Assembly: GCA_965287045.1 (NCBI GenBank) | Contig: OZ336877.1 | Coordinates: forward strand, 56,234,001-56,298,000 | Length of the DNA stretch: 64,000 nt | Direction of reading: 5' to 3' | DNA from: Carcharhinus amblyrhynchos | Lineage: Eukaryota | Shown: positions 1 through 64,000 of the stretch, in pieces | How positions within the stretch are numbered: the stretch's first letter is position 1 | Layout: every line of letters begins with the position of its first letter | Made by a program: the position numbers and the translations under genes | Notes under the pieces: generated by a model | The model's database searches: none | Seen by the model: only the letters and a program-made list of their open reading frames with translations | Told to the model about the DNA's origin: nothing

Positions 1-935
1 TCCATGTTGGGCCCCCTATTATTCGTCATTTATATTAATGATGACTGTGTGAGGGTTAGGATTAGTAAGTTTGCAGATGACACAAAAGATTGGACAAGTG
101 GTGAACAGTGAGGCTTAGTTTCTTGGGCTACAAGATGATATAGGTGGAATGATCAAATTGGCAAATAAGTGGCAGATGGAATTTAACCCTGGAAAATGTG
201 AGGTGATACACCTTGGAAGAAGTAATTTGACAAGCAAGTATTACTAGGAATTTCTGTGGAGCAAAGGTTTATATTTGTCCACAGATCTCTGAAAGTACAA
301 GGGCATGTTAGTTGGGTGGTGAAAAGGGCACGTGGAACACTTACCTTTATCTATCAAGGCGTAGATTGCAAAAGCAGCAAAGTCATGTTGGAGTATAGAA
401 CTTTGAGGCCACAGCTGGTGCAGTTCTGGTCATCACATTATCGGAAGAATGATTGCACTGAAGGGGGTGCAGAGGAGATTCACTAGGATGCTGCCTGGAA
501 TGAAATGTGTAAATTATGGAGAGAGATTGGTTAGGCTTGGATTGTTTTCATTGGAGCAGAGAAGACTGAGGGGTGACCTGATTGGGGTGTACAAAGTTGA
601 CAGAGACATGGACAGAGTGGATAAGGAGCAGCTGTTCCCCTTAGTTGAAGGGTCAGTCACAAAAGGACATAGGCTCAAGGTGAGGGACAGAAAGTTTAGG
701 AGAGATGCAATGAAAAGCTTTTTTTCCGAGGGGTGGTGATGGTCTGGAATGTGCTGCCTGAGAGGGTGGTAGAAGTGTGTTGCCTCGCATCCTTTTTAAA
801 AAGTATCTGGATGAGCACTTCGCACATCATAACCTTCAGGCCTATGGGCCAAGTGCTGGCAGATGGGATTAGGTGGGAGTTCAGGTGTTTCTAATGTGCC
901 TGAAAGGCAGCTTCTGCACTGTATGGTTCTATGAA
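1..935 (+). mobile_element. Degenerate CR1-clade LINE, 3' part of ORF2 (RT) plus 3' tail
   Basis: SKFADDTK motif at ~64-87; ORF 449-739 reads ALKGVQRRFTRMLPG..YGERLVRLGLFSLEQRRLRGDLI, typical of the CR1 ORF2 C-terminus; frameshifted. Confidence 0.9.
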
Positions 936-2958
936 TCTAGTGAAAATTGCTGCATCAACATACTTTTTTGGAAGCATTGAAACAAAGCTGTTTTAAATGC
1001 ACTTTATTAATATTTTAAAAAGCAGAATCTTCCTTTTTGATGCCAGTAATTGCAGAAGAAGTGATTTATTGTCAATTCTGTTTCACCTTGTGTAATAATA
1101 GTTGCTCAACTCTGACAGCTCAGTACAAAAGCTGACAGATGATCCCTAATAAACAGCAGCAAAATCAATTGTAGAAGCAGTGTAACTACCTTACCTAAAA
1201 CCCTATTAAAATTTGCACATCATTACAATTAGAGATTCATTGATATTTCCACCTGAATTACTTTAACAGCATTCACTGTTATAAGTACAGTAGTCAAACA
1301 TACTACACAAAAATCTTTTACTGCAGTTATATTTAATTTGACCAGATTTAGTGTATAACCTTGTTACCAAATGAAAAAATCATATGAAGGTTTGTTTTCC
1401 TCCATAATCAAATCTGCAAAACACAAAGGACTTTTAAAGTAGATTTAATGTGATAGGATGGACCAAAAGCAATGACATTTCAAGAGTAGTGCCTGCAGCT
1501 GAATTTGCACAGGATTTTCCTGTTTGACTTCTTTGTGCTAAGTAGTGGTTAGGTAGGATGTTATCATATTCCCTTATAAAAGTGGCCACAAGAAGCATGG
1601 AACATGCAGGCCTTTAGTTCCAGAACAAACTTACCACCAATTGGCTCCAAAAATTAGTTTGGCGTCATTTTGTGACGCATTTAATCGTATTCTACATTTG
1701 AGCAATTTTCAGTATTTTTGCTTTATCTGGTGAACAGAACTGAGTGGTTTTAGAAGGACAGCAGAGTAACAGGGTATCAATCCTTCCCTGTTTTTATTAT
1801 TAGTTTTCAATTCAAATTAAAATGTTAGTTGACTTGATTTGAATTCTGATCTTTTTATTGTGGCATGGATATTCATTATCATACTGATCAAACATCATTA
1901 TTTGATTCTTATATGAAGTCTTCCATAGTTCAAAATAAACAATGACTGGCAGGTAATGAATGATCTGGCCAATCCAACCTGTCCTCACAGTTGCAATACC
2001 TTGTGTATTATTTATTTAGATTTCAACTATTCATTTCAGTGATCAGGCTTGGTGATTTTTCCTGTGTAATATCTGGAAATAAACAGAGCAAATGGACATG
2101 CACATTAATGGAACCTTATCCAGTACAGTGTGTTGATCTCCCAGTACCTGTAGACCACATTTTACAAATCTGTAGTGCTCCTTATGTGGAGAGATACCTC
2201 AAAAGTGCTTCACGTTGAAAAGTACAAAGGAATGGATGCTGAGCAGGAGGAGTGTTGACTGGGAAATAAAATGCACGATAGAAGAAAGGTGTTTCTGGGA
2301 AGTTTTTGTTAAAAGCTGAGAGAGTGGAGAGAACTAAATAGAGAGGGTATGACTGGCGTGGCTAAATGAGAGGCCATCAACAGCAGAGTCAGAATTGAGA
2401 AATGGTAAGAAGCTTGGTGTTGGACTAAAGCAGGATGCAGGTGCAGCATATATATTGTGAAATGTTTAGTTTGTTTTCCAATAGCTCTTTTGGTCCTCTC
2501 CAAATAGCCCCAGAAATCGGAGGATGACTATGTTGAATGCTGTTATCTAAAATCGTCAATAGCTGTCAGTTCACCAATAGCTTCCCTTCAATTTCTGTAA
2601 AGCCCAACAAAGATGCCAGAGTTTTGACTGATTACTCTTATCTGTGAACTAAGAATTGCAACTATTTTGACTACTCATTCTAGATGTGTTTCATCCAATG
2701 CCAGAATATCTGTTCATTGAATCAGGCAGAACATCTGCTTTGCAAAGTAAGATCATGCCCAAGGGACCAAGTTGAACATAGCACATAACAGCCATCAGTT
2801 CATGATGACCACTGTATGGGCAGAGTGAGGGACATAATGGAATTTGGGAGATATGTATTCTTGGGACTAGTAATTGCCATAGGAGAAATGGTTACAATGT
2901 AGTTTCTGTTAATGTATTTAATTGTGTGAGTGAGAAATCTGAAATAATCCTCTTTCAG

Positions 2959-3060
2959 ATTTACAGTCCTGTTTGATCTGTGTTGCAAGAAGAGTTCCTG
3001 TGAAGGAAAGGCCGCAATTTGGTAACACTGAAAGTTTTAACACAAGACATGATTTAACAG
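2959..3060 (+). CDS. NCOA2: NCOA2 coding exon (~exon 8), PAS-A/PAS-B linker
   Basis: tctttcag|AT..ACAG|gtaaaa; 102 nt, phase 1-1; [35 protein letters not shown]. Confidence 0.95.
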
Positions 3061-3172
3061 GTAAAACAACACACCTACCTTCTAATTTGAGATTTTGCTT
3101 GTACGTATTGGAGGTTTGACAAATGATTTTTTTCCTCCCCCATTCTCTTACCCTCTTTAAAAATAAAACTAG

Positions 3173-3313
3173 GCAAACTAATATCTCTGGATATAAATGC
3201 ATTACGCGCATCTATGAAACCAGGTTGGGAAGACTTAGTGCGACGGTGTATTCAAAGATTTCACCTGCAAAATGACAAAGAGATTGCATTTGCTAAGAGG
3301 CATCATCATGAAG
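3173..3313 (+). CDS. NCOA2: NCOA2 coding exon (~exon 9), PAS-B
   Basis: ctag|GC..GAAG|gtaagg; 141 nt after a 112-nt intron; [47 protein letters not shown]. Confidence 0.95.
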
Positions 3314-3754
3314 GTAAGGACTTTTGTAGATCTGGGGGCCCAGGGCAATACAAAATTAAGTAAGTGTGCAGTACAAATCAAAACAAAATAAAATTTCAAT
3401 TGAAATGAAAGTAGAAAATCAGTGTTTGAAAAGCAAAAAAAAACAGATTAACGCTGAAACCTTTGTCAAAATCTTTCTGATAAGACATTCGCAAGTGAAA
3501 TTTTAGTCCATATTTTCTTTCTATCTGTTGAAGGACTTGCTATGTATTTCCTGTGCTTTTTCTCTCTTGGATGTAGTACCGTGTAAAATGGGATACACTT
3601 GATTTATTTTTCCAACCTCCTAACCTGAGAGCTTTGCTATTTTGCTGGTGGGCTTGACTGTGCATGTTGCAGACTAATTTGACTGCAGTGGACTTGCTGT
3701 TGAGTGTGACCCTGCCCCAAACCTGTCCCTTAGCCACTCTACCTTTTATTCAGT

Positions 3755-4133
3755 CAGCTGTGGCTCATTTGGTACCACTCATGCCGAGAAGGTTCAGGTT
3801 TCAGGTCCCACTCCAGGACTTTGTTGCAGCACTGAGGGAGTGCTGCACTGTTGGAGGTGCTGGCTTTTGGATGACATGATGAACAGTCTGCCCTTTCAGA
3901 TGGATGTAAAAGATCCCATGAAATTATTTCAAAGAAGAGCCTGGCAGTTAATCCAAATGTTCATCTCTCAATCAACATCTTTAAAACAGATTATCTGGTC
4001 CTTCTCACACTGTTGTATATGGAAGCAGCTGTGTTTCCTATATTACAACAGTGAATACTTTTCAACAATACTTCACTGACTGTGAAGCCATAGGGTTATT
4101 AAAGGCTATTTATAAATGCAACCTTTTCTTTTT
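3755..4133 (+). mobile_element. tRNA-headed Deu-type SINE (SacSINE1-like)
   Basis: Box A-like tggctcatttggta, degenerate box B ggtttcaggtccc, body gcactgagggagtgctgcactgttggagg..ggatgtaaaagatcccatg, tail tataaatgcaaccttttcttt. Confidence 0.7.
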
Positions 4134-4897
4134 TTGAGATCACATTAATTAGCACAGGTTAGAAACTCAACCTGCAGTCTCCTAGGCTTGTATGTTTCAA
4201 TAGATAAACTTGGTAAGCCATTAGGAGAGCCAGCAAGCATTTAAATATAATTTACAGGATAAGTTTAAAGACCATCATTGTGATTGTTGTATTATTGTAT
4301 AAAATCTTGCATTTTAATCACAATTTATTCCTTAATCTTTGAATTTGGGTACAGCAGAGATAGCTGAGAGTGAAGTTGTGAGCAGTTACAAAATGAAAGC
4401 TCTCATATTTGATCCCTGATTTATAGCGAATTTCCCGATCTAAGCCGGTTCTGCACCGGATTGCCAGCACCCAAGTCCTGGAATGGGTCTTGAAACCAGA
4501 ACCTGCAAGGCAGGAGGGCGACCAAATAATCCACAGCTGACAAAATGAAAGGTAGCATGGCAGTTATTTGCCTGTGCTTGATAGGGGTTGGAGCAGAGTC
4601 ACGCTCAACACCCACTGCAGAAAGCAATGATTTGCCTAGACATTCCCTGAATTAAAACTCCTGTTTTCATGCTGGTAGCAGTATTGGAAAGTACTTGTGA
4701 AGTTCAACGTAATCTGTTGACACATCCAAACAGTGGTCACCTGGGTCAGATATCAAAGGGCTATCATTAACGATAAAGCGGTATCCCAGCACTCAGCACT
4801 TCGATTAGAAGAGATTTTTTCAGAATTGTATACCTGATACTTGGAACATTTAAGACAATTTTCTTACTTTTTTCTGCTCAATTTACCTGATTTGTAG

Positions 4898-5045
4898 TGT
4901 TGAGGCAAGGACAGGCTATGAGCCCTGTATATCGGTTTTCGTTATCTGATGGCACCATGGTTGCTGCACAAACTAGGAGCAAGCTTATGCGCACTCCAAA
5001 CACCAGTGAGCCTCAATTTATCATGTCGATGCATTTTGTTCAAAG
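4898..5045 (+). CDS. NCOA2: NCOA2 coding exon (~exon 10), PAS-B end
   Basis: tttgtag|TG..AAAG|gtaagc; 148 nt, phase 1-2; [50 protein letters not shown]. Confidence 0.95.
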
Positions 5046-6674
5046 GTAAGCAAAAACCCCCTCCTTTGAATGCCTAAACAAATTTTAAATTGTAAATTTG
5101 ATTGAATGGTTTGTTGTTATAACCCGTCAATTAAATTGAGTGGAATGTGACAGTAGCATCAGAATGATCCAACTTGATCTGTTTAACTTAATTAATTATG
5201 ATATGCATGAGTTTTTGCGTTTTATATGAGACACATTTTGGGTTCAGTATCAACCTCATATCCATATGTATACGTTGTCTTAACAATGATCCAGCGTGCC
5301 CCTTCTGCTACTCAAGTTCTGGTTTAACTGAAGCGTGAGATAAAGTAATTGACTCAAACTCAAAGGCTGAACCTCCAACTTGGAATCAAAGCAATGGGGA
5401 TGGAGGATATGGCAAAATGGCAGGGTGGGTGATGCCAATTGCCCTCCCATGCACATACCACATTGAGAATGGTGGGAAACATGGCAACTCTGCCATCTGT
5501 CTGCTGGTAGCCAATTGAGCTACTGATGTGGCCAATTAAGAGCTTCTTCCACATTGGGAGGGCTGTCATCATCTGGGGAGGCCACCGAAGTGAAATCTGG
5601 TGGTGGGGGAGATGCCACCCTCCTCTTTTGTCACCCCATGGCTATGATGGGGTGGCCCTTTATGGCAGTTGCACCATTGATGCTATATGCCCAATCCAAC
5701 TCCCCATTTGCCAGGCCCGGTTTCCTCCAACTTAAGCCAATTTTCTTGGAGGACATCGTACTACTGGGGCACATTCTCCATGGAGCTACAGCTTCCAACG
5801 ATCACTGTCATAGGTGTCGTGACGAATTGCTGCTGCTGATGGGGCCACAGTTCCTGGACAAAATGCTGTGCTGAGTTGCATGGCTTGCCAAAGTGGGGGC
5901 ATCTCCTGCTTTTGGCTCCAGTGGCATGGTGTGCCAGTACATGGTAAAATTCAGCCTGTAGCTTCACTTTTGGACTTGTAGTCTAAGACAGACTCTAGCT
6001 ACACCTCGGCTTCGGCCTGAGATAGTAACATAGATATATCATACATGAAATATACAAATGAACAGAATGTAGTTTTCCGTGAAATTGGGGGACACCCTAT
6101 GCTCCTACTTTCATGCACCCTGAGATGTGGCATACACTTGAATTCAAGTTAAGCTGTTCCAAACTTGCTGGTTCCAGCTTTCTGATGTAACTTGGTTGTG
6201 CTCAGTCATTCTGTCAGTGTGTGCGAGAGAAATAAGTAGCATCTTAAGACTGCAAAGGTGGGGTTAGGCCCCCTCCAAATTGTCAATCTCCAAAAGCCCT
6301 AAACTTGACTCCCTCCTTCCAATGGAGAAAACAACTCTTCTCCTTGTTCAGTTAACCCAGAAAGACTGGTTATCAATGCTGTGTAACCAGGCTGTTTGAG
6401 TCAAGATGCTAAATTTAGCACTATAGAAATATTGTATTTTTTTAAGACTCAGTTGGGGTAATAAAATTCAAGACAAAGCCATTGCATTCTGGTCTTCTGA
6501 TGGTTTGAACTTTCACTAGATGATGTATTCTAATATAATTGATTCAAACAATGAAAATCTGAAGTAGGCTGTTTCAGGCAAAATACAATTTTGAATGTAA
6601 ACTTTTTTAAAAAAATCACAATTTCATATTCTCAGTTCATTTGCATGATTTGTATATTTTGTTTAAAACTGCAG

Positions 6675-7950
6675 AGAACAGAATGTGTGTGGGATGAATC
6701 AGGAAGCAACTGGACAAGGAATGGTGAAACCAATAAATCCAACTTCCAGCAGTGCAGCCATGGCAAGTGTTTCTGCTGCAACAACTAGTCAAGAGATGCC
6801 AATGCACAGCAATACAAGTTTTTCTATGAATGGCCTGAAGGAGCAAGCTGGCATGGGACAAATGCCAGGAAACAGGTTTGTTACAGGTGGAATGAACCAT
6901 GTCTCAGGCATGCAAGCAGCCACTCCTCAGGGTAGTAACTATGCACTCAAAATGAACAGCCCATCAAGAAGCAGCCCTGGCGTGACTGCAGGGCAACAGA
7001 ATTCAATGCTTTCGCCGAGACACCGTGGCAGTCCTGGTATGATTGGAAGCCCTCGCATCTCAGCTAATCAGTTTTCTCCTATAGGGAACTTGCATTCTCC
7101 AGTGGGGGTTTGTAGCACCACAGGGAATAGCCATAGCTACTCCAACAACTCCCTTAATGCACTTCAAGCCCTCAGTGAAGGTCATGGGGTATCACCCGAA
7201 CTAAAAATGGTGACTTCACAAAGTTCCCCCGGAAGCATCAACCCCTCACTAGTTAAAAAAGGGAGCATGGACTCCAAAGATTCTTTTGGATTGTTTGGTG
7301 AGCAAGTTCAAACGGAGAATACAGCTGGACAGTTGGAAAGTGGACTTTCTGGCGAGCAGAAAGACAGTAATGAAAGTAATTTAAATCCATTTGGTGGTGG
7401 AGAAAGGACTGATGGGCAAGGCAGAGGGCACGATGGCAAAGGCCACACCAAACTCTTACAATTACTGATCACTAAATCTGATCAAATGGAATCTTCCCCC
7501 TTGGCAAATACCACTGGGGATTCTGTTAAGGACTCTACGGGGAATTCATCAGGACTACTGTCTACTTCAGCAGTGACATCCTCCACAACCAACACCTCTT
7601 CATCACATGGGCCCTCACTGAAAGAAAAACACAAAATTTTGCATAGACTTCTGCAGGACAGCACATCTCCTGTAGACTTGGCAAAGTTGACAGCAGAGGC
7701 CACAGGTAAAGAACCCAACCAGGACATGAGCAGTTCAATTCCTGGTGCAGAACTAACTGTTAAACAGGAGCAAATGAGCCCCAAGAAGAAAGAAAATGCA
7801 CTACTTCGTTACTTACTGGATAAAGATGACACAAGTATGCATAATATTAAGCCTAAACTAGAACGGTTGGATAGCAAGTTGGATTCCTGCATGAGCACTA
7901 AAACAACCATAAAGTCTGAGAAGGAGATTAACTTTGAGCCATCTGAACAG
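6675..7950 (+). CDS. NCOA2: NCOA2 large exon (~exon 11): S/T-rich region and NR boxes I-III
   Basis: ctgcag|A..CAG|gtgatt; 1276 nt, phase 2-0; LxxLL boxes [21 protein letters not shown] and [13 protein letters not shown], whose flanks match NCOA2 rather than NCOA1/3. Confidence 0.97.
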
Positions 7951-8785
7951 GTGATTGTGATTATTCATACAGTTCAATATGAAAATGCGACAGTGATAAT
8001 GTTTCTGTAATCTTTGGTTTCTTGCTGAAGATACATGATCCCACTAGTGAAACGTTTGTACTTGGGATCAGTGGCTAATACTTGTGCTAAAATGGGAAGT
8101 CTTCTGAACAACTAAGATGTGCCTCATATAATCTAATCTCGTCAAGTAATTGCAGACAGGAGGTCAGAACAGATTGGTTCTGGCTGTGATTACTGGGGGC
8201 ATAACTAAGTTTCTCTTTAGAAGATGGAAGTGAAAGATATTTTCTAGTTTATGGGGGGGGAAATGATCGTGTTTGAATGAAAAACATTAAATACTTTTAC
8301 CTGCTTGGGGAATATTTTGCCAATGCTGTTCAATATTTCAGCAGTATGAAGTGATTTGGAGAATCATTTGGCATTTCATACTGTTTTAAACATACGATCT
8401 TCATTACTTATTGAAAAAAGAATGACCAGCATTGCTGCTTTAACGGTACTTGTATAGAAAGCTGCATTTCAATGTTGGTGCTTAATTTTTGAAATGACCA
8501 TCTTCTAATGCTAACTGTTCCTTAAGTGCATAGTAAAACATTTTATATGTGCCACACTATTTTATAGGTTTTAAAAATATTAATTCATTAATTCCCATAC
8601 ATGCTCTTTCTTTATACAGTTTGGATAATTATGGGAAAACCATACCAACTGATATTGAGTTACAGTGCCCCATGATTTCATTCCATTTCATGTTGTACCT
8701 TAGATGCGGGCTTTAAAGCAATGTTTCTTCCACCTCATAGTTTTCACTTTCACTTCCACACACTCTCTCCTTTCCTTCGCTATGT

Positions 8786-8862
8786 ACGGTATGCTTTGCT
8801 TGAATAGTGCGCAAGAAACAATACTTTTCACTGTATACTAATACAAGTGTCAATAATAAATC
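8786..8862 (+). repeat. Short LINE-like 3' tail fragment, second copy at ~18535-18612
   Basis: ggtatgctttg..gcaagaaacaatacttttcactgtata..aataaa occurs twice in the window. Confidence 0.55.
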
Positions 8863-8975
8863 GGTAATCAATAATAAAATAATAGGGCTTCTATTTCCCA
8901 CAATATAGTTCCACATGTACTATTACCTCATTTTCATTTTATTCCATCCCACAATCATTCCCCCCCCCACCATAA

Positions 8976-10097
8976 ATGTTGGCCTTTATAGCGAGAGGGA
9001 TAGAATATAAAAGTAGGGAGGTCTTGCTGCAACTGTACAGAGTACAGATGCCGGAGTTGAAGGGGTTGAGCTATGAGGAGAGGCTGAATAAACTAGGCTT
9101 GTACTCGTTAGAGTTTAGAAGGATGAGGGGAGATCTCATTGAGACGTATAAGATGATGAATGGGATGGATAGGATAGAGGTGGAGAGACTCTTCCCACTC
9201 AGAAAGGATAGTAGGACTAGGGGGCACAGCCTCAAGATAAAGGGGGGGCGGTTTAGAACGGAGTTGAGGAGGAACTTCTTCACTCAAAGGGTGGTGAATC
9301 TCTGGAATTCTCTGCCCGTTGAAGTGGTGGAGGCTGCCTCGCTAAATATTTTTAAGACGCGGGTTGATGGGTTTTTGATAAGAGAGGGGATTAAGGGTTA
9401 TGGGGGGAGGGCAGGAATGTGGAACTGAGCCACGACAGATCAGCCATGACCTTATTGAATGGCGGGGCAGGCTCGAGTGGCTAGATGGCCTACTTCTGCT
9501 CCTATTTCTTATGTTCTTATGAGTACTGGTGAGGCTGCAGCTGGAGTACTGTATGCAATTTTGGTTGCCGCACTTGCGGAAGGATATATTGGCCTTGGAG
9601 GGAGTGCAGAGGAGGTTCACTAGGCTGATACCGAAGATGAGGGGGTTGGACTATGAAGAGAGACTAAATAGACTGGATCTGTACTCATTGAAGTTTAGAA
9701 GGATATGGAGGGATCTTATAGAGACATATAAGATGATGAAGAGGATGGATAGGGTAGAGGTAGAGAGATTCTTCCCGCTTAGAAAGGATAGCAGGACTAG
9801 AGGACACAGCCTCAAGATAAGGGGGGGTGCGGTTTAGATCGGAGTTGAGGAGGAACTTCTTCACTCAAAGGATGGTGAATCTCTGGAATTCTCTGCCAGT
9901 TGAAGTGGCGAAGGCTACCTCGCTAAATATATTTAAGTCACGGGTAGATAATTCCCCTGTCTATCAGAAACCTAAGGGTTATGGGGAGAAAGCGGGAAAG
10001 TGGAACTGAGCCACTTCAGATCAGCCATGATCTTATTGAATGGTGGGGCAGGCTCGAAGGGCTAGATGGCCTACTCCTGCTCCTATTTCTTATGTTC
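8976..10097 (+). mobile_element. Nested CR1 LINE 3' fragments (inner copy 9046-9520 inside an outer copy)
   Basis: Two near-identical ORF2 C-termini, each ending in a ttcttatg tail; 6-bp TSD gagtac at 9040-9045 and 9521-9526. Confidence 0.9.
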
Positions 10098-10399
10098 ACC
10101 CGCCAAAAAGACCCATTGCCTTACCCATTCCTCATTTGAGCTGAAACCTTGAGTATCATCAGGAATGTTAGATAGCAGACAGTTGAGGGTATTATCCAAT
10201 TACAGCTAAAGCCAGTTGCAGCCTTACCCAATATTCATGCAGAACTGGCTGGATAGCGATCAGGAGCAGGATTGTTTGATGTTTCTCCTTTCCCTACCTG
10301 AGCTTATGTATAATGAGGCCAGTTGTATCAGTGCTGGTTGCTGCAAGAGATGAAAAACATTAGAACCAGTGCAAAGAGTGCTGATCCCCAAGTATCAAG

Positions 10400-10765
10400 T
10401 TTTCTGAGGCAAGACTGGAGAAGCTTGTGATTTTCAGCCTGATGTGGAGGCATCTAATTAGTGACTTTATAAAGCTATGCAAGATGGTTAGAAAATGAAA
10501 CCCTGATTGTTAATTAAATGACAAAAATAGTGTAAAGAGCCATGGATTCAAATTCGTAAAAGGTGTCCTGAGAACTGATGTTAGGAAATTATTCTTTATA
10601 CAAAGGGTGTTCAGCTCATGGAATGGACTTCCAGGAAGGCCAGTAAGGACAACTACTCTGGAATATCTTTCAAAATTGGATGCTGAAATGGGGCTCTTTC
10701 AAGATTAATTAATTTAGACAGGCCAAATGGCCTTCCTTGTCCATTTAATTTTCTTGTGATTCTGT
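10400..10765 (+). mobile_element. Old degenerate CR1-like LINE 3' fragment
   Basis: agagccatggattcaaa..actgatgttaggaaattattctttatacaaagggtgttcagctcatggaatggacttcca, a decayed RGH..RKFF.QRV..WN.LP motif. Confidence 0.6.
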
Positions 10766-11234
10766 TGGTTTTCCCATCCCTAAGTATTTGTTTGGAATTG
10801 AATCCAAAGCCTTCTGGTCTTAGTGTCATACGAAGCAGCACTTCCGCCAATTAGATCAAGTATGCAGGCTTACAGTAGCAAATGAGAAATTTAGTTCAGT
10901 TTGGCAGGATCCATTTATTTCATGATTTTCATATCTGCTCAAGTGCAGGTCAGAAACTACATAGATTATGTAGCACTTTTAACATTAAATGTCCGAAGTA
11001 GTTTCACAGAGGATATTTTGGGAACAAAATATCACGCCAAACCACACAACATATTAGGACAGATGACCAAAAGCTTGGTCAAAGAAGAAAATTTTATGGG
11101 AAGCAAGAGAGGCAAAAGTGGGAAGTTTTAGAGCAGGTTTCCAGAGCTTAAGGCCTTGCAGCTGAAAACATTGTCACAAATTGGAATAATTAAAATCAGG
11201 ATGTTGCGGAAGCTAGAATTCGCAGCGTGTACTA

Positions 11235-11530
11235 ATGGAAGAGTCAGTTACTAGGGGGCATAGGTTTAAAGTGCACGGGGCAAGGTTTAAAGGAGATGTA
11301 TGAGGCAGAATTTTTAGAGACTAATGGGTGCCTGGAACTCGTTGCCAGGGGAGGTAGTGGAAGCAGATACGGTAGTGACTTTTAAGGGGCATCTTGACAA
11401 GTATATGAATAGGAAGGGAATAGAGGGATATGGTTCCCAGAAGTGTTTTAGTTATGTTGGGCAGTATGGTTGGTGCAGACTTGGAGGGCTGAAGGGCCAG
11501 TTCCTGTGCTGTAATTTTCTTTGTTCTTTG
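11235..11530 (+). mobile_element. CR1 LINE 3' end
   Basis: actagggggcataggtttaaagtg; ORF WNSLPGEVVEADTVVTFKGHLDKYMN; ttctttgttcttt tail. Confidence 0.85.
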
Positions 11531-11983
11531 ATGTTACAGCACTAGGTACAGACATTTAGTGCAGCATTTTAGTACAATAAGTGTATATTTTTTAAAAATA
11601 TACTCTTTTTGTGATAATGTATCCAACTACTATTTAGTATATGGTCGTGGACAAAGCAAACAGCAACACTTCCCATCTCAAGTCAGACTCCTGCTGGTGT
11701 ATGGATCCCAAATAGCCTGCAGTGGCCATCTTCATGTCTCACATGGGTAGTGCACATTGCCTCTTCAACCATTTTGTGGAGCACAACCGAGCTGAGCCCA
11801 ACCATTGTACATACTGTCCAATGTATGTACAAAGTCTGCTGGCGAGCAATTAGAAATGGGAAGCTTGGTTAATTTTCTTCTCTGTCACTCTTGGTATGAA
11901 CACTTGTCAGAGTGCTAAGACAATGGATACATCCCCAACTCCATGCGAGGCAAATCTTTTTTCTCGTAACTCTTAAATCTTAA

Positions 11984-12211
11984 AGATAAAGACACTACTG
12001 CGGATGCAGGAATCTGAAACAAAAACAGAAAATTCTGGAAAGCCTCAGCAGGTCTGACAGCATCTGTGGAGCGAGAATAGAGACAACATTTTGAATCTGA
12101 ATGACCCTTCGTCAGAGCTCTGACAAAGGGTCATCCAGACTTGAAACATTGGCTCTATTCTCTCTCCTTAGATGCTGTCAGACCTGCTGAGATTTTCCAG
12201 CATTTTCTGTT
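11984..12211. mobile_element. Palindromic Penelope-like terminal-repeat insertion (family 1, copy A)
   Basis: Inverted arms around gtcagagctctgac (12111-12124); TSD ttaaatcttaa at 11973-11983 and 12212-12222. Confidence 0.8.
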
Positions 12212-14409
12212 TTAAATCTTAACTCACATTCCTCATCTCCACTCCCACCTGACCCACGTGCCATTGTCCTTTCTACTTCCTCCTGTATCTCTTGTTTTAA
12301 GACATTATAGCCCAGTTTCCAGATGGTAGCGAGAATTTTCTTAGTGGCAGCCACAGCCTCTCCTCTAACCCAGCTGATGTCCTCTCAATATCCTCCTTTA
12401 TTGCCACTGGAATTCCAGTATTGCCAAATCCAAGATCACACTTGCACAGGGCTACACTTTGGATTCCACCTCTTATAATCCTCACATATCAAGGGCTGCC
12501 TGTCTAATGCTGCTGGCACTTCCGGTAGATGGCCTTAAGCTCTGGAATTGCCTCCTTAAACCTTTCCAATCAATCTTCTTCTAACATCTTTCTTAAAATC
12601 TCTGTCTTTGACACAGCCTTCTAACCATCTACCGCAATATCTTGTTTTTTGGCTCAGTGTCAATTTTTTGTCTTTATACCTCTATGAAGGTGGGATGTTT
12701 TACTATGTTAAAGACATTCTGGCATCTCTTTTGTTGTATTGCTCTGTTTTTGTATCTCTATTAGCCAGAAATCAAAATGTGGAGGTCTACCATTACACCC
12801 AAATTCCTTTCCATTCATTTTGGTCTTTTATCTGCAGTAATTCTACAAGTTACAATGAATACAATGTAAAATTCAGTGTTAAACCTCCTAGCTGATTTTA
12901 AAAAATCCCATTCAGAGAATTTGCATTTAAAATCAAATTTTTGTTTCAAACAAAGTAACAAATTTCACAGAATTAGCTCTGAGGCCAGGCATTGCAAGGT
13001 TTGCATTCTGTGGTTTTTGTTATCATAACATTAATAATATCACATTGCAAAGTGTATACAGTAGTTACCAATCAGATTTGGTTCTAGCTTTGCTTTTTCA
13101 CATCACATTTTATAGTGCATGACACTTCTGGTAATAGACTTCTACATGAGATCTGGTACAGCCCATGTAATGAGTAGTCTGTACTGCTGATGATGCTGGC
13201 CTGTATACAGGGAGCTGAAAGCAACCATTACCTTCATAATATGCTTTGAAATTTAATTTTAAGAATGTTGAGGTATGCTCACTGTCTGGCACTGTTTCAA
13301 TCTAGTTGGAAATGTTGAAAGAAAGCTGCTACTAAATAAAGCCAAGCTCTGGGGGAGGCAGTGGCAGGGAGGGTGGTCAGTAGGATATTCTGTAGCTCCC
13401 CACTTAGTTTACTGCTGTCTGATATTGAGTTAAAGCATTGAAATAAAACGTCAAATAGGTCAGTAATACTGTTCTATTATTAAATAGACTTTTTTTATAC
13501 AGGAGCTACCCTGCAATTAGATGTCCAGAGACTTCGGATTAATTTGTCTTTAATATGGAAATAGTTTTTTAAATGTAAATTGACTTTTTTTCAAGAGCTC
13601 TGGATTCTTTTGCCATAATTACTGGTTGTCATCTATTTTGATGGTCTTTAGGTGATTAAGCTCGAAGGGAGTAGATTTTGCCACTTCCTTTGGTGAGTCC
13701 TCCAACTCCAGTCTATCTGACCTGATAGTTAAAGTTGAATTCTGCCTGTACATGCAAGTTGCAATGTCCTTCATGGCACCCCTCCTCAGGTTAATCTATT
13801 CAACATAAATGCAACACATTTGGCCTAGTTGTGTGCTGAGTTTACCAAGTTGCATTACAGAGAGATCAAACAGCAAGTCTTGCTGTAGCTCTTTTCTGTG
13901 AAGGAAAAGTAAATCTAAATTTTTGGGGAGGACCTGTTGATATTATTAAGCGTTAAACATATTAATTTGCTGTTGAGGAGTACAGCAGATGATGAGTTTG
14001 GGTGAGATTCATTAAAAATGCCAGTTGTTTGAAGTGATCATCACAACAGAAAACTCTTCATTTATAACTCTGGAGAATATTTTTGATAATTGTTCATCTT
14101 AAGCACAAACACATTTATTCTTCACTGTAACATGAATCACATTAGGAGAGATTGCCAATTTAAGAATAATGAATAATGGGGAAACAAGTGAACTAGCAAT
14201 GCCTGGGAGCATTCACTATTCTGGCCTGACTGTCACCCTTTCTGCATTGTTCACCCTGTGAACAACATCCATTTTTCTTCCCAGTTCCTTATTCCTCAGG
14301 AAGGGGCTAAAGCTCTGTTTGTACCTACTGAACATCCACAGCAAGTAATTCAATCACTTCCAAAGAAGCAGCCTTTAATTAAAGCTTTAAATGTTAAACC
14401 ATGTTGATA

Positions 14410-14880
14410 TGAATGTACAAATTTGGAACAAGAGTAGGCCCTACAGTCTGTCAAGCCTGCTCTGCAATTCAATAAACTGATCCCAACTGATCTGACTGTG
14501 GCCTTAATTCCACATCCACCTATCTCCATAACCTTTGACTCTCTTAATATATCTACCTTTGCCTTAAAAGTACTCTGCTTTCACCTCGCATGACCCTCTG
14601 AGATAAAAGAATTCTTCTCTCATCCATCATAAATGGGAATCCCCCTGCCTCACTTTTAAACTGTGTCCCCTAGTTCCAGACTTTCCAACAAGTGGAAGCT
14701 TCAGCATCCACCCTGTCAAGTCCCCTCGGTCTGATATTTTTCAATAAGACATCTCTCATTCTTCTAAACTCCAGTGGATACAAGTCCAGTCTGTCCAACC
14801 TTTCCTCATAAGTTAACCTCCCCCCATCCCAGATATGTCAAGTGAATCTTCTCGGAATTGCTTCCAATGCATTTATATAT
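14410..14880 (-). mobile_element. CR1 LINE 3' fragment, antisense
   Basis: Reverse complement of the CR1 ORF2 end (ctgtgtcccctagt, ctctcattcttctaaactccag). Confidence 0.8.
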
Positions 14881-17843
14881 TTTCTTCATTACAAATCTAG
14901 AAAAATAAGTTTTCTGTCTGGTAACATGTGATGTGAAACAAACCAATTCAAATGTAACTGGTTTATAAATGCCATTGAGGTTTTCCCTTTTGACTTGAAA
15001 CTTCTAAAGTATATCTAATTAAAGCAACTTTGCTGGAAATGTAATAACAATTGTGCACTTATGACTTTTTCTGAGTTTAATCCGAAACGTTCTTCACGCT
15101 TTTGAGCATGAGAAAGTTCAGAAAAGAGCCCTGAAAAAGCAGAGATAATTGCCTTTACATTCTTTTCCTAAAGAAGTGGGTTAAAGTGTAAACGCCATTC
15201 AACCTTGGAACCATTTTGAGCCAAGGTGAGGTTCTTAAGCAACAGGATACAACACCAGTTGTATATTTTGGCACATTCAGATGCGTAGCTGTAAAGTTTG
15301 AGATCTGTATTGGATATTTTCAATATAATGGTAATGTGCAATTTAGACACTGAGAGGACAAAACAAAATTGAGGTCAACAGAAGTACGTGAATATTGCCT
15401 GATTGTTGTTGACTCATTCCTCTTCGTTTGCACATGGCTGCAAGTTCTTCTCAAAGATTTATTTTTTTCTTAATACTCCATCAGTAAAGGCCTTGCTATA
15501 AGACTTGTATGACAATCTTTTGAGAGGCATCTTTATTGAAAGCTTTCTGAAAAATCTAAATAAACCATGTTATGAATGGGATACCTGCATCCATCAATCT
15601 GATTACTTCAAATAACTCCACCAGGGTTTTAAGACAGGGCCTCTGTGCCCCTGATTTCCCCTTCTCTACCAAGTTGGTTTGAATATATGTCCAATGGCCT
15701 CACTTAACAAAGCTCTATATCTTTAAGTAATCTTGGGTAGATGTTATCTTGGTCACTAGATCAATTTGATTTTTAACTCCTTGATCTCTTTAAGGTCAGA
15801 TCTAAACTTTTACTTTAACAATATTTGTATCAATGACATAGTATTAAAAGAAACTGAGCCAGTGTCTGCAGAAGTCAAGATTAATGTAAAGTGGCTGCTT
15901 AAAACCTCTTACCATGTCCAGGGAGACCTCTAATATGCCCTTGAGAAATTTTTAACAGTCTGTTATCACCCTCTGAAAGTTGCTATTTTTACCAAAGTTA
16001 TCCACTGTGTTTTATTTCCTGGTATTCACTTGACCGTTCAGATAGAAACTTTTGCTACCTTAAGCTGAGCATAATACCTGTCCCCGTTGCATAGAAATGC
16101 TCAAATGTGTAATGGTATTTCTAGCATATAACCATTTAGCCACCATAGCTTCACCATGCATCCTTTACGCTTTGGCTTCTTTTTGCATGGAATGGCTTAA
16201 AAGCTTTCATTTTTTATCCAAGTAGTCACTATCACCAACAATAGCATCTCCCAGTTAAGTGACGGAGCTCCTCTTCCATTTTTGAGATTTAGTGTCCGGT
16301 TCGCATCAACAAACAACTACTGAAATGGGTGTCATTTGTTTGTTGTTTCTGAAAGTTTACTGTCCACAAATCGGCCACCATGTAAATAATGACAATTGCA
16401 CTTCCAAAGCAATTATTGGCAAGTAAGGGTAGTGTAAATGGGCAAGAATGTTCCTTCCAGCAAAATAAGCAAATATGATGATATGACGACTCTGATGATA
16501 GATTGTATTGTTCTACTGACTGTTCAAGTACTGGATAGTTTCCTTCGTTCCATTTGATGAGTGTGAAGAGAGGACATTTATCACGGGATCCACTGTTTCT
16601 GTGCTAGCTCCACTACTACGTTTGACTTTTTTAATATATAACAATTGTAAAAACTATCAAATGCCTGGCAGTGAGCTTGAGACGTTTGTGTAATATTGGC
16701 GTCTCTTTTTGATTGCTCTGGGGCCAATGAACTCATCAAAATCACTTGCAATTCCTTGCACTGTCAACCATCCGATGCCTTGTCTGAAAATACATTTGAA
16801 ATATTGAAATATACACAACTAATTGATGTTTCCTGTAAGTTGTAGTGATACCAATGTGACAGCTATTTGTCCTTTGTGTGGGGCCTTCCAATATTATGAA
16901 TTCAATGTACAACGTTTCATCAGACACTCCAATTTTGAAACAGATAAAATGATACTGTGAATCTAAGCAAAATAATTGTAGTTAAAATTCACTGCTAGCA
17001 ATTTACTTGCAATTTGGGTTACCTGATGGTGAATTGAAAGGAATTGATTCAGTCAAGATATTGCATTAAATTGGAGAAATGAATATTTATGATGTGTGAA
17101 CCTCAAGAATGGATTACTCTATGTAATTCACTCAATTATTTATTTTGAAATGAATTCCAAGAGGATACCAAGTTGCAACCAGTTGAAATATCATGTTTAC
17201 AATTATATTGTACTTGAATTATAGGCAACCTTAAATGTATACAACAGGGTGAATTTTGCATAGTCATTATACTCAATATGCTTTTGAACTGTTTTAATAG
17301 GAACTCCCAATGTTATCCCAGCTCCAGGTATATTCACCACAAAAGCTTTACACTTTTGAGTTGGTGCATATTTTGTTTGGATTGAAGTTCATTGACAGTT
17401 GCTTGCAGATTGTTCCACTGATTTGGTGGGTAAATACACCAAATAAGCACCATTAATCTCAGCATCCATCTTTCAGCCAGCTGACTTAGCTGATCTTGGC
17501 CAGCGTGCTACAATTTGCTTGATTTTCTTGGTGGGGAAGATAACTTGAGTTCCCTTTCCTATTTAGTTCCCAAGTTAGGGTTTGCGTATGTGCCTGGACA
17601 TTGGCTGATGGGAATCCGGCTTGACCTAAGTGCCCTTCACTGTCTTAACAATCACCTGATTGTTACACCTATGCCCAGGAAAAGTTCATATCCTCAGGAG
17701 AGAACTAAAGTTGGAGAGGAGGGGGCTGGGGTGGCAAGAGGAATTAAATAGGCCATGATACTTGATTAGTTTCTGCGCAAATCCACTGATTGGGCTTGAA
17801 CACAAAATTGACGGGTGGTAATTGGCCTTGTTGTTGACAGCAG

Positions 17844-18054
17844 ATCAGCAGTGACTTGGATAACTTAGAAGAAATTCTTGATGACCTGCAGAACAGTCAG
17901 TTACAACAGCTTTTCCCAGACACGAAGACGGTGCCTGCCAGTGGACCCGTTGACAAACAGACCATCTTCCAAGACCTTCTCCAAATTGGCAATGAAAGTG
18001 TCTCCGCGCCACCTCTTGGATCACAAAACCCGCTGCCCGGGATGCTACAGAACA
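17844..18054 (+). CDS. NCOA2: NCOA2 coding exon (~exon 12)
   Basis: gacagcag|ATC..AACA|gtgagt; 211 nt (214 with upstream AG), phase 0-1; [39 protein letters not shown]. Confidence 0.93.
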
Positions 18055-19030
18055 GTGAGTTTCATATTTTTCACCTCCTAGAATGTAAACTCCATTGCAT
18101 TATTTTAGTTGTTATCCCTTTCTTTAGTATTTGAACTTTTAAAATGTACAGTTAATACGTACAATCTATGGTTAGTTGAATCTTGTAAAATGGAAAACTC
18201 TTCACATATACCTAGAGTGATATGTGATGGCGCATTTTCATCACTTGGAGCTGTGTTTGTTAATGTGCCCCATTTCAATCTACATTTTTCAACCAAAATC
18301 AAGATGGGGATTACTTTAGTCTAGAAGCATGCTTGCATGTATCTTTGTAGTGCATCCTTCACCTATTAGTAAATTGAGGTGAAGAATGGATCTGGTTGTG
18401 ATGAGGTATCTCTAAATCCCAGCATTCCTCATTTACTGATTTTCCTGCATCCTGTTTAGCCAGCTGTAAATTTTTACCTGGAGTGATTTTTAATATTCAT
18501 ATAAGATTGACTTATAAAGGTACCAAATTGTGAAGGTATGCTTTGTCTGTATAGCGCACAAGAAACAATACTTTTTCACTGTATATTAGTACATGCGACA
18601 GTAATAAACCAAATCAAAATTAGGTGTGTAATGTTTTATATTTTTATGCATTGCAAGAAAAATAATACTTTCCAATCTCCATACACCCAAGTATATTTTG
18701 GTTTGCACACAAAACAATCAGAGTCATGGTCTAAGCTGTGTAGTAGTCTGCAGCAACTGCCAGGATTATGCCATTATAGCAACAAAAGCTTGGTTCTCGT
18801 CTCCTTACCATGAAGTGATCTTTAACAATCGGGAGTTCGTCTGGCAGCCTGCCTGGGAAATAGTGAACGCTGTCCATTTACAGGATACTCGATTTGAAAA
18901 GTCTGCAGTTTGTCAAAGAATTGGGTGACACAGAACATGAATTCCACTTCTATTGAGAGAACTTTCGCGCTGTATTTTTAATTATCCTTTTGTAAACTAT
19001 GGAGAAACGCAAGTTGTGTTTTGTGCAAAG

Positions 19031-19064
19031 AACGCCACCTGGTGGTATAAGTAGACACTGCAGC
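19031..19064 (-). promoter_or_regulatory. Candidate CTCF site (core plus upstream motif)
   Basis: Minus strand gctgcagtgtctacttataCCACCAGGTGGCGtt: consensus CCASYAGRKGGCR core with a TGCAG upstream module at the usual spacing. Confidence 0.6.
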
Positions 19065-19087
19065 TGTTTTGAATTTCATTTCCTAAT

Positions 19088-19452
19088 TCATAGAATCCTA
19101 CAGTGTAGAAGGAGGCCATTCGGCCCGTCGAGTCTGCACCAACCACAATCCCATCCAGGCCCTATCCCTATAACCCCATGCATTTACTCTGCTAATCCCC
19201 CTGACACTAGGGGGCAATTTAACATGACTAATCCACCTAACCTGCACGTCTTTGGAGTGTGGGAGGAAACCGGAGCACCTGGAGGAATCCCATGCAGACA
19301 CGAGGAGACTGTGCAAACTCCACACAGAAAGCAGCCTGAGGCCGGAATCGAACTCGGGTCCCTGGCACTGAGGCAGCTGTACTGGCAACTCTGCCACGCA
19401 TAAAGTGTGACACTGAGGCAGCTGTGCTGGCAACTGTGCCACTATGCCACCC
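19088..19452 (-). mobile_element. HE1-like elasmobranch V-SINE
   Basis: Minus strand: tRNA head with box B gagttcgattcc, V-domain gtgctccggtttcctcccaca, CR1-derived tail gggccgaatggcctccttct..ttctatga. Confidence 0.88.
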
Positions 19453-19684
19453 CATCACAGAAATAAAATTCTATATACACAGATTGCATTTTTAAAACTC
19501 ATGGATGAAATAAAAATAACTTTTGTGACAAATTCCAAATTTTATATCTTTTGTTGCAAAATATCAAGATTCAGGATTAATTATTTTTAATTAAATTTAT
19601 ACATTAACAATGGAATAATAGCCATTTTTGAAAGGTTGATGGCAAAGGAATGACTTGCAGTTACGAGTGTACAAGGTGTTTGTC

Positions 19685-20030
19685 ATAGAGGTTTATTGCA
19701 TGAAACAGGCCCTTCAGCTGAACTTGTCCATGCCGCCTTTTTTTAAAAACCCTAAACTAATCCCAATTGCCTGCATTTGGTCCATATCCCTCTATACCCA
19801 TTATACCCATGTAACTATCTAAATGCATTTTAAAAAATAAAATTGTACTTGCCTCTACTGCTACCTCTGGCAGCTTGTTCCAGACACTCACCACCCTCTG
19901 TGGAAAAAATTGCCCTTCTGGAGACTTTTGCATCTCTCCCCTTGCACCTTAAACCTGTACCCTCTAGTTTTAGACTCCTCTACCTTTGGGAAAAGATATT
20001 GACCATCTACCTTGTCTATGCCCCTCATTA
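19685..20030 (-). mobile_element. CR1 LINE 3' fragment, antisense
   Basis: Reverse complement of the ORF2 end and tail (accttaaacctgtaccctctagttttagactc). Confidence 0.8.
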
Positions 20031-20231
20031 ATTAGCAAAGGTAACCCAGGATAGCAGCAACATAGTGTGACAGCAGTAGGGTTATAGCCAGGAAAAGATA
20101 CCTGTTTATTTTATTTTAAGAAGCTTTACTATCTTCGTGTTTCAGTCCACAGCTTTAATACAGTGTGACTATAATGGCTAAAGGTGTTCATCACTGGCTA
20201 GTTTGCAGGGAGCACAATGTCATCTGAGGAA

Positions 20232-20428
20232 GAGTTACCTTCCAATCCATAGGAACCATTCCAGAATCCAAAGAATTTTGGAAAATGACCAACAATGGAT
20301 CTACCAGTTTAAGAGCTATTTCTTTAAGTACTCTGGGATGAAGATTATCAGGCCCTGGAGATTTATCCACCTTCAATCCCATTAATTTCCCCAAAACCAT
20401 TTAGCTATCAATATAGATTTCCTTCAGG
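20232..20428 (-). mobile_element. CR1 LINE ORF2 internal fragment
   Basis: ORF 20191-20400: LKVDKSPGPDNLHPRVLKE..VIFQNSLDSGMVPMDWK. Confidence 0.88.
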
Positions 20429-20497
20429 TCTGAAAATAGCATCTGAGGAGAGAGAATAGAGCCAACGTTTTGGGTCTAGATGACCTGTCGTCATAAC
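20428..20497 (-). mobile_element. Single arm of the family 1 Penelope-like terminal repeat
   Basis: gcatctgaggagagagaatagagccaacgttttgggtctagatgacc matches the arms of copies A-C. Confidence 0.7.
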
Positions 20498-23400
20498 TTC
20501 CAAAGTCCACATTTGAATTTTAATGGTTTGCCATGTTGAGGGGTGCCCATGAATTTTTAATGAGATTCACACTAGTGTAGTCTGCCACGCATGAAGTGTG
20601 GTAGATTCATTTTAAAACTAGCAGGATTTACTCCAGATTTTATGCAAATTTGACACTTAGAATTTTTGGGGGAGAATCCCACCTGTTGTGTCTATCTACT
20701 TGATTCCTTGCTCACAGAAATATTGCAGATGTACTTCATCTACACCTCTGTGCTAGCCATCTGTAATTTATTGTTTAATAAAATTGTGAGCGATATGCTA
20801 CATCAGACAATGGGTTTTTGGTGCTATGAGAAGCTGCAGCATTAATCAAAAACAAAATACTGTTTTGGGTCTGCTGCGGACAACCTGAGTCAGTATTAGT
20901 TCAGTGATAATAGCCATGCCTCTGAGTTTGAAGGTCATGGGTTCAAGCTCCAGTCTAGAGAATCGAGCACATTGTTTAGACTGATTTACTTCAGTGCAGT
21001 ACTGAGGCCAACATCTGGGTTGACTTCTGTTTGGCTGCTGTTATTCATGGGGAAACTTGAATGATAGATTAACTATTTCCTGTTCACAGGGTTAGTGAAG
21101 GAGAACAGCTGAAGATCTCATTAAGTTGCTCTGCATCATAGAACAGATAGAGGATCAACTGCTCCCCAACACAATTAGATTGATGACAGTCAGAAACATT
21201 CACAACTCAATGTCACGTTAAGTGAAGGCGCTCCCTTGAGTGGAGTGGAATTACTGGCTGGAGTTTTTAGGAAGGTGGGGTTTGCCTTCCTGCCATCCAG
21301 AGTTGGCTGTTTAATACTCCAACAAGGGTTAATTGGCTGGAGGTGGGGCTTCTGCCCATCACTCGAAAGGAAGTCCTGCCTCTGAAAGCTGCCACCAAAT
21401 TTGGTGGCAGCACCAGAAATTGCAGTGGACGGGACTGGAACTGCAATCAGTCCACAAAGCCCAAGTCCTGGAAATCCAGGACCAGAATGAGTTGGGAGGG
21501 GGTGGAATGGTGTTCTCAGGACAAGCTGAAAAGCGAGGTCCAGGGAGTTGGGCAGAAGTGGGTGGGAGGTGTTAGTGGAGAGATCAGGGGACAGTGAGGA
21601 CCTGCAAGAGCCAGTCCTTTTTGGGGAAGAGGGCTCCTGATGTTAAAAGGAGGCGTCTCTCTGCCTAAAGACTGAACCAAATTACTTTTTGGATTTAACC
21701 CCCTGCCCTGAACACTTTTCACCAACCTAAAAATTGAGGCTTGAAAGAAAAGAACCCGTAAGTGGTGGATAATTGGCAAGGGTGGGTGGGCCAGGCATCC
21801 GAAACCCCTCATGTCCCAATGTGAAATGGTGGAAAGGTGGGTTGGGTGGGAACCTGGTGGAAAGGCCAGCTAAGAAACTTTACACAAACCCCACACCAGC
21901 TGTAAATCTGCCAGCAGGGGATTGTAAAATTCTGCCCACTGATTGGGACAAGGGTCGTTAATGCAGACTGGACACTTTTTCTGGGAGAAGTCAGTCAGTG
22001 ACATCCAGGCAGCATGACACAAATGATTCTGAAAGGACCATGAGACGGGAAGACAAATCCCTGGAGAAAGATTGTGAACATCCTGTTTGTACAACGGTGT
22101 GGAAAATATATCCCTTTCGTACAGAGCAGACTTGAGAACTCAGCATTGTCCGTTCACTGCAGCTCTGTGTAAACTAGCAATAATACAGATTTCAGTAAAC
22201 TGCCTTAAGCTTCATCTCATTCATATTAGTTACTACGTAGAGTAACGACAATACAGAATGTACTTTGCATGGAGGATTTCCAATATCCATTTGCAAAACT
22301 GGCTTGGCCGTATCACCACTGACCAAGCTAGCCAAGTCCTGAAATCTGTATCTGCCAGACTGAGAGTATGTTCCTTGACCTCATCCTTACCAGTCTAATG
22401 TCACAGATGCATCTATCTGTAACTCTATTGGTGAGGGTTGCCGCTGTTGTGGAGACCAAATAGGCATTCATAGTGAGGATGACTTACACTGTGCCCTGTG
22501 GCATTATAACAGTACTACATAGTATAAATCAAGGAGAGATCTTGTCACTCAAAACTGGACATCCATGAAGCACTGTGGGCAGTTAACAGCAGAAGGATTG
22601 CATTACGACACAAATTATAACAGCCTAGCATATCCCTCGGTGGTACAGACCAACAAGTTCAACCCTGGCTCAATGGGATATGTAGACAAGCATGTTGGAA
22701 AAAACATCAAGTGTACAAGGTAAAATTACAACACAAGAATATATACATATAAACAGCAAAGGCAGCATTGATTTTATACATAGACAGCTAAACAATTCTG
22801 TAATGAACTGATCAGGCCACAGTTCTTAACCATGCCAAATCCAGTTGTGAATGATGGCGGAGAATTAGATAATCGATGGGTGAAGGAGACTCCATGAACT
22901 TCCACATCCTCGGTTCTGGACAGAGCCCTTTAAGAGTGTAAAAGGTGAGACTGAAGTTATCTTCAGCCATAACGTAATTCTTCACCACCTCCTCATTAGG
23001 AATTTGCAATTATAGATGACAATTTTAAGCCAATTCAATGCACTATATGTAGCATGAAAAAATATTGACTGCCCCAAAATAAAGGCTGTACTCCCGCAAT
23101 ATCGTGGCTGTACTGTTATAGATCGATGCTCTGAACTAGCTGCTCCCTCCAAACCTGCTGTTCCAGTTCATCCAACAATTTTCCCAACAATCTGGAAAAT
23201 TGTTGTAAGGGGATTTTCACAGGGCATCCCTCCGGGGGTTGTTGCATTTAGTTGGTTTCAGCTAACACAGACTTGCGAAAGACGGTATGCAGTAATGTTC
23301 TTTATTTAACCAATACACACTAAGAGAGAGATAGAGAGAATTCCCACTTCTCCCTGACAATACATCACATGAGCACAACAGATACACATTTCTGAAGATT

Positions 23401-23919
23401 TGAACCTGTCACCCAAGCTGGACGGTCCAGTTATAGTAATACATTTACTTCAGCCTTCTGGTGAAATTAGGAATTTATTGGTCAAACGAACCCAGAGGTA
23501 TCTCCTCCCCACCTCACCCAATAACCTCACCTATGCAAATCCAAGATCTAGGGTCACTCCTAACACCTGCAGTCCTGGGAAAGAGAAGGGAATCATGTCT
23601 GTTTTCTGTCCCCTTATCAGTGGAGGATGAATGCATCTATTCATTGTAGGTAGAAGCAGATTCTTCATTCACTTCATTAACCTTGGTTGCTTGTAGCTGC
23701 CTGGTCTGCCCCTGATAATGGGGTGCGTGCTCTGTGCTTCATTGTTCCAAAAGAATATGGTCTGTCAAATTAAACTTACTTCCCATTACGCCAAGGGGTA
23801 AATTGCTTGTTGGCCAAAGCTCAAGAAAATATAAAAATACAGTTTAAATCTATAATATTTATTCAAAAATGATTGCTATATGCATATTATATATATATAT
23901 TATGCTACTTATACAGACA

Positions 23920-25045
23920 ATAGCATTTGTTGCTAATTCTTAATTGACCTTGAGACGGTGATGGTGAGCTGCTGCCTTTTAAACCACTGCAATCCATCAA
24001 GTACAGGTACACCCACAGTGCTGTTAGGAAGAGAGTTCCAGGATTTTAACTCAGTGACAATGAAGGCATGGCAATTTATTTCCAAGTGTGTGGCTTGGAG
24101 GGGACCTTATAAGTAGTGATGCCCCCACGTGTCTGCTGCCCTTGTCCTTAGAAGGTGCAGGTTTGAAAGGTGATGTCAAAGGAACCATTGTGAGTTGCTG
24201 CAGTACCTGTTGTAGATAGTACACAATGTTGCCACTGTGCATCAGTGGTGAAATGAGTGAACGTTTAAGGTGCTGGATGGGTTCTTGACCAAGCGAACTG
24301 CTTTGTGATGCTGGGGGATTTGGCAGTGGTAACGCCATTGAATATTAAGAGAAGACGGTTAAGTTCTCTCTTGTTGAAGATTGTCATTGCCTAACACATG
24401 TGGTGCAAATGTTACTTATCAGTCAAACCTGAATATTGTCCAGATTGGCTGATAATTTCCCTGCTGGCAAAAGTCTTTAAAACGTATTCAGCTATGACCT
24501 ACTCATTGATGCTCACTGTGGATTCCAGCTGGATCACTCTTCTTCCAACCTCACCACATCCTTGGTCCAAACGTAGACGCAAGCTGAATTCCAAAGTTGA
24601 CTACTCTTGATATTGAGGCATTATTTGACAGGGTATGGCACCCAGCAACTAATAATTCTAAACTTAGTGGAGACCAAGGTGTAAACACTCCATGGCTGGT
24701 GTCATACCCAGTATAAAGGAGGATGATTGAGGTTTTGAAAATTCATTATCCTAGCCCACAGGGATTGCTGTAGCAGTAACCTGAGAGGCATCCGAGGCTC
24801 AACTAGCTTAGCTACCATAGTGACTTATCATGAGGTCAGGGTCCACTGATTGGAGATGATTGCATGGTGTTCAGCTACCTGCCAATTCCTCAGATAACTA
24901 AGCAGCCTCTGTCTGCATGCAGCAAGACCTTGACGTTGCGCAAATTTGAGCTGCTAAATTTAAAGTAGCATCTGTACAAGACAGTGACCTTCTCCAATAA
25001 GTCCTTTTCTCCATGGCATTCAATTACATTGCTACTGTTGATAAA
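23920..25045. mobile_element. Fragments of a CR1/L2-group LINE (3' end antisense ~23920-24445; RT part sense ~24450-25045)
   Basis: Homologous to the element at 33990-35730 (agctgaattccaaag, ccatggcattcaat); related pieces at ~22300-22800. Confidence 0.65.
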
Positions 25046-26019
25046 ATTATATTCTTTGTATGTTGGAGTACACTTTAATACCCTTCACACCATAATAGAT
25101 GAGAAGTGCAACCCTACTAAAGGACAGCAGAGTAGTTCTAGGCCACAAAGATAGAATAGTTAAAGCAGTAGCGATGCCAAGAACTGAAGTCAGTAAACGG
25201 AGGACATTGGCAAAAGCTATATCAGCAGAGTAACTCTTCACTTTGCGGTAAAGTAATGGAAATAAGTAGATGAAGGTGCCACCTACTTTCTTGCCAATAC
25301 GCTGTCATTATGGTTTCAAATGACTCTTGCCGACTAAAGATTATTTTTGGTAAAACACATTGCTGCCCCAGATATACATGTATGTGGAAACGGGATGTAA
25401 AATATTCTTCAGTGCGATATAAAAATTTGCTTCCCATCTGGAAATGAAAATATTTTGACTTTGCTGCGGCTGGGTAACTTGAGTCTGTCGTGAATCAGTG
25501 ATTTCAATACCAAATCAGACAGAGGAAGAGCAATGAAGCAAAAGAACGATTTGTCTTGAGAGAGAGAGAAACAGAGAAAAGGTTGGGGAACAAAAAAATC
25601 AAAATATTTTTGAAATGGACAGGACTCCAACTTTCTGTTTAGTTTTTACCTACCGTGCAGTATCTTCAATACAATTCAATGGTGAGGCAAACAGTGAGAT
25701 GCAGATTTCAGGAAGTTAACAGGAGTATGATGCATAACAGACAATAGCTTGTCGAATTCTGCGCTTAACCTTAGGTGTGCTGTCAGCTCAAGTTGTTGTC
25801 ACATTTGTGCATAAGTACTCACCATTATTATGATAAATTATGGGCCATTAATAAACTGGAATTATTCAGCAATACTTTTGTGTCTATCATAGCATGAGCA
25901 CAATTATTCATTCCTTTTAAACTTGAAGGACTGTTCCCAGAAAAATTGGTCATGGTTTATATTGCCAATATTAAACAATGTACATTCATTTTTATTCCCT
26001 TTTAACTCTCAAATTATAG

Positions 26020-26223
26020 CTTTCAATAATCCTCGACCTGTACAGCCAAGCAGGCCACAACAACAGGGTCGAAGTGCAGCATTGGACATACACATGCAAG
26101 GTCAGACCAGTGCAGGACCATTCCCACCAATGCGAAATAGTGGTCCATATCCAGTAATGTCCCAGCAAGTGATGGGTAATCAAGGGATGATGGCAAGTCA
26201 AGGAAGTTTAGCAGCCAATACAG
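26020..26223 (+). CDS. NCOA2: NCOA2 coding exon (~exon 13)
   Basis: attatag|CT..ACAG|gtatgt; 204 nt, phase 1-1; [32 protein letters not shown]. Confidence 0.93.
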
Positions 26224-27649
26224 GTATGTTTACTTTGTGTTGGAATTGTTTTGGCTTGAATGCGTTTTTTTCCCTTTGGATATGCCTGCAACTAGTTAGG
26301 AAACATTTATATGATGAAAAATAGTTTGTTAGGATAGTCTAGCATAAAAAAAGGCTATCCTTACCTTAGTGAAAAATTCCTTGAAATTTGCACAAGGTAT
26401 TTTTATTTATCTTCCTATATTGAAGGAATGAACTGTTGCTGAAATTGCTTCTGTATGCACATCAGTCCTTCAGCATTTGGAGCTAATAGCAACTCCTTAT
26501 GTTCAAACTTAAACAGGATGTTTGACCACACTGGCTAAGTCAACCTTGTCTGATTCCTCTTTTCTTCTCTACCACTCCCCAAGCCTCTGCTTCTTGCCAT
26601 TGTGCCTCCCTTCATTTCTCTCTTGCAGGGTCCACTGCACTCCAAATCCCTACCCCGATCCTTCAGTATTCCTCAAGCCTGGCTGCCACCCTAGGCTTGC
26701 CTCTGACCTGAATTATCATAGTTTCTTCCATGCCTCATTGGACCATTTTGTAAACGTCAATCAAGATGCTCACATTGGTCTCTTACCAACAGGAACCTTA
26801 CTGTCCATTCCTAATCTCCTGTCCCACCCACCCTTCCTAACTGCAAAGAGGACCAGTGATAGCAGACCTTGTGAATTTTGCCAGTGGATCAGCTATCACT
26901 GTTCTTCTCTGCATCTCACTCAAGAATGTCCTTCCATTTGTGAACATAGCTCTTGCCATCCATGAGCTTGGTATGGTTGATTGCATCGACATGATAGCCT
27001 TGACAGAAATTTGACTAATGATGATACTTTCCCACCTTGGCTGTACCTTCCATTGCATTCCCCTTCTAGATTGCCTTTATCACTCTCCCATCTTTCCTTA
27101 ATCTCCCCATTCATATAAACTGCCCAATCTAAATTCACAGCCAACCCCAATGTATTGTCATTATATCAATCACAGAAAAGGGCATCTCCCCTGTACCCTA
27201 CTTTGCTTGTGTCTCGCTTCATCTCTCCAACTTGACTTCTTTCTGTTTTGGCTTCTGAAAAAAAACTCCAAGTCATTTACATAGACACTGTCAATTCCCC
27301 AGTCCAGCCTTTAACCGTCCATTTACCACTGCATTTATGTAGTTAACAAACTGCTCAATACTTGCCTCCATGTTTTATGCCCTTCTTCCTATTTAACTCA
27401 CTGTTCCCCTTCATTTTAGGCCTTAAGTCTTGCATTTCAACTCCAAAAAGTATTTTAATATGAAGAACACATGGATTTGTCTGTCAGTAAGATTGAGACA
27501 ATATTATTGTGTTGTGTTGGAGTAGTTTCAATAACTTCCAAAGACTTAACTGTAAACACTAATTTTATTGTAACTTATTTGCAAATGTAAGAACTTATTT
27601 CCATGCTGTTTTTCTTCTTGTATGTCACTTCCTTCCATGACATCACAGA

Positions 27650-28060
27650 TTCTCACAGTTAATCTTTGTGGGACCCGATCTAATTTACTCCATTATACTA
27701 CAGAGACTATCCATTCAGCTGCCTCTGCTGCTTCTCTCTCTTCCCTCCAGCCACTTTGCTAAATTTCCCTCTGTATCAGCCCTGAACTTGCAACTGTTCT
27801 TCCCCCACTTCCCTTCATGCCATGTCTACGCTCATCTTGTCCAAGAGACCCACCTACTGCTCCCTCAACACTATTCAGCCCAAAATGTTGACCACTCCCT
27901 GCTCAATCTCCATGATAGCTGATGCTAATGGTGCGCTTTCCTCCCATCCTTGACCCCTCTGTCCTTGCAAACTGCCACCTCCTCTCCAACGTTCCTTTCC
28001 TCGCAAATCCATGAACTTGTCGTAATCTCTCAAATCAGTGCCTATCTCTTCCACAGCTGA
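27650..28060 (+). mobile_element. Degenerate L2-like LINE fragment
   Basis: Pyrimidine-rich, with ccttgacccctctgtccttgcaaactgccacctcctctccaac (decayed LDP..LANYRPISNL motif). Confidence 0.55.
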
Positions 28061-29826
28061 AAGATATCAGCTAGCTCAATATAATCTGCACATTGCACTT
28101 GTGATTCTTTCGAGGTATATGTGCTTAGGTACTTTCTAGGTAAAGTCACTGAGCCATTTTGGAGCTTCAGGTAGTTAATTTTTTTTAAACTTAAATTAAC
28201 TTGTAACTTGTAGCCAAGAGTAACCAGAGCTCCCTTTTCTCATCTTGTCCCAGAATTCTGAGGTTCCACAGTATTTTACTGAGGAATTCTGGGAGACTTC
28301 CTTTCTGCTATCCAGGCAGAATATAATTAAGTATCAAAGCAAAATAGTTACTAGTTAATATGCATTTGTTTGAGAGTGGAGAACATCAAGATATTGTCAG
28401 ATTATAATGTGTTTGGTGCAATTTCTGACAGCAGTAAATGATATTCTCCTGACTCCAAAAGAAATAATTTTAACAAATTGCATTGGCTATCAGCTAACTG
28501 AATTTAGGAAATTTATGATTTTGATGTGGTATGAGCCTTTCCTCCGGCCCCTAGGTAACTCCTGCTAACCAAAAAAAGCTGCTTTAACAGTTGCAATATT
28601 TCCTTCAAACTAAATGTGGTATTTGCAAAGCTTTGATGTTACTCCAAAAACCCTTGAAATGAAATACTGTATGTCTTAAGACCCTGGATGTTAATTTTAC
28701 TTGATAAATTTTAGGGGGAAACATTGTAATTGGTGTTGGATGCACTGTAGTGTAGCATCTTTAATAAAACGGAACTTTGTAATACCACAAGATATAGGAG
28801 CAGGAGTTGAACCATTTGGCTCTTACTTCCTTTCAACTTTCTTCCATTCTTTGTATTAAGCTTGAAACCTCTTGATCAAATGTCTTATGTTCACATGTAT
28901 CAAAGATCGACATTGGAGATAAACATTACTTTCATCGTCACTGTGCTGTTTGAATATGACGTTGGGGCAAATCGTATCTACTTTTCTTTGTTAGTGGCCA
29001 GCTTTAAAAGTGATTATTCGTGAAAGTTTATTTTTGATTAATTCACTGGAAGTGGTCTGTTAGGAGCATAATAATTTACGTAATTCATTGATCATAATGG
29101 AAGGAAAAGGATTTCCCCAGATAAGGGTATACCCGTAATGAATTGCACCTTGAGACAAACATCGGAAAGTTTTTTTTGTGAAATTTCCCTGTGCTTTGCA
29201 GTACTAATAACCTGGGCCAAAAGGTGCATGCTTATCCCTTTATAACTATGATATTAGTTTGTGTCCTTGTTTGCCTGCAACTGTAATATATAAATATACA
29301 TATCCCAGATTCACTAGCTTTATTTTAGACTTAAATTAACACTTTCTGTTTGATTTTGGTAACTTGGCTTCGACTCATTTGGAAAGTAAAGTCTTGACGT
29401 ATTCAGTAGCAAAAGTGATTCACTTCCTCAGGAAGGAAGTTAGGGGTTATCCACACTCCTCAGCACCTGTCACTACTACATAAAGCAACACTCCTTATCA
29501 ACAAGTTTTTTTTAACTATATTTTAATGCAGAGAAGAGATGGCTTGCAGATTTTTAATATAACTCTTGAAGATTGCTAGTGACTGAACTACTTGAAGAAT
29601 TTACCAAGATTAATGTTTACGGTTATACCTACAACGAGGAACTATGTTTGCCTTGAAAATGTTTGCAGGATGGCAAGAACTACAGATTTGAAAATAAATA
29701 AGTGAAAAAAGAAGTTGTACGTGAAGCATATTATTTGGGTTAATGTGTAACCATGTGTACTGCTCAAAGAAGAAAAATGCGTTCCAAGTACTGCATCGTT
29801 CTCCAACCTTCATTCTTCCTTTCTAG

Positions 29827-30048
29827 GAATGGTCAGTAGTATGGGAAGTGGTGCCCCTCGATCCAGCATGGCTTCTTTAGACTGGGGTCAATCAAGCTCT
29901 GCTGCCAACACCACAGGTAGCACAGGATCCAACACAATGACCAGGGCAACATTGCAAGGTAGTATGATATGCAGTCCTACACCTGGTATTCCTATGAGAC
30001 CGAACAGTCAACCTGGTCAGAGATCGATGATCCAGACACAAATGATGG
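29827..30048 (+). CDS. NCOA2: NCOA2 coding exon (~exon 14)
   Basis: ttctag|GA..ATGG|gtacgt; 222 nt, phase 1-1; [30 protein letters not shown]. Confidence 0.92.
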
Positions 30049-30208
30049 GTACGTTGCAGCATTTTTATCTTGTATGCTATTGGAATGTCTTTGCCACAGA
30101 TGTTCTTTTGCGGAGCTAATCAATGTTTGTTTATTCTTTTCAAGGCGACGTTGTTACAAAATGCAATTTTGAAAGGAAATTATTTTGCTACTATTTTGTA
30201 CCAATTAG

Positions 30209-30338
30209 GATCATCTGACATTGAAATGGGTATGGGAGGTCCTCCATACAGCCAGCAGCAAGCACCACCAAACCAAACAGCACCTTGGCCAGATAGTATA
30301 ATGCCTATAGAACAGGGACCTTTTGTCAATCCAAATCG
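30209..30338 (+). CDS. NCOA2: NCOA2 coding exon (~exon 15)
   Basis: aattag|GA..ATCG|gtaagt; 130 nt, phase 1-2, after a 160-nt intron; [34 protein letters not shown]. Confidence 0.95.
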
Positions 30339-32374
30339 GTAAGTTTCACAGTTATTTAGACTATCACTTTTTTTAGGAATATAACTTGTAATAATGTTTA
30401 AAATGTAGTTATTGATTTGTCCAACTTTCTCATATTTTCACATACGGTGAGAAAAGTTTGTTGAGTTATAAACAGTTCAGTGCTTCACCTCAAACTTGAA
30501 AAAGATCCTAAATTGAGACCAAGGAGAGGGGAAGCAAGAATTGGTTGCGTGAAAAGGAAAATCAATTTTGGATGGTTAGACAATAGACCAAAGAAGATTG
30601 AGATGTTAAACTGGCTGCGACAGTAAAATAGACAAAGGAAAGGAAGCATTGCAAAATCAGTGGTATCCAAACTTAAAATGTAGACAAGACAGTGCGTAGA
30701 ATATGAGCTGCATCGAGAAGTGGTCTAAAGAGGCTCTCTTTTGAAACAAGCAAGAGATTGATTACACTATTAGGACTATGTTATCAACAGTAACTTGCTT
30801 TAAATGTAAAGTCCCTTGAGTGTAAAAAAAATCCCACAGGTGCTATTGAAAGTTATTTTTAAAAATTGGATGAAAGCCTAATACGACTGGATTAGGTGAT
30901 CAAGGGCTTGGTGAAAGGCAGTGAATTTTGAAGAGGATAGTAATGGAGGTGTCATGGCAAGGGGAGAAATCCCAGAATGTGGAACCTGGAGAGTTGGAGG
31001 CACGACCATGAATTGTTCAGTAACTGGAGAGGTGCATGATGGGCTGGTACCTTAGAACTGGAGAATTACGTAAGTGAAAGGTGTGGTTGGAGGAGATTAT
31101 AGAGTTGAGCATGGCAAATCCATGGATGGATCTAATCACAAAGACAAGAATTTGAGGTGACTGCGAGTCGATCGATGAAGGAGGGGGATAATGTGTAACC
31201 TGGACTTAGTGTGGTGATAGAATAAGGATAGCAGAATTTTAGTTTGTGAAAGCTAAGAAAGGATAATATTGGAGGAATCAAGTCGAGAAATAACGAAATT
31301 GTGGTGATGGATTTCTTTGCAGTGTTTTCTGTTGTTTTGTTGGGTCACCACAGAGGACAGTGAAGGGTCAACCATGTTGATTTGAAAGTTCTAGGCCAAA
31401 CAGAGTACTACTGGCAGATTTGCTTCCTGAAAGGAAATTAACATATCACTTGGTTTTTCATGGCATTTCAATAGCTTTGTGGTAATTTTTACATTTGCCG
31501 ATGCCAACTTGATATTTTTTGTTTCTCAGACTGCCTTGGTGGGATTTGACCTTGTGCTGTCTAGATTTTTTTACTAATGCAATAGCATAACAATGCTGTT
31601 TTATCTAATGCTTTCTGTCAGGTTGGTCCTCTGAATAAGCATCCATTGCAGAATTCTGTCTGTGGCATTCTGCTTCAATAGTTCATTTCTAAAGGTCTAC
31701 TCACTTCCAATTCAATTCACTTCATTGTGACAGCAATAATATGCACAAAAGGAACATCTTTCGGATGAATTAGTAGAAATTTGGAGTAAAAGACCCTTGT
31801 TTGTTTCAGATCATGCACGTACATGTCGGTTCAACATGTAATGTTTTGCTTTTGTACATTGATTACTTCCCTGATTTAATATTTGTGTCTGCTTATTGAA
31901 TGTGTAATACAGAGTCAAAAAGTTTACAGCACAGAACGAGGTCCTTTGGCCCATTGTGTCTACGCTGGCTGTCAATCTAATTTTCCAGCACTTGGTCCAT
32001 AGCCTTCTATGCTATGACATTTCAAGTGTTCATCTAAATAAATTCAGATCAGATCTAGTCCATGCAATCCTTCTATGGTCAAATTATTTCCTAGTAGCAA
32101 TAAAACAAACTGCTACTGCAGCCTACAGCTTGGATCTGCTGACTATCCTGGTGAGGTCTAAATTGTCTAGTGAGCCACAAGAAGTTACGTTGATTTATCA
32201 CCCAGTCACATCCACATTTTCAGTAGTTTGTGACAGTGAGAAGCAGTCTCTGATTGAGCACATTCCAAGCTCCAGGACTAACTGTTGAGGGACACATTAA
32301 AGTTTGGGGCAGCCGCTGCCAAGGTGCAGTAGGGAAAGATCACCCTTCAGGCTTAGTGCACCGAGCCCTTTGGA

Positions 32375-32585
32375 TTCATATATGCACAAGAGATTCTGAG
32401 GTTAAGAAAATTCATTGTCATTTTTTTGCCTGTCTTAGTCACTAAAGTTTGTGATAAACTGAGTATTGTGTGGTATTACCACTGCTACATGGAAAAGACT
32501 TTGAAGTGATCTTGCAACTGAAGACTGGAGCTTCCATGAGGCCATCAACAGCAACAGAATTGTACTTGACCACAATCTGTAATCT
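32375..32585 (+). repeat. Local duplicate of sequence at 33572-34068 (empty-site copy)
   Basis: ttcata..gcacaagagattctgaggttaagaa.attcattgtca..gtttgtgataaactgagtatt..gaccacaatc.gtaatct occurs on both sides of exon 16. Confidence 0.85.
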
Positions 32586-33392
32586 GAGAATGTTTGACAG
32601 GCAATGTAAATACAACTTCTAATGGCAAAAGTAGTGAGACAGTTTAAGTGCTGTACTGAATAAGAACTGATCTCTATTGAAGTTTATATAATGTCAAGTT
32701 GAGACTTGTGTAATGTACTTGTGGATAAGGTACATTAATGGAGAAAAGGCCAGTTTCACAGTGATATGGTAGGAGGATGCTTCTCTGCTGAATTGAAAGG
32801 ACAGAAGGATGTGCATTTATTCAGCACCTTTCGCAACAGTGGACATCTCCAAAGTGCTTTACAGCCAAAGCTCTCTTAAATTATAAGTTGTAATCAAACT
32901 AAAGATAAAACTTTGAAATGAGCATTCAAGGCAAGGCACACTTATGAAGCAACATGTCCAGATAGGTAAGAAAAACGCAGTTGAACAAATATTCCAAGCC
33001 AGTAAATGACAGCTACTAGAGACCACATTAGTGAAGTGTAATTGCGCATTGTTATTTAGTTAGTTATCCCAATAATTCTTTGAAAAAATACATTTTGGTG
33101 ATTGACACCTGAGGAATAATAATTCTGCCTTTTTCCAGTGATGTGCAGAAATGTGCTTATTCCGTTTTATATTTACGTCATGTCCTAGGAATTCTCATTT
33201 CAAAGCCTGTTTGAAAGGGTTTAATGGCAAGGATAATTGATGCAGCGTAGGTCAATGCTAGGGGAAGATATGAGGGGGATATTATGTGACCTGCACTTGA
33301 TGTGGCAATAGCAGTAAGATAATGGATTGCTTTTCATGCCCGTTATAAAAACTTGCCTAGATTTCTTTATATTTTGCTTTTTATATTAGCAG

Positions 33393-33564
33393 GCAATCCT
33401 ACAGCAGTTCTCAAGACGATCTGCTTTGTCCAGCGATTCCAATGGAACCACCTAATGATGAAGGCACAATTCTGGATCAATTGCGTTCAGCACTAAAGAA
33501 TATCGATGAGCTTGGTCTGGAGGAGATTGATCGGGCCTTAGGCATCCCTGAACTTGTCAATCAG
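33393..33564 (+). CDS. NCOA2: NCOA2 coding exon (~exon 16), AD1 / CBP-p300 interaction domain
   Basis: attagcag|G..CAG|gtaaat; 172 nt, phase 2-0; [49 protein letters not shown]. Confidence 0.95.
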
Positions 33565-33604
33565 GTAAATGTTCATACGTGCACAAGAGATTCTGAGGTT
33601 AAGA

Positions 33605-33873
33605 TGCAAAAACGGAAAATGCTGGAAAGTCGCGGCAGGTCTGACAACACCTGTGGGGAGAGAACAGAGCCAACGGTTCAAGTCTAGATGACCCTTCATC
33701 AGAGCTGAGAACAAATCTGTTGATTCGCTTTGCTGTCAGCTCTGATGAAGGGTCATCTAGACTCAAAACATTGGCTCTATTATCTCCCCACAGATACTGT
33801 CAGACTTGCTGAAATTTTCCAGCATTTTCTATTTTTTGTTTCAGATTCCAGCATCCACAGTATTTTGCTTTTA
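33605..33873. mobile_element. Palindromic Penelope-like terminal-repeat insertion (family 1, copy B)
   Basis: Inverted arms with a ~30-nt spacer; TSD tctg(a/c)ggttaaga at 33592-33604 and 33874-33886. Confidence 0.85.
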
Positions 33874-33989
33874 TCTGCGGTTAAGAAGATTCATTGTCAC
33901 TTTTTTGCCTGTCGTAATCACTAGAGTTTGTGATAAACTGAGTATTGGGTACTACTGTGCTACATGAGATAGAGTTTAAACCCATCTTT

Positions 33990-35730
33990 CAGCTGAAGCC
34001 TGGGCTCCAATGAGGCACTGTGGTCCATCAGAAGCAGCAGGATTGTACTCGACCACAATCAGTAATCTCATTGCCTGATATATCACTCACTCTACCACCA
34101 AGCCAGGGAGTCAACCCTGGCTCAATGGAGAGTGCAGGCAGACGTGACAGAAGTAACACCGGGCATACCTAAAATGGGGTGTTAGCATGGTGAAGCTACA
34201 ACACAAGATTAGTTGCTTGCTAAGTGCTTAAGCAGCAAGTAATAGAGCTAAGCAGTTCCACAGTCAATGGATCAGATCTAAACTGTGCAGTCCTGCCGCA
34301 TTGGTCGTGAATGGTGGTGGACAATTAACTCAATGGAGGAGGAGGCTCCACCAAGATCTCAACGATGGAGGAGTCCAACACATCAGTGCAAAAGCCAAGG
34401 CCGTAGCATCACAGATGTCTCTTGCCGTTTCGATTCAGTCCATGTGATATCAAGAAATGACTGAAGGCATTGGATGCTGCAAAGTCTATGGGCCCTGACA
34501 GTAGTCCAACAATACCCCAGAACTTACCACACCCCTGTTCCTGTACAGCTACAATACTGGCATCTAACCAGCAATGTAGAAAATTGCTCAGGTATGTCCT
34601 GTACACAGAAAGCAGGACAAATCCAAAATAGCCAATTGCTGCCTCATCAGTCTACTCGATCATCTGTATAAAGTGATGGAAGGGGTCATTGACAGTACAA
34701 TCAAGTAGCACCTGCTCAGTGACACTTTGTTCGGGTTCTGCCAAAGTCACTCAGCTCCTGACGTCCTTAGAACCTTGGTTCAAACGTGGACAGAAGAGCT
34801 GAACTCCAGAGGTGAGAGTGTCTGCCCTTGACAGCAAGCCAAAATTTGACCAAATGTAGCATCAAGAAACCCTAGAACAATGGGAGTCAATTCTTCTGAT
34901 TGGAGTCATTCTTGGCAAGGATGGTGGTTGGAGGTCAATCAGCTCAGTTTCAGGACATCACTGCAGGAGTTCCTCAGGTAATGTTCTCAGCCCAACCATC
35001 TTCAGCTGCTTCGTCTATGACCAACCTTCCATCATTTAATCAGAAGTGGGATGTTCACAGATTGCACCATTTTCAATGACTCTGATACTGAAACAGTTCA
35101 TGTCCAAGTGCAGCAAGACCTGGTTAATATCCAGGTTTAGATTGATAAGTGGCAAGGCAATAACCATCTCCAATGAGAGAGAGTCAGATCATCACCCCTT
35201 GACATTCAATGGCATTACCATTACTGAATAGCCAACTCTCAATATCTTGGGGATTATCATTGACCAGAAACTGAACTGGACTAGCCATATAAATACTATG
35301 GCTGTAAGAGCAGGCCAAAGGCTAGGAATCCTGTAGCATATAACTCACCTCCTGACTCTTCAAAACCTGTCCACCATCTACCAGTCACAAGTCAGGAGTG
35401 TGGTGGAGTACTCTCCATTTGCTGTTTGAGTGCAACAACACTCAATAAATTCTCACCTTGCAGACAAAGTAGTCCATTTGATTGACACCCGTTCCACAGA
35501 CATTCAATCCTTCCACCACTGATAAATGATGACAGCAGTGTTCCATCTACAAGATGGAGAGCAGAAAGATGCTAAGATTCCTTAGGCAGCACCTTCAAAA
35601 CCATGACCACTACCAGTACTGTCTAGAAAGACGAGAGAAACAGACACATGGGAACACCACCACCTGCACGTTCCCCGCCAAGTCACTTAACGTTTTGACT
35701 TTGAAACATATCACCGTTCCTTCACTGTTG
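33990..35730 (+). mobile_element. Long degenerate CR1/L2-group LINE ORF2 fragment
   Basis: Decayed RT motifs: ITAGVPQG (atcactgcaggagttcctcagg), LFSCF, IYQSQVRSVVEYS; many stops and frameshifts. Confidence 0.8.
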
Positions 35731-38119
35731 CTGTATTTATCCACATCTGAAGTTCGGGATTTGGTTCCACTGAATATGAGAAAAGGTTGATTGTTTTGTG
35801 ACTGTGTTATGTTTGACTGTCCATGGATTTTTTTTAAAAACTTATACCTTTATAAATAATTTTGTGTCAAATTTATCATTTAATTCATTGAGTATGATTG
35901 GTTAAAAGCTGATGAAGGTATTTTAATAATTTCTTTTTAAAAGATACTTCCAAAAGCGAGTTTAGTATTTGGAGTTTGAAGTTAGGAAATGTTATACACT
36001 AAGACTGGACAATTCACTTAGCTTAGGACAGTATAAGTAATGAGTTACATAAGAATCTGAATTGACTCCATTTATTTCATTTAGAATCTCTATAAACAAG
36101 TAGAAATAAGAATTTGTAAATAGGTTAAATAGTGGCTACATGGTAAGGATTGCGCTGGCTGCTAAAAGTAAACTGTGAATTTTAAGTATGGAAGTCTATA
36201 TCCAAAGAAACTGTAATGTCCTGGCCCCCCAGTGTTGGATTTGGTGGGGGCATCCCGAAGGTGTGCTGGGGAATACCCCTCAGAAGTTCCCAGATAAGAT
36301 TTTATGCGGCAGTTGTCCAGAAGCATTAACTTCCCCTGAACAATTGTACTGTGCTGGGAGCCATCCAACAAAGAAATCGCAAACTTTGAATAGTTCTGTC
36401 AGTTTTATATCAATAGTCACTCTCAGAGTTAGAAAAGATAAAGCTGCATGTAACCTGAGTATGACTATTTGAAACACCCAGACCAGTCCATGAACTGGGC
36501 ACCCCATATGCCCAGACCCCACCCTCTCCCCTGACACATTCAAACAACAGGGTATCTCTCCCTGCCCCACCCCCCTCACCCAAAAAAAAACTGGGACCAT
36601 CTCCACACCCTGTGTCAGGGGTTCCCACCAGCCCTTTCCCGACCCAGGAGCAGACCTGGCCATATCCGGCCCATCAGTTTCACTGGGCCCTCTGAACTTA
36701 CCTGCTTTATGGCACCCATTCAGTAAAAAATGGGGTTGGGGCCTCCCTGAGTTTGTTGGAGTTGCACTGCGCTGTGGCCTTTGGTTACTGTTTCTCTGCA
36801 GGATCAAAGCAACTCCAGCCAGTGGAGGTTTCAACAAAGCTTTCCAGAGCTTTAAACTCTTGTAATTCCAGCCGGACATGACTTTACACCACTGGGTGGA
36901 AGCTGTGGCCCATGCCTTTTATAGAATTTGAGTTGTATAAACAGCCATTGATGTTCAGTAATCTGTGAAGTGTTAATTACAGCAGAAGTTTGGTTACTGA
37001 GGAGTAGTATCTGTTGAATAATATAATTCCTTGAAGCAAACGTAGATAATGACATTACTACAGAAGATGGAAATCTAAGATAAAAGCAGAAAATGCCAGA
37101 AATATTTAACAGATCTGGCAGCATCTGTGGAGTGAGAAGTAGTTGTTTTTTAGTTTGATGATCACAAAACTGTCATTAGATATTGCCAGTCCAAGTTTGC
37201 ATATGTGAGGAAGGGGGTTTTTGTCCTATTATTGTCAGAGAAGATTGATAACTAAAAGGGTAAAATTGTAATCATTTAAATGATAGAAAATTGCCTTTCC
37301 CGTCTGCTAACAAAATCAAATCAGTTTGATTGTCCCTTTTAATCCTGATGTGAGAGGTGCAGAATTAGAATTTGTTCACTATGAATTCTGACCAATGTAC
37401 CCACTAATGTTTATTTGTAACACACCAGTGAGTTTTAAAGGGACTGACTTCTGCACCTGGAGCTTTTGGATTATTGCACGGCTGTGAAGTTCAGAAGGGG
37501 TATTAGTTCTGGCTCAGTCCCACATGAGTAATAACCTACAGCTGTACGAATTGATGTGTTTTTAATGTTGGTTTTTAAAAATCTGTGTTAATTCTGAAAA
37601 TTATTACTCATAAATGAAATCCTGAATAAAGAGTTATGTATGACTCAATACTTTTTGAAGCTCTTGAGAAACTTATTTGTTTAAAAGTAAAAGGGGAATA
37701 TAGGTTTTTCTTGTATTTGGCTTGCAAAAGATAAAAGCTGTACGTTTTATATCGTGCTTTCATGACTACCAGACTCCTCAAATGCTTTAAGGCCTGTTAG
37801 CATTCTTTCAGGGATCTTTTATCTAAAGTAGACTAAGTTTGGGATTTAAGGCATTTGCTAAGAAAGTAAAGCTGCAAGATTCCACGGGGTTTGAACAAAC
37901 AAAAATAAATTTTATTAAGCAAGGCCAGAAAGATAAAATTCAAAATATCAATCTTATACTCTTAATATTCAGGTTTAATACGATGTAGGTATCAATCAGC
38001 AGGTAAATTGTGGTCACCCATAACACTGCATGATAAATGAGTGAGATCAAGACAGATCCCATCGATTTCACACCAACCCACCCAGAACTCAGTAACCACT
38101 GAGTCAACCAATGCCATTG

Positions 38120-38325
38120 GAAGAAAAACAGAAAATGCTGGAAAATATTTGCAGGTCTGACAGCATCTGTGGAGAGAGAATAGAGCTAACGTTTTGAGTC
38201 TACCCGGACTCAAAACGTTGGCTCTATTCTCTCTTCACAGATGCTGGCAGATCTGCAAATATTTTCCACCGTTTTTTGTTTTTGTTTCAGATTCCAGCAT
38301 CCACAGTATATTTTGCTTTTATCTA
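38120..38325. mobile_element. Palindromic Penelope-like terminal-repeat insertion (family 1, copy C)
   Basis: Arms meet at gagtctacccggactc; TSD aatgccattg at 38110-38119 and 38326-38335. Confidence 0.85.
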
Positions 38326-39217
38326 AATGCCATTGAAACCCTACCCCCCTCACGAAGGATTCCAGTTGACACCTTTGAAGATGTCATTTTGGCATTCTGT
38401 CCAAAGGTGGCTCCAACTCAGACAACCTCAGCAACGGCCTCCATCATAGGAAGACTTTTCATTTCCAAAGATTCTGTTCCCCTGGTTTCCCAAGTATGGA
38501 TTCAAACACCAAATCAAATGCACAACTTCAGCTCTTCACTAATGCCTATCAGAAAAGTACTGTTCCAGAAGGGTACATTTGCCCAAAGGCCTGCAGCATG
38601 GAGTCCCAACCTTCTGCTGCCTTGGATCTTTCTCTTCAGCCCTCTGGTTGCCTGGGTCTTTCCTCAGCCCTCTTCGGCTGCCTGGGCTTTTCCTGCCCCT
38701 TCACTTTAAAATCAGCTAGCTGCAGCCCTTCTCTTGCTTGGAGCTTTTTTTTCTGCCCTTCTTCTCTTAACCTAACTGGGACCCACCTTTCCATCAGTCC
38801 CCTGTCTGAGACTCTTCCCTTTTAAGGCACTGTACACCCTGGAACACAATCCACTGTTTTTTCATTCTGTGTGGGTGTATTGGGCCCATCCTCATCCTCA
38901 ACATGCACAGTCTGCTCCTCATCTGCACGTGTGAAAATATCCCAGGGTCTGTTGGGACTTGGGAGTTCCTGACATGTGCTCTGAACTTCAAGATAAGTCG
39001 GATTTTACATAAGGCCATTGAAGTATGTTTGAAGTTGCTGTTGCAGTGTAGGAAGGCTTAATGTAGTGCAATTTCAGCTTTGTATTTTCTCTCAAATTTC
39101 CACTACTACCATTTTTGCTGTTGCATGATGTGCTCAAAGCCATGGATTTAGGAATACTAAAGAGAAAAGACCATTCAGCAATCTTGCTTTATGATAGTTT
39201 TACTTTTATTTTCACAG

Positions 39218-39514
39218 AGCCAAACTGTGGATCACCAGCCAGAATCGTTCTCAAATCAGAAGTCCACAATGATGGTAGAAAAGCCTCAAGTCTATAATCA
39301 GCCATACGGTTCTCAGACGACAGTGGTGCAAGGAAACTACTCTAACATGCAGGAAGCTAACTTTCATCCTTTGGCTACTCAAATGGGGCAGCGACCAGGA
39401 TATTCAATGTTACGAATGCAGCCAAGGCCTGGCCTGAGGTCTCCTGGTATGGTGCCCAACCAGCCCAATCAGCTCCGCCTTCAACTGCAGCAAAGACTTC
39501 AAGGACAGCAAATG
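39218..39514 (+). CDS. NCOA2: NCOA2 coding exon (~exon 17), Q-rich region
   Basis: ttcacag|AGC..ATG|gtaatt; 297 nt, phase 0-0; [49 protein letters not shown]. Confidence 0.93.
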
Positions 39515-39624
39515 GTAATTCCTGGTTGGCATTTCAGAGTTCATCTTTCCTCCTCTTGTTCTGCTTAAAAAGTTTAGTGAATGATGTTTGTCTTGGTAAC
39601 CTTCCAGCTGTGTTCATTAATAAG

Positions 39625-39777
39625 GCCATGATGTGGAGATGCTGGTGTTGGACTGGGGTGGGCACAGTAAGAAGTCTCTCAACACCAGGTTAATTTGGCG
39701 AGTCCTGATGAAGGAGCAGCTTGTGATTCCAAATAAAGCCGTGGGACTTTAATCTGGTGTTGTGAGGCTTCTTACTA
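39625..39777. mobile_element. Palindromic Penelope-like terminal-repeat insertion (family 2)
   Basis: Arms agtaagaagtctctcaacaccaggttaa / ttaatctggtgttgtgaggcttcttact; TSD ttcattaataag at 39613-39624 and 39778-39789. Confidence 0.8.
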
Positions 39778-40239
39778 TTCATTAATAAGAATCATACAGG
39801 AGTACTGCATGGATAGAGGCTCTTCAGCCCATTGTGTGCTTGTCAGCTAAAAGAGAGCTGTCACCCAGTTCTCATTTTCTAGCAAATCCAAGTATTTTTC
39901 AAATGCTGTGAATTTCTGCCTCTACCACCCTTTTCAGGCAGGATTACATATCCTGCCATTTTTGATTAATGTCTTTGCTGTTGCCCTGGCTAGGGAACTA
40001 ACTCATCTGTTAATGTTCTAATTTTGTGATTATAATGTGGCCTTACAGTGAGGTGCGAGATTCTACAACGTTGCAAGTGGAACTCTTGTTCTTGCGATCT
40101 CTGTTGGAAGTTACAATCCTTTGTGGTGTGTGACCTGTAGCAAACATCTTTCGTTTCAGCAAAAGACTGTGTTTTTAAAAAAGAATAGTTTGAAGTAGGC
40201 AAGATTCCTTTCCTGTCTTATTGAATTGCACTATGATAT

Positions 40240-40525
40240 ACAGTTGTATCAAAAACCTTGCTAAAATCCATATAAACTACATCAAATGCAATGTCCTCAT
40301 CAACCCTCCTTTGCTACCGCCTCCAAAAAAAATCAGTCACATGATCTTCCTTTCAAAAGTCCATGTTGACTCTTCACTTAATCTGCATATTTCTAAATGA
40401 ACATTTATCCTGTCCGTCAAAATCTTTGCAATGATTTTCCCACCACTAAAGTTAGGTGGACTGGCCTGTAATTACTTGGTCTATGTGTGTCTCCTTTAAA
40501 CAACAGTATGCATTAGCTGTCCTCG
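40240..40525 (-). mobile_element. CR1 RT fragment, antisense
   Basis: Reverse complement gives NYRPVHLTLVVGK and ESQHGLLKGRSC-like motifs. Confidence 0.7.
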
Positions 40526-40712
40526 AGCCCGTGTCATTGATTTAACTCTTTTGCTCCTTCCCTTTGCGTGAAAGACATCATAACACAGCTTCTATCTCAC
40601 TTCTGGTGTTTCAGAACTTTGAAATAATTGGTGCTTGTGTGCCATCTGCATCTTGATATCTTCCTTTTAAAGTTTCATTCAAATAACCAATATCTTCATT
40701 TTTAATTGTTAG

Positions 40713-40802
40713 AATCGTCAGCCACTAATGAATCCACTTACCACCGTCTCCAACATGAATCTACCTCTAAGGGCTAGTGTGCCACCACAGATGAGTGGTC
40801 AG
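40713..40802 (+). CDS. NCOA2: NCOA2 coding exon (~exon 18)
   Basis: ttgttag|AAT..CAG|gtaggt; 90 nt, phase 0-0; NRQPLMNPLTTVSNMNLPLRASVPPQMSGQ (not in the ORF track). Confidence 0.92.
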
Positions 40803-42097
40803 GTAGGTATCAGAAACTGGTGTGACATGTTTCTCACTTAATTAGTTATCATTTAATAGAAAACTTTATGTTTGAGGCATGATCCCTGGCCTTGGCTGAG
40901 ATAGTTGATCTCAGAGAAGTGGAGATTGGGTACCACAGTTGCCCTCTGCATCTTACAGTAGGGAGAAGGAAAATCAATTGGAGTTCTCATCCCTAATGAC
41001 TGCGGCTCGTGTTGGGAAAGGCATTAATTATCATTAATCAATAGACCTGTCGAGCTGATCCTGTCCTCGCTTCTAGCTTTCCAACGCTTATTGTTTAGAT
41101 TTAAAGGTGAAACATGCTTCCCCGAGCAAAGAATTAATGAATTGGCAGTAGACATTTCGCATTTTCGGATGAGGAAATGAAAATTTTATTTTGCACTCAT
41201 TTTAAAACAGCCACTTTGAAGTATACCTGTGTCTATTATTGTGGATTTCAGTGAGAAGTCTGTGAAAGCTCTACCAATCTTCCAGTATTCAAATGATTGT
41301 TGGAATAAAATGATGCCAGCTGTTGATGCAAAACTTGACCTTACAGTGATACAGTTTACAACACAGATTAATAAATGAAAAATGACTGAGCAGTGAATTA
41401 TAAACATTATTTCATCAGCATTTTCCTGAAAGAAGTCAGGACTGCAATGATCTTAGCATGTATTCCTCCAAATAATTCAGTCTGACAGATTAGCTAAAAG
41501 CACAGCTGAATTTCATGTTGCAAAGTCAAATCAACTAAACGTGAATGTTGTTAGAATAAATCCTGTGTGTAAATTTAGAAACTAAAAAGTTGTGAAAAAA
41601 AACTGCATTGTGAAGTAAGATAAGATCACCCTAGCCCCAGATGACCATAAATTGCTGTCCTCTGAGGTGACTGGTGGTGATTTCACCTGACAATCACCAC
41701 ACCTCAGGCAAGAGGCAAGGCTGAGAAGTTGGGGGCATTCATGAATAACATCTGCCATTACGGGAATTGAACCCATGCTATTGACATTGCTCTACATCAT
41801 GAACCAACAGTCCAGCCAACTGAGCAAAACTGACCCCCTGTAAAGTAGAAGTGTACAGAATTCCCTTACAAATTGATGTGGACAGTTATGGCAAGTGCTC
41901 TTCCTTATTAGGGTCAATATAATGAACTGTATTTTAGTTTTGGGAATCGTACAGCTAACGATATATATAGATATGCAAAATTAATCTGTATAAATATTCA
42001 ATGAAAAGTATTTAATATTTAGTGTTTAAACAGTTCCTAATATTATTAGAGTATTTGACTGTTAATGCTATAAATATATTTTCCATTTATTCTTCAG

Positions 42098-42323
42098 GGA
42101 CCTATTAATGCACAGATGCTGGCCCAGAGACAACGTGAGCTTTTGAATCTACATCAAAGACAGTTGCTGCAGCACCAAGTGCAGCAGAGAACCATGATGA
42201 TGCGGCAGCAGGGTTTGAACATCTCAGCAAACATGGCAGCCTCAGGCACCATGGCAGGTGCCATGAGCACCCCTCGGATTCCTCAGGCATCACCACAACA
42301 GTTCCCATACCCTCCAAACTATG
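42098..42323 (+). CDS. NCOA2: NCOA2 coding exon (~exon 19), short form
   Basis: tcttcag|GGA..TATG|gtactg; 226 nt, phase 0-1; [35 protein letters not shown]. Confidence 0.92.
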
Positions 42324-42530
42324 GTACTGGGCTTACTTCCCCACCACCTTCCACCAGTCCTTTCTCCCCAGTGTCCCCAAATCCTGGGTCACAGCTCCTC
42401 TCTCACAGCTCTTTGCATGGCTCCCAGATGAATCTGGCTAACCAGGGAATGATGGGAAATGTGGGAGGACAGTTTGGGCCTGTAATGAGTCCCCAAATGC
42501 AGCACAATGCCTTCCAGTTTCCCAGTTCAG
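42324..42530 (+). CDS. NCOA2: Alternative 207-nt in-frame extension of exon 19 (second donor)
   Basis: Open frame [44 protein letters not shown] ending at CAG|gtactg, same phase 1. Confidence 0.85.
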
Positions 42531-43049
42531 GTACTGCCTTTCCTCTGAGTGCTGTTAACTTTAGAATGGCAAAAGCATTTATTATAAAAATTGTTTTATT
42601 CTTTTTCTTTTGTGCGTTGGGAATGATTGAACGAGTCAATTTTGGCTTTGCATTGGGTGTGGAGCTGTTGCTTGTAATCTCTTTACCTTATCTTATTTAT
42701 CCTGACCTGCCTTCCCTTTCTTGTGAATGTGACCTTTCAGTACTAACCTGCATGCACTGCCTAACTCTGCTCTGCTCAGTAGCGCTGTATTTCTATGAAG
42801 CCTTTAACCTGTGAAAAAAGCTCTCAGAAATAACTTCATTTCACAGCTCGATTGTACTGCACCATGATAAAATTTTCTATGTATACAACTACGTTGAAAT
42901 TAGTTTGTACTGATTTTACTTGTTCAAAAATTATTTACAAGGATTATTGGTCCAGGATCAAGTTATTGGTCCCAATTTCACATTAATTAGTTCATTTTTA
43001 TTTGCAAGATGTTGGGAACAAGAATATGAAAACCTTTACGACAAGTGAC

Positions 43050-43595
43050 TACCAAGACATTGACTGTAACATCATTAGGGAATTGGATGAATGGAAAGGG
43101 GAGTGTGCTGTATGCTGGGGAAACAGCGGATAAGTGGGTTTAGCATGGATAGTATCAGTTGAATAGACATGATGGGCTGAATAATGTCCAGCAATGTTAT
43201 AACTTCTATTAAAACATGTGATTCTGAGGGGGCTAATAGGGTAGATGCAGAGAGGACTTCCTCTCACAGGAATCTAGAGCTCAGAGCCACAGTTCAAAAA
43301 CAAAGGGTCAAGATAGAGCTGAGAAGGAATTTATTCTCTGAGGGTCACTGGTGTTTAGAATTCTCTTTTGCAGACAGCAGTGCAGCCTGGGCCAGTGAAT
43401 ATATTGAAAGCTGAGTTAGACCTTTTTTTTTATATGTTGAATGCTGAGTTAGACTGATTTTTGATGTACAAAGGAGTTGAGGGTCATGGGGCAGGCAGGA
43501 AAATGGAGTTACGGCCACAATCCGATAAGCCATGTCTTATTGAATAGCAGAGCAGACTTGAGGGGCCAAATGAATCCTCCTGCTCTTATGTTATT
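43050..43595 (+). mobile_element. CR1 LINE 3' fragments
   Basis: gagctgagaaggaatttattctctgagggt; tail gagcagacttgaggggccaaatgaatcctcctgctcttatg. Confidence 0.75.
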
Positions 43596-44634
43596 ATAAA
43601 GAGCACAAATTATTCCTGGCTGTATAACGACCAAGCCTACGCCATCAGCAAAAGATTTTGCTTGGAAGCTGGACTAACTAATAATTGCAATGGTAGCTCA
43701 TCACTTGCAAATGCCCCTTTTCACCCAAATAAATAACATTGCTGTACTTGTTCCTGACCACTAATTGATACTGTGCAGAGAATGGAAATGTACTGCTTGT
43801 TTGCCATTCTGTAGAGTATAAGAAGAATATTGCAAAGTCAATAAAAACATTACTGCAAACAAGTTTCTGATTCCATGCCAGCTGGTGCTGGGGCAAAGTA
43901 TTGAGTGTTGAATTGGTTGGATTAAGTTTCATACCTGTGATGCAATCTCTAATTATTTATATAAATAGAGGTCACCATTCCATCATTATCATCCTTGAGC
44001 CTGGGTAAGATGTTCTTTCAGAGAGTTGGTGCAGACTTGTTGGGCTTACTGGCCTTCTACACTGTAGGGATTCTGTGGTTTTTGGATGGTATGCTGAGGA
44101 CTGCGTTATTATTTGTCCTGCATATTTTGTTGCGGCTTGACATATATGATTGCAAAAGGAGTTGAAATTGATATTTTCTGAAGTATAGACTTTAAGGGTG
44201 CAGTTTTTAGCTTCTGAAGTAACACTGGATGTGTTAGAATTTTTAGAACTCCCAATCCTACCTCCATCAATAACAAATTCTGTTTGGAAGCTGGACTAAC
44301 TAGCAATTAAAGCGGTAACTCATTCATATAATGGAATAGAGATGTGAACGTCAATTTTACACAAATAAATAATATTGTAGTACTTAGTCAGCAGCTAGAT
44401 TTGGAATGTGAGGTAGGGTTTGGTTATTGAACTAGATCTTAAAGTATTTTACTTTGTGTTTACAAGTTCTCAAGCACTGTTGAATCATACTTGATGACAT
44501 TGAATTTTTTGGTTACAATTGTGTGGTACTGTTTGTAGATCAGTGTTTGTCACCAAGCTTGGTTTTGAAGAAGTGATTGACAAATTCTAACTTGAAGAAG
44601 TTGACATTTAAGCAACTTTAAGCTTTTTGTGTAA

Positions 44635-44730
44635 TGGAGATATTCCAAATATATAGTATACAGTAGCATTGATTTATTGTCTTGGAGATATTCCAAATAT
44701 ATAGTATACAGTAGCATTGATTTATTGTCT
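44635..44730. repeat. Perfect 48-bp tandem duplication
   Basis: tggagatattccaaatatatagtatacagtagcattgatttattgtct x2, followed by partial tgcagata. Confidence 0.95.
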
Positions 44731-44850
44731 TGCAGATACCAATTTCACAAGAACACAAAAGCATGTCCATTGTCTTTTATCATGCTCTTCTGAAGCACCT
44801 TAGAACACTTACAAATATAACTTGCTGTTATTGTTTACGAAAAAATTGTA

Positions 44851-45166
44851 GACATAAGAACAAGGAGCAGGAGTACGCCATCTGGCCCTTGGAGCCTGCT
44901 CTGCCATCCAATAAGATCATAGCTGATCTTTTCATGGACTCAGCTCCACTTACCTGCCCACTCACCATAACCCTTAATTCTTTTACTATTCAAAAATCAA
45001 TCTATCTTTGCCATAAAATTGTTCAACAAGATAACCTCAACTGTTTCACTGGACAGGGAATTCAACAGATTCACAACCCTTTGGGTGAGGAAGTTCCTCC
45101 TTAACTCAGTACTAAATCTGCTCCCCCTTATTTTGAGGCTATGCCCCCTAGTTCTAGTTTCACCTG
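44851..45166 (-). mobile_element. CR1 LINE 3' end, antisense
   Basis: ORF 44997-45191: GETRTRGHSLKIRGSRFSTELRRNFLTQRVVNL, closely related to 8976-10097. Confidence 0.9.
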
Positions 45167-48023
45167 CTGTAAAGTTATCAAGACTAGCCAATGACCTGAT
45201 TAATATTTAGAGACCACTCCAAGGCTAACAGGAATGTAATCTTATTATACATGTAAAAAAACAATGTAGAAGATTGGTTGTTAATCCAAATATTCTGATG
45301 TGTCAAGAGTTTATGTACAAGATTAGACTTCAGCAGTAGCAAATAAATACTGAAGTGTCTTCACATTCCTTTAGATGTATTTGCTCAGAATATCCAGCTT
45401 TAATGTGAGTTTAGCACAGGCCCAAAAATAACCATTTGACTTATTGTGGAAATGGAAAGCTTTCAATAACAGTGAAAATATTATTTATAGGACGATCCCT
45501 TTAGGGAGTGTAATGAATAAGATTGCTTTATACAGCCAATTTCCATTATACATTCCAATGTAGGCATTTATAATGGAACAAATGAACAAGAACCACTGTT
45601 ATATGTAGCATTCCTAATATCAGGGTAATAAGTAAAATGTTACAAAGAAAAGGGCAAAATATATGACTTTAAAACAGATAGTGATTAACTTCCAGTATTT
45701 TGATCAAATATTCCTAACCTGTAATCCCTCTGTACCTGAAGACTACATTTGGTCTCGACTCAGTATTGAGTGGCACAGGAAATTGAATAGCATATTCTAG
45801 ATTTACAATCCAGACTGACTAAAATCTTATCCAGGAGAGCATGTTATCAAATATTGTTAAATTTAATTTGAAATAAAAACTTGGATTTAATTTGTAAATA
45901 AACTTCTTTATTTACTAAAACATTTTGTTCAGTAAATTCTGTTTTTTACAAAACTTGAAAGGAATTGCTTGGTTCCGAAAATGATCCTGTTTTAGTGGAT
46001 AATGTGCCATAATAAATTTAGTAGCAGTCTTTCATCAGCCATTTCATATTGGCATCTTGTTAAACTGGGTGAATCGAGTACTGAATCATAATTGCACAAC
46101 AGCATCCAAATAATAATGCAAATGGGATCTCGGGCTTAAAATGAACTTCAAATGCTAGATGTGCTTTTTGGTTTTGGTACACTGAGGCACGTTTTCATAA
46201 TTTAGAAATGGGATAGTGATTTCCATTTACTAATTGTTCTAACCAGAATAGGGATTCATGCAGCATCCAGGATATCATATCAAGTTTTGACTGAACATTA
46301 AACTAATCTGATCACTTTCTAGAGTAGAGACTAAGCTGTGCTGATGTGGAAACTTTGTTATTAATCTTGCACTGATGTGCTGTTTTTGGACAATTTGCTT
46401 TATCCCAACTCTTAATTCCTTTAATATATATTGCAATGATCTTAAAGTAAATTCAACTTAAAAGAAAATTAACCTGAAATAAGAAATGGTATTCCTTCAT
46501 TTGTAGTAGTACAGTTGTAGAATTACTAAAAAGGTAATTCTCTAGCTTGCTACGTATAATTGTAGAAATTTCCATTTTCCAAGAACATGCACGTTATGAA
46601 TTAGGCAAGTTAAATAGTTTTGGTTCTGTCCTTTCCCCTCCAGAGTTTGACCCAACAACACAACACCATAATGAATGTGATACTTTGTGATTAAGAGTAA
46701 ATTGTTTCAGTACACAGTTAGTAACTTTGATACTCTGGTGTCTAATGGGCTAAATCCATCATGTAATGTGGGAAAAACTTATGCATTAAGGCGGCCTCGG
46801 GCATGAATCATGTCCTCTTTGGAATTAGCTAGTCTGACTCCAATTGTGTCATATATCCCAGAGCTCATACTCCTATTGAGGAATCTTGTGGGAGTTCTTT
46901 GGTGGGTACAGGCTAAGCCTTGATTACAATGACTTTAACATTGACTGGCCAACTAAAGAGGAGAAATGATAGAAAGTTCATGAGAGAGAAATGTTATAGT
47001 ATATTGAAAGAATATCTTAAGAAAAAAGCTCCTTTTAAGAAATGTAGTTTAAAAAAACACAATCATAATTCTGTGTGAATGCATTGTGACAATTTTTTAT
47101 AGCAGTCACTAAAATTATGGCAGAATTGGTCTTATGCTACAGTTTGGTGTACATGAAAGATAAGTAGTGCGAGGACACTGAAGACTGGATTGCTAAAATG
47201 GGTTTTGAGGAGACTTTTAAATGGCACTGTCATAGCGAGTCCAAACCTTAGGACTCGACACTAACAAAGTAAATCCAAAGTAAAATACGCATATTTGTTG
47301 ACGCAAGAGAAACAATACCTTGCTGTTGCACTTTCCTCTTACCTCTTTTCAGCAGTTCACGTAGATTTCATTTTGTGGATGTCACCATATAAATCGTTAA
47401 TTCCTGTTTCTGTCCATCTTTCCATAAACCTCGACAATTTTATTGTGTTCCTTCAGTCTGTACAGACAGATTCTTGTACATTGGTTTTTTATGTGATTGT
47501 GAATGATGGATTAACTGGAGACTGATGCTTTCGATAGAACCAAGTGGTAAATCAAAATATGCTTGTGCTATTAGCAGAGACAAATCACACTAAAACATCA
47601 TTAATCCTGGAATCCAGTGGTCACAGGTTAGCTGATCACAAATAAAGAAGCCAGCCTGTGTTTTAATGTTTGGCTGCTTCCAATTTTATACAGTGGTCTT
47701 GCAAACATTTCTTCGGAGAAAAGGCTGTAAGCATTTGGACAATGGAGCCAAAGTATGCAACTGCAGTGACAGACCCATTTTAAACAAATTACGTCATGTA
47801 TAACTAATTGATGCTATGCAGCTTAAAGTTTTAAAATAAATCCTGTCAGCCATGTTGACATTTAACTGGATTTTTGTTTTTTTTCTAATAATTCATACTC
47901 TGGACATTGTTATCTAGGTAGGAGAATTGTTTGAAATTTATTATTTTGTTTGTACATTTTTATAATTGTACACAGAATAATAGCTTTTTTCAAAGTTACT
48001 ATATCTGCTTTGTTTATTCACAG

Positions 48024-48201
48024 GGATCAATCAACAATCTGATACAGGATTTGGTGGGGCTACAACTCCCCAGAGCCCATTATTGTCCCCACGGATGAGT
48101 CATACGCAGAGTCCAATGATGCCGCAGTCTCAATCTACACCTACTTACCAGTCACCTTCGGAGATTAATGGCTGGCCACAGGGAAACCTAAATGGAAATG
48201 G
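48024..48201 (+). CDS. NCOA2: NCOA2 coding exon (~exon 20), AD2
   Basis: ttcacag|GG..ATGG|gtactt; 178 nt, phase 1-2; [47 protein letters not shown]. Confidence 0.95.
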
Positions 48202-49902
48202 GTACTTCTGATTATCTCCCATAAACTTTGAATTTAAGCTTTAAAGTATTCTATATACACACTTGGGAGTTGGGTAGAATAATCTTGGCCCTAGCCATAG
48301 TAACTGCATCAGTCTTGAAGAAGGTCTACCACCTTATTTAGGGCACCTTGCAATGGGCAATAAATACAGCCTGGCCATTTTTGCTGACTTTTGAAGAAAT
48401 AAAAAAGAGTAATATGTTTAATGATTGGCAGTGGATTAGATCATGTGCCTGTGTGGAGAAGAGTTGTTTAAATCTTGCAGAAAGGAAAACAGCCGTTAAT
48501 GTTGATCTAACATGTTCTGTAATTGCTGTTGTTAAAGTCAGTATCCCTTTTTGGGTAGTTTTTGCTGCAGGCTGTATTTGCTATAGTGGGAAAGGGGGTC
48601 TCCAGAAATGAATTGGTCCAAAGGTAGACATAAAGTTATCTTGTAGTATCTGCAGTATTACAATCTTGGGAAAGATCGGCAATTAAATAGAAGGAATCTG
48701 AAATCCCAGTTATTTACTAACAGAATAAAGCCAGAAGATTCCACTGTTTAGAACATATAATTTTACTATAAAAGAATCCGTCAAAGCAAAGACTTCTTAA
48801 TCACCTAACTCTCAAACCCCAAGTCAACATGATGTAAACATGAATTAACAGGCAGTTTACGTTCAGTTATAAACTGTAAATTGCATATTTAAATAGCAGA
48901 TACAACTGAGACAGATTTTATGAATTGGCTTAAACGTCTACCCAGCATAGAAGTCATCAAAGTCAATCAGAAAATCTTTCAAAACTCTCTTCTTTACAAA
49001 GAATTTCAGCTCCTCTTCTAGGATATAGCCTGATCCCCCAACTGACTACAAAAGCACTTACAACCCAAGTTCCACAGATGTGGTCATCACCAAAAAGTGG
49101 CTCATGTCTGCAGCACCTCCTATAATCAACCTGGATGGCTTAGATCTACCAATGTTATCTTCAAATAACAGAAACACCTGTAACAACAGCACATTTGTCT
49201 TCTTCCAGCTTCTGGGTCTAGCCTCCCTTTTTCAGCCTGCTTGTACTGTACTGCTGGACTCATCAACTTCTGCAAAGCTCTGATGACTCTGTCTCCTTTT
49301 ATATAGTTTTAGCTGGGAGTTATGGTTTCCGATTCTCAATTTCAGTCTTAGTTTGCTTGGTTGGTTGCTCTTTTCTGGTTGCCCTTTTCCATTAACATCC
49401 ATCTCAAAAGATACCACCTTTGTCTGCATGTTCCATCATAATAAGATCTTCATTGTTCAGAAAACTTCTGTACTGGATTGTGATAACAATGTGTATGTTA
49501 AAGCTGCAAAGCAAATGCAATATATACCAATGCTGTACAAAAGAGCGTAAATATTTTATATGGAGGCACAGTGAATGGTGTGGTTGAATGAGAACAAGAG
49601 TGATTATTGAGCGAGCATTAGTATGGGGCGGGATACAGATGACTGTAGATTTTGTGTATATGGATAACAAACAGTGTGTTGCAATAATTTGTTTCAGTTG
49701 TGCAAAAGTGTATGTAAACATTTCAGCACTGAAAATACAAATGAAACTATTGTGGCTTAAAGGTGGCAATTAATGCGCCTGCAAAATAATTATGCTTATC
49801 CATTGTAAGAATCAGAATATCTGACAGATGAGACCCATGTGATAAAATGTTTTGTGGGAAATGTGCTTAATCTAATAGTTGATTTTTTTTCTTGTAACAC
49901 AG

Positions 49903-50101
49903 CATGTTTTCGCAGCCATCCCCACCACAGTTTGGACAACAGGCAAACACCAGCATGTACAGCAACAATATGAATATCAGTGTTTCTATGGCAACCAATA
50001 CTGCCAGTATGAGCAACATGAATCAGATGTCAGGGCAGATTAGCATGACCTCAATGACCTCTGTGCCTACATCAGGATTGTCCTCTATGGGTGCTGAACA
50101 G
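49903..50101 (+). CDS. NCOA2: NCOA2 coding exon (~exon 21), AD2
   Basis: aacacag|C..CAG|gtaaga; 199 nt, phase 2-0; [41 protein letters not shown]. Confidence 0.96.
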
Positions 50102-50819
50102 GTAAGAGATAAGCGGTATTTTCTGAATGTAATTGAAATTAACACATGTTATATTAGCAGTAAAATGTTTGGAACAATACCTACGATTTAAGCATATGCA
50201 TCTTACCAAAGGCTAGAGACTTGAAGGTGGGACAATTTTAAGATTATTGTGAAAATGCTTTATTGAAGTACTATCTATTGGGAAGCATTTCAAGTATTTA
50301 CGGTCTAGGATAAAAACCAGAAGTATTAAACTAGAATGCTACTTATTGCGATCAAAATTCACTGAAAGAAGATACTGTTCTTGCAGATACAAGTTGCTGC
50401 TGCAGTGTTCTTGGCTCATCTTTCAATGTTGTGTTGTAAAAACAGCTAACACATTTTTATAAATCATTTAATTGTATTGTCAGAGGTTGTGCTGCTTTCT
50501 AATAGCCAAATGGAAATTCATTCTTTTTTTTACTGGATATGTACAATACTTAGCATTAAAGGTTTAAAATTTCTATATGTTTAAATTCTGGACATTTGGC
50601 ATTTGGATATATAATTTTATGACTCGGAATTTTAATGGATCAGCAATAAATCTTCAGCTCCAGATTCTTATCTGTCCACTTTGTTCCTATTCTTTTAATT
50701 TGCCTGTACTGATCTGGACTAAGACATTAACTGTTTGTAGTGAAATGCACAAAGAAGAGGGCATGATTCTCTCTCTGCCTGCTGTCAGAAATATTTTTTA
50801 AATTGTAAGACTTCTTATA

Positions 50820-51332
50820 GAAGCAGAGACAGGGAACATTTTCATAAGGAAATGGCAGAGGCATTGAACAAATATTTTGCCTGTCGTCAAGTGGAAAACC
50901 AGAAATAGATAATAAATTAGGGGCTGTAAAGTGAGTATCAGCAGATAAAAAGCATTGGAGAAACTTGAGGGACTAAAACTGATGACCTACACCCTAAGGG
51001 TTCTAAAGAGATAGTTGCAGAGATGGTGGATGTGCTGGCTATGATTTTCCAGAATTCCTTGGATTCAGAGACAAGCCCATTGGGTTGGAAGATGGCAAAT
51101 ATTACACCACTTTTCAAGAAAGGAGAGAGAAGAGACACAGAAAACTATAAGCCAGTTAGATGAACATTAGATGTTGGGAAAATGGTGGAGTCTATTACAA
51201 AGGAAGTATTAACAATGCACTTAGGCATAATTTGATTAAAACAAATCAGCATGGTTTTACCAAAAGGAATATCCTGTTTGACAAATTTACTGGAGTCTTT
51301 TGAGGATATAACTAGTGGGATAGATAGAGGAC
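50820..51332 (+). mobile_element. CR1 LINE ORF2 internal fragment
   Basis: MAEALNKYFA, WKMANITPLFKKG, ENYKPV and SCLTNLLESFE motifs. Confidence 0.88.
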
Positions 51333-54300
51333 AGGTTTACAGTTGCATCTGTGTTTTCTTGATCAGTAAGCCTGAAGACTTTGCTGCTCCTCACTACAAT
51401 ATATTTTCAATATCTACCACACACTGCAACTTTATCATATTTCAATACCTCCAAAGATCTCATTAAAGCATCAAGTTAGAGTAAGCTATTAGAGAAGTAA
51501 ATAAAAGAACAGGATTGGAGTCAATAGAAAAGACTCCCGAGAATCATGTTCAGTGTAAAACAGGTTACTGATTCACAGTCCATTATCCACTCCTGTACTG
51601 GAAATTTCACCTCACAAAGCTCACTCACAGTAAACTTCCATTTGGAACAAAATAAACAGAACTCCAGCTCGATTCCACCCTCTGTTGGCAAGATAGTTCT
51701 GGATGTCAAAGGTCATCTAACCCAGCTCATCACACTCATACAGAATGACTTGCATATTAGGAGCAGAAATGAGCCATTCGGCCCCTTGAGTTAATATTGC
51801 CATTTGGTAGCATTGCTTACATTATGTCTGTGATTACTGTCAACAACTGTGCCTTTAACTTCCAGCAATGCAGCCACAAACCACAGTCCTCTCTCTGCCC
51901 AGGTGCTCCATTTGCTTCTTTTACAACTATAGCAGTGACAGTCAGCATCAGCCTCCTGCAATTGAATGCAGCTTCCCTCTGAGGGACAGAGTGCCTGTAT
52001 GAACTGGAGGCTAGCTGGAACGTTTGTTAGTTTCCCACATTGTCAGACCCTTGGTCACATTGGGCAACACGACAAAATCATTCAAATGAGGAGACAGCAC
52101 AAAATTTGCATACTGTCTCTCTCTGCAGGAAGAAGCTTATTACAAATCGATTGTCCGACACCCCAAAACTGGCATATGCCTAAACTTTTGCCTTGCATAT
52201 TCATAAAATGTTTTAGCGTTTGTTTTAGTATTGCATACTAATCTTTTCTCCTCCCTTTCTCTGCCTTTAGCTTCCTCCATTAACTTTCTCATTTCATTCC
52301 TTCACTTTCCATCATCATTCTGTTTGTTAATTGAACCTTGCTGCTGATATTTGCACCTTTTTCCATTGCAGGTCTTGTTTGAGCCATGTCTCAGTTAATG
52401 TAACTGTCATAATTCCATCCAGCAATTTGTGCCTGCCGAACCATCTTAGTTGTGCTCTGGATATTGTGTATATGCAGATTTAATGCTTCCTTCAGTACAT
52501 GTGCTACTTTCCTCAATCAGGTCCCTGTGATTTGTGGGATATTTCTAATTTTACTGCTCACTGCTGCTATTTTCTGGTTGCTTTTCTTTGCCAAAGTCCT
52601 TTAAACCTTCACCAACAATATTAATTGACTTCTCGGCAAGAACAATGGTCTCAGCTTTGTTCAGATGTAAACTGTCCATGTTGTACCAACACCCCATCCT
52701 GGCTAGCCATGAGCACAGGAAGTGTCTCCAGTTGCTAGAGCTCAAGCTTTACAATTCTAGTCCATGGTCATGATTTCCCACGTAGAGCAGGATGTTAATG
52801 GGCTTCTGTTGGAAGAAATTTGTACATTGCTTTTTGCAGGCATGGTTTCAACAAAGAAACAAAAGCTTTTGTACTTTTCAAGTTAGTCAGCATAACCAGT
52901 TGCACTTCCGCAAGCCCTACTGAATTTAAAATAAGGTCATCAGGGTAACCTTCTGGAACATTAATGCAATCAATACTAAGGAAATAGATGCCAACGCAAA
53001 TAGTCATAAGCTTTATACAATTTCCATCCCATTTTCCCTTGAGTCGGAAGAGAAAAAATACTTGATGTTTACTGGATCAGTTACGTAATAATGGTTTTAT
53101 AAACACGTGAGGAAAAACATTCTTATTGTCTTTTCCAACCTGATTCACTTTTTCTTTGTATCAAGATCCTTTTCAGATCAGCGAACATGTCTGAAAGTAG
53201 TACATTAGGCGCCCGATGTTTAAATGTAGGCCATTAGGCTGGTCATTGGTGAAAAAAATCAAACTCCTACACCATTAGTTCTGCCTACTGCTTGTTAATC
53301 AGAATTTCTTTTCATGGCAGCTGACAAATTTGCTAATGACAAGTCAGTCCAGGGATATTGTTTCTTCTCTCAGGTTTGATTAGATGAATATTCAGATACA
53401 CTGAGCACCACCGGAATCATGTTTCCCTGCCTTTACTGTTGTGGAATAGATGCTGTCAGCTTTTTTGGTGAAATTTATGCTCCACAAGCTCTCAGATGCT
53501 AGTGTTTGAAAATTTTGATTTTTGGTACACAGTACCTATAAACAGTGCTCCAGTATTTCTAAGCAGTGCTTCCTAAGCATATTTTTCCTGCTGTGATCCC
53601 ATATTAATTCCTCAGTGTCATGTGGGCCAGGGTGTGTGGGATAGGGAGGACAGGAGGGCTGCGTCAGCATGTGAGAAGCTGCAAGTGACTCCTAAATAAG
53701 TGTAGGTGGGTTGTTTAGCTCCTGAGCAGTGAATGTAGTTGTTTAAACGACATGTCTTTTTAAAAGATTAAACACCTGCCTTTCTGTGTCTCTTTTGCAC
53801 AGCAAACAGGTCTCAAAGATGTCCATTAGGTCCTGTCCATCAATCAAAAAAAATAAGAATTTAAAGGGGCTCCGCAGCTGTTAGCATTCAGCCTGAGCTC
53901 CACAGCTGCCTTTGCTGCGTCACAACTGGCAAACCCAAAATCTTGTGTTGCAACCCACAAAGAGGATTCTTATTCCTATTTAAAAATTAAAGATTTCAGG
54001 TTTCATTTGCAGAATGAAACAGGAAGGAAATTGATGAGACACAATAGAGTCCAAAATATGTGAGGAAAATATGTGAAAAAAAGAATGAATACATACAGTC
54101 CAGTTAAGATAAATTTCACCTCCATTACACCACTTATGGACTCACTATTAAAGTCTCATTTAACCCTCTTTAAATTTAAATGTGGAACTAAGAATCTATG
54201 TTTATTATTATGGCTTGAATAACTAACCTGCCACAAAGGTGGTGGAATATTAAGAAATAGAGATTAGACACATGGGAACAGTTACAATCTTGCTTTTAGT

Positions 54301-55039
54301 CAACAATTACTTGGGATGGACCAAGTCAGCCTCTGATTGATGACCCTCAGTCTTAAGGGGACTATTAATGTTGTATCTTTGAAAGTTTACCCCTGTACCT
54401 GCTCCATGCCCAACTTGAAATAAAGGTTGGAATTTGTTGCACCATGAGAATACAGGTGGTTGCAGCTGCCCTGAGTACAACCTTTGTTCTTTTCCCACCA
54501 AAAAAGTCCATTCAGGTCATCAAATTTGTGATGCCAGTAAGGCTGGCACAACACATGCTGTGTTATGTGCAGCTCAATCTGACTTCTGTCACAGTAGAAT
54601 GGGTAAGTTGAGGTTAGTTTTCAGGACACCCCAAGGTTCCAGGCAGCTTGGTTCGGCCTGGGGTAAGTGACTGTTTCTGTGAAGATGGTGGCTTCAGTCA
54701 TCCTAATGTTTAGCTGATGGAAATTGCAGTTCATCAAAAATGGGATATCAGACGAGCAAGCCAACAGCATACAAAGCAGGAAGTGATTAGGAGAAGTAGT
54801 ATAGTAGTAGCTGTACATATAATTCACACTGTGAGTAGTGTGAACTATATACGTAACATATTAATTTGTTTTAACTCCCATCCTCTTCCTAAACCTCTGC
54901 AGATTTATATAAATTTCTTCAATATAAAGTCTCATGTTTTCGACTAAATCTTGAATATCTTTATTTGTCTTCCATTTATCCTACATTTTTTTAACTATTC
55001 TTCATTTCCAATAATAACCTGAAACATATATGGGGAGAT

Positions 55040-56003
55040 TGTGTCGCGATGATAATGTTACTGGGCTAGTAATTCAGAGGCCCAGGCTAATGTCCTGGGT
55101 CATGGGTTCAAATACCACCGCAGCAGTTAGTGGAATTCAAATTCAATTAATAAATCTGGAATATAAATCTAGTTTTAGTAATTGTGACCATAAAAGTATC
55201 ATTGATTGTCATTAAAAAAAAAAATCTGGTTCATTAATGTCCTTTAGGGAAGGAAATCTGCCATTCTCATCCATTCTGGACTACATGTGACTCCTGACGC
55301 ACAGCAATATGGTCAACTCTGAAATGGCCTCATGGTGGCACAGTGGTTAGCACTGCTGCCTCACAGCACCAGGAACCTTGGTTCGATTCCCAGCTTGGGT
55401 TACTGTCTGTGTGTTCTCCCTGTGTCTGTGTGGATTTCTTCCAGATGCTCCTGTTTCCTCCCACAGTCTGAAAGATATGCTGGTTAGCATTGGCCATGCT
55501 AAATTCTCCCTCAGTGTACCCGAACAGGCATCAGAGTGTGGCGACTAGGGGATTTTCACAATAACTTCATTGCAGTGTTAATGTAAGCTTACTTGCGATA
55601 CTAATAAATAAGCTTTAAACTTAGAAAGCTACTCAGTTCCAGGACAATTAGGGATGGGAAACCAGTGCTGGCATTAACAGGGATACACATATCAGTAATA
55701 CACATCTCTTCAACGTGTTTGGCCCTCTCTCCATTCACATTGTCTGTACCTTTAAGAATTGATTACCTGTAAAGACTTCCAATCATTATCTTGTAAGTTG
55801 AGTTTGAGTCTGTATATGACCTGTTTGTGAACACAAGCCTTCACTCACCTGATAAAGGAGTCTGAGACTCTGAAAGCTAGTGCCAAATAAACCTGTTGGA
55901 CTTTATCCTTGTGTTGTGAGACTTTTTACTGTGCCCACCCCAGTCCAACACTGGCATCTCCACATCATGATTACCAGTGATGCCCACAAAGAATTAAAAA
56001 AAA
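55040..56003 (+). mobile_element. tRNA-derived SINE interrupted by a V-SINE (55331-55622) and a Penelope family 2 repeat (~55700-55969)
   Basis: Outer pieces join to match the intact copy at 57085-57453; inner V-SINE starts tggcacagtggttagcactgctgcctcacag. Confidence 0.8.
55846..55882 (+). ncRNA. Degenerate minimal type I hammerhead ribozyme motif in a Penelope repeat
   Basis: CAC-CUGAUAA-A-GGAGUC uga GACUCU-GAAA-GC-UA-GUG: stems I and II and the palindromic AGCU element are present; core has CUGAUAA instead of CUGAUGA. Confidence 0.6.
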
Positions 56004-57084
56004 CAGCAACATAGCAATACTTTCATCCTTCACTATAAAAAACATTGTGCAAAATCATGGAGTTGGAACCTGAAAATACCATTAACACTCAATATTCCAT
56101 AATAAAAGCTCAATGTAACTTACTCAGTCAATAGCCCTTGCACATTACAATACCTGCAGTTTCACAAAAGAATTTATGTCAGTATTGTTTATCTATATTC
56201 TGCTGAGCTTATCCGTGTAGGGTTTGCAGAAACATGAACATTAAGGAGGTGACACATTTCTATTATGCCTGAATATTCTGATTTGTTGTAAACTTTGGAT
56301 GCGTCTTTACACAGTGACATGATGACCCAACTGTAATTAATATATTGCTGTAAGATCTCTAGCGAGCACTTTGAGTTTATTATGAAGTGGATGAATGGTT
56401 TAGGTGTGTATTCTATTAAGTGATGTGGCTGGAGTGCACAACTAATTAGTTTTACAACTCCACAATTAATTTTCAGCCCTAATCCATGTCATCATCTAGT
56501 GTGCTGAAGTAGCAGAGTGTAGATTGAGCCATCTTGATGATCACATCATTTATAGTCCTTTAAGCAACTTGCTATATTCGGTAGGACAGAGTATTGCTGA
56601 AAAGAGACTTTTTTGTCAAAATTTTTCATCTTGCACTCATCTAGACATTCTTGTTGTTGGTATATCAAACCAATTTATGAAATACATCATGTTGTTTGTA
56701 AAAATGTATCATATACAACACTGAATTATCTAAAAGGAATCCCTTAAAATATGGATTCATCTTCCATTAATCCAAAGTCTACATGCCATTTCTGTCATCT
56801 TTCTGCAAACAGACCTTTAGGATTCTGATTTTTAAAATCACATTCTGAGCAGTCCATGCCCTATCAAGTGTAGTTTCAGATCACATTTAGCTTTTCCTAA
56901 AAACTTCTGTCATCAAAAAAATCTGTTTCCAAATGGTTTGAGTTCTGGGGGGAAAGGCACTGTAAGCTCCTGAGTTTCAGAAAAATGCAAATAAACACCG
57001 CAGAATCATTTCCCAGTGGAGATTTCTTTCTGCTTGAGTATGATGCCTTCTGGTTGTGTGTTTTTTAATTGTAAAGGTCAAGGG

Positions 57085-57453
57085 GGAGGTCAATGGCTAT
57101 TATTGCTTGACTTTTAATCCAGAAACTCAGCTAATGTTTTGGGGACCTGGGTTTGAATCCCACCATGACAGATGGTGGAATGTGAATTCAATAAAAACAA
57201 AATCTGGAATTAAGAATCTACTCGTGACTGTGAAACCATTGTCAATTGTCAGAAAAACCCATCTGGTTTGCTAATGTCCTTTTAGGGAACAAAATCTGCC
57301 ATCCTTATCTGGTTTGGCTCCAGGGCCACAACAATGTACTTGACTCTCAACTGCCTATGAAATGGCCTAGCAAGCCACTCAATCCAAGGAGAATTTGGGA
57401 TGGGCAATAAATGCTGGCCAGCCAGTGATGCCCATCTTCCGTGTATAAAAAAA
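57085..57453 (+). mobile_element. tRNA-derived SINE with LINE-derived tail
   Basis: Box B gggtttgaatccc; body ctaatgtcctttagggaa..aaatctgccatcct; tail gggatgggcaataaatgctggcc..A-rich, related to the LINE 3' end at ~23920. Confidence 0.8.
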
Positions 57454-59899
57454 GAAGTACAAGATTGTTGAAGCCTGTTTCCTCATGGCAAAGGAACTTT
57501 GAGATATGGACTATCACAGAATTATTATTTGCTCTTATCTAGATAGAGGATCAAACAGGCTTAGAGAACCATTGATTAAAGATTGGGAGAAAGCAGTATG
57601 AATTTGTGGGCCCTGCATAACATTTAGTGTCCCTCAGAACAGTTAATTCGCTTGGCTTTCTCTTAACATCAAGAACCAGTAGCCTGCATGAATTGTGATC
57701 TCTGGGTGTCTCAATGTCAATGTTTTATCTGCTGTGCATTGTTTCTTCCAGTGAAGGTAATCCATAGTTGATGTGTGCAGGATATGAGGCTTTAATACAC
57801 ATTGAATTAAAAACATTTTCATTAATGTTTGTTTCATTTGGAAACAATACTTTATGAAGAAACCTACTAATCAAAATTAAACTCACTCTACGTGCCTCTT
57901 CTTGGGCCCACATGTAGAGGGAAATCCATTGGAACAACTAGCATGCCTTTGCTAACACCTGCGCTAACAACTCCCAGATCAAACTTGGCAGTACCATGTT
58001 CCAACCTGACTGGAAGATGTATGTCCTCAGAACAATGATGATAAAATTTAAATTTGTAAGACCTGTATCAAGCTCTGACTTGGCAGAGCTTGAATCCTTT
58101 ATTATTTTTCTATTGCATAATGCACTTGATTTTTTTTTGGAGGTGTCAAAAAATTCAGATCAGAGCAAGGCTTTTCTTATAACAAATGGGGGGACGGTAT
58201 GGATGGAGGTAGTGCAGGGAAGGAATCTCCTGACTCTCTATAGTGCACAGTTTTCTGAGAGGGATTGTATATGAGGTTTGCCTTTCTTTCCAGTGGAATA
58301 ATTGAAGTATTCTATCGAAAATGCAGAAGACTTAAAATTTTGAGCCTGAGCAAATTGTCATTCTACGCTGTGCACAATATTGCAAATAATCTGATTCCAT
58401 TACAGTATCGCAGAAGGAATGTTTAATTTTGAGGATCAGATAAGTAGTTATTTTGAATTCAAAGGAGCTCGAGACAGCCTTGAGGCAATAATATTTTCAT
58501 TCATTAATTGCATGTATTATGTAAAAATAATATCAATTATTCATGATGTTGGCTTCCACAATTGAATTACCTGCCAGCATTCAGTATCTAAGCTCAAATA
58601 TGAAAAACGATTATTTGAGAGAGATGGAATCTGTGGAACTATATGTAAAAGAGACAATGTTTTCAGGAGAGGTGGGGGGGTGGGAGGAGAGGAAATATGT
58701 GGTACTGAAAGGTGACACCAGTGTTGAGTAATGGAACTTTTTTGCAGTAAGTTTGGGTATCAGATTAGCTATAGTGCAGCAAGATCGAGTAACACTTGCT
58801 CTACTTTCACTTTAATGGTGGACTTCAATTCCAACCAGCAAGGACTTCGTTAGTTGCCATACTTGCTATCCTTGTGCTCTATCTGAAAGAGCCAATTTAT
58901 GCTATGGGCTGGGAACTCGTTTTTCAGAACATTTCTGGTCAATGGGAGTGACTTTAAAACTACCCAAGAAGAACTGAGTTTCAATGGTCCTCTCCTTTAT
59001 TTTAAGACTCTTGGAGCCATCAAAGAAAAATGATAGTTATTTCATCGGTCCAAACTGGAATTGATGCCAGGTGCCAGAGCTGGAAGGACACTGCTATTTC
59101 ACTGCATGTTTATCAAGATGTGAACCATGTGAAGTCTTTACTTTATGGAAGGAAAGATTAAACTATGTTAGTTATTTAGATAACTTGCGAATTAGTATTT
59201 TGATTCAGATATTGAGGTTAACTGGTGCCTTGCTCTCAATCCTGATTCTGACTAGATTCAGATTTTTGCGTCTGTCACAAATGGTACTCAAGAAAAACAT
59301 GACCTTTTTAAACTAAAATAATACAATATAATATTAATAATGAATACATTCAGGGTAAAGATACAATTTATATTCAATTAACCAAGCCATGCTTAATGTC
59401 ACTAATATAATTTCAAATCTAAGCTCTAATTCTCCTTCCAGATGCCCAATCACTTGTACCATTTTAAAAATCGATGTTATTGAACATGTCACTGCATTAA
59501 CCCTGCTAAAATACATATTTCTAAGCAATTCTTGATCTAAACTTATTCAGTGTATTTTTAATGTATTCTTGTGCTTTTTTTTCTATGTTAAATTACTTCA
59601 CATGTCCATTTGATCTGAACTGCCTACAGAGCTAACATCAATCTCAATTAGAAAACCCTCTTATTCTTGTACAACAAAGAATGTTTTCTTACAGAATCGT
59701 ATGTCTTTATTTTCTCTGTTAGGAAATACTTTCCCTGAGCTACTATCTTCAGTTTCATTAGCTGGTTCACAAAAAAATCAATCGCCTTCTCTGTAATATT
59801 CGGATAACCTGATCACTCTTTCACGAACAAAAATGCCACATTGTTTTTCCTACGATGCCATAGTTTAGGCACAAATACTCCCAACACAGGGTTTACAGA

Positions 59900-60480
59900 T
59901 AGAAGATAAATCCACATGGCAGACGGGTCAGAAAAGTCAGTCCCATGTGACACAGGGGAAGGTGGTCAGTTGCTACACAGAGAGTACAGTGGAAATTAAC
60001 AAGAATGTTGCCAGCGCTTGAAAATTGCAGCTATGAGGAAAGATTGGATAGGCTAGGGTTGTTTTCCTTCGAATAGAGGAAGCTGAGGGATGACCTAATT
60101 GAAGTAAACAAATTTATGAGGGATCTAGATAGGGTGGACAGGAATTACTTATTTCCCTTAGTGACAAGGTCAATTATCAAGGGGTATAGATTTAAGGTGA
60201 TTGATAGAAGGATTAGAGGGGACATGAAGAAAACCTTTTCACCAAGCAGATGCTGTGTGACTGGAATTCACTGCCTGAGTTGTTGGTTGAAGCTGAAACA
60301 TTCAATTTAATTACAAAGTACCTGCATCTGCACCTGAAGTATTATAAACTGAAAGGTGAGGGGACCAGGTGCTAGAAAGCCAGATTAAAATGAACAGTTA
60401 GTTTCCTTTCTTTTTTGTCCAGCACAACCACAATGGGCTCAATGGCCTCTTTCTGTGTCTTAACATTTCTGTAGTTCTAA
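59900..60480 (+). mobile_element. CR1 LINE 3' fragment
   Basis: YEERLDRLGLFSFE, MRDLDRVDRNYLFPLV..KGYRFKV. Confidence 0.85.
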
Positions 60481-60514
60481 TTACCTGGCATCTCGGGTAT
60501 TTTTTGGGAAAAGA

Positions 60515-61022
60515 TGGCCAATATTGTTTCCTCAGTCACCATCAGAAAAACAGATTATTTAATCGCTATTACATTGCTCTTTGTGGGAGCTTCTGTACAA
60601 ATTAGCTGCCAGATTTCCTGCATTACAAAAGTGACCACGCTTCAAAAGTATTTCATTGGTTAGTGGTTAGCATTGCTGCCTCGCAGCACCAGGGACCTGG
60701 GTTCAATTCCAGCCTCGGGTGTCTGCCTGTGCAGAGTTTGCAGGTTCTCCTTGTGTCTGTGTGGGTTTCCTCCGGGTGCTCTGTTTTCTCCCACATCCAA
60801 AGATGTGCAGGTCATGCCAAATTTCCCTTAATGTTTCAAGACATGTAGGTTAGAGGGATTAGAGGGGTAAATATGTGGGGTTACAGGGTAAGCCTGTGTG
60901 AGAGTCGATGCAGATTTGATGGGCCGAATTACCATCTCCTGTACTGTAGGGCTTCTAGGCTCTTAAAGCCTTTTGAGAGAGCGAATGATCATGAACGATG
61001 TTGTATGAATGCGAGCCATTTT
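60515..61022 (+). mobile_element. SacSINE1-like 3' half interrupted by an HE1-like SINE (~60661-60960)
   Basis: Host aaacagattattt..ttcaaaagtatttcattgg resumes at aaagccttttgaga; insert begins agtggttagcattgctgcctc and ends ctgtagggcttcta. Confidence 0.75.
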
Positions 61023-61689
61023 TAAAAATTCTTTTAGATTGAGAGTATGATACTGGATGGATTTGAGTAAAGAAAAATCTCATCTTTGGACCTTTGAAAT
61101 GACGATCTTGTTCCAGAAGGATGTTATCGAAAGTAGCATTGGATAAGTTGAATTTTGTAGATGATTGTAATATGGTTAAAGTGGCATAATTTTATTGCGC
61201 TGTCTGTTTATTGCTCCTCTATAAGTAACTTCTCCCAGCTCTTACACAGCAAATAACATTAAGTATTTAGCACTAAAGTTAGTTTTTGATAGTTGTTGCC
61301 GATGTGAATGTGTTTTTTGTTACTTCGAGGAAAGATTTACTACAAGTGAATAATAACCAGCTGCAATAAATAATTGAGCGTGTTTCCATTAGTACAGACA
61401 ATAGATTGTTTTTATTATTCACCATTAGTTAAGCAAAATCTCAACCCATTCTTGTGTTCTAAAAACTCATTAAAAGGCAATAGTTTTAAAATACATTTAC
61501 ACTGTGTAACATTGTGTGCAGTACTTTTGTATTGATTTCTGTGCTACTGCTGCTAGCCCTCACTTTTTGGAATTGGAATTTTTCTATACTACAAAGCTAG
61601 TTCAATAGGCAGGGATTGTGGAAGGTTAAAAATATTGACAACATCTTATAAGTGATTCATGTATTATGAAACAAAGGGGGTTGAGGAGT

Positions 61690-62180
61690 TGGAATGGTGG
61701 AAGAGTGGACCAGGGTGTCACGGAGGGAGCAATCCCTCTGGAACACCCAGAAGAAACCCACACAGACCAGGAGTGAGGGGAAAGTATACTTTGGCAGAAA
61801 TGGTGGAAGGTGATCCTTTGAATGTGGAGGCCGGAGACCCTATCTTGGGTGGAAGGGAGAAGGGGTGAGAGCAGAGGTGCAGAAAATGGGTTGAATCTGG
61901 GTGAGTATCTTGTCAACATCAGTAAGCGGCAAAACCTCAAAGGAAAAAGGCAGATGTGTCAGAAGTGCCATTTTCAAAGATGGCATTATTGGAATAGATA
62001 TGACAGAGGCAAAGAAACTGGATGGAATGGGTTTGTAATAAATATTGGTGGTCAATCTATTGCTGGAAATGTAGAGATCAAGTGAGAAAGGAAGTGTCGG
62101 AGATGGACAATGTAGAGGTGAGAAGTGGAAATTAGAAGCAAAATCAGTAAAACTTTCCAAATCTGGATGAGAGCACATGT
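61690..62180 (-). mobile_element. Penelope-like retroelement RT fragment
   Basis: Minus ORF reads DLESFTDFASNFH..TLPFSLDLYISSNRLTTNIYYKP, a decayed Penelope RT LPFLD/YxKPT segment. Confidence 0.7.
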
Positions 62181-62427
62181 TCATTTTGGATGTTCTGATT
62201 TTTAAACTTGTTGCACCAGAATCCGGGATGATCAGTTCATTCTGAAGTACGTTAGTCATTTCTAAAAAAACACCACTTGAAACCAGTATGTCTGTGAAAT
62301 GTAGAGGGTAAAGAATGAGAAAGGAAGTGTTTATTATTAAAATCACATAAGTTTTAAATTTACCATGTTGCATTATGTATGTTTTTGTTAACTAAATACA
62401 TATTTTGTATTATTTTTCACTCTGCAG

Positions 62428-62439
62428 AAGTATTGCTGA
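62428..62439 (+). CDS. NCOA2: NCOA2 terminal coding exon (KYC*), followed by 3' UTR
   Basis: tttttcactctgcag|AAG TAT TGC TGA; KYC is the conserved NCOA2/NCOA3 C-terminus; phase 0 fits exon 21; I see no AATAAA before the window end. Confidence 0.93.
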   Translation, partial: KYC

Positions 62440-62474
62440 CCCTCAGGATTGTTATTCCTCCTGTTTTCAACAAG

Positions 62475-62649
62475 GTCCAGAAGATCCATGTGTTTGCTGA
62501 TGTACAGTGCAAGGTCAACATTTAGGGTGGTAACAATTATAACCAACAAACAAACTCCACCAGATCAAGCCAAGAAAAGTACAGCAGCCAATTGAACCCT
62601 CAGCCAGGCTTGGAGAAGTTGTTTGTTACAAGAGTTGCTAACAGAGTGA
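62475..62649 (+). pseudogene. Decayed SRC-1a-type alternative terminal exon (NR box IV relic) inside the NCOA2 3' UTR
   Basis: VQKIHVFADVQCKVNI*GGNNYNQ..NPQPGLEK then +1 frame CLLQELLTE*; resembles NCOA1a VQQVQVFADVQCTVNLVGG..QKSLLQQLLTE. Confidence 0.85.
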
Positions 62650-64000
62650 CAGGCTCCTTAGTAGCAACGTACTTGCCTACTGAAGCTGCTTTGCCCATTA
62701 ATTGCATTCACCATAAGTGTGACTTAAGTCTGTCCTCACAACAGATTGACATCGGCGTCGAACCTTGTCCGATGAATGTATTTCTATCGTCGTTTTGCAG
62801 ACTGAGCATATCTTTGCTCTTTTGATTTTGATCCTTGGTGGTTGCTGACTTTTCTGCTATTTAATCCAGTGTGCAGGCTTTCAGCCATGTTTTCCTCCAG
62901 CAGTATTTAGAAATGAAGCCTCTTTTTGAAAGGTTTTGCTGTGTGTAAAAGAAACAAGAACTTGCAGATAAATTGAGTGAATGCTGTAAGAGTAACAGAT
63001 TTTGGTTTGGAAAGTATCTCGATGAAATTTGAAATTTGTTTTTATGTTTTTGATAAAACCAAATGGGAATAGACTTCAGGTAGTTTATTAGTTGATGTCA
63101 GCAAAAGAGTTAATGTATTATCTTTTTATACTGGGGTTCTGCTCTGTGGAGTCATGACTTAACATCCAGGGTGTATGATTTTTTTTTTTGGTCATCATTT
63201 TTAAATACAACAGTTAACAAGTAGAATGCTTCTGGCTCCACAGACCAAGACTACCTGTTAAACGTTCTCAACTCTGTAGATGCCCACCAATTACACAAAA
63301 ATCACTTGTCCTACAGCTACTGTTACAAGTTGATAGAAAAAAAATCAAAGCACCAACAAACTCTGACCTGTTGCATAAGCAGATGGAAATGGTTTCTGAT
63401 TCTTACAGTGGTTATGATCTTGTCGGTAATTCATGTCTGAATTGTGGCTCTTCTCCACTTCCCCTTTTGAGATACACGTACGAGTGGCCTCCCAGGTCAA
63501 GTTTCCACACCAGCTACCACAGGAGCAGCTGGTTTCTTCTGAGCTAGTGACTCATGGCACTACCCACATAACAAAAGACAGGAGCAGTTTACCCTCAGCC
63601 TCAGGAAAATTCCCACATCCCACCATCCTAGTAGCAGCAATGTCACCAACAAAAGCAATTGATTTTGTCTCAGCCAGGAGCTCATTGCCACTTCCCTCAT
63701 TGCAGAGGCACCAAAAACTGTTCTGTCTTTCATCTGGTCCACATTCCTATTTCTATAGTCATAGTTGGTCTCTACTTGCAAAATATAACTGGCATCTTTT
63801 GAATCAAGGACTGATTTTTCCATTATCCCACTTCATTCTCTCCCCTTTCCTTTCACTTTTCTCAGAACAGTTACTGATCTCCCTCAGACTGTGCTCTGTT
63901 TCAGTGCCAAGCAGCAGGAGGTGACTCTTCTCAGAGAATCGACTGGTTCCTTGTGAACCAGGTTCCCTTGCAGCAGTCACTGGTCTCTTCTCTGTCCACT

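Follow-up and report, generated by a model that had tools for sequence, protein, structure and literature searches.

We propose, and consider probable, that the 3′ untranslated region (UTR) of shark NCOA2 holds a broken copy of the C-terminal tail of NCOA1a (SRC-1a), inherited from a single ancestral p160 gene. In our window, a 64,000-nt stretch of Carcharhinus amblyrhynchos contig OZ336877.1 (positions 56,234,001 to 56,298,000, forward strand), everything from position 62475 to the old stop codon is, as judged by location and letters, a broken homolog of that tail. Its LxxLL corresponds to the fourth one of NCOA1a, which we take to be the motif named NR box IV; it lies out of frame with the NCOA2 protein, owing to a TAG stop and a net +1 shift, and an independent contig agrees. 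What we describe is an evolutionary relic, apparently unreported; it entails no new function or mechanism and adds no working motif to shark NCOA2.

The NCOA2 terminal exon and its likeness to the NCOA1a tail

We identify the gene in the window, on sequence grounds, as the shark ortholog of NCOA2 (SRC-2/TIF2). Most matches of its exons to Mustelus NCOA2 were 88 to 100% identical, and a tree built from the large NR-box exon placed it within the NCOA2 clade, as sister to Mustelus (98/97); the initial annotation was thus right to call it NCOA2 rather than NCOA1. In the same tree (13 rows, no outgroup, no named NCOA3 included), the gene on contig C12 went with NCOA1, and that on contig C16 grouped with NCOA2 at 100/100. 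The window gene has three central NR boxes (LLQLL, LHRLL, and LRYLL) and the p160 Pfam domains PF08832, PF16665, PF16279, and PF08815. Its 3′ end is laid out as follows.

49903..50101, plus strand: penultimate NCOA2 exon, ending ...GAEQ with a phase-0 donor; all four contigs join it to 62428
50102..62427, plus strand: last intron, 12,326 nt, without trace of the 30-codon exon of chimaera and bony vertebrates
62428..62439, plus strand: proximal acceptor (AG at 62426-62427) and KYC-stop (stop at 62437-62439), the tail in shark transcripts
62436..62440, plus strand: branch-point-like CTGAC overlapping the KYC stop, with its A placed 35 nt ahead of where the distal AG ends; role conjectural
62452..62474, plus strand: distal tract of 76% pyrimidine, then AG at 62473-62474 (AAG type); annotated use in rays, none seen in sharks
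62475..62522, plus strand: 16 open codons, 11/16 identical to the NCOA1a tail and 14/16 to the commonest ray tail
62523..62525, plus strand: TAG stop, the same end codon as in ray isoforms
62526..62619, plus strand: dead GGNNY block and linker with the net +1 shift, whose place is uncertain within 62574-62619
62620..62649, plus strand: out-of-frame CLLQELLTE-stop (TGA at 62647-62649), whose LQELL at 62626-62640 is the LxxLL left from the fourth NR box

These coordinates and translations confirm the initial annotation's description of a second pyrimidine tract and AG 47 nt past the KYC acceptor, of 16 codons in phase 0 (the phase of the donor at 50101) ending at TAG, and of CLLQELLTE-TGA in the +1 frame. 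It had placed the shift near 62619; alignment puts it near 62574 or 62607. A shift at 62574 would bring one more TGA (62593-62595) into frame, so two lesions are a minimum. Hence, of its statement that only two lesions break the frame, the TAG and the net +1 shift stand, but the count is a lower limit, and the stop is old and common to rays. The CTGAC overlapping the KYC stop may be suitably placed as a branch point for the distal AG, which is speculation; NCOA3 has one too.

The NCOA1 gene of the same genome (C12) has an intact 55-residue tail 94 nt past the matching ...EQ exon, which we recovered with the relic as a protein query, translated with X at the breaks (E = 4e-7). Local DNA alignment of the two scored 227, against a mean of 81.5 and a maximum of 152 for shuffled sequence (0/2,000 as good); past the stop, similarity between NCOA1 and NCOA2 DNA was absent (235/500 shuffles as good). 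A frameshift-aware profile, built from 24 distinct NCOA1-type tails, scored 98.5 on the relic and at most 35.5 over 910 genomic windows. At 25 of 34 aligned codons, the relic and its own NCOA1 specify the same residue or stop; within the LxxLL block, 8 of 10 codons keep the NCOA1 residue. The homology first suggested in the annotation is thus borne out by position and sequence alike. As a DNA query against the 2.9-Gb genome, the relic stretch matched only itself. A homolog search with the relic read through its breaks yielded no candidate, which we do not count as evidence.

We also searched 1.84 billion representatives with the intact NCOA1 tail, which returned 25 proteins, 22 of them true tails; the other three (P0177, P0198, and P0199) were dropped as unrelated repeats. 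Ten of the 22 were looked up: six are named NCOA1, and none is named NCOA2 or NCOA3 or comes from a named outgroup, so that among these ten no named protein of lamprey, hagfish, or amphioxus bears the tail. The string QVFADVQCTVN is invariant in all 22. P0197 has a divergent NCOA1-type C terminus that ends LLME and follows a different penultimate exon. Pfam contains no model covering the tail.

Splicing of the 3′ end in sharks, rays, and other vertebrates

We compared contigs from 4 of 22 listed sequencing runs over 62300-63000; the runs are not recorded as RNA, and splicing is shown by the loose ends of the contigs. All four continue upstream into window positions 50069-50098, joining the donor at 50101 to the KYC acceptor at 62428, and all four hold KYC and the relic within one continuous exon, which puts the relic in the 3′ UTR. 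None used the distal acceptor at 62475; contigs drop rare isoforms, so minor use is possible. The first AATAAA beyond the stop lies ∼2.9 kb downstream (window-equivalent 65305), and the NCOA2 3′ UTR is therefore likely long.

Upstream of the terminal exon, a 30-codon penultimate exon is present in NCOA2 of chimaera, gar, sturgeon, and tetrapods and in Xenopus NCOA1. We sought it in the 12.3-kb NCOA2 intron (50102-62427) and did not find it there, and none of 101 shark and ray NCOA2 proteins has it; the last intron of shark NCOA1 (C12; L003:1407-1500), at 94 nt, is too small to hold it. From these comparisons, it looks as if the two elasmobranch genes, NCOA1 and NCOA2, lost the exon in parallel. 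Intronic open frames at 226-736, 8976-9425, 9523-9834, and 60077-60307 resemble one another and, by eye, fragments of LINE reverse-transcriptase tails.

Rays differ from sharks in their annotated use of the distal acceptor. We collected 106 NCOA2 protein ends from cartilaginous fish: 58 from sharks (11 species), 43 from rays (8 species), and 5 from chimaera; all are gene models from databases, with many for a single gene, and two of the clusters are listed in part (15 of 44 and 15 of 29). The distal acceptor was used in 26 of 43 ray proteins (five of eight species) versus 0 of 58 in sharks and 0 of 5 in chimaera. The distal tail occurs in Amblyraja, Rhinoraja, Narcine, Pristis, and Mobula hypostoma, but not in Hypanus, Hemitrygon, or M. 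birostris; Narcine and Pristis have both the KYC and the distal ends. All ray distal tails stop after residue 16, at the same codon as the shark TAG (as seen at the protein level), and the 16-amino-acid alternative tail that the initial annotation expected from this acceptor is thus annotated in rays. Its suggestion that the box might be intact in other cartilaginous fish did not hold up: none of the 106 proteins, which are gene models rather than UTR DNA, ends in an intact fourth box. A search with the ray C terminus ranked five ray clusters first, and no bony-vertebrate protein with the distal tail was among the 120 matches listed of 363.

Sharks and rays split some 270 to 300 million years ago, and because the stop is common to both, the fourth box has been dead a long time. 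The 16-residue ray tail is likely a living remnant of the ancestral tail. Among five rays it shows 2 changes in 16 columns, equal to the protein-wide median, against 0.146 per column for the rest of the protein, which is suggestive of constraint, albeit slow UTR evolution would look alike at the protein level. Since QVFADVQCTVN is invariant and rays keep this block as a spliced NCOA2 tail whose rate of change does not exceed that of the remaining protein, we tentatively raise a reading that we regard as rather doubtful: residues 1 to 16 of the SRC-1a tail might form a second binding motif apart from LxxLL, the ancestral p160 tail might have been bipartite, and some differences between SRC-1a and SRC-1e might be due to the 16-residue block. 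This conserved block of the SRC-1a tail can be tested separately from LxxLL.

Age and origin of the relic

The codon pattern argues that the relic went on coding for protein well past the duplication. Of the 33 sense codons aligned with NCOA1, 31 are identical at position 2 and 13 at position 3 (p = 3.5e-6); past the TAG, the values are 16/16 and 7/16. Had the copy been dead since the duplication, a rough Jukes-Cantor estimate gives an expected position-2 identity of ∼58% (p = 4e-6). Where the residue is the same, the relic also uses the identical codon at 9 of 24 sites, and the large exon does so at 37 of 117 (p = 0.64). Since alignability decided which codon blocks were compared, the codon figures are somewhat inflated. 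This pattern, together with synonymous divergence like that of the large exon, indicates that the copy is as old as the split of the paralogs and was coding long after it. The three paralogs are ascribed to the 1R/2R duplications ∼450 million years ago in PMC5419745.

An alternative is that the relic was kept as a conserved RNA element of the 3′ UTR or of splicing, and not through late coding. The UTRs of NCOA2 and NCOA3 can be aligned over ∼200 nt, and 62428-62474 has no listed difference in three related sharks, as such an element would have it. We nonetheless find it improbable, because conservation relative to NCOA1 follows codons and because among relatives the relic is no better kept than the UTR beyond it: the 175 nt of the relic carry 10 distinct events, as do the 351 nt that follow (p = 0.14), by an event listing with two to four fewer differences per run than the full difference count. 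With an event density not below that of the adjoining UTR, the relic appears unprotected in this shark group.

A fainter relic, absent from the initial annotation, lies in the gene on C16.

C16 ∼13061920-13062135, minus strand: fainter relic in the NCOA3 3′ UTR; similarity to NCOA2 stops near the old stop codon

We call this gene NCOA3 because its NR boxes (LLQLL, LHKLL, and LRYLL) equal the series listed for chimaera SRC-3 (PMC13468300, Table S6). Three bird entries named SRC-3 in that table (rows 72, 76, and 82) have LQQLL and the chicken SRC-1 motif series; they are likely mislabeled NCOA1, and we set them aside. Like that of NCOA2, the last exon of shark NCOA3 starts with KYC-stop. Anchored on this acceptor, its UTR aligned with the NCOA2 relic from +40 to +200 (0/2,000 shuffles as good) and showed no match to NCOA2 from +200 to +380 (774/2,000). 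NCOA3 also matched the initial 48 nt of the NCOA1 tail, at +46 (0/2,000); longer NCOA1 stretches of 75 and 168 nt gave 203/2,000 and 464/2,000. The profile peaked in NCOA3 at an offset of 46 to 47 nt, like NCOA2, a height reached at 0.19% of 237,618 positions and in 3.7% of 21-nt blocks; the NCOA3 offsets were chosen after looking. Unanchored tests were weak (39/910 windows; 164 and 64 of 2,000 shuffles), and protein searches of the shark's own genome did not detect the NCOA3 relic. It is likely, though not certain, that the NCOA3 3′ UTR holds a colinear trace of the same tail. All three paralogs would then bear the tail, intact or as a trace, at paralog-age divergence, the NCOA3 part reaching significance only with the shared acceptor as anchor; this fits the earlier claim that the tail predates the paralog split.

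Later copying from NCOA1 into NCOA2, by gene conversion or retro-insertion, would account for the high amino acid identity (the 25 of 34 codons above) and for the lack of an outgroup tail among the matches that we looked up. We judge it very unlikely: synonymous sites have diverged as deeply as those of the large exon, similarity ends right after the stop (the 235/500 shuffles above), and NCOA3 has its colinear trace. Inheritance from the common p160 ancestor thus remains our preferred origin.

It could also be asked whether sharks still translate the fourth box, either by read-through plus frameshift or through a cryptic AG at 62606-62607, from which the LQELL frame would be open in phase 0. 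The good preservation of the LxxLL block favors this, as does the position of the cryptic AG, which is in frame and would give a 13-residue tail. The tract before that AG is weak, however (52% pyrimidine), another AG lies 4 nt before it, no contig of the four joins to it, and none of the 106 proteins ends in the box. Moreover, in related sharks the motif is falling apart: one (run X11) has a stop within LxxLL as well as a 1-nt insertion at 62507, and the motif end is lost in two: in run X7, Cys is changed to Arg and 2 nt are deleted at 62643, and in run X12 both the TAG and the final TGA are gone, the frame still shifted; a change at 62588 is synonymous. Present-day translation accordingly seems very unlikely to us. 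That the stop and shift are assembly errors in an intact exon, a doubt attached to the initial annotation, can be practically dismissed, since the independently spliced X1 contig matches window 62425-63000 with 0 differences and 0 gaps, three of the four runs keep the TAG and none restores the frame, and ray proteins end at the same codon.

For the inherited tail, we envisage the following course. The acceptor 47 nt upstream (KYC-stop, common to NCOA2 and NCOA3) would have taken most of the splicing and pushed the tail into the UTR; this acceptor may have been gained in NCOA2 and NCOA3 or lost in NCOA1. The old distal acceptor may have been kept as an alternative in cartilaginous-fish NCOA2, the tail coding long after the duplication, until a stop at codon 17 cut the LxxLL away before sharks and rays parted. 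Rays likely still splice distally and make a 16-amino-acid tail without LxxLL; in this shark group, the stretch would decay as UTR, its fourth box yielding no protein. Neither the KYC nor the distal form is expected to be a target of NMD because both stop in the last exon.

Comparison with SRC-1 isoforms, KYC ends, and exon relics

We conclude that the common ancestor of the three coactivators likely had a tail with a fourth LxxLL, which two of them later lost. The fourth box is usually regarded as peculiar to NCOA1, and section 2.4 of a 2026 survey (PMC13468300) holds that paralog-specific SRC motifs were in part acquired later; the relics suggest the reverse for this motif, namely, that it is ancestral, was kept in NCOA1, and was lost in NCOA2 and NCOA3 via a change of splice acceptor. 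This would date one step in how the three coactivators split receptor binding. The main text of the survey is without the words "shark," "UTR," and "SRC-1a," and its supplement is without the cyclostome and amphioxus genus names that we searched. The available parts of PMC5419745, PMC6469829, and PMC3303173 held nothing further on a tail relic, and we found no report of one in NCOA2 or NCOA3 in literature whose coverage mostly leaves out subscription papers.

According to PMC10988192, NCOA1a has the extra C-terminal LxxLL, and this motif can bind GR and AR by itself; PDB constructs such as 5L7E carry it fused to MR. The shark NCOA2 copy shares with the NCOA1a tail (the human one is in the PMC13468300 supplement) its position after the ...EQ exon, its phase, and those 25 codons, but a stop and a shift break it, and it sits in the UTR behind the upstream KYC acceptor. 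As in the switch between SRC-1a and SRC-1e, whose ends are given as 56 versus 14 residues (PMC13199265), the choice of splicing at the 3′ end sets a short or an LxxLL tail. The means differ: SRC-1e is described as arising by inclusion of a separate cassette exon 22 (PMC3551673, Fig. 1 legend), whereas shark NCOA2 has two acceptors 47 nt apart in one terminal exon. Equating the KYC acceptor with the upstream acceptor of SRC-1e, as the initial annotation did, is at odds with that legend, and in the 94-nt last intron of shark NCOA1 we saw no acceptor of the KYC type.

The proximal acceptor and three-residue end of shark NCOA2 are those of the KYC-stop ends of jawed-vertebrate NCOA2 and NCOA3; what sets cartilaginous fish apart is the annotated 16-amino-acid alternative in rays, seen in no bony-vertebrate NCOA2 among the matches listed. 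Pseudo-exons, or exon relics, are familiar from whole-genome duplications, after which a formerly coding sequence decays in one paralog and stays intact in another. The p160 tail differs from that pattern: a single genome has it in three grades (intact, broken, and nearly erased), and rays retain it in part.
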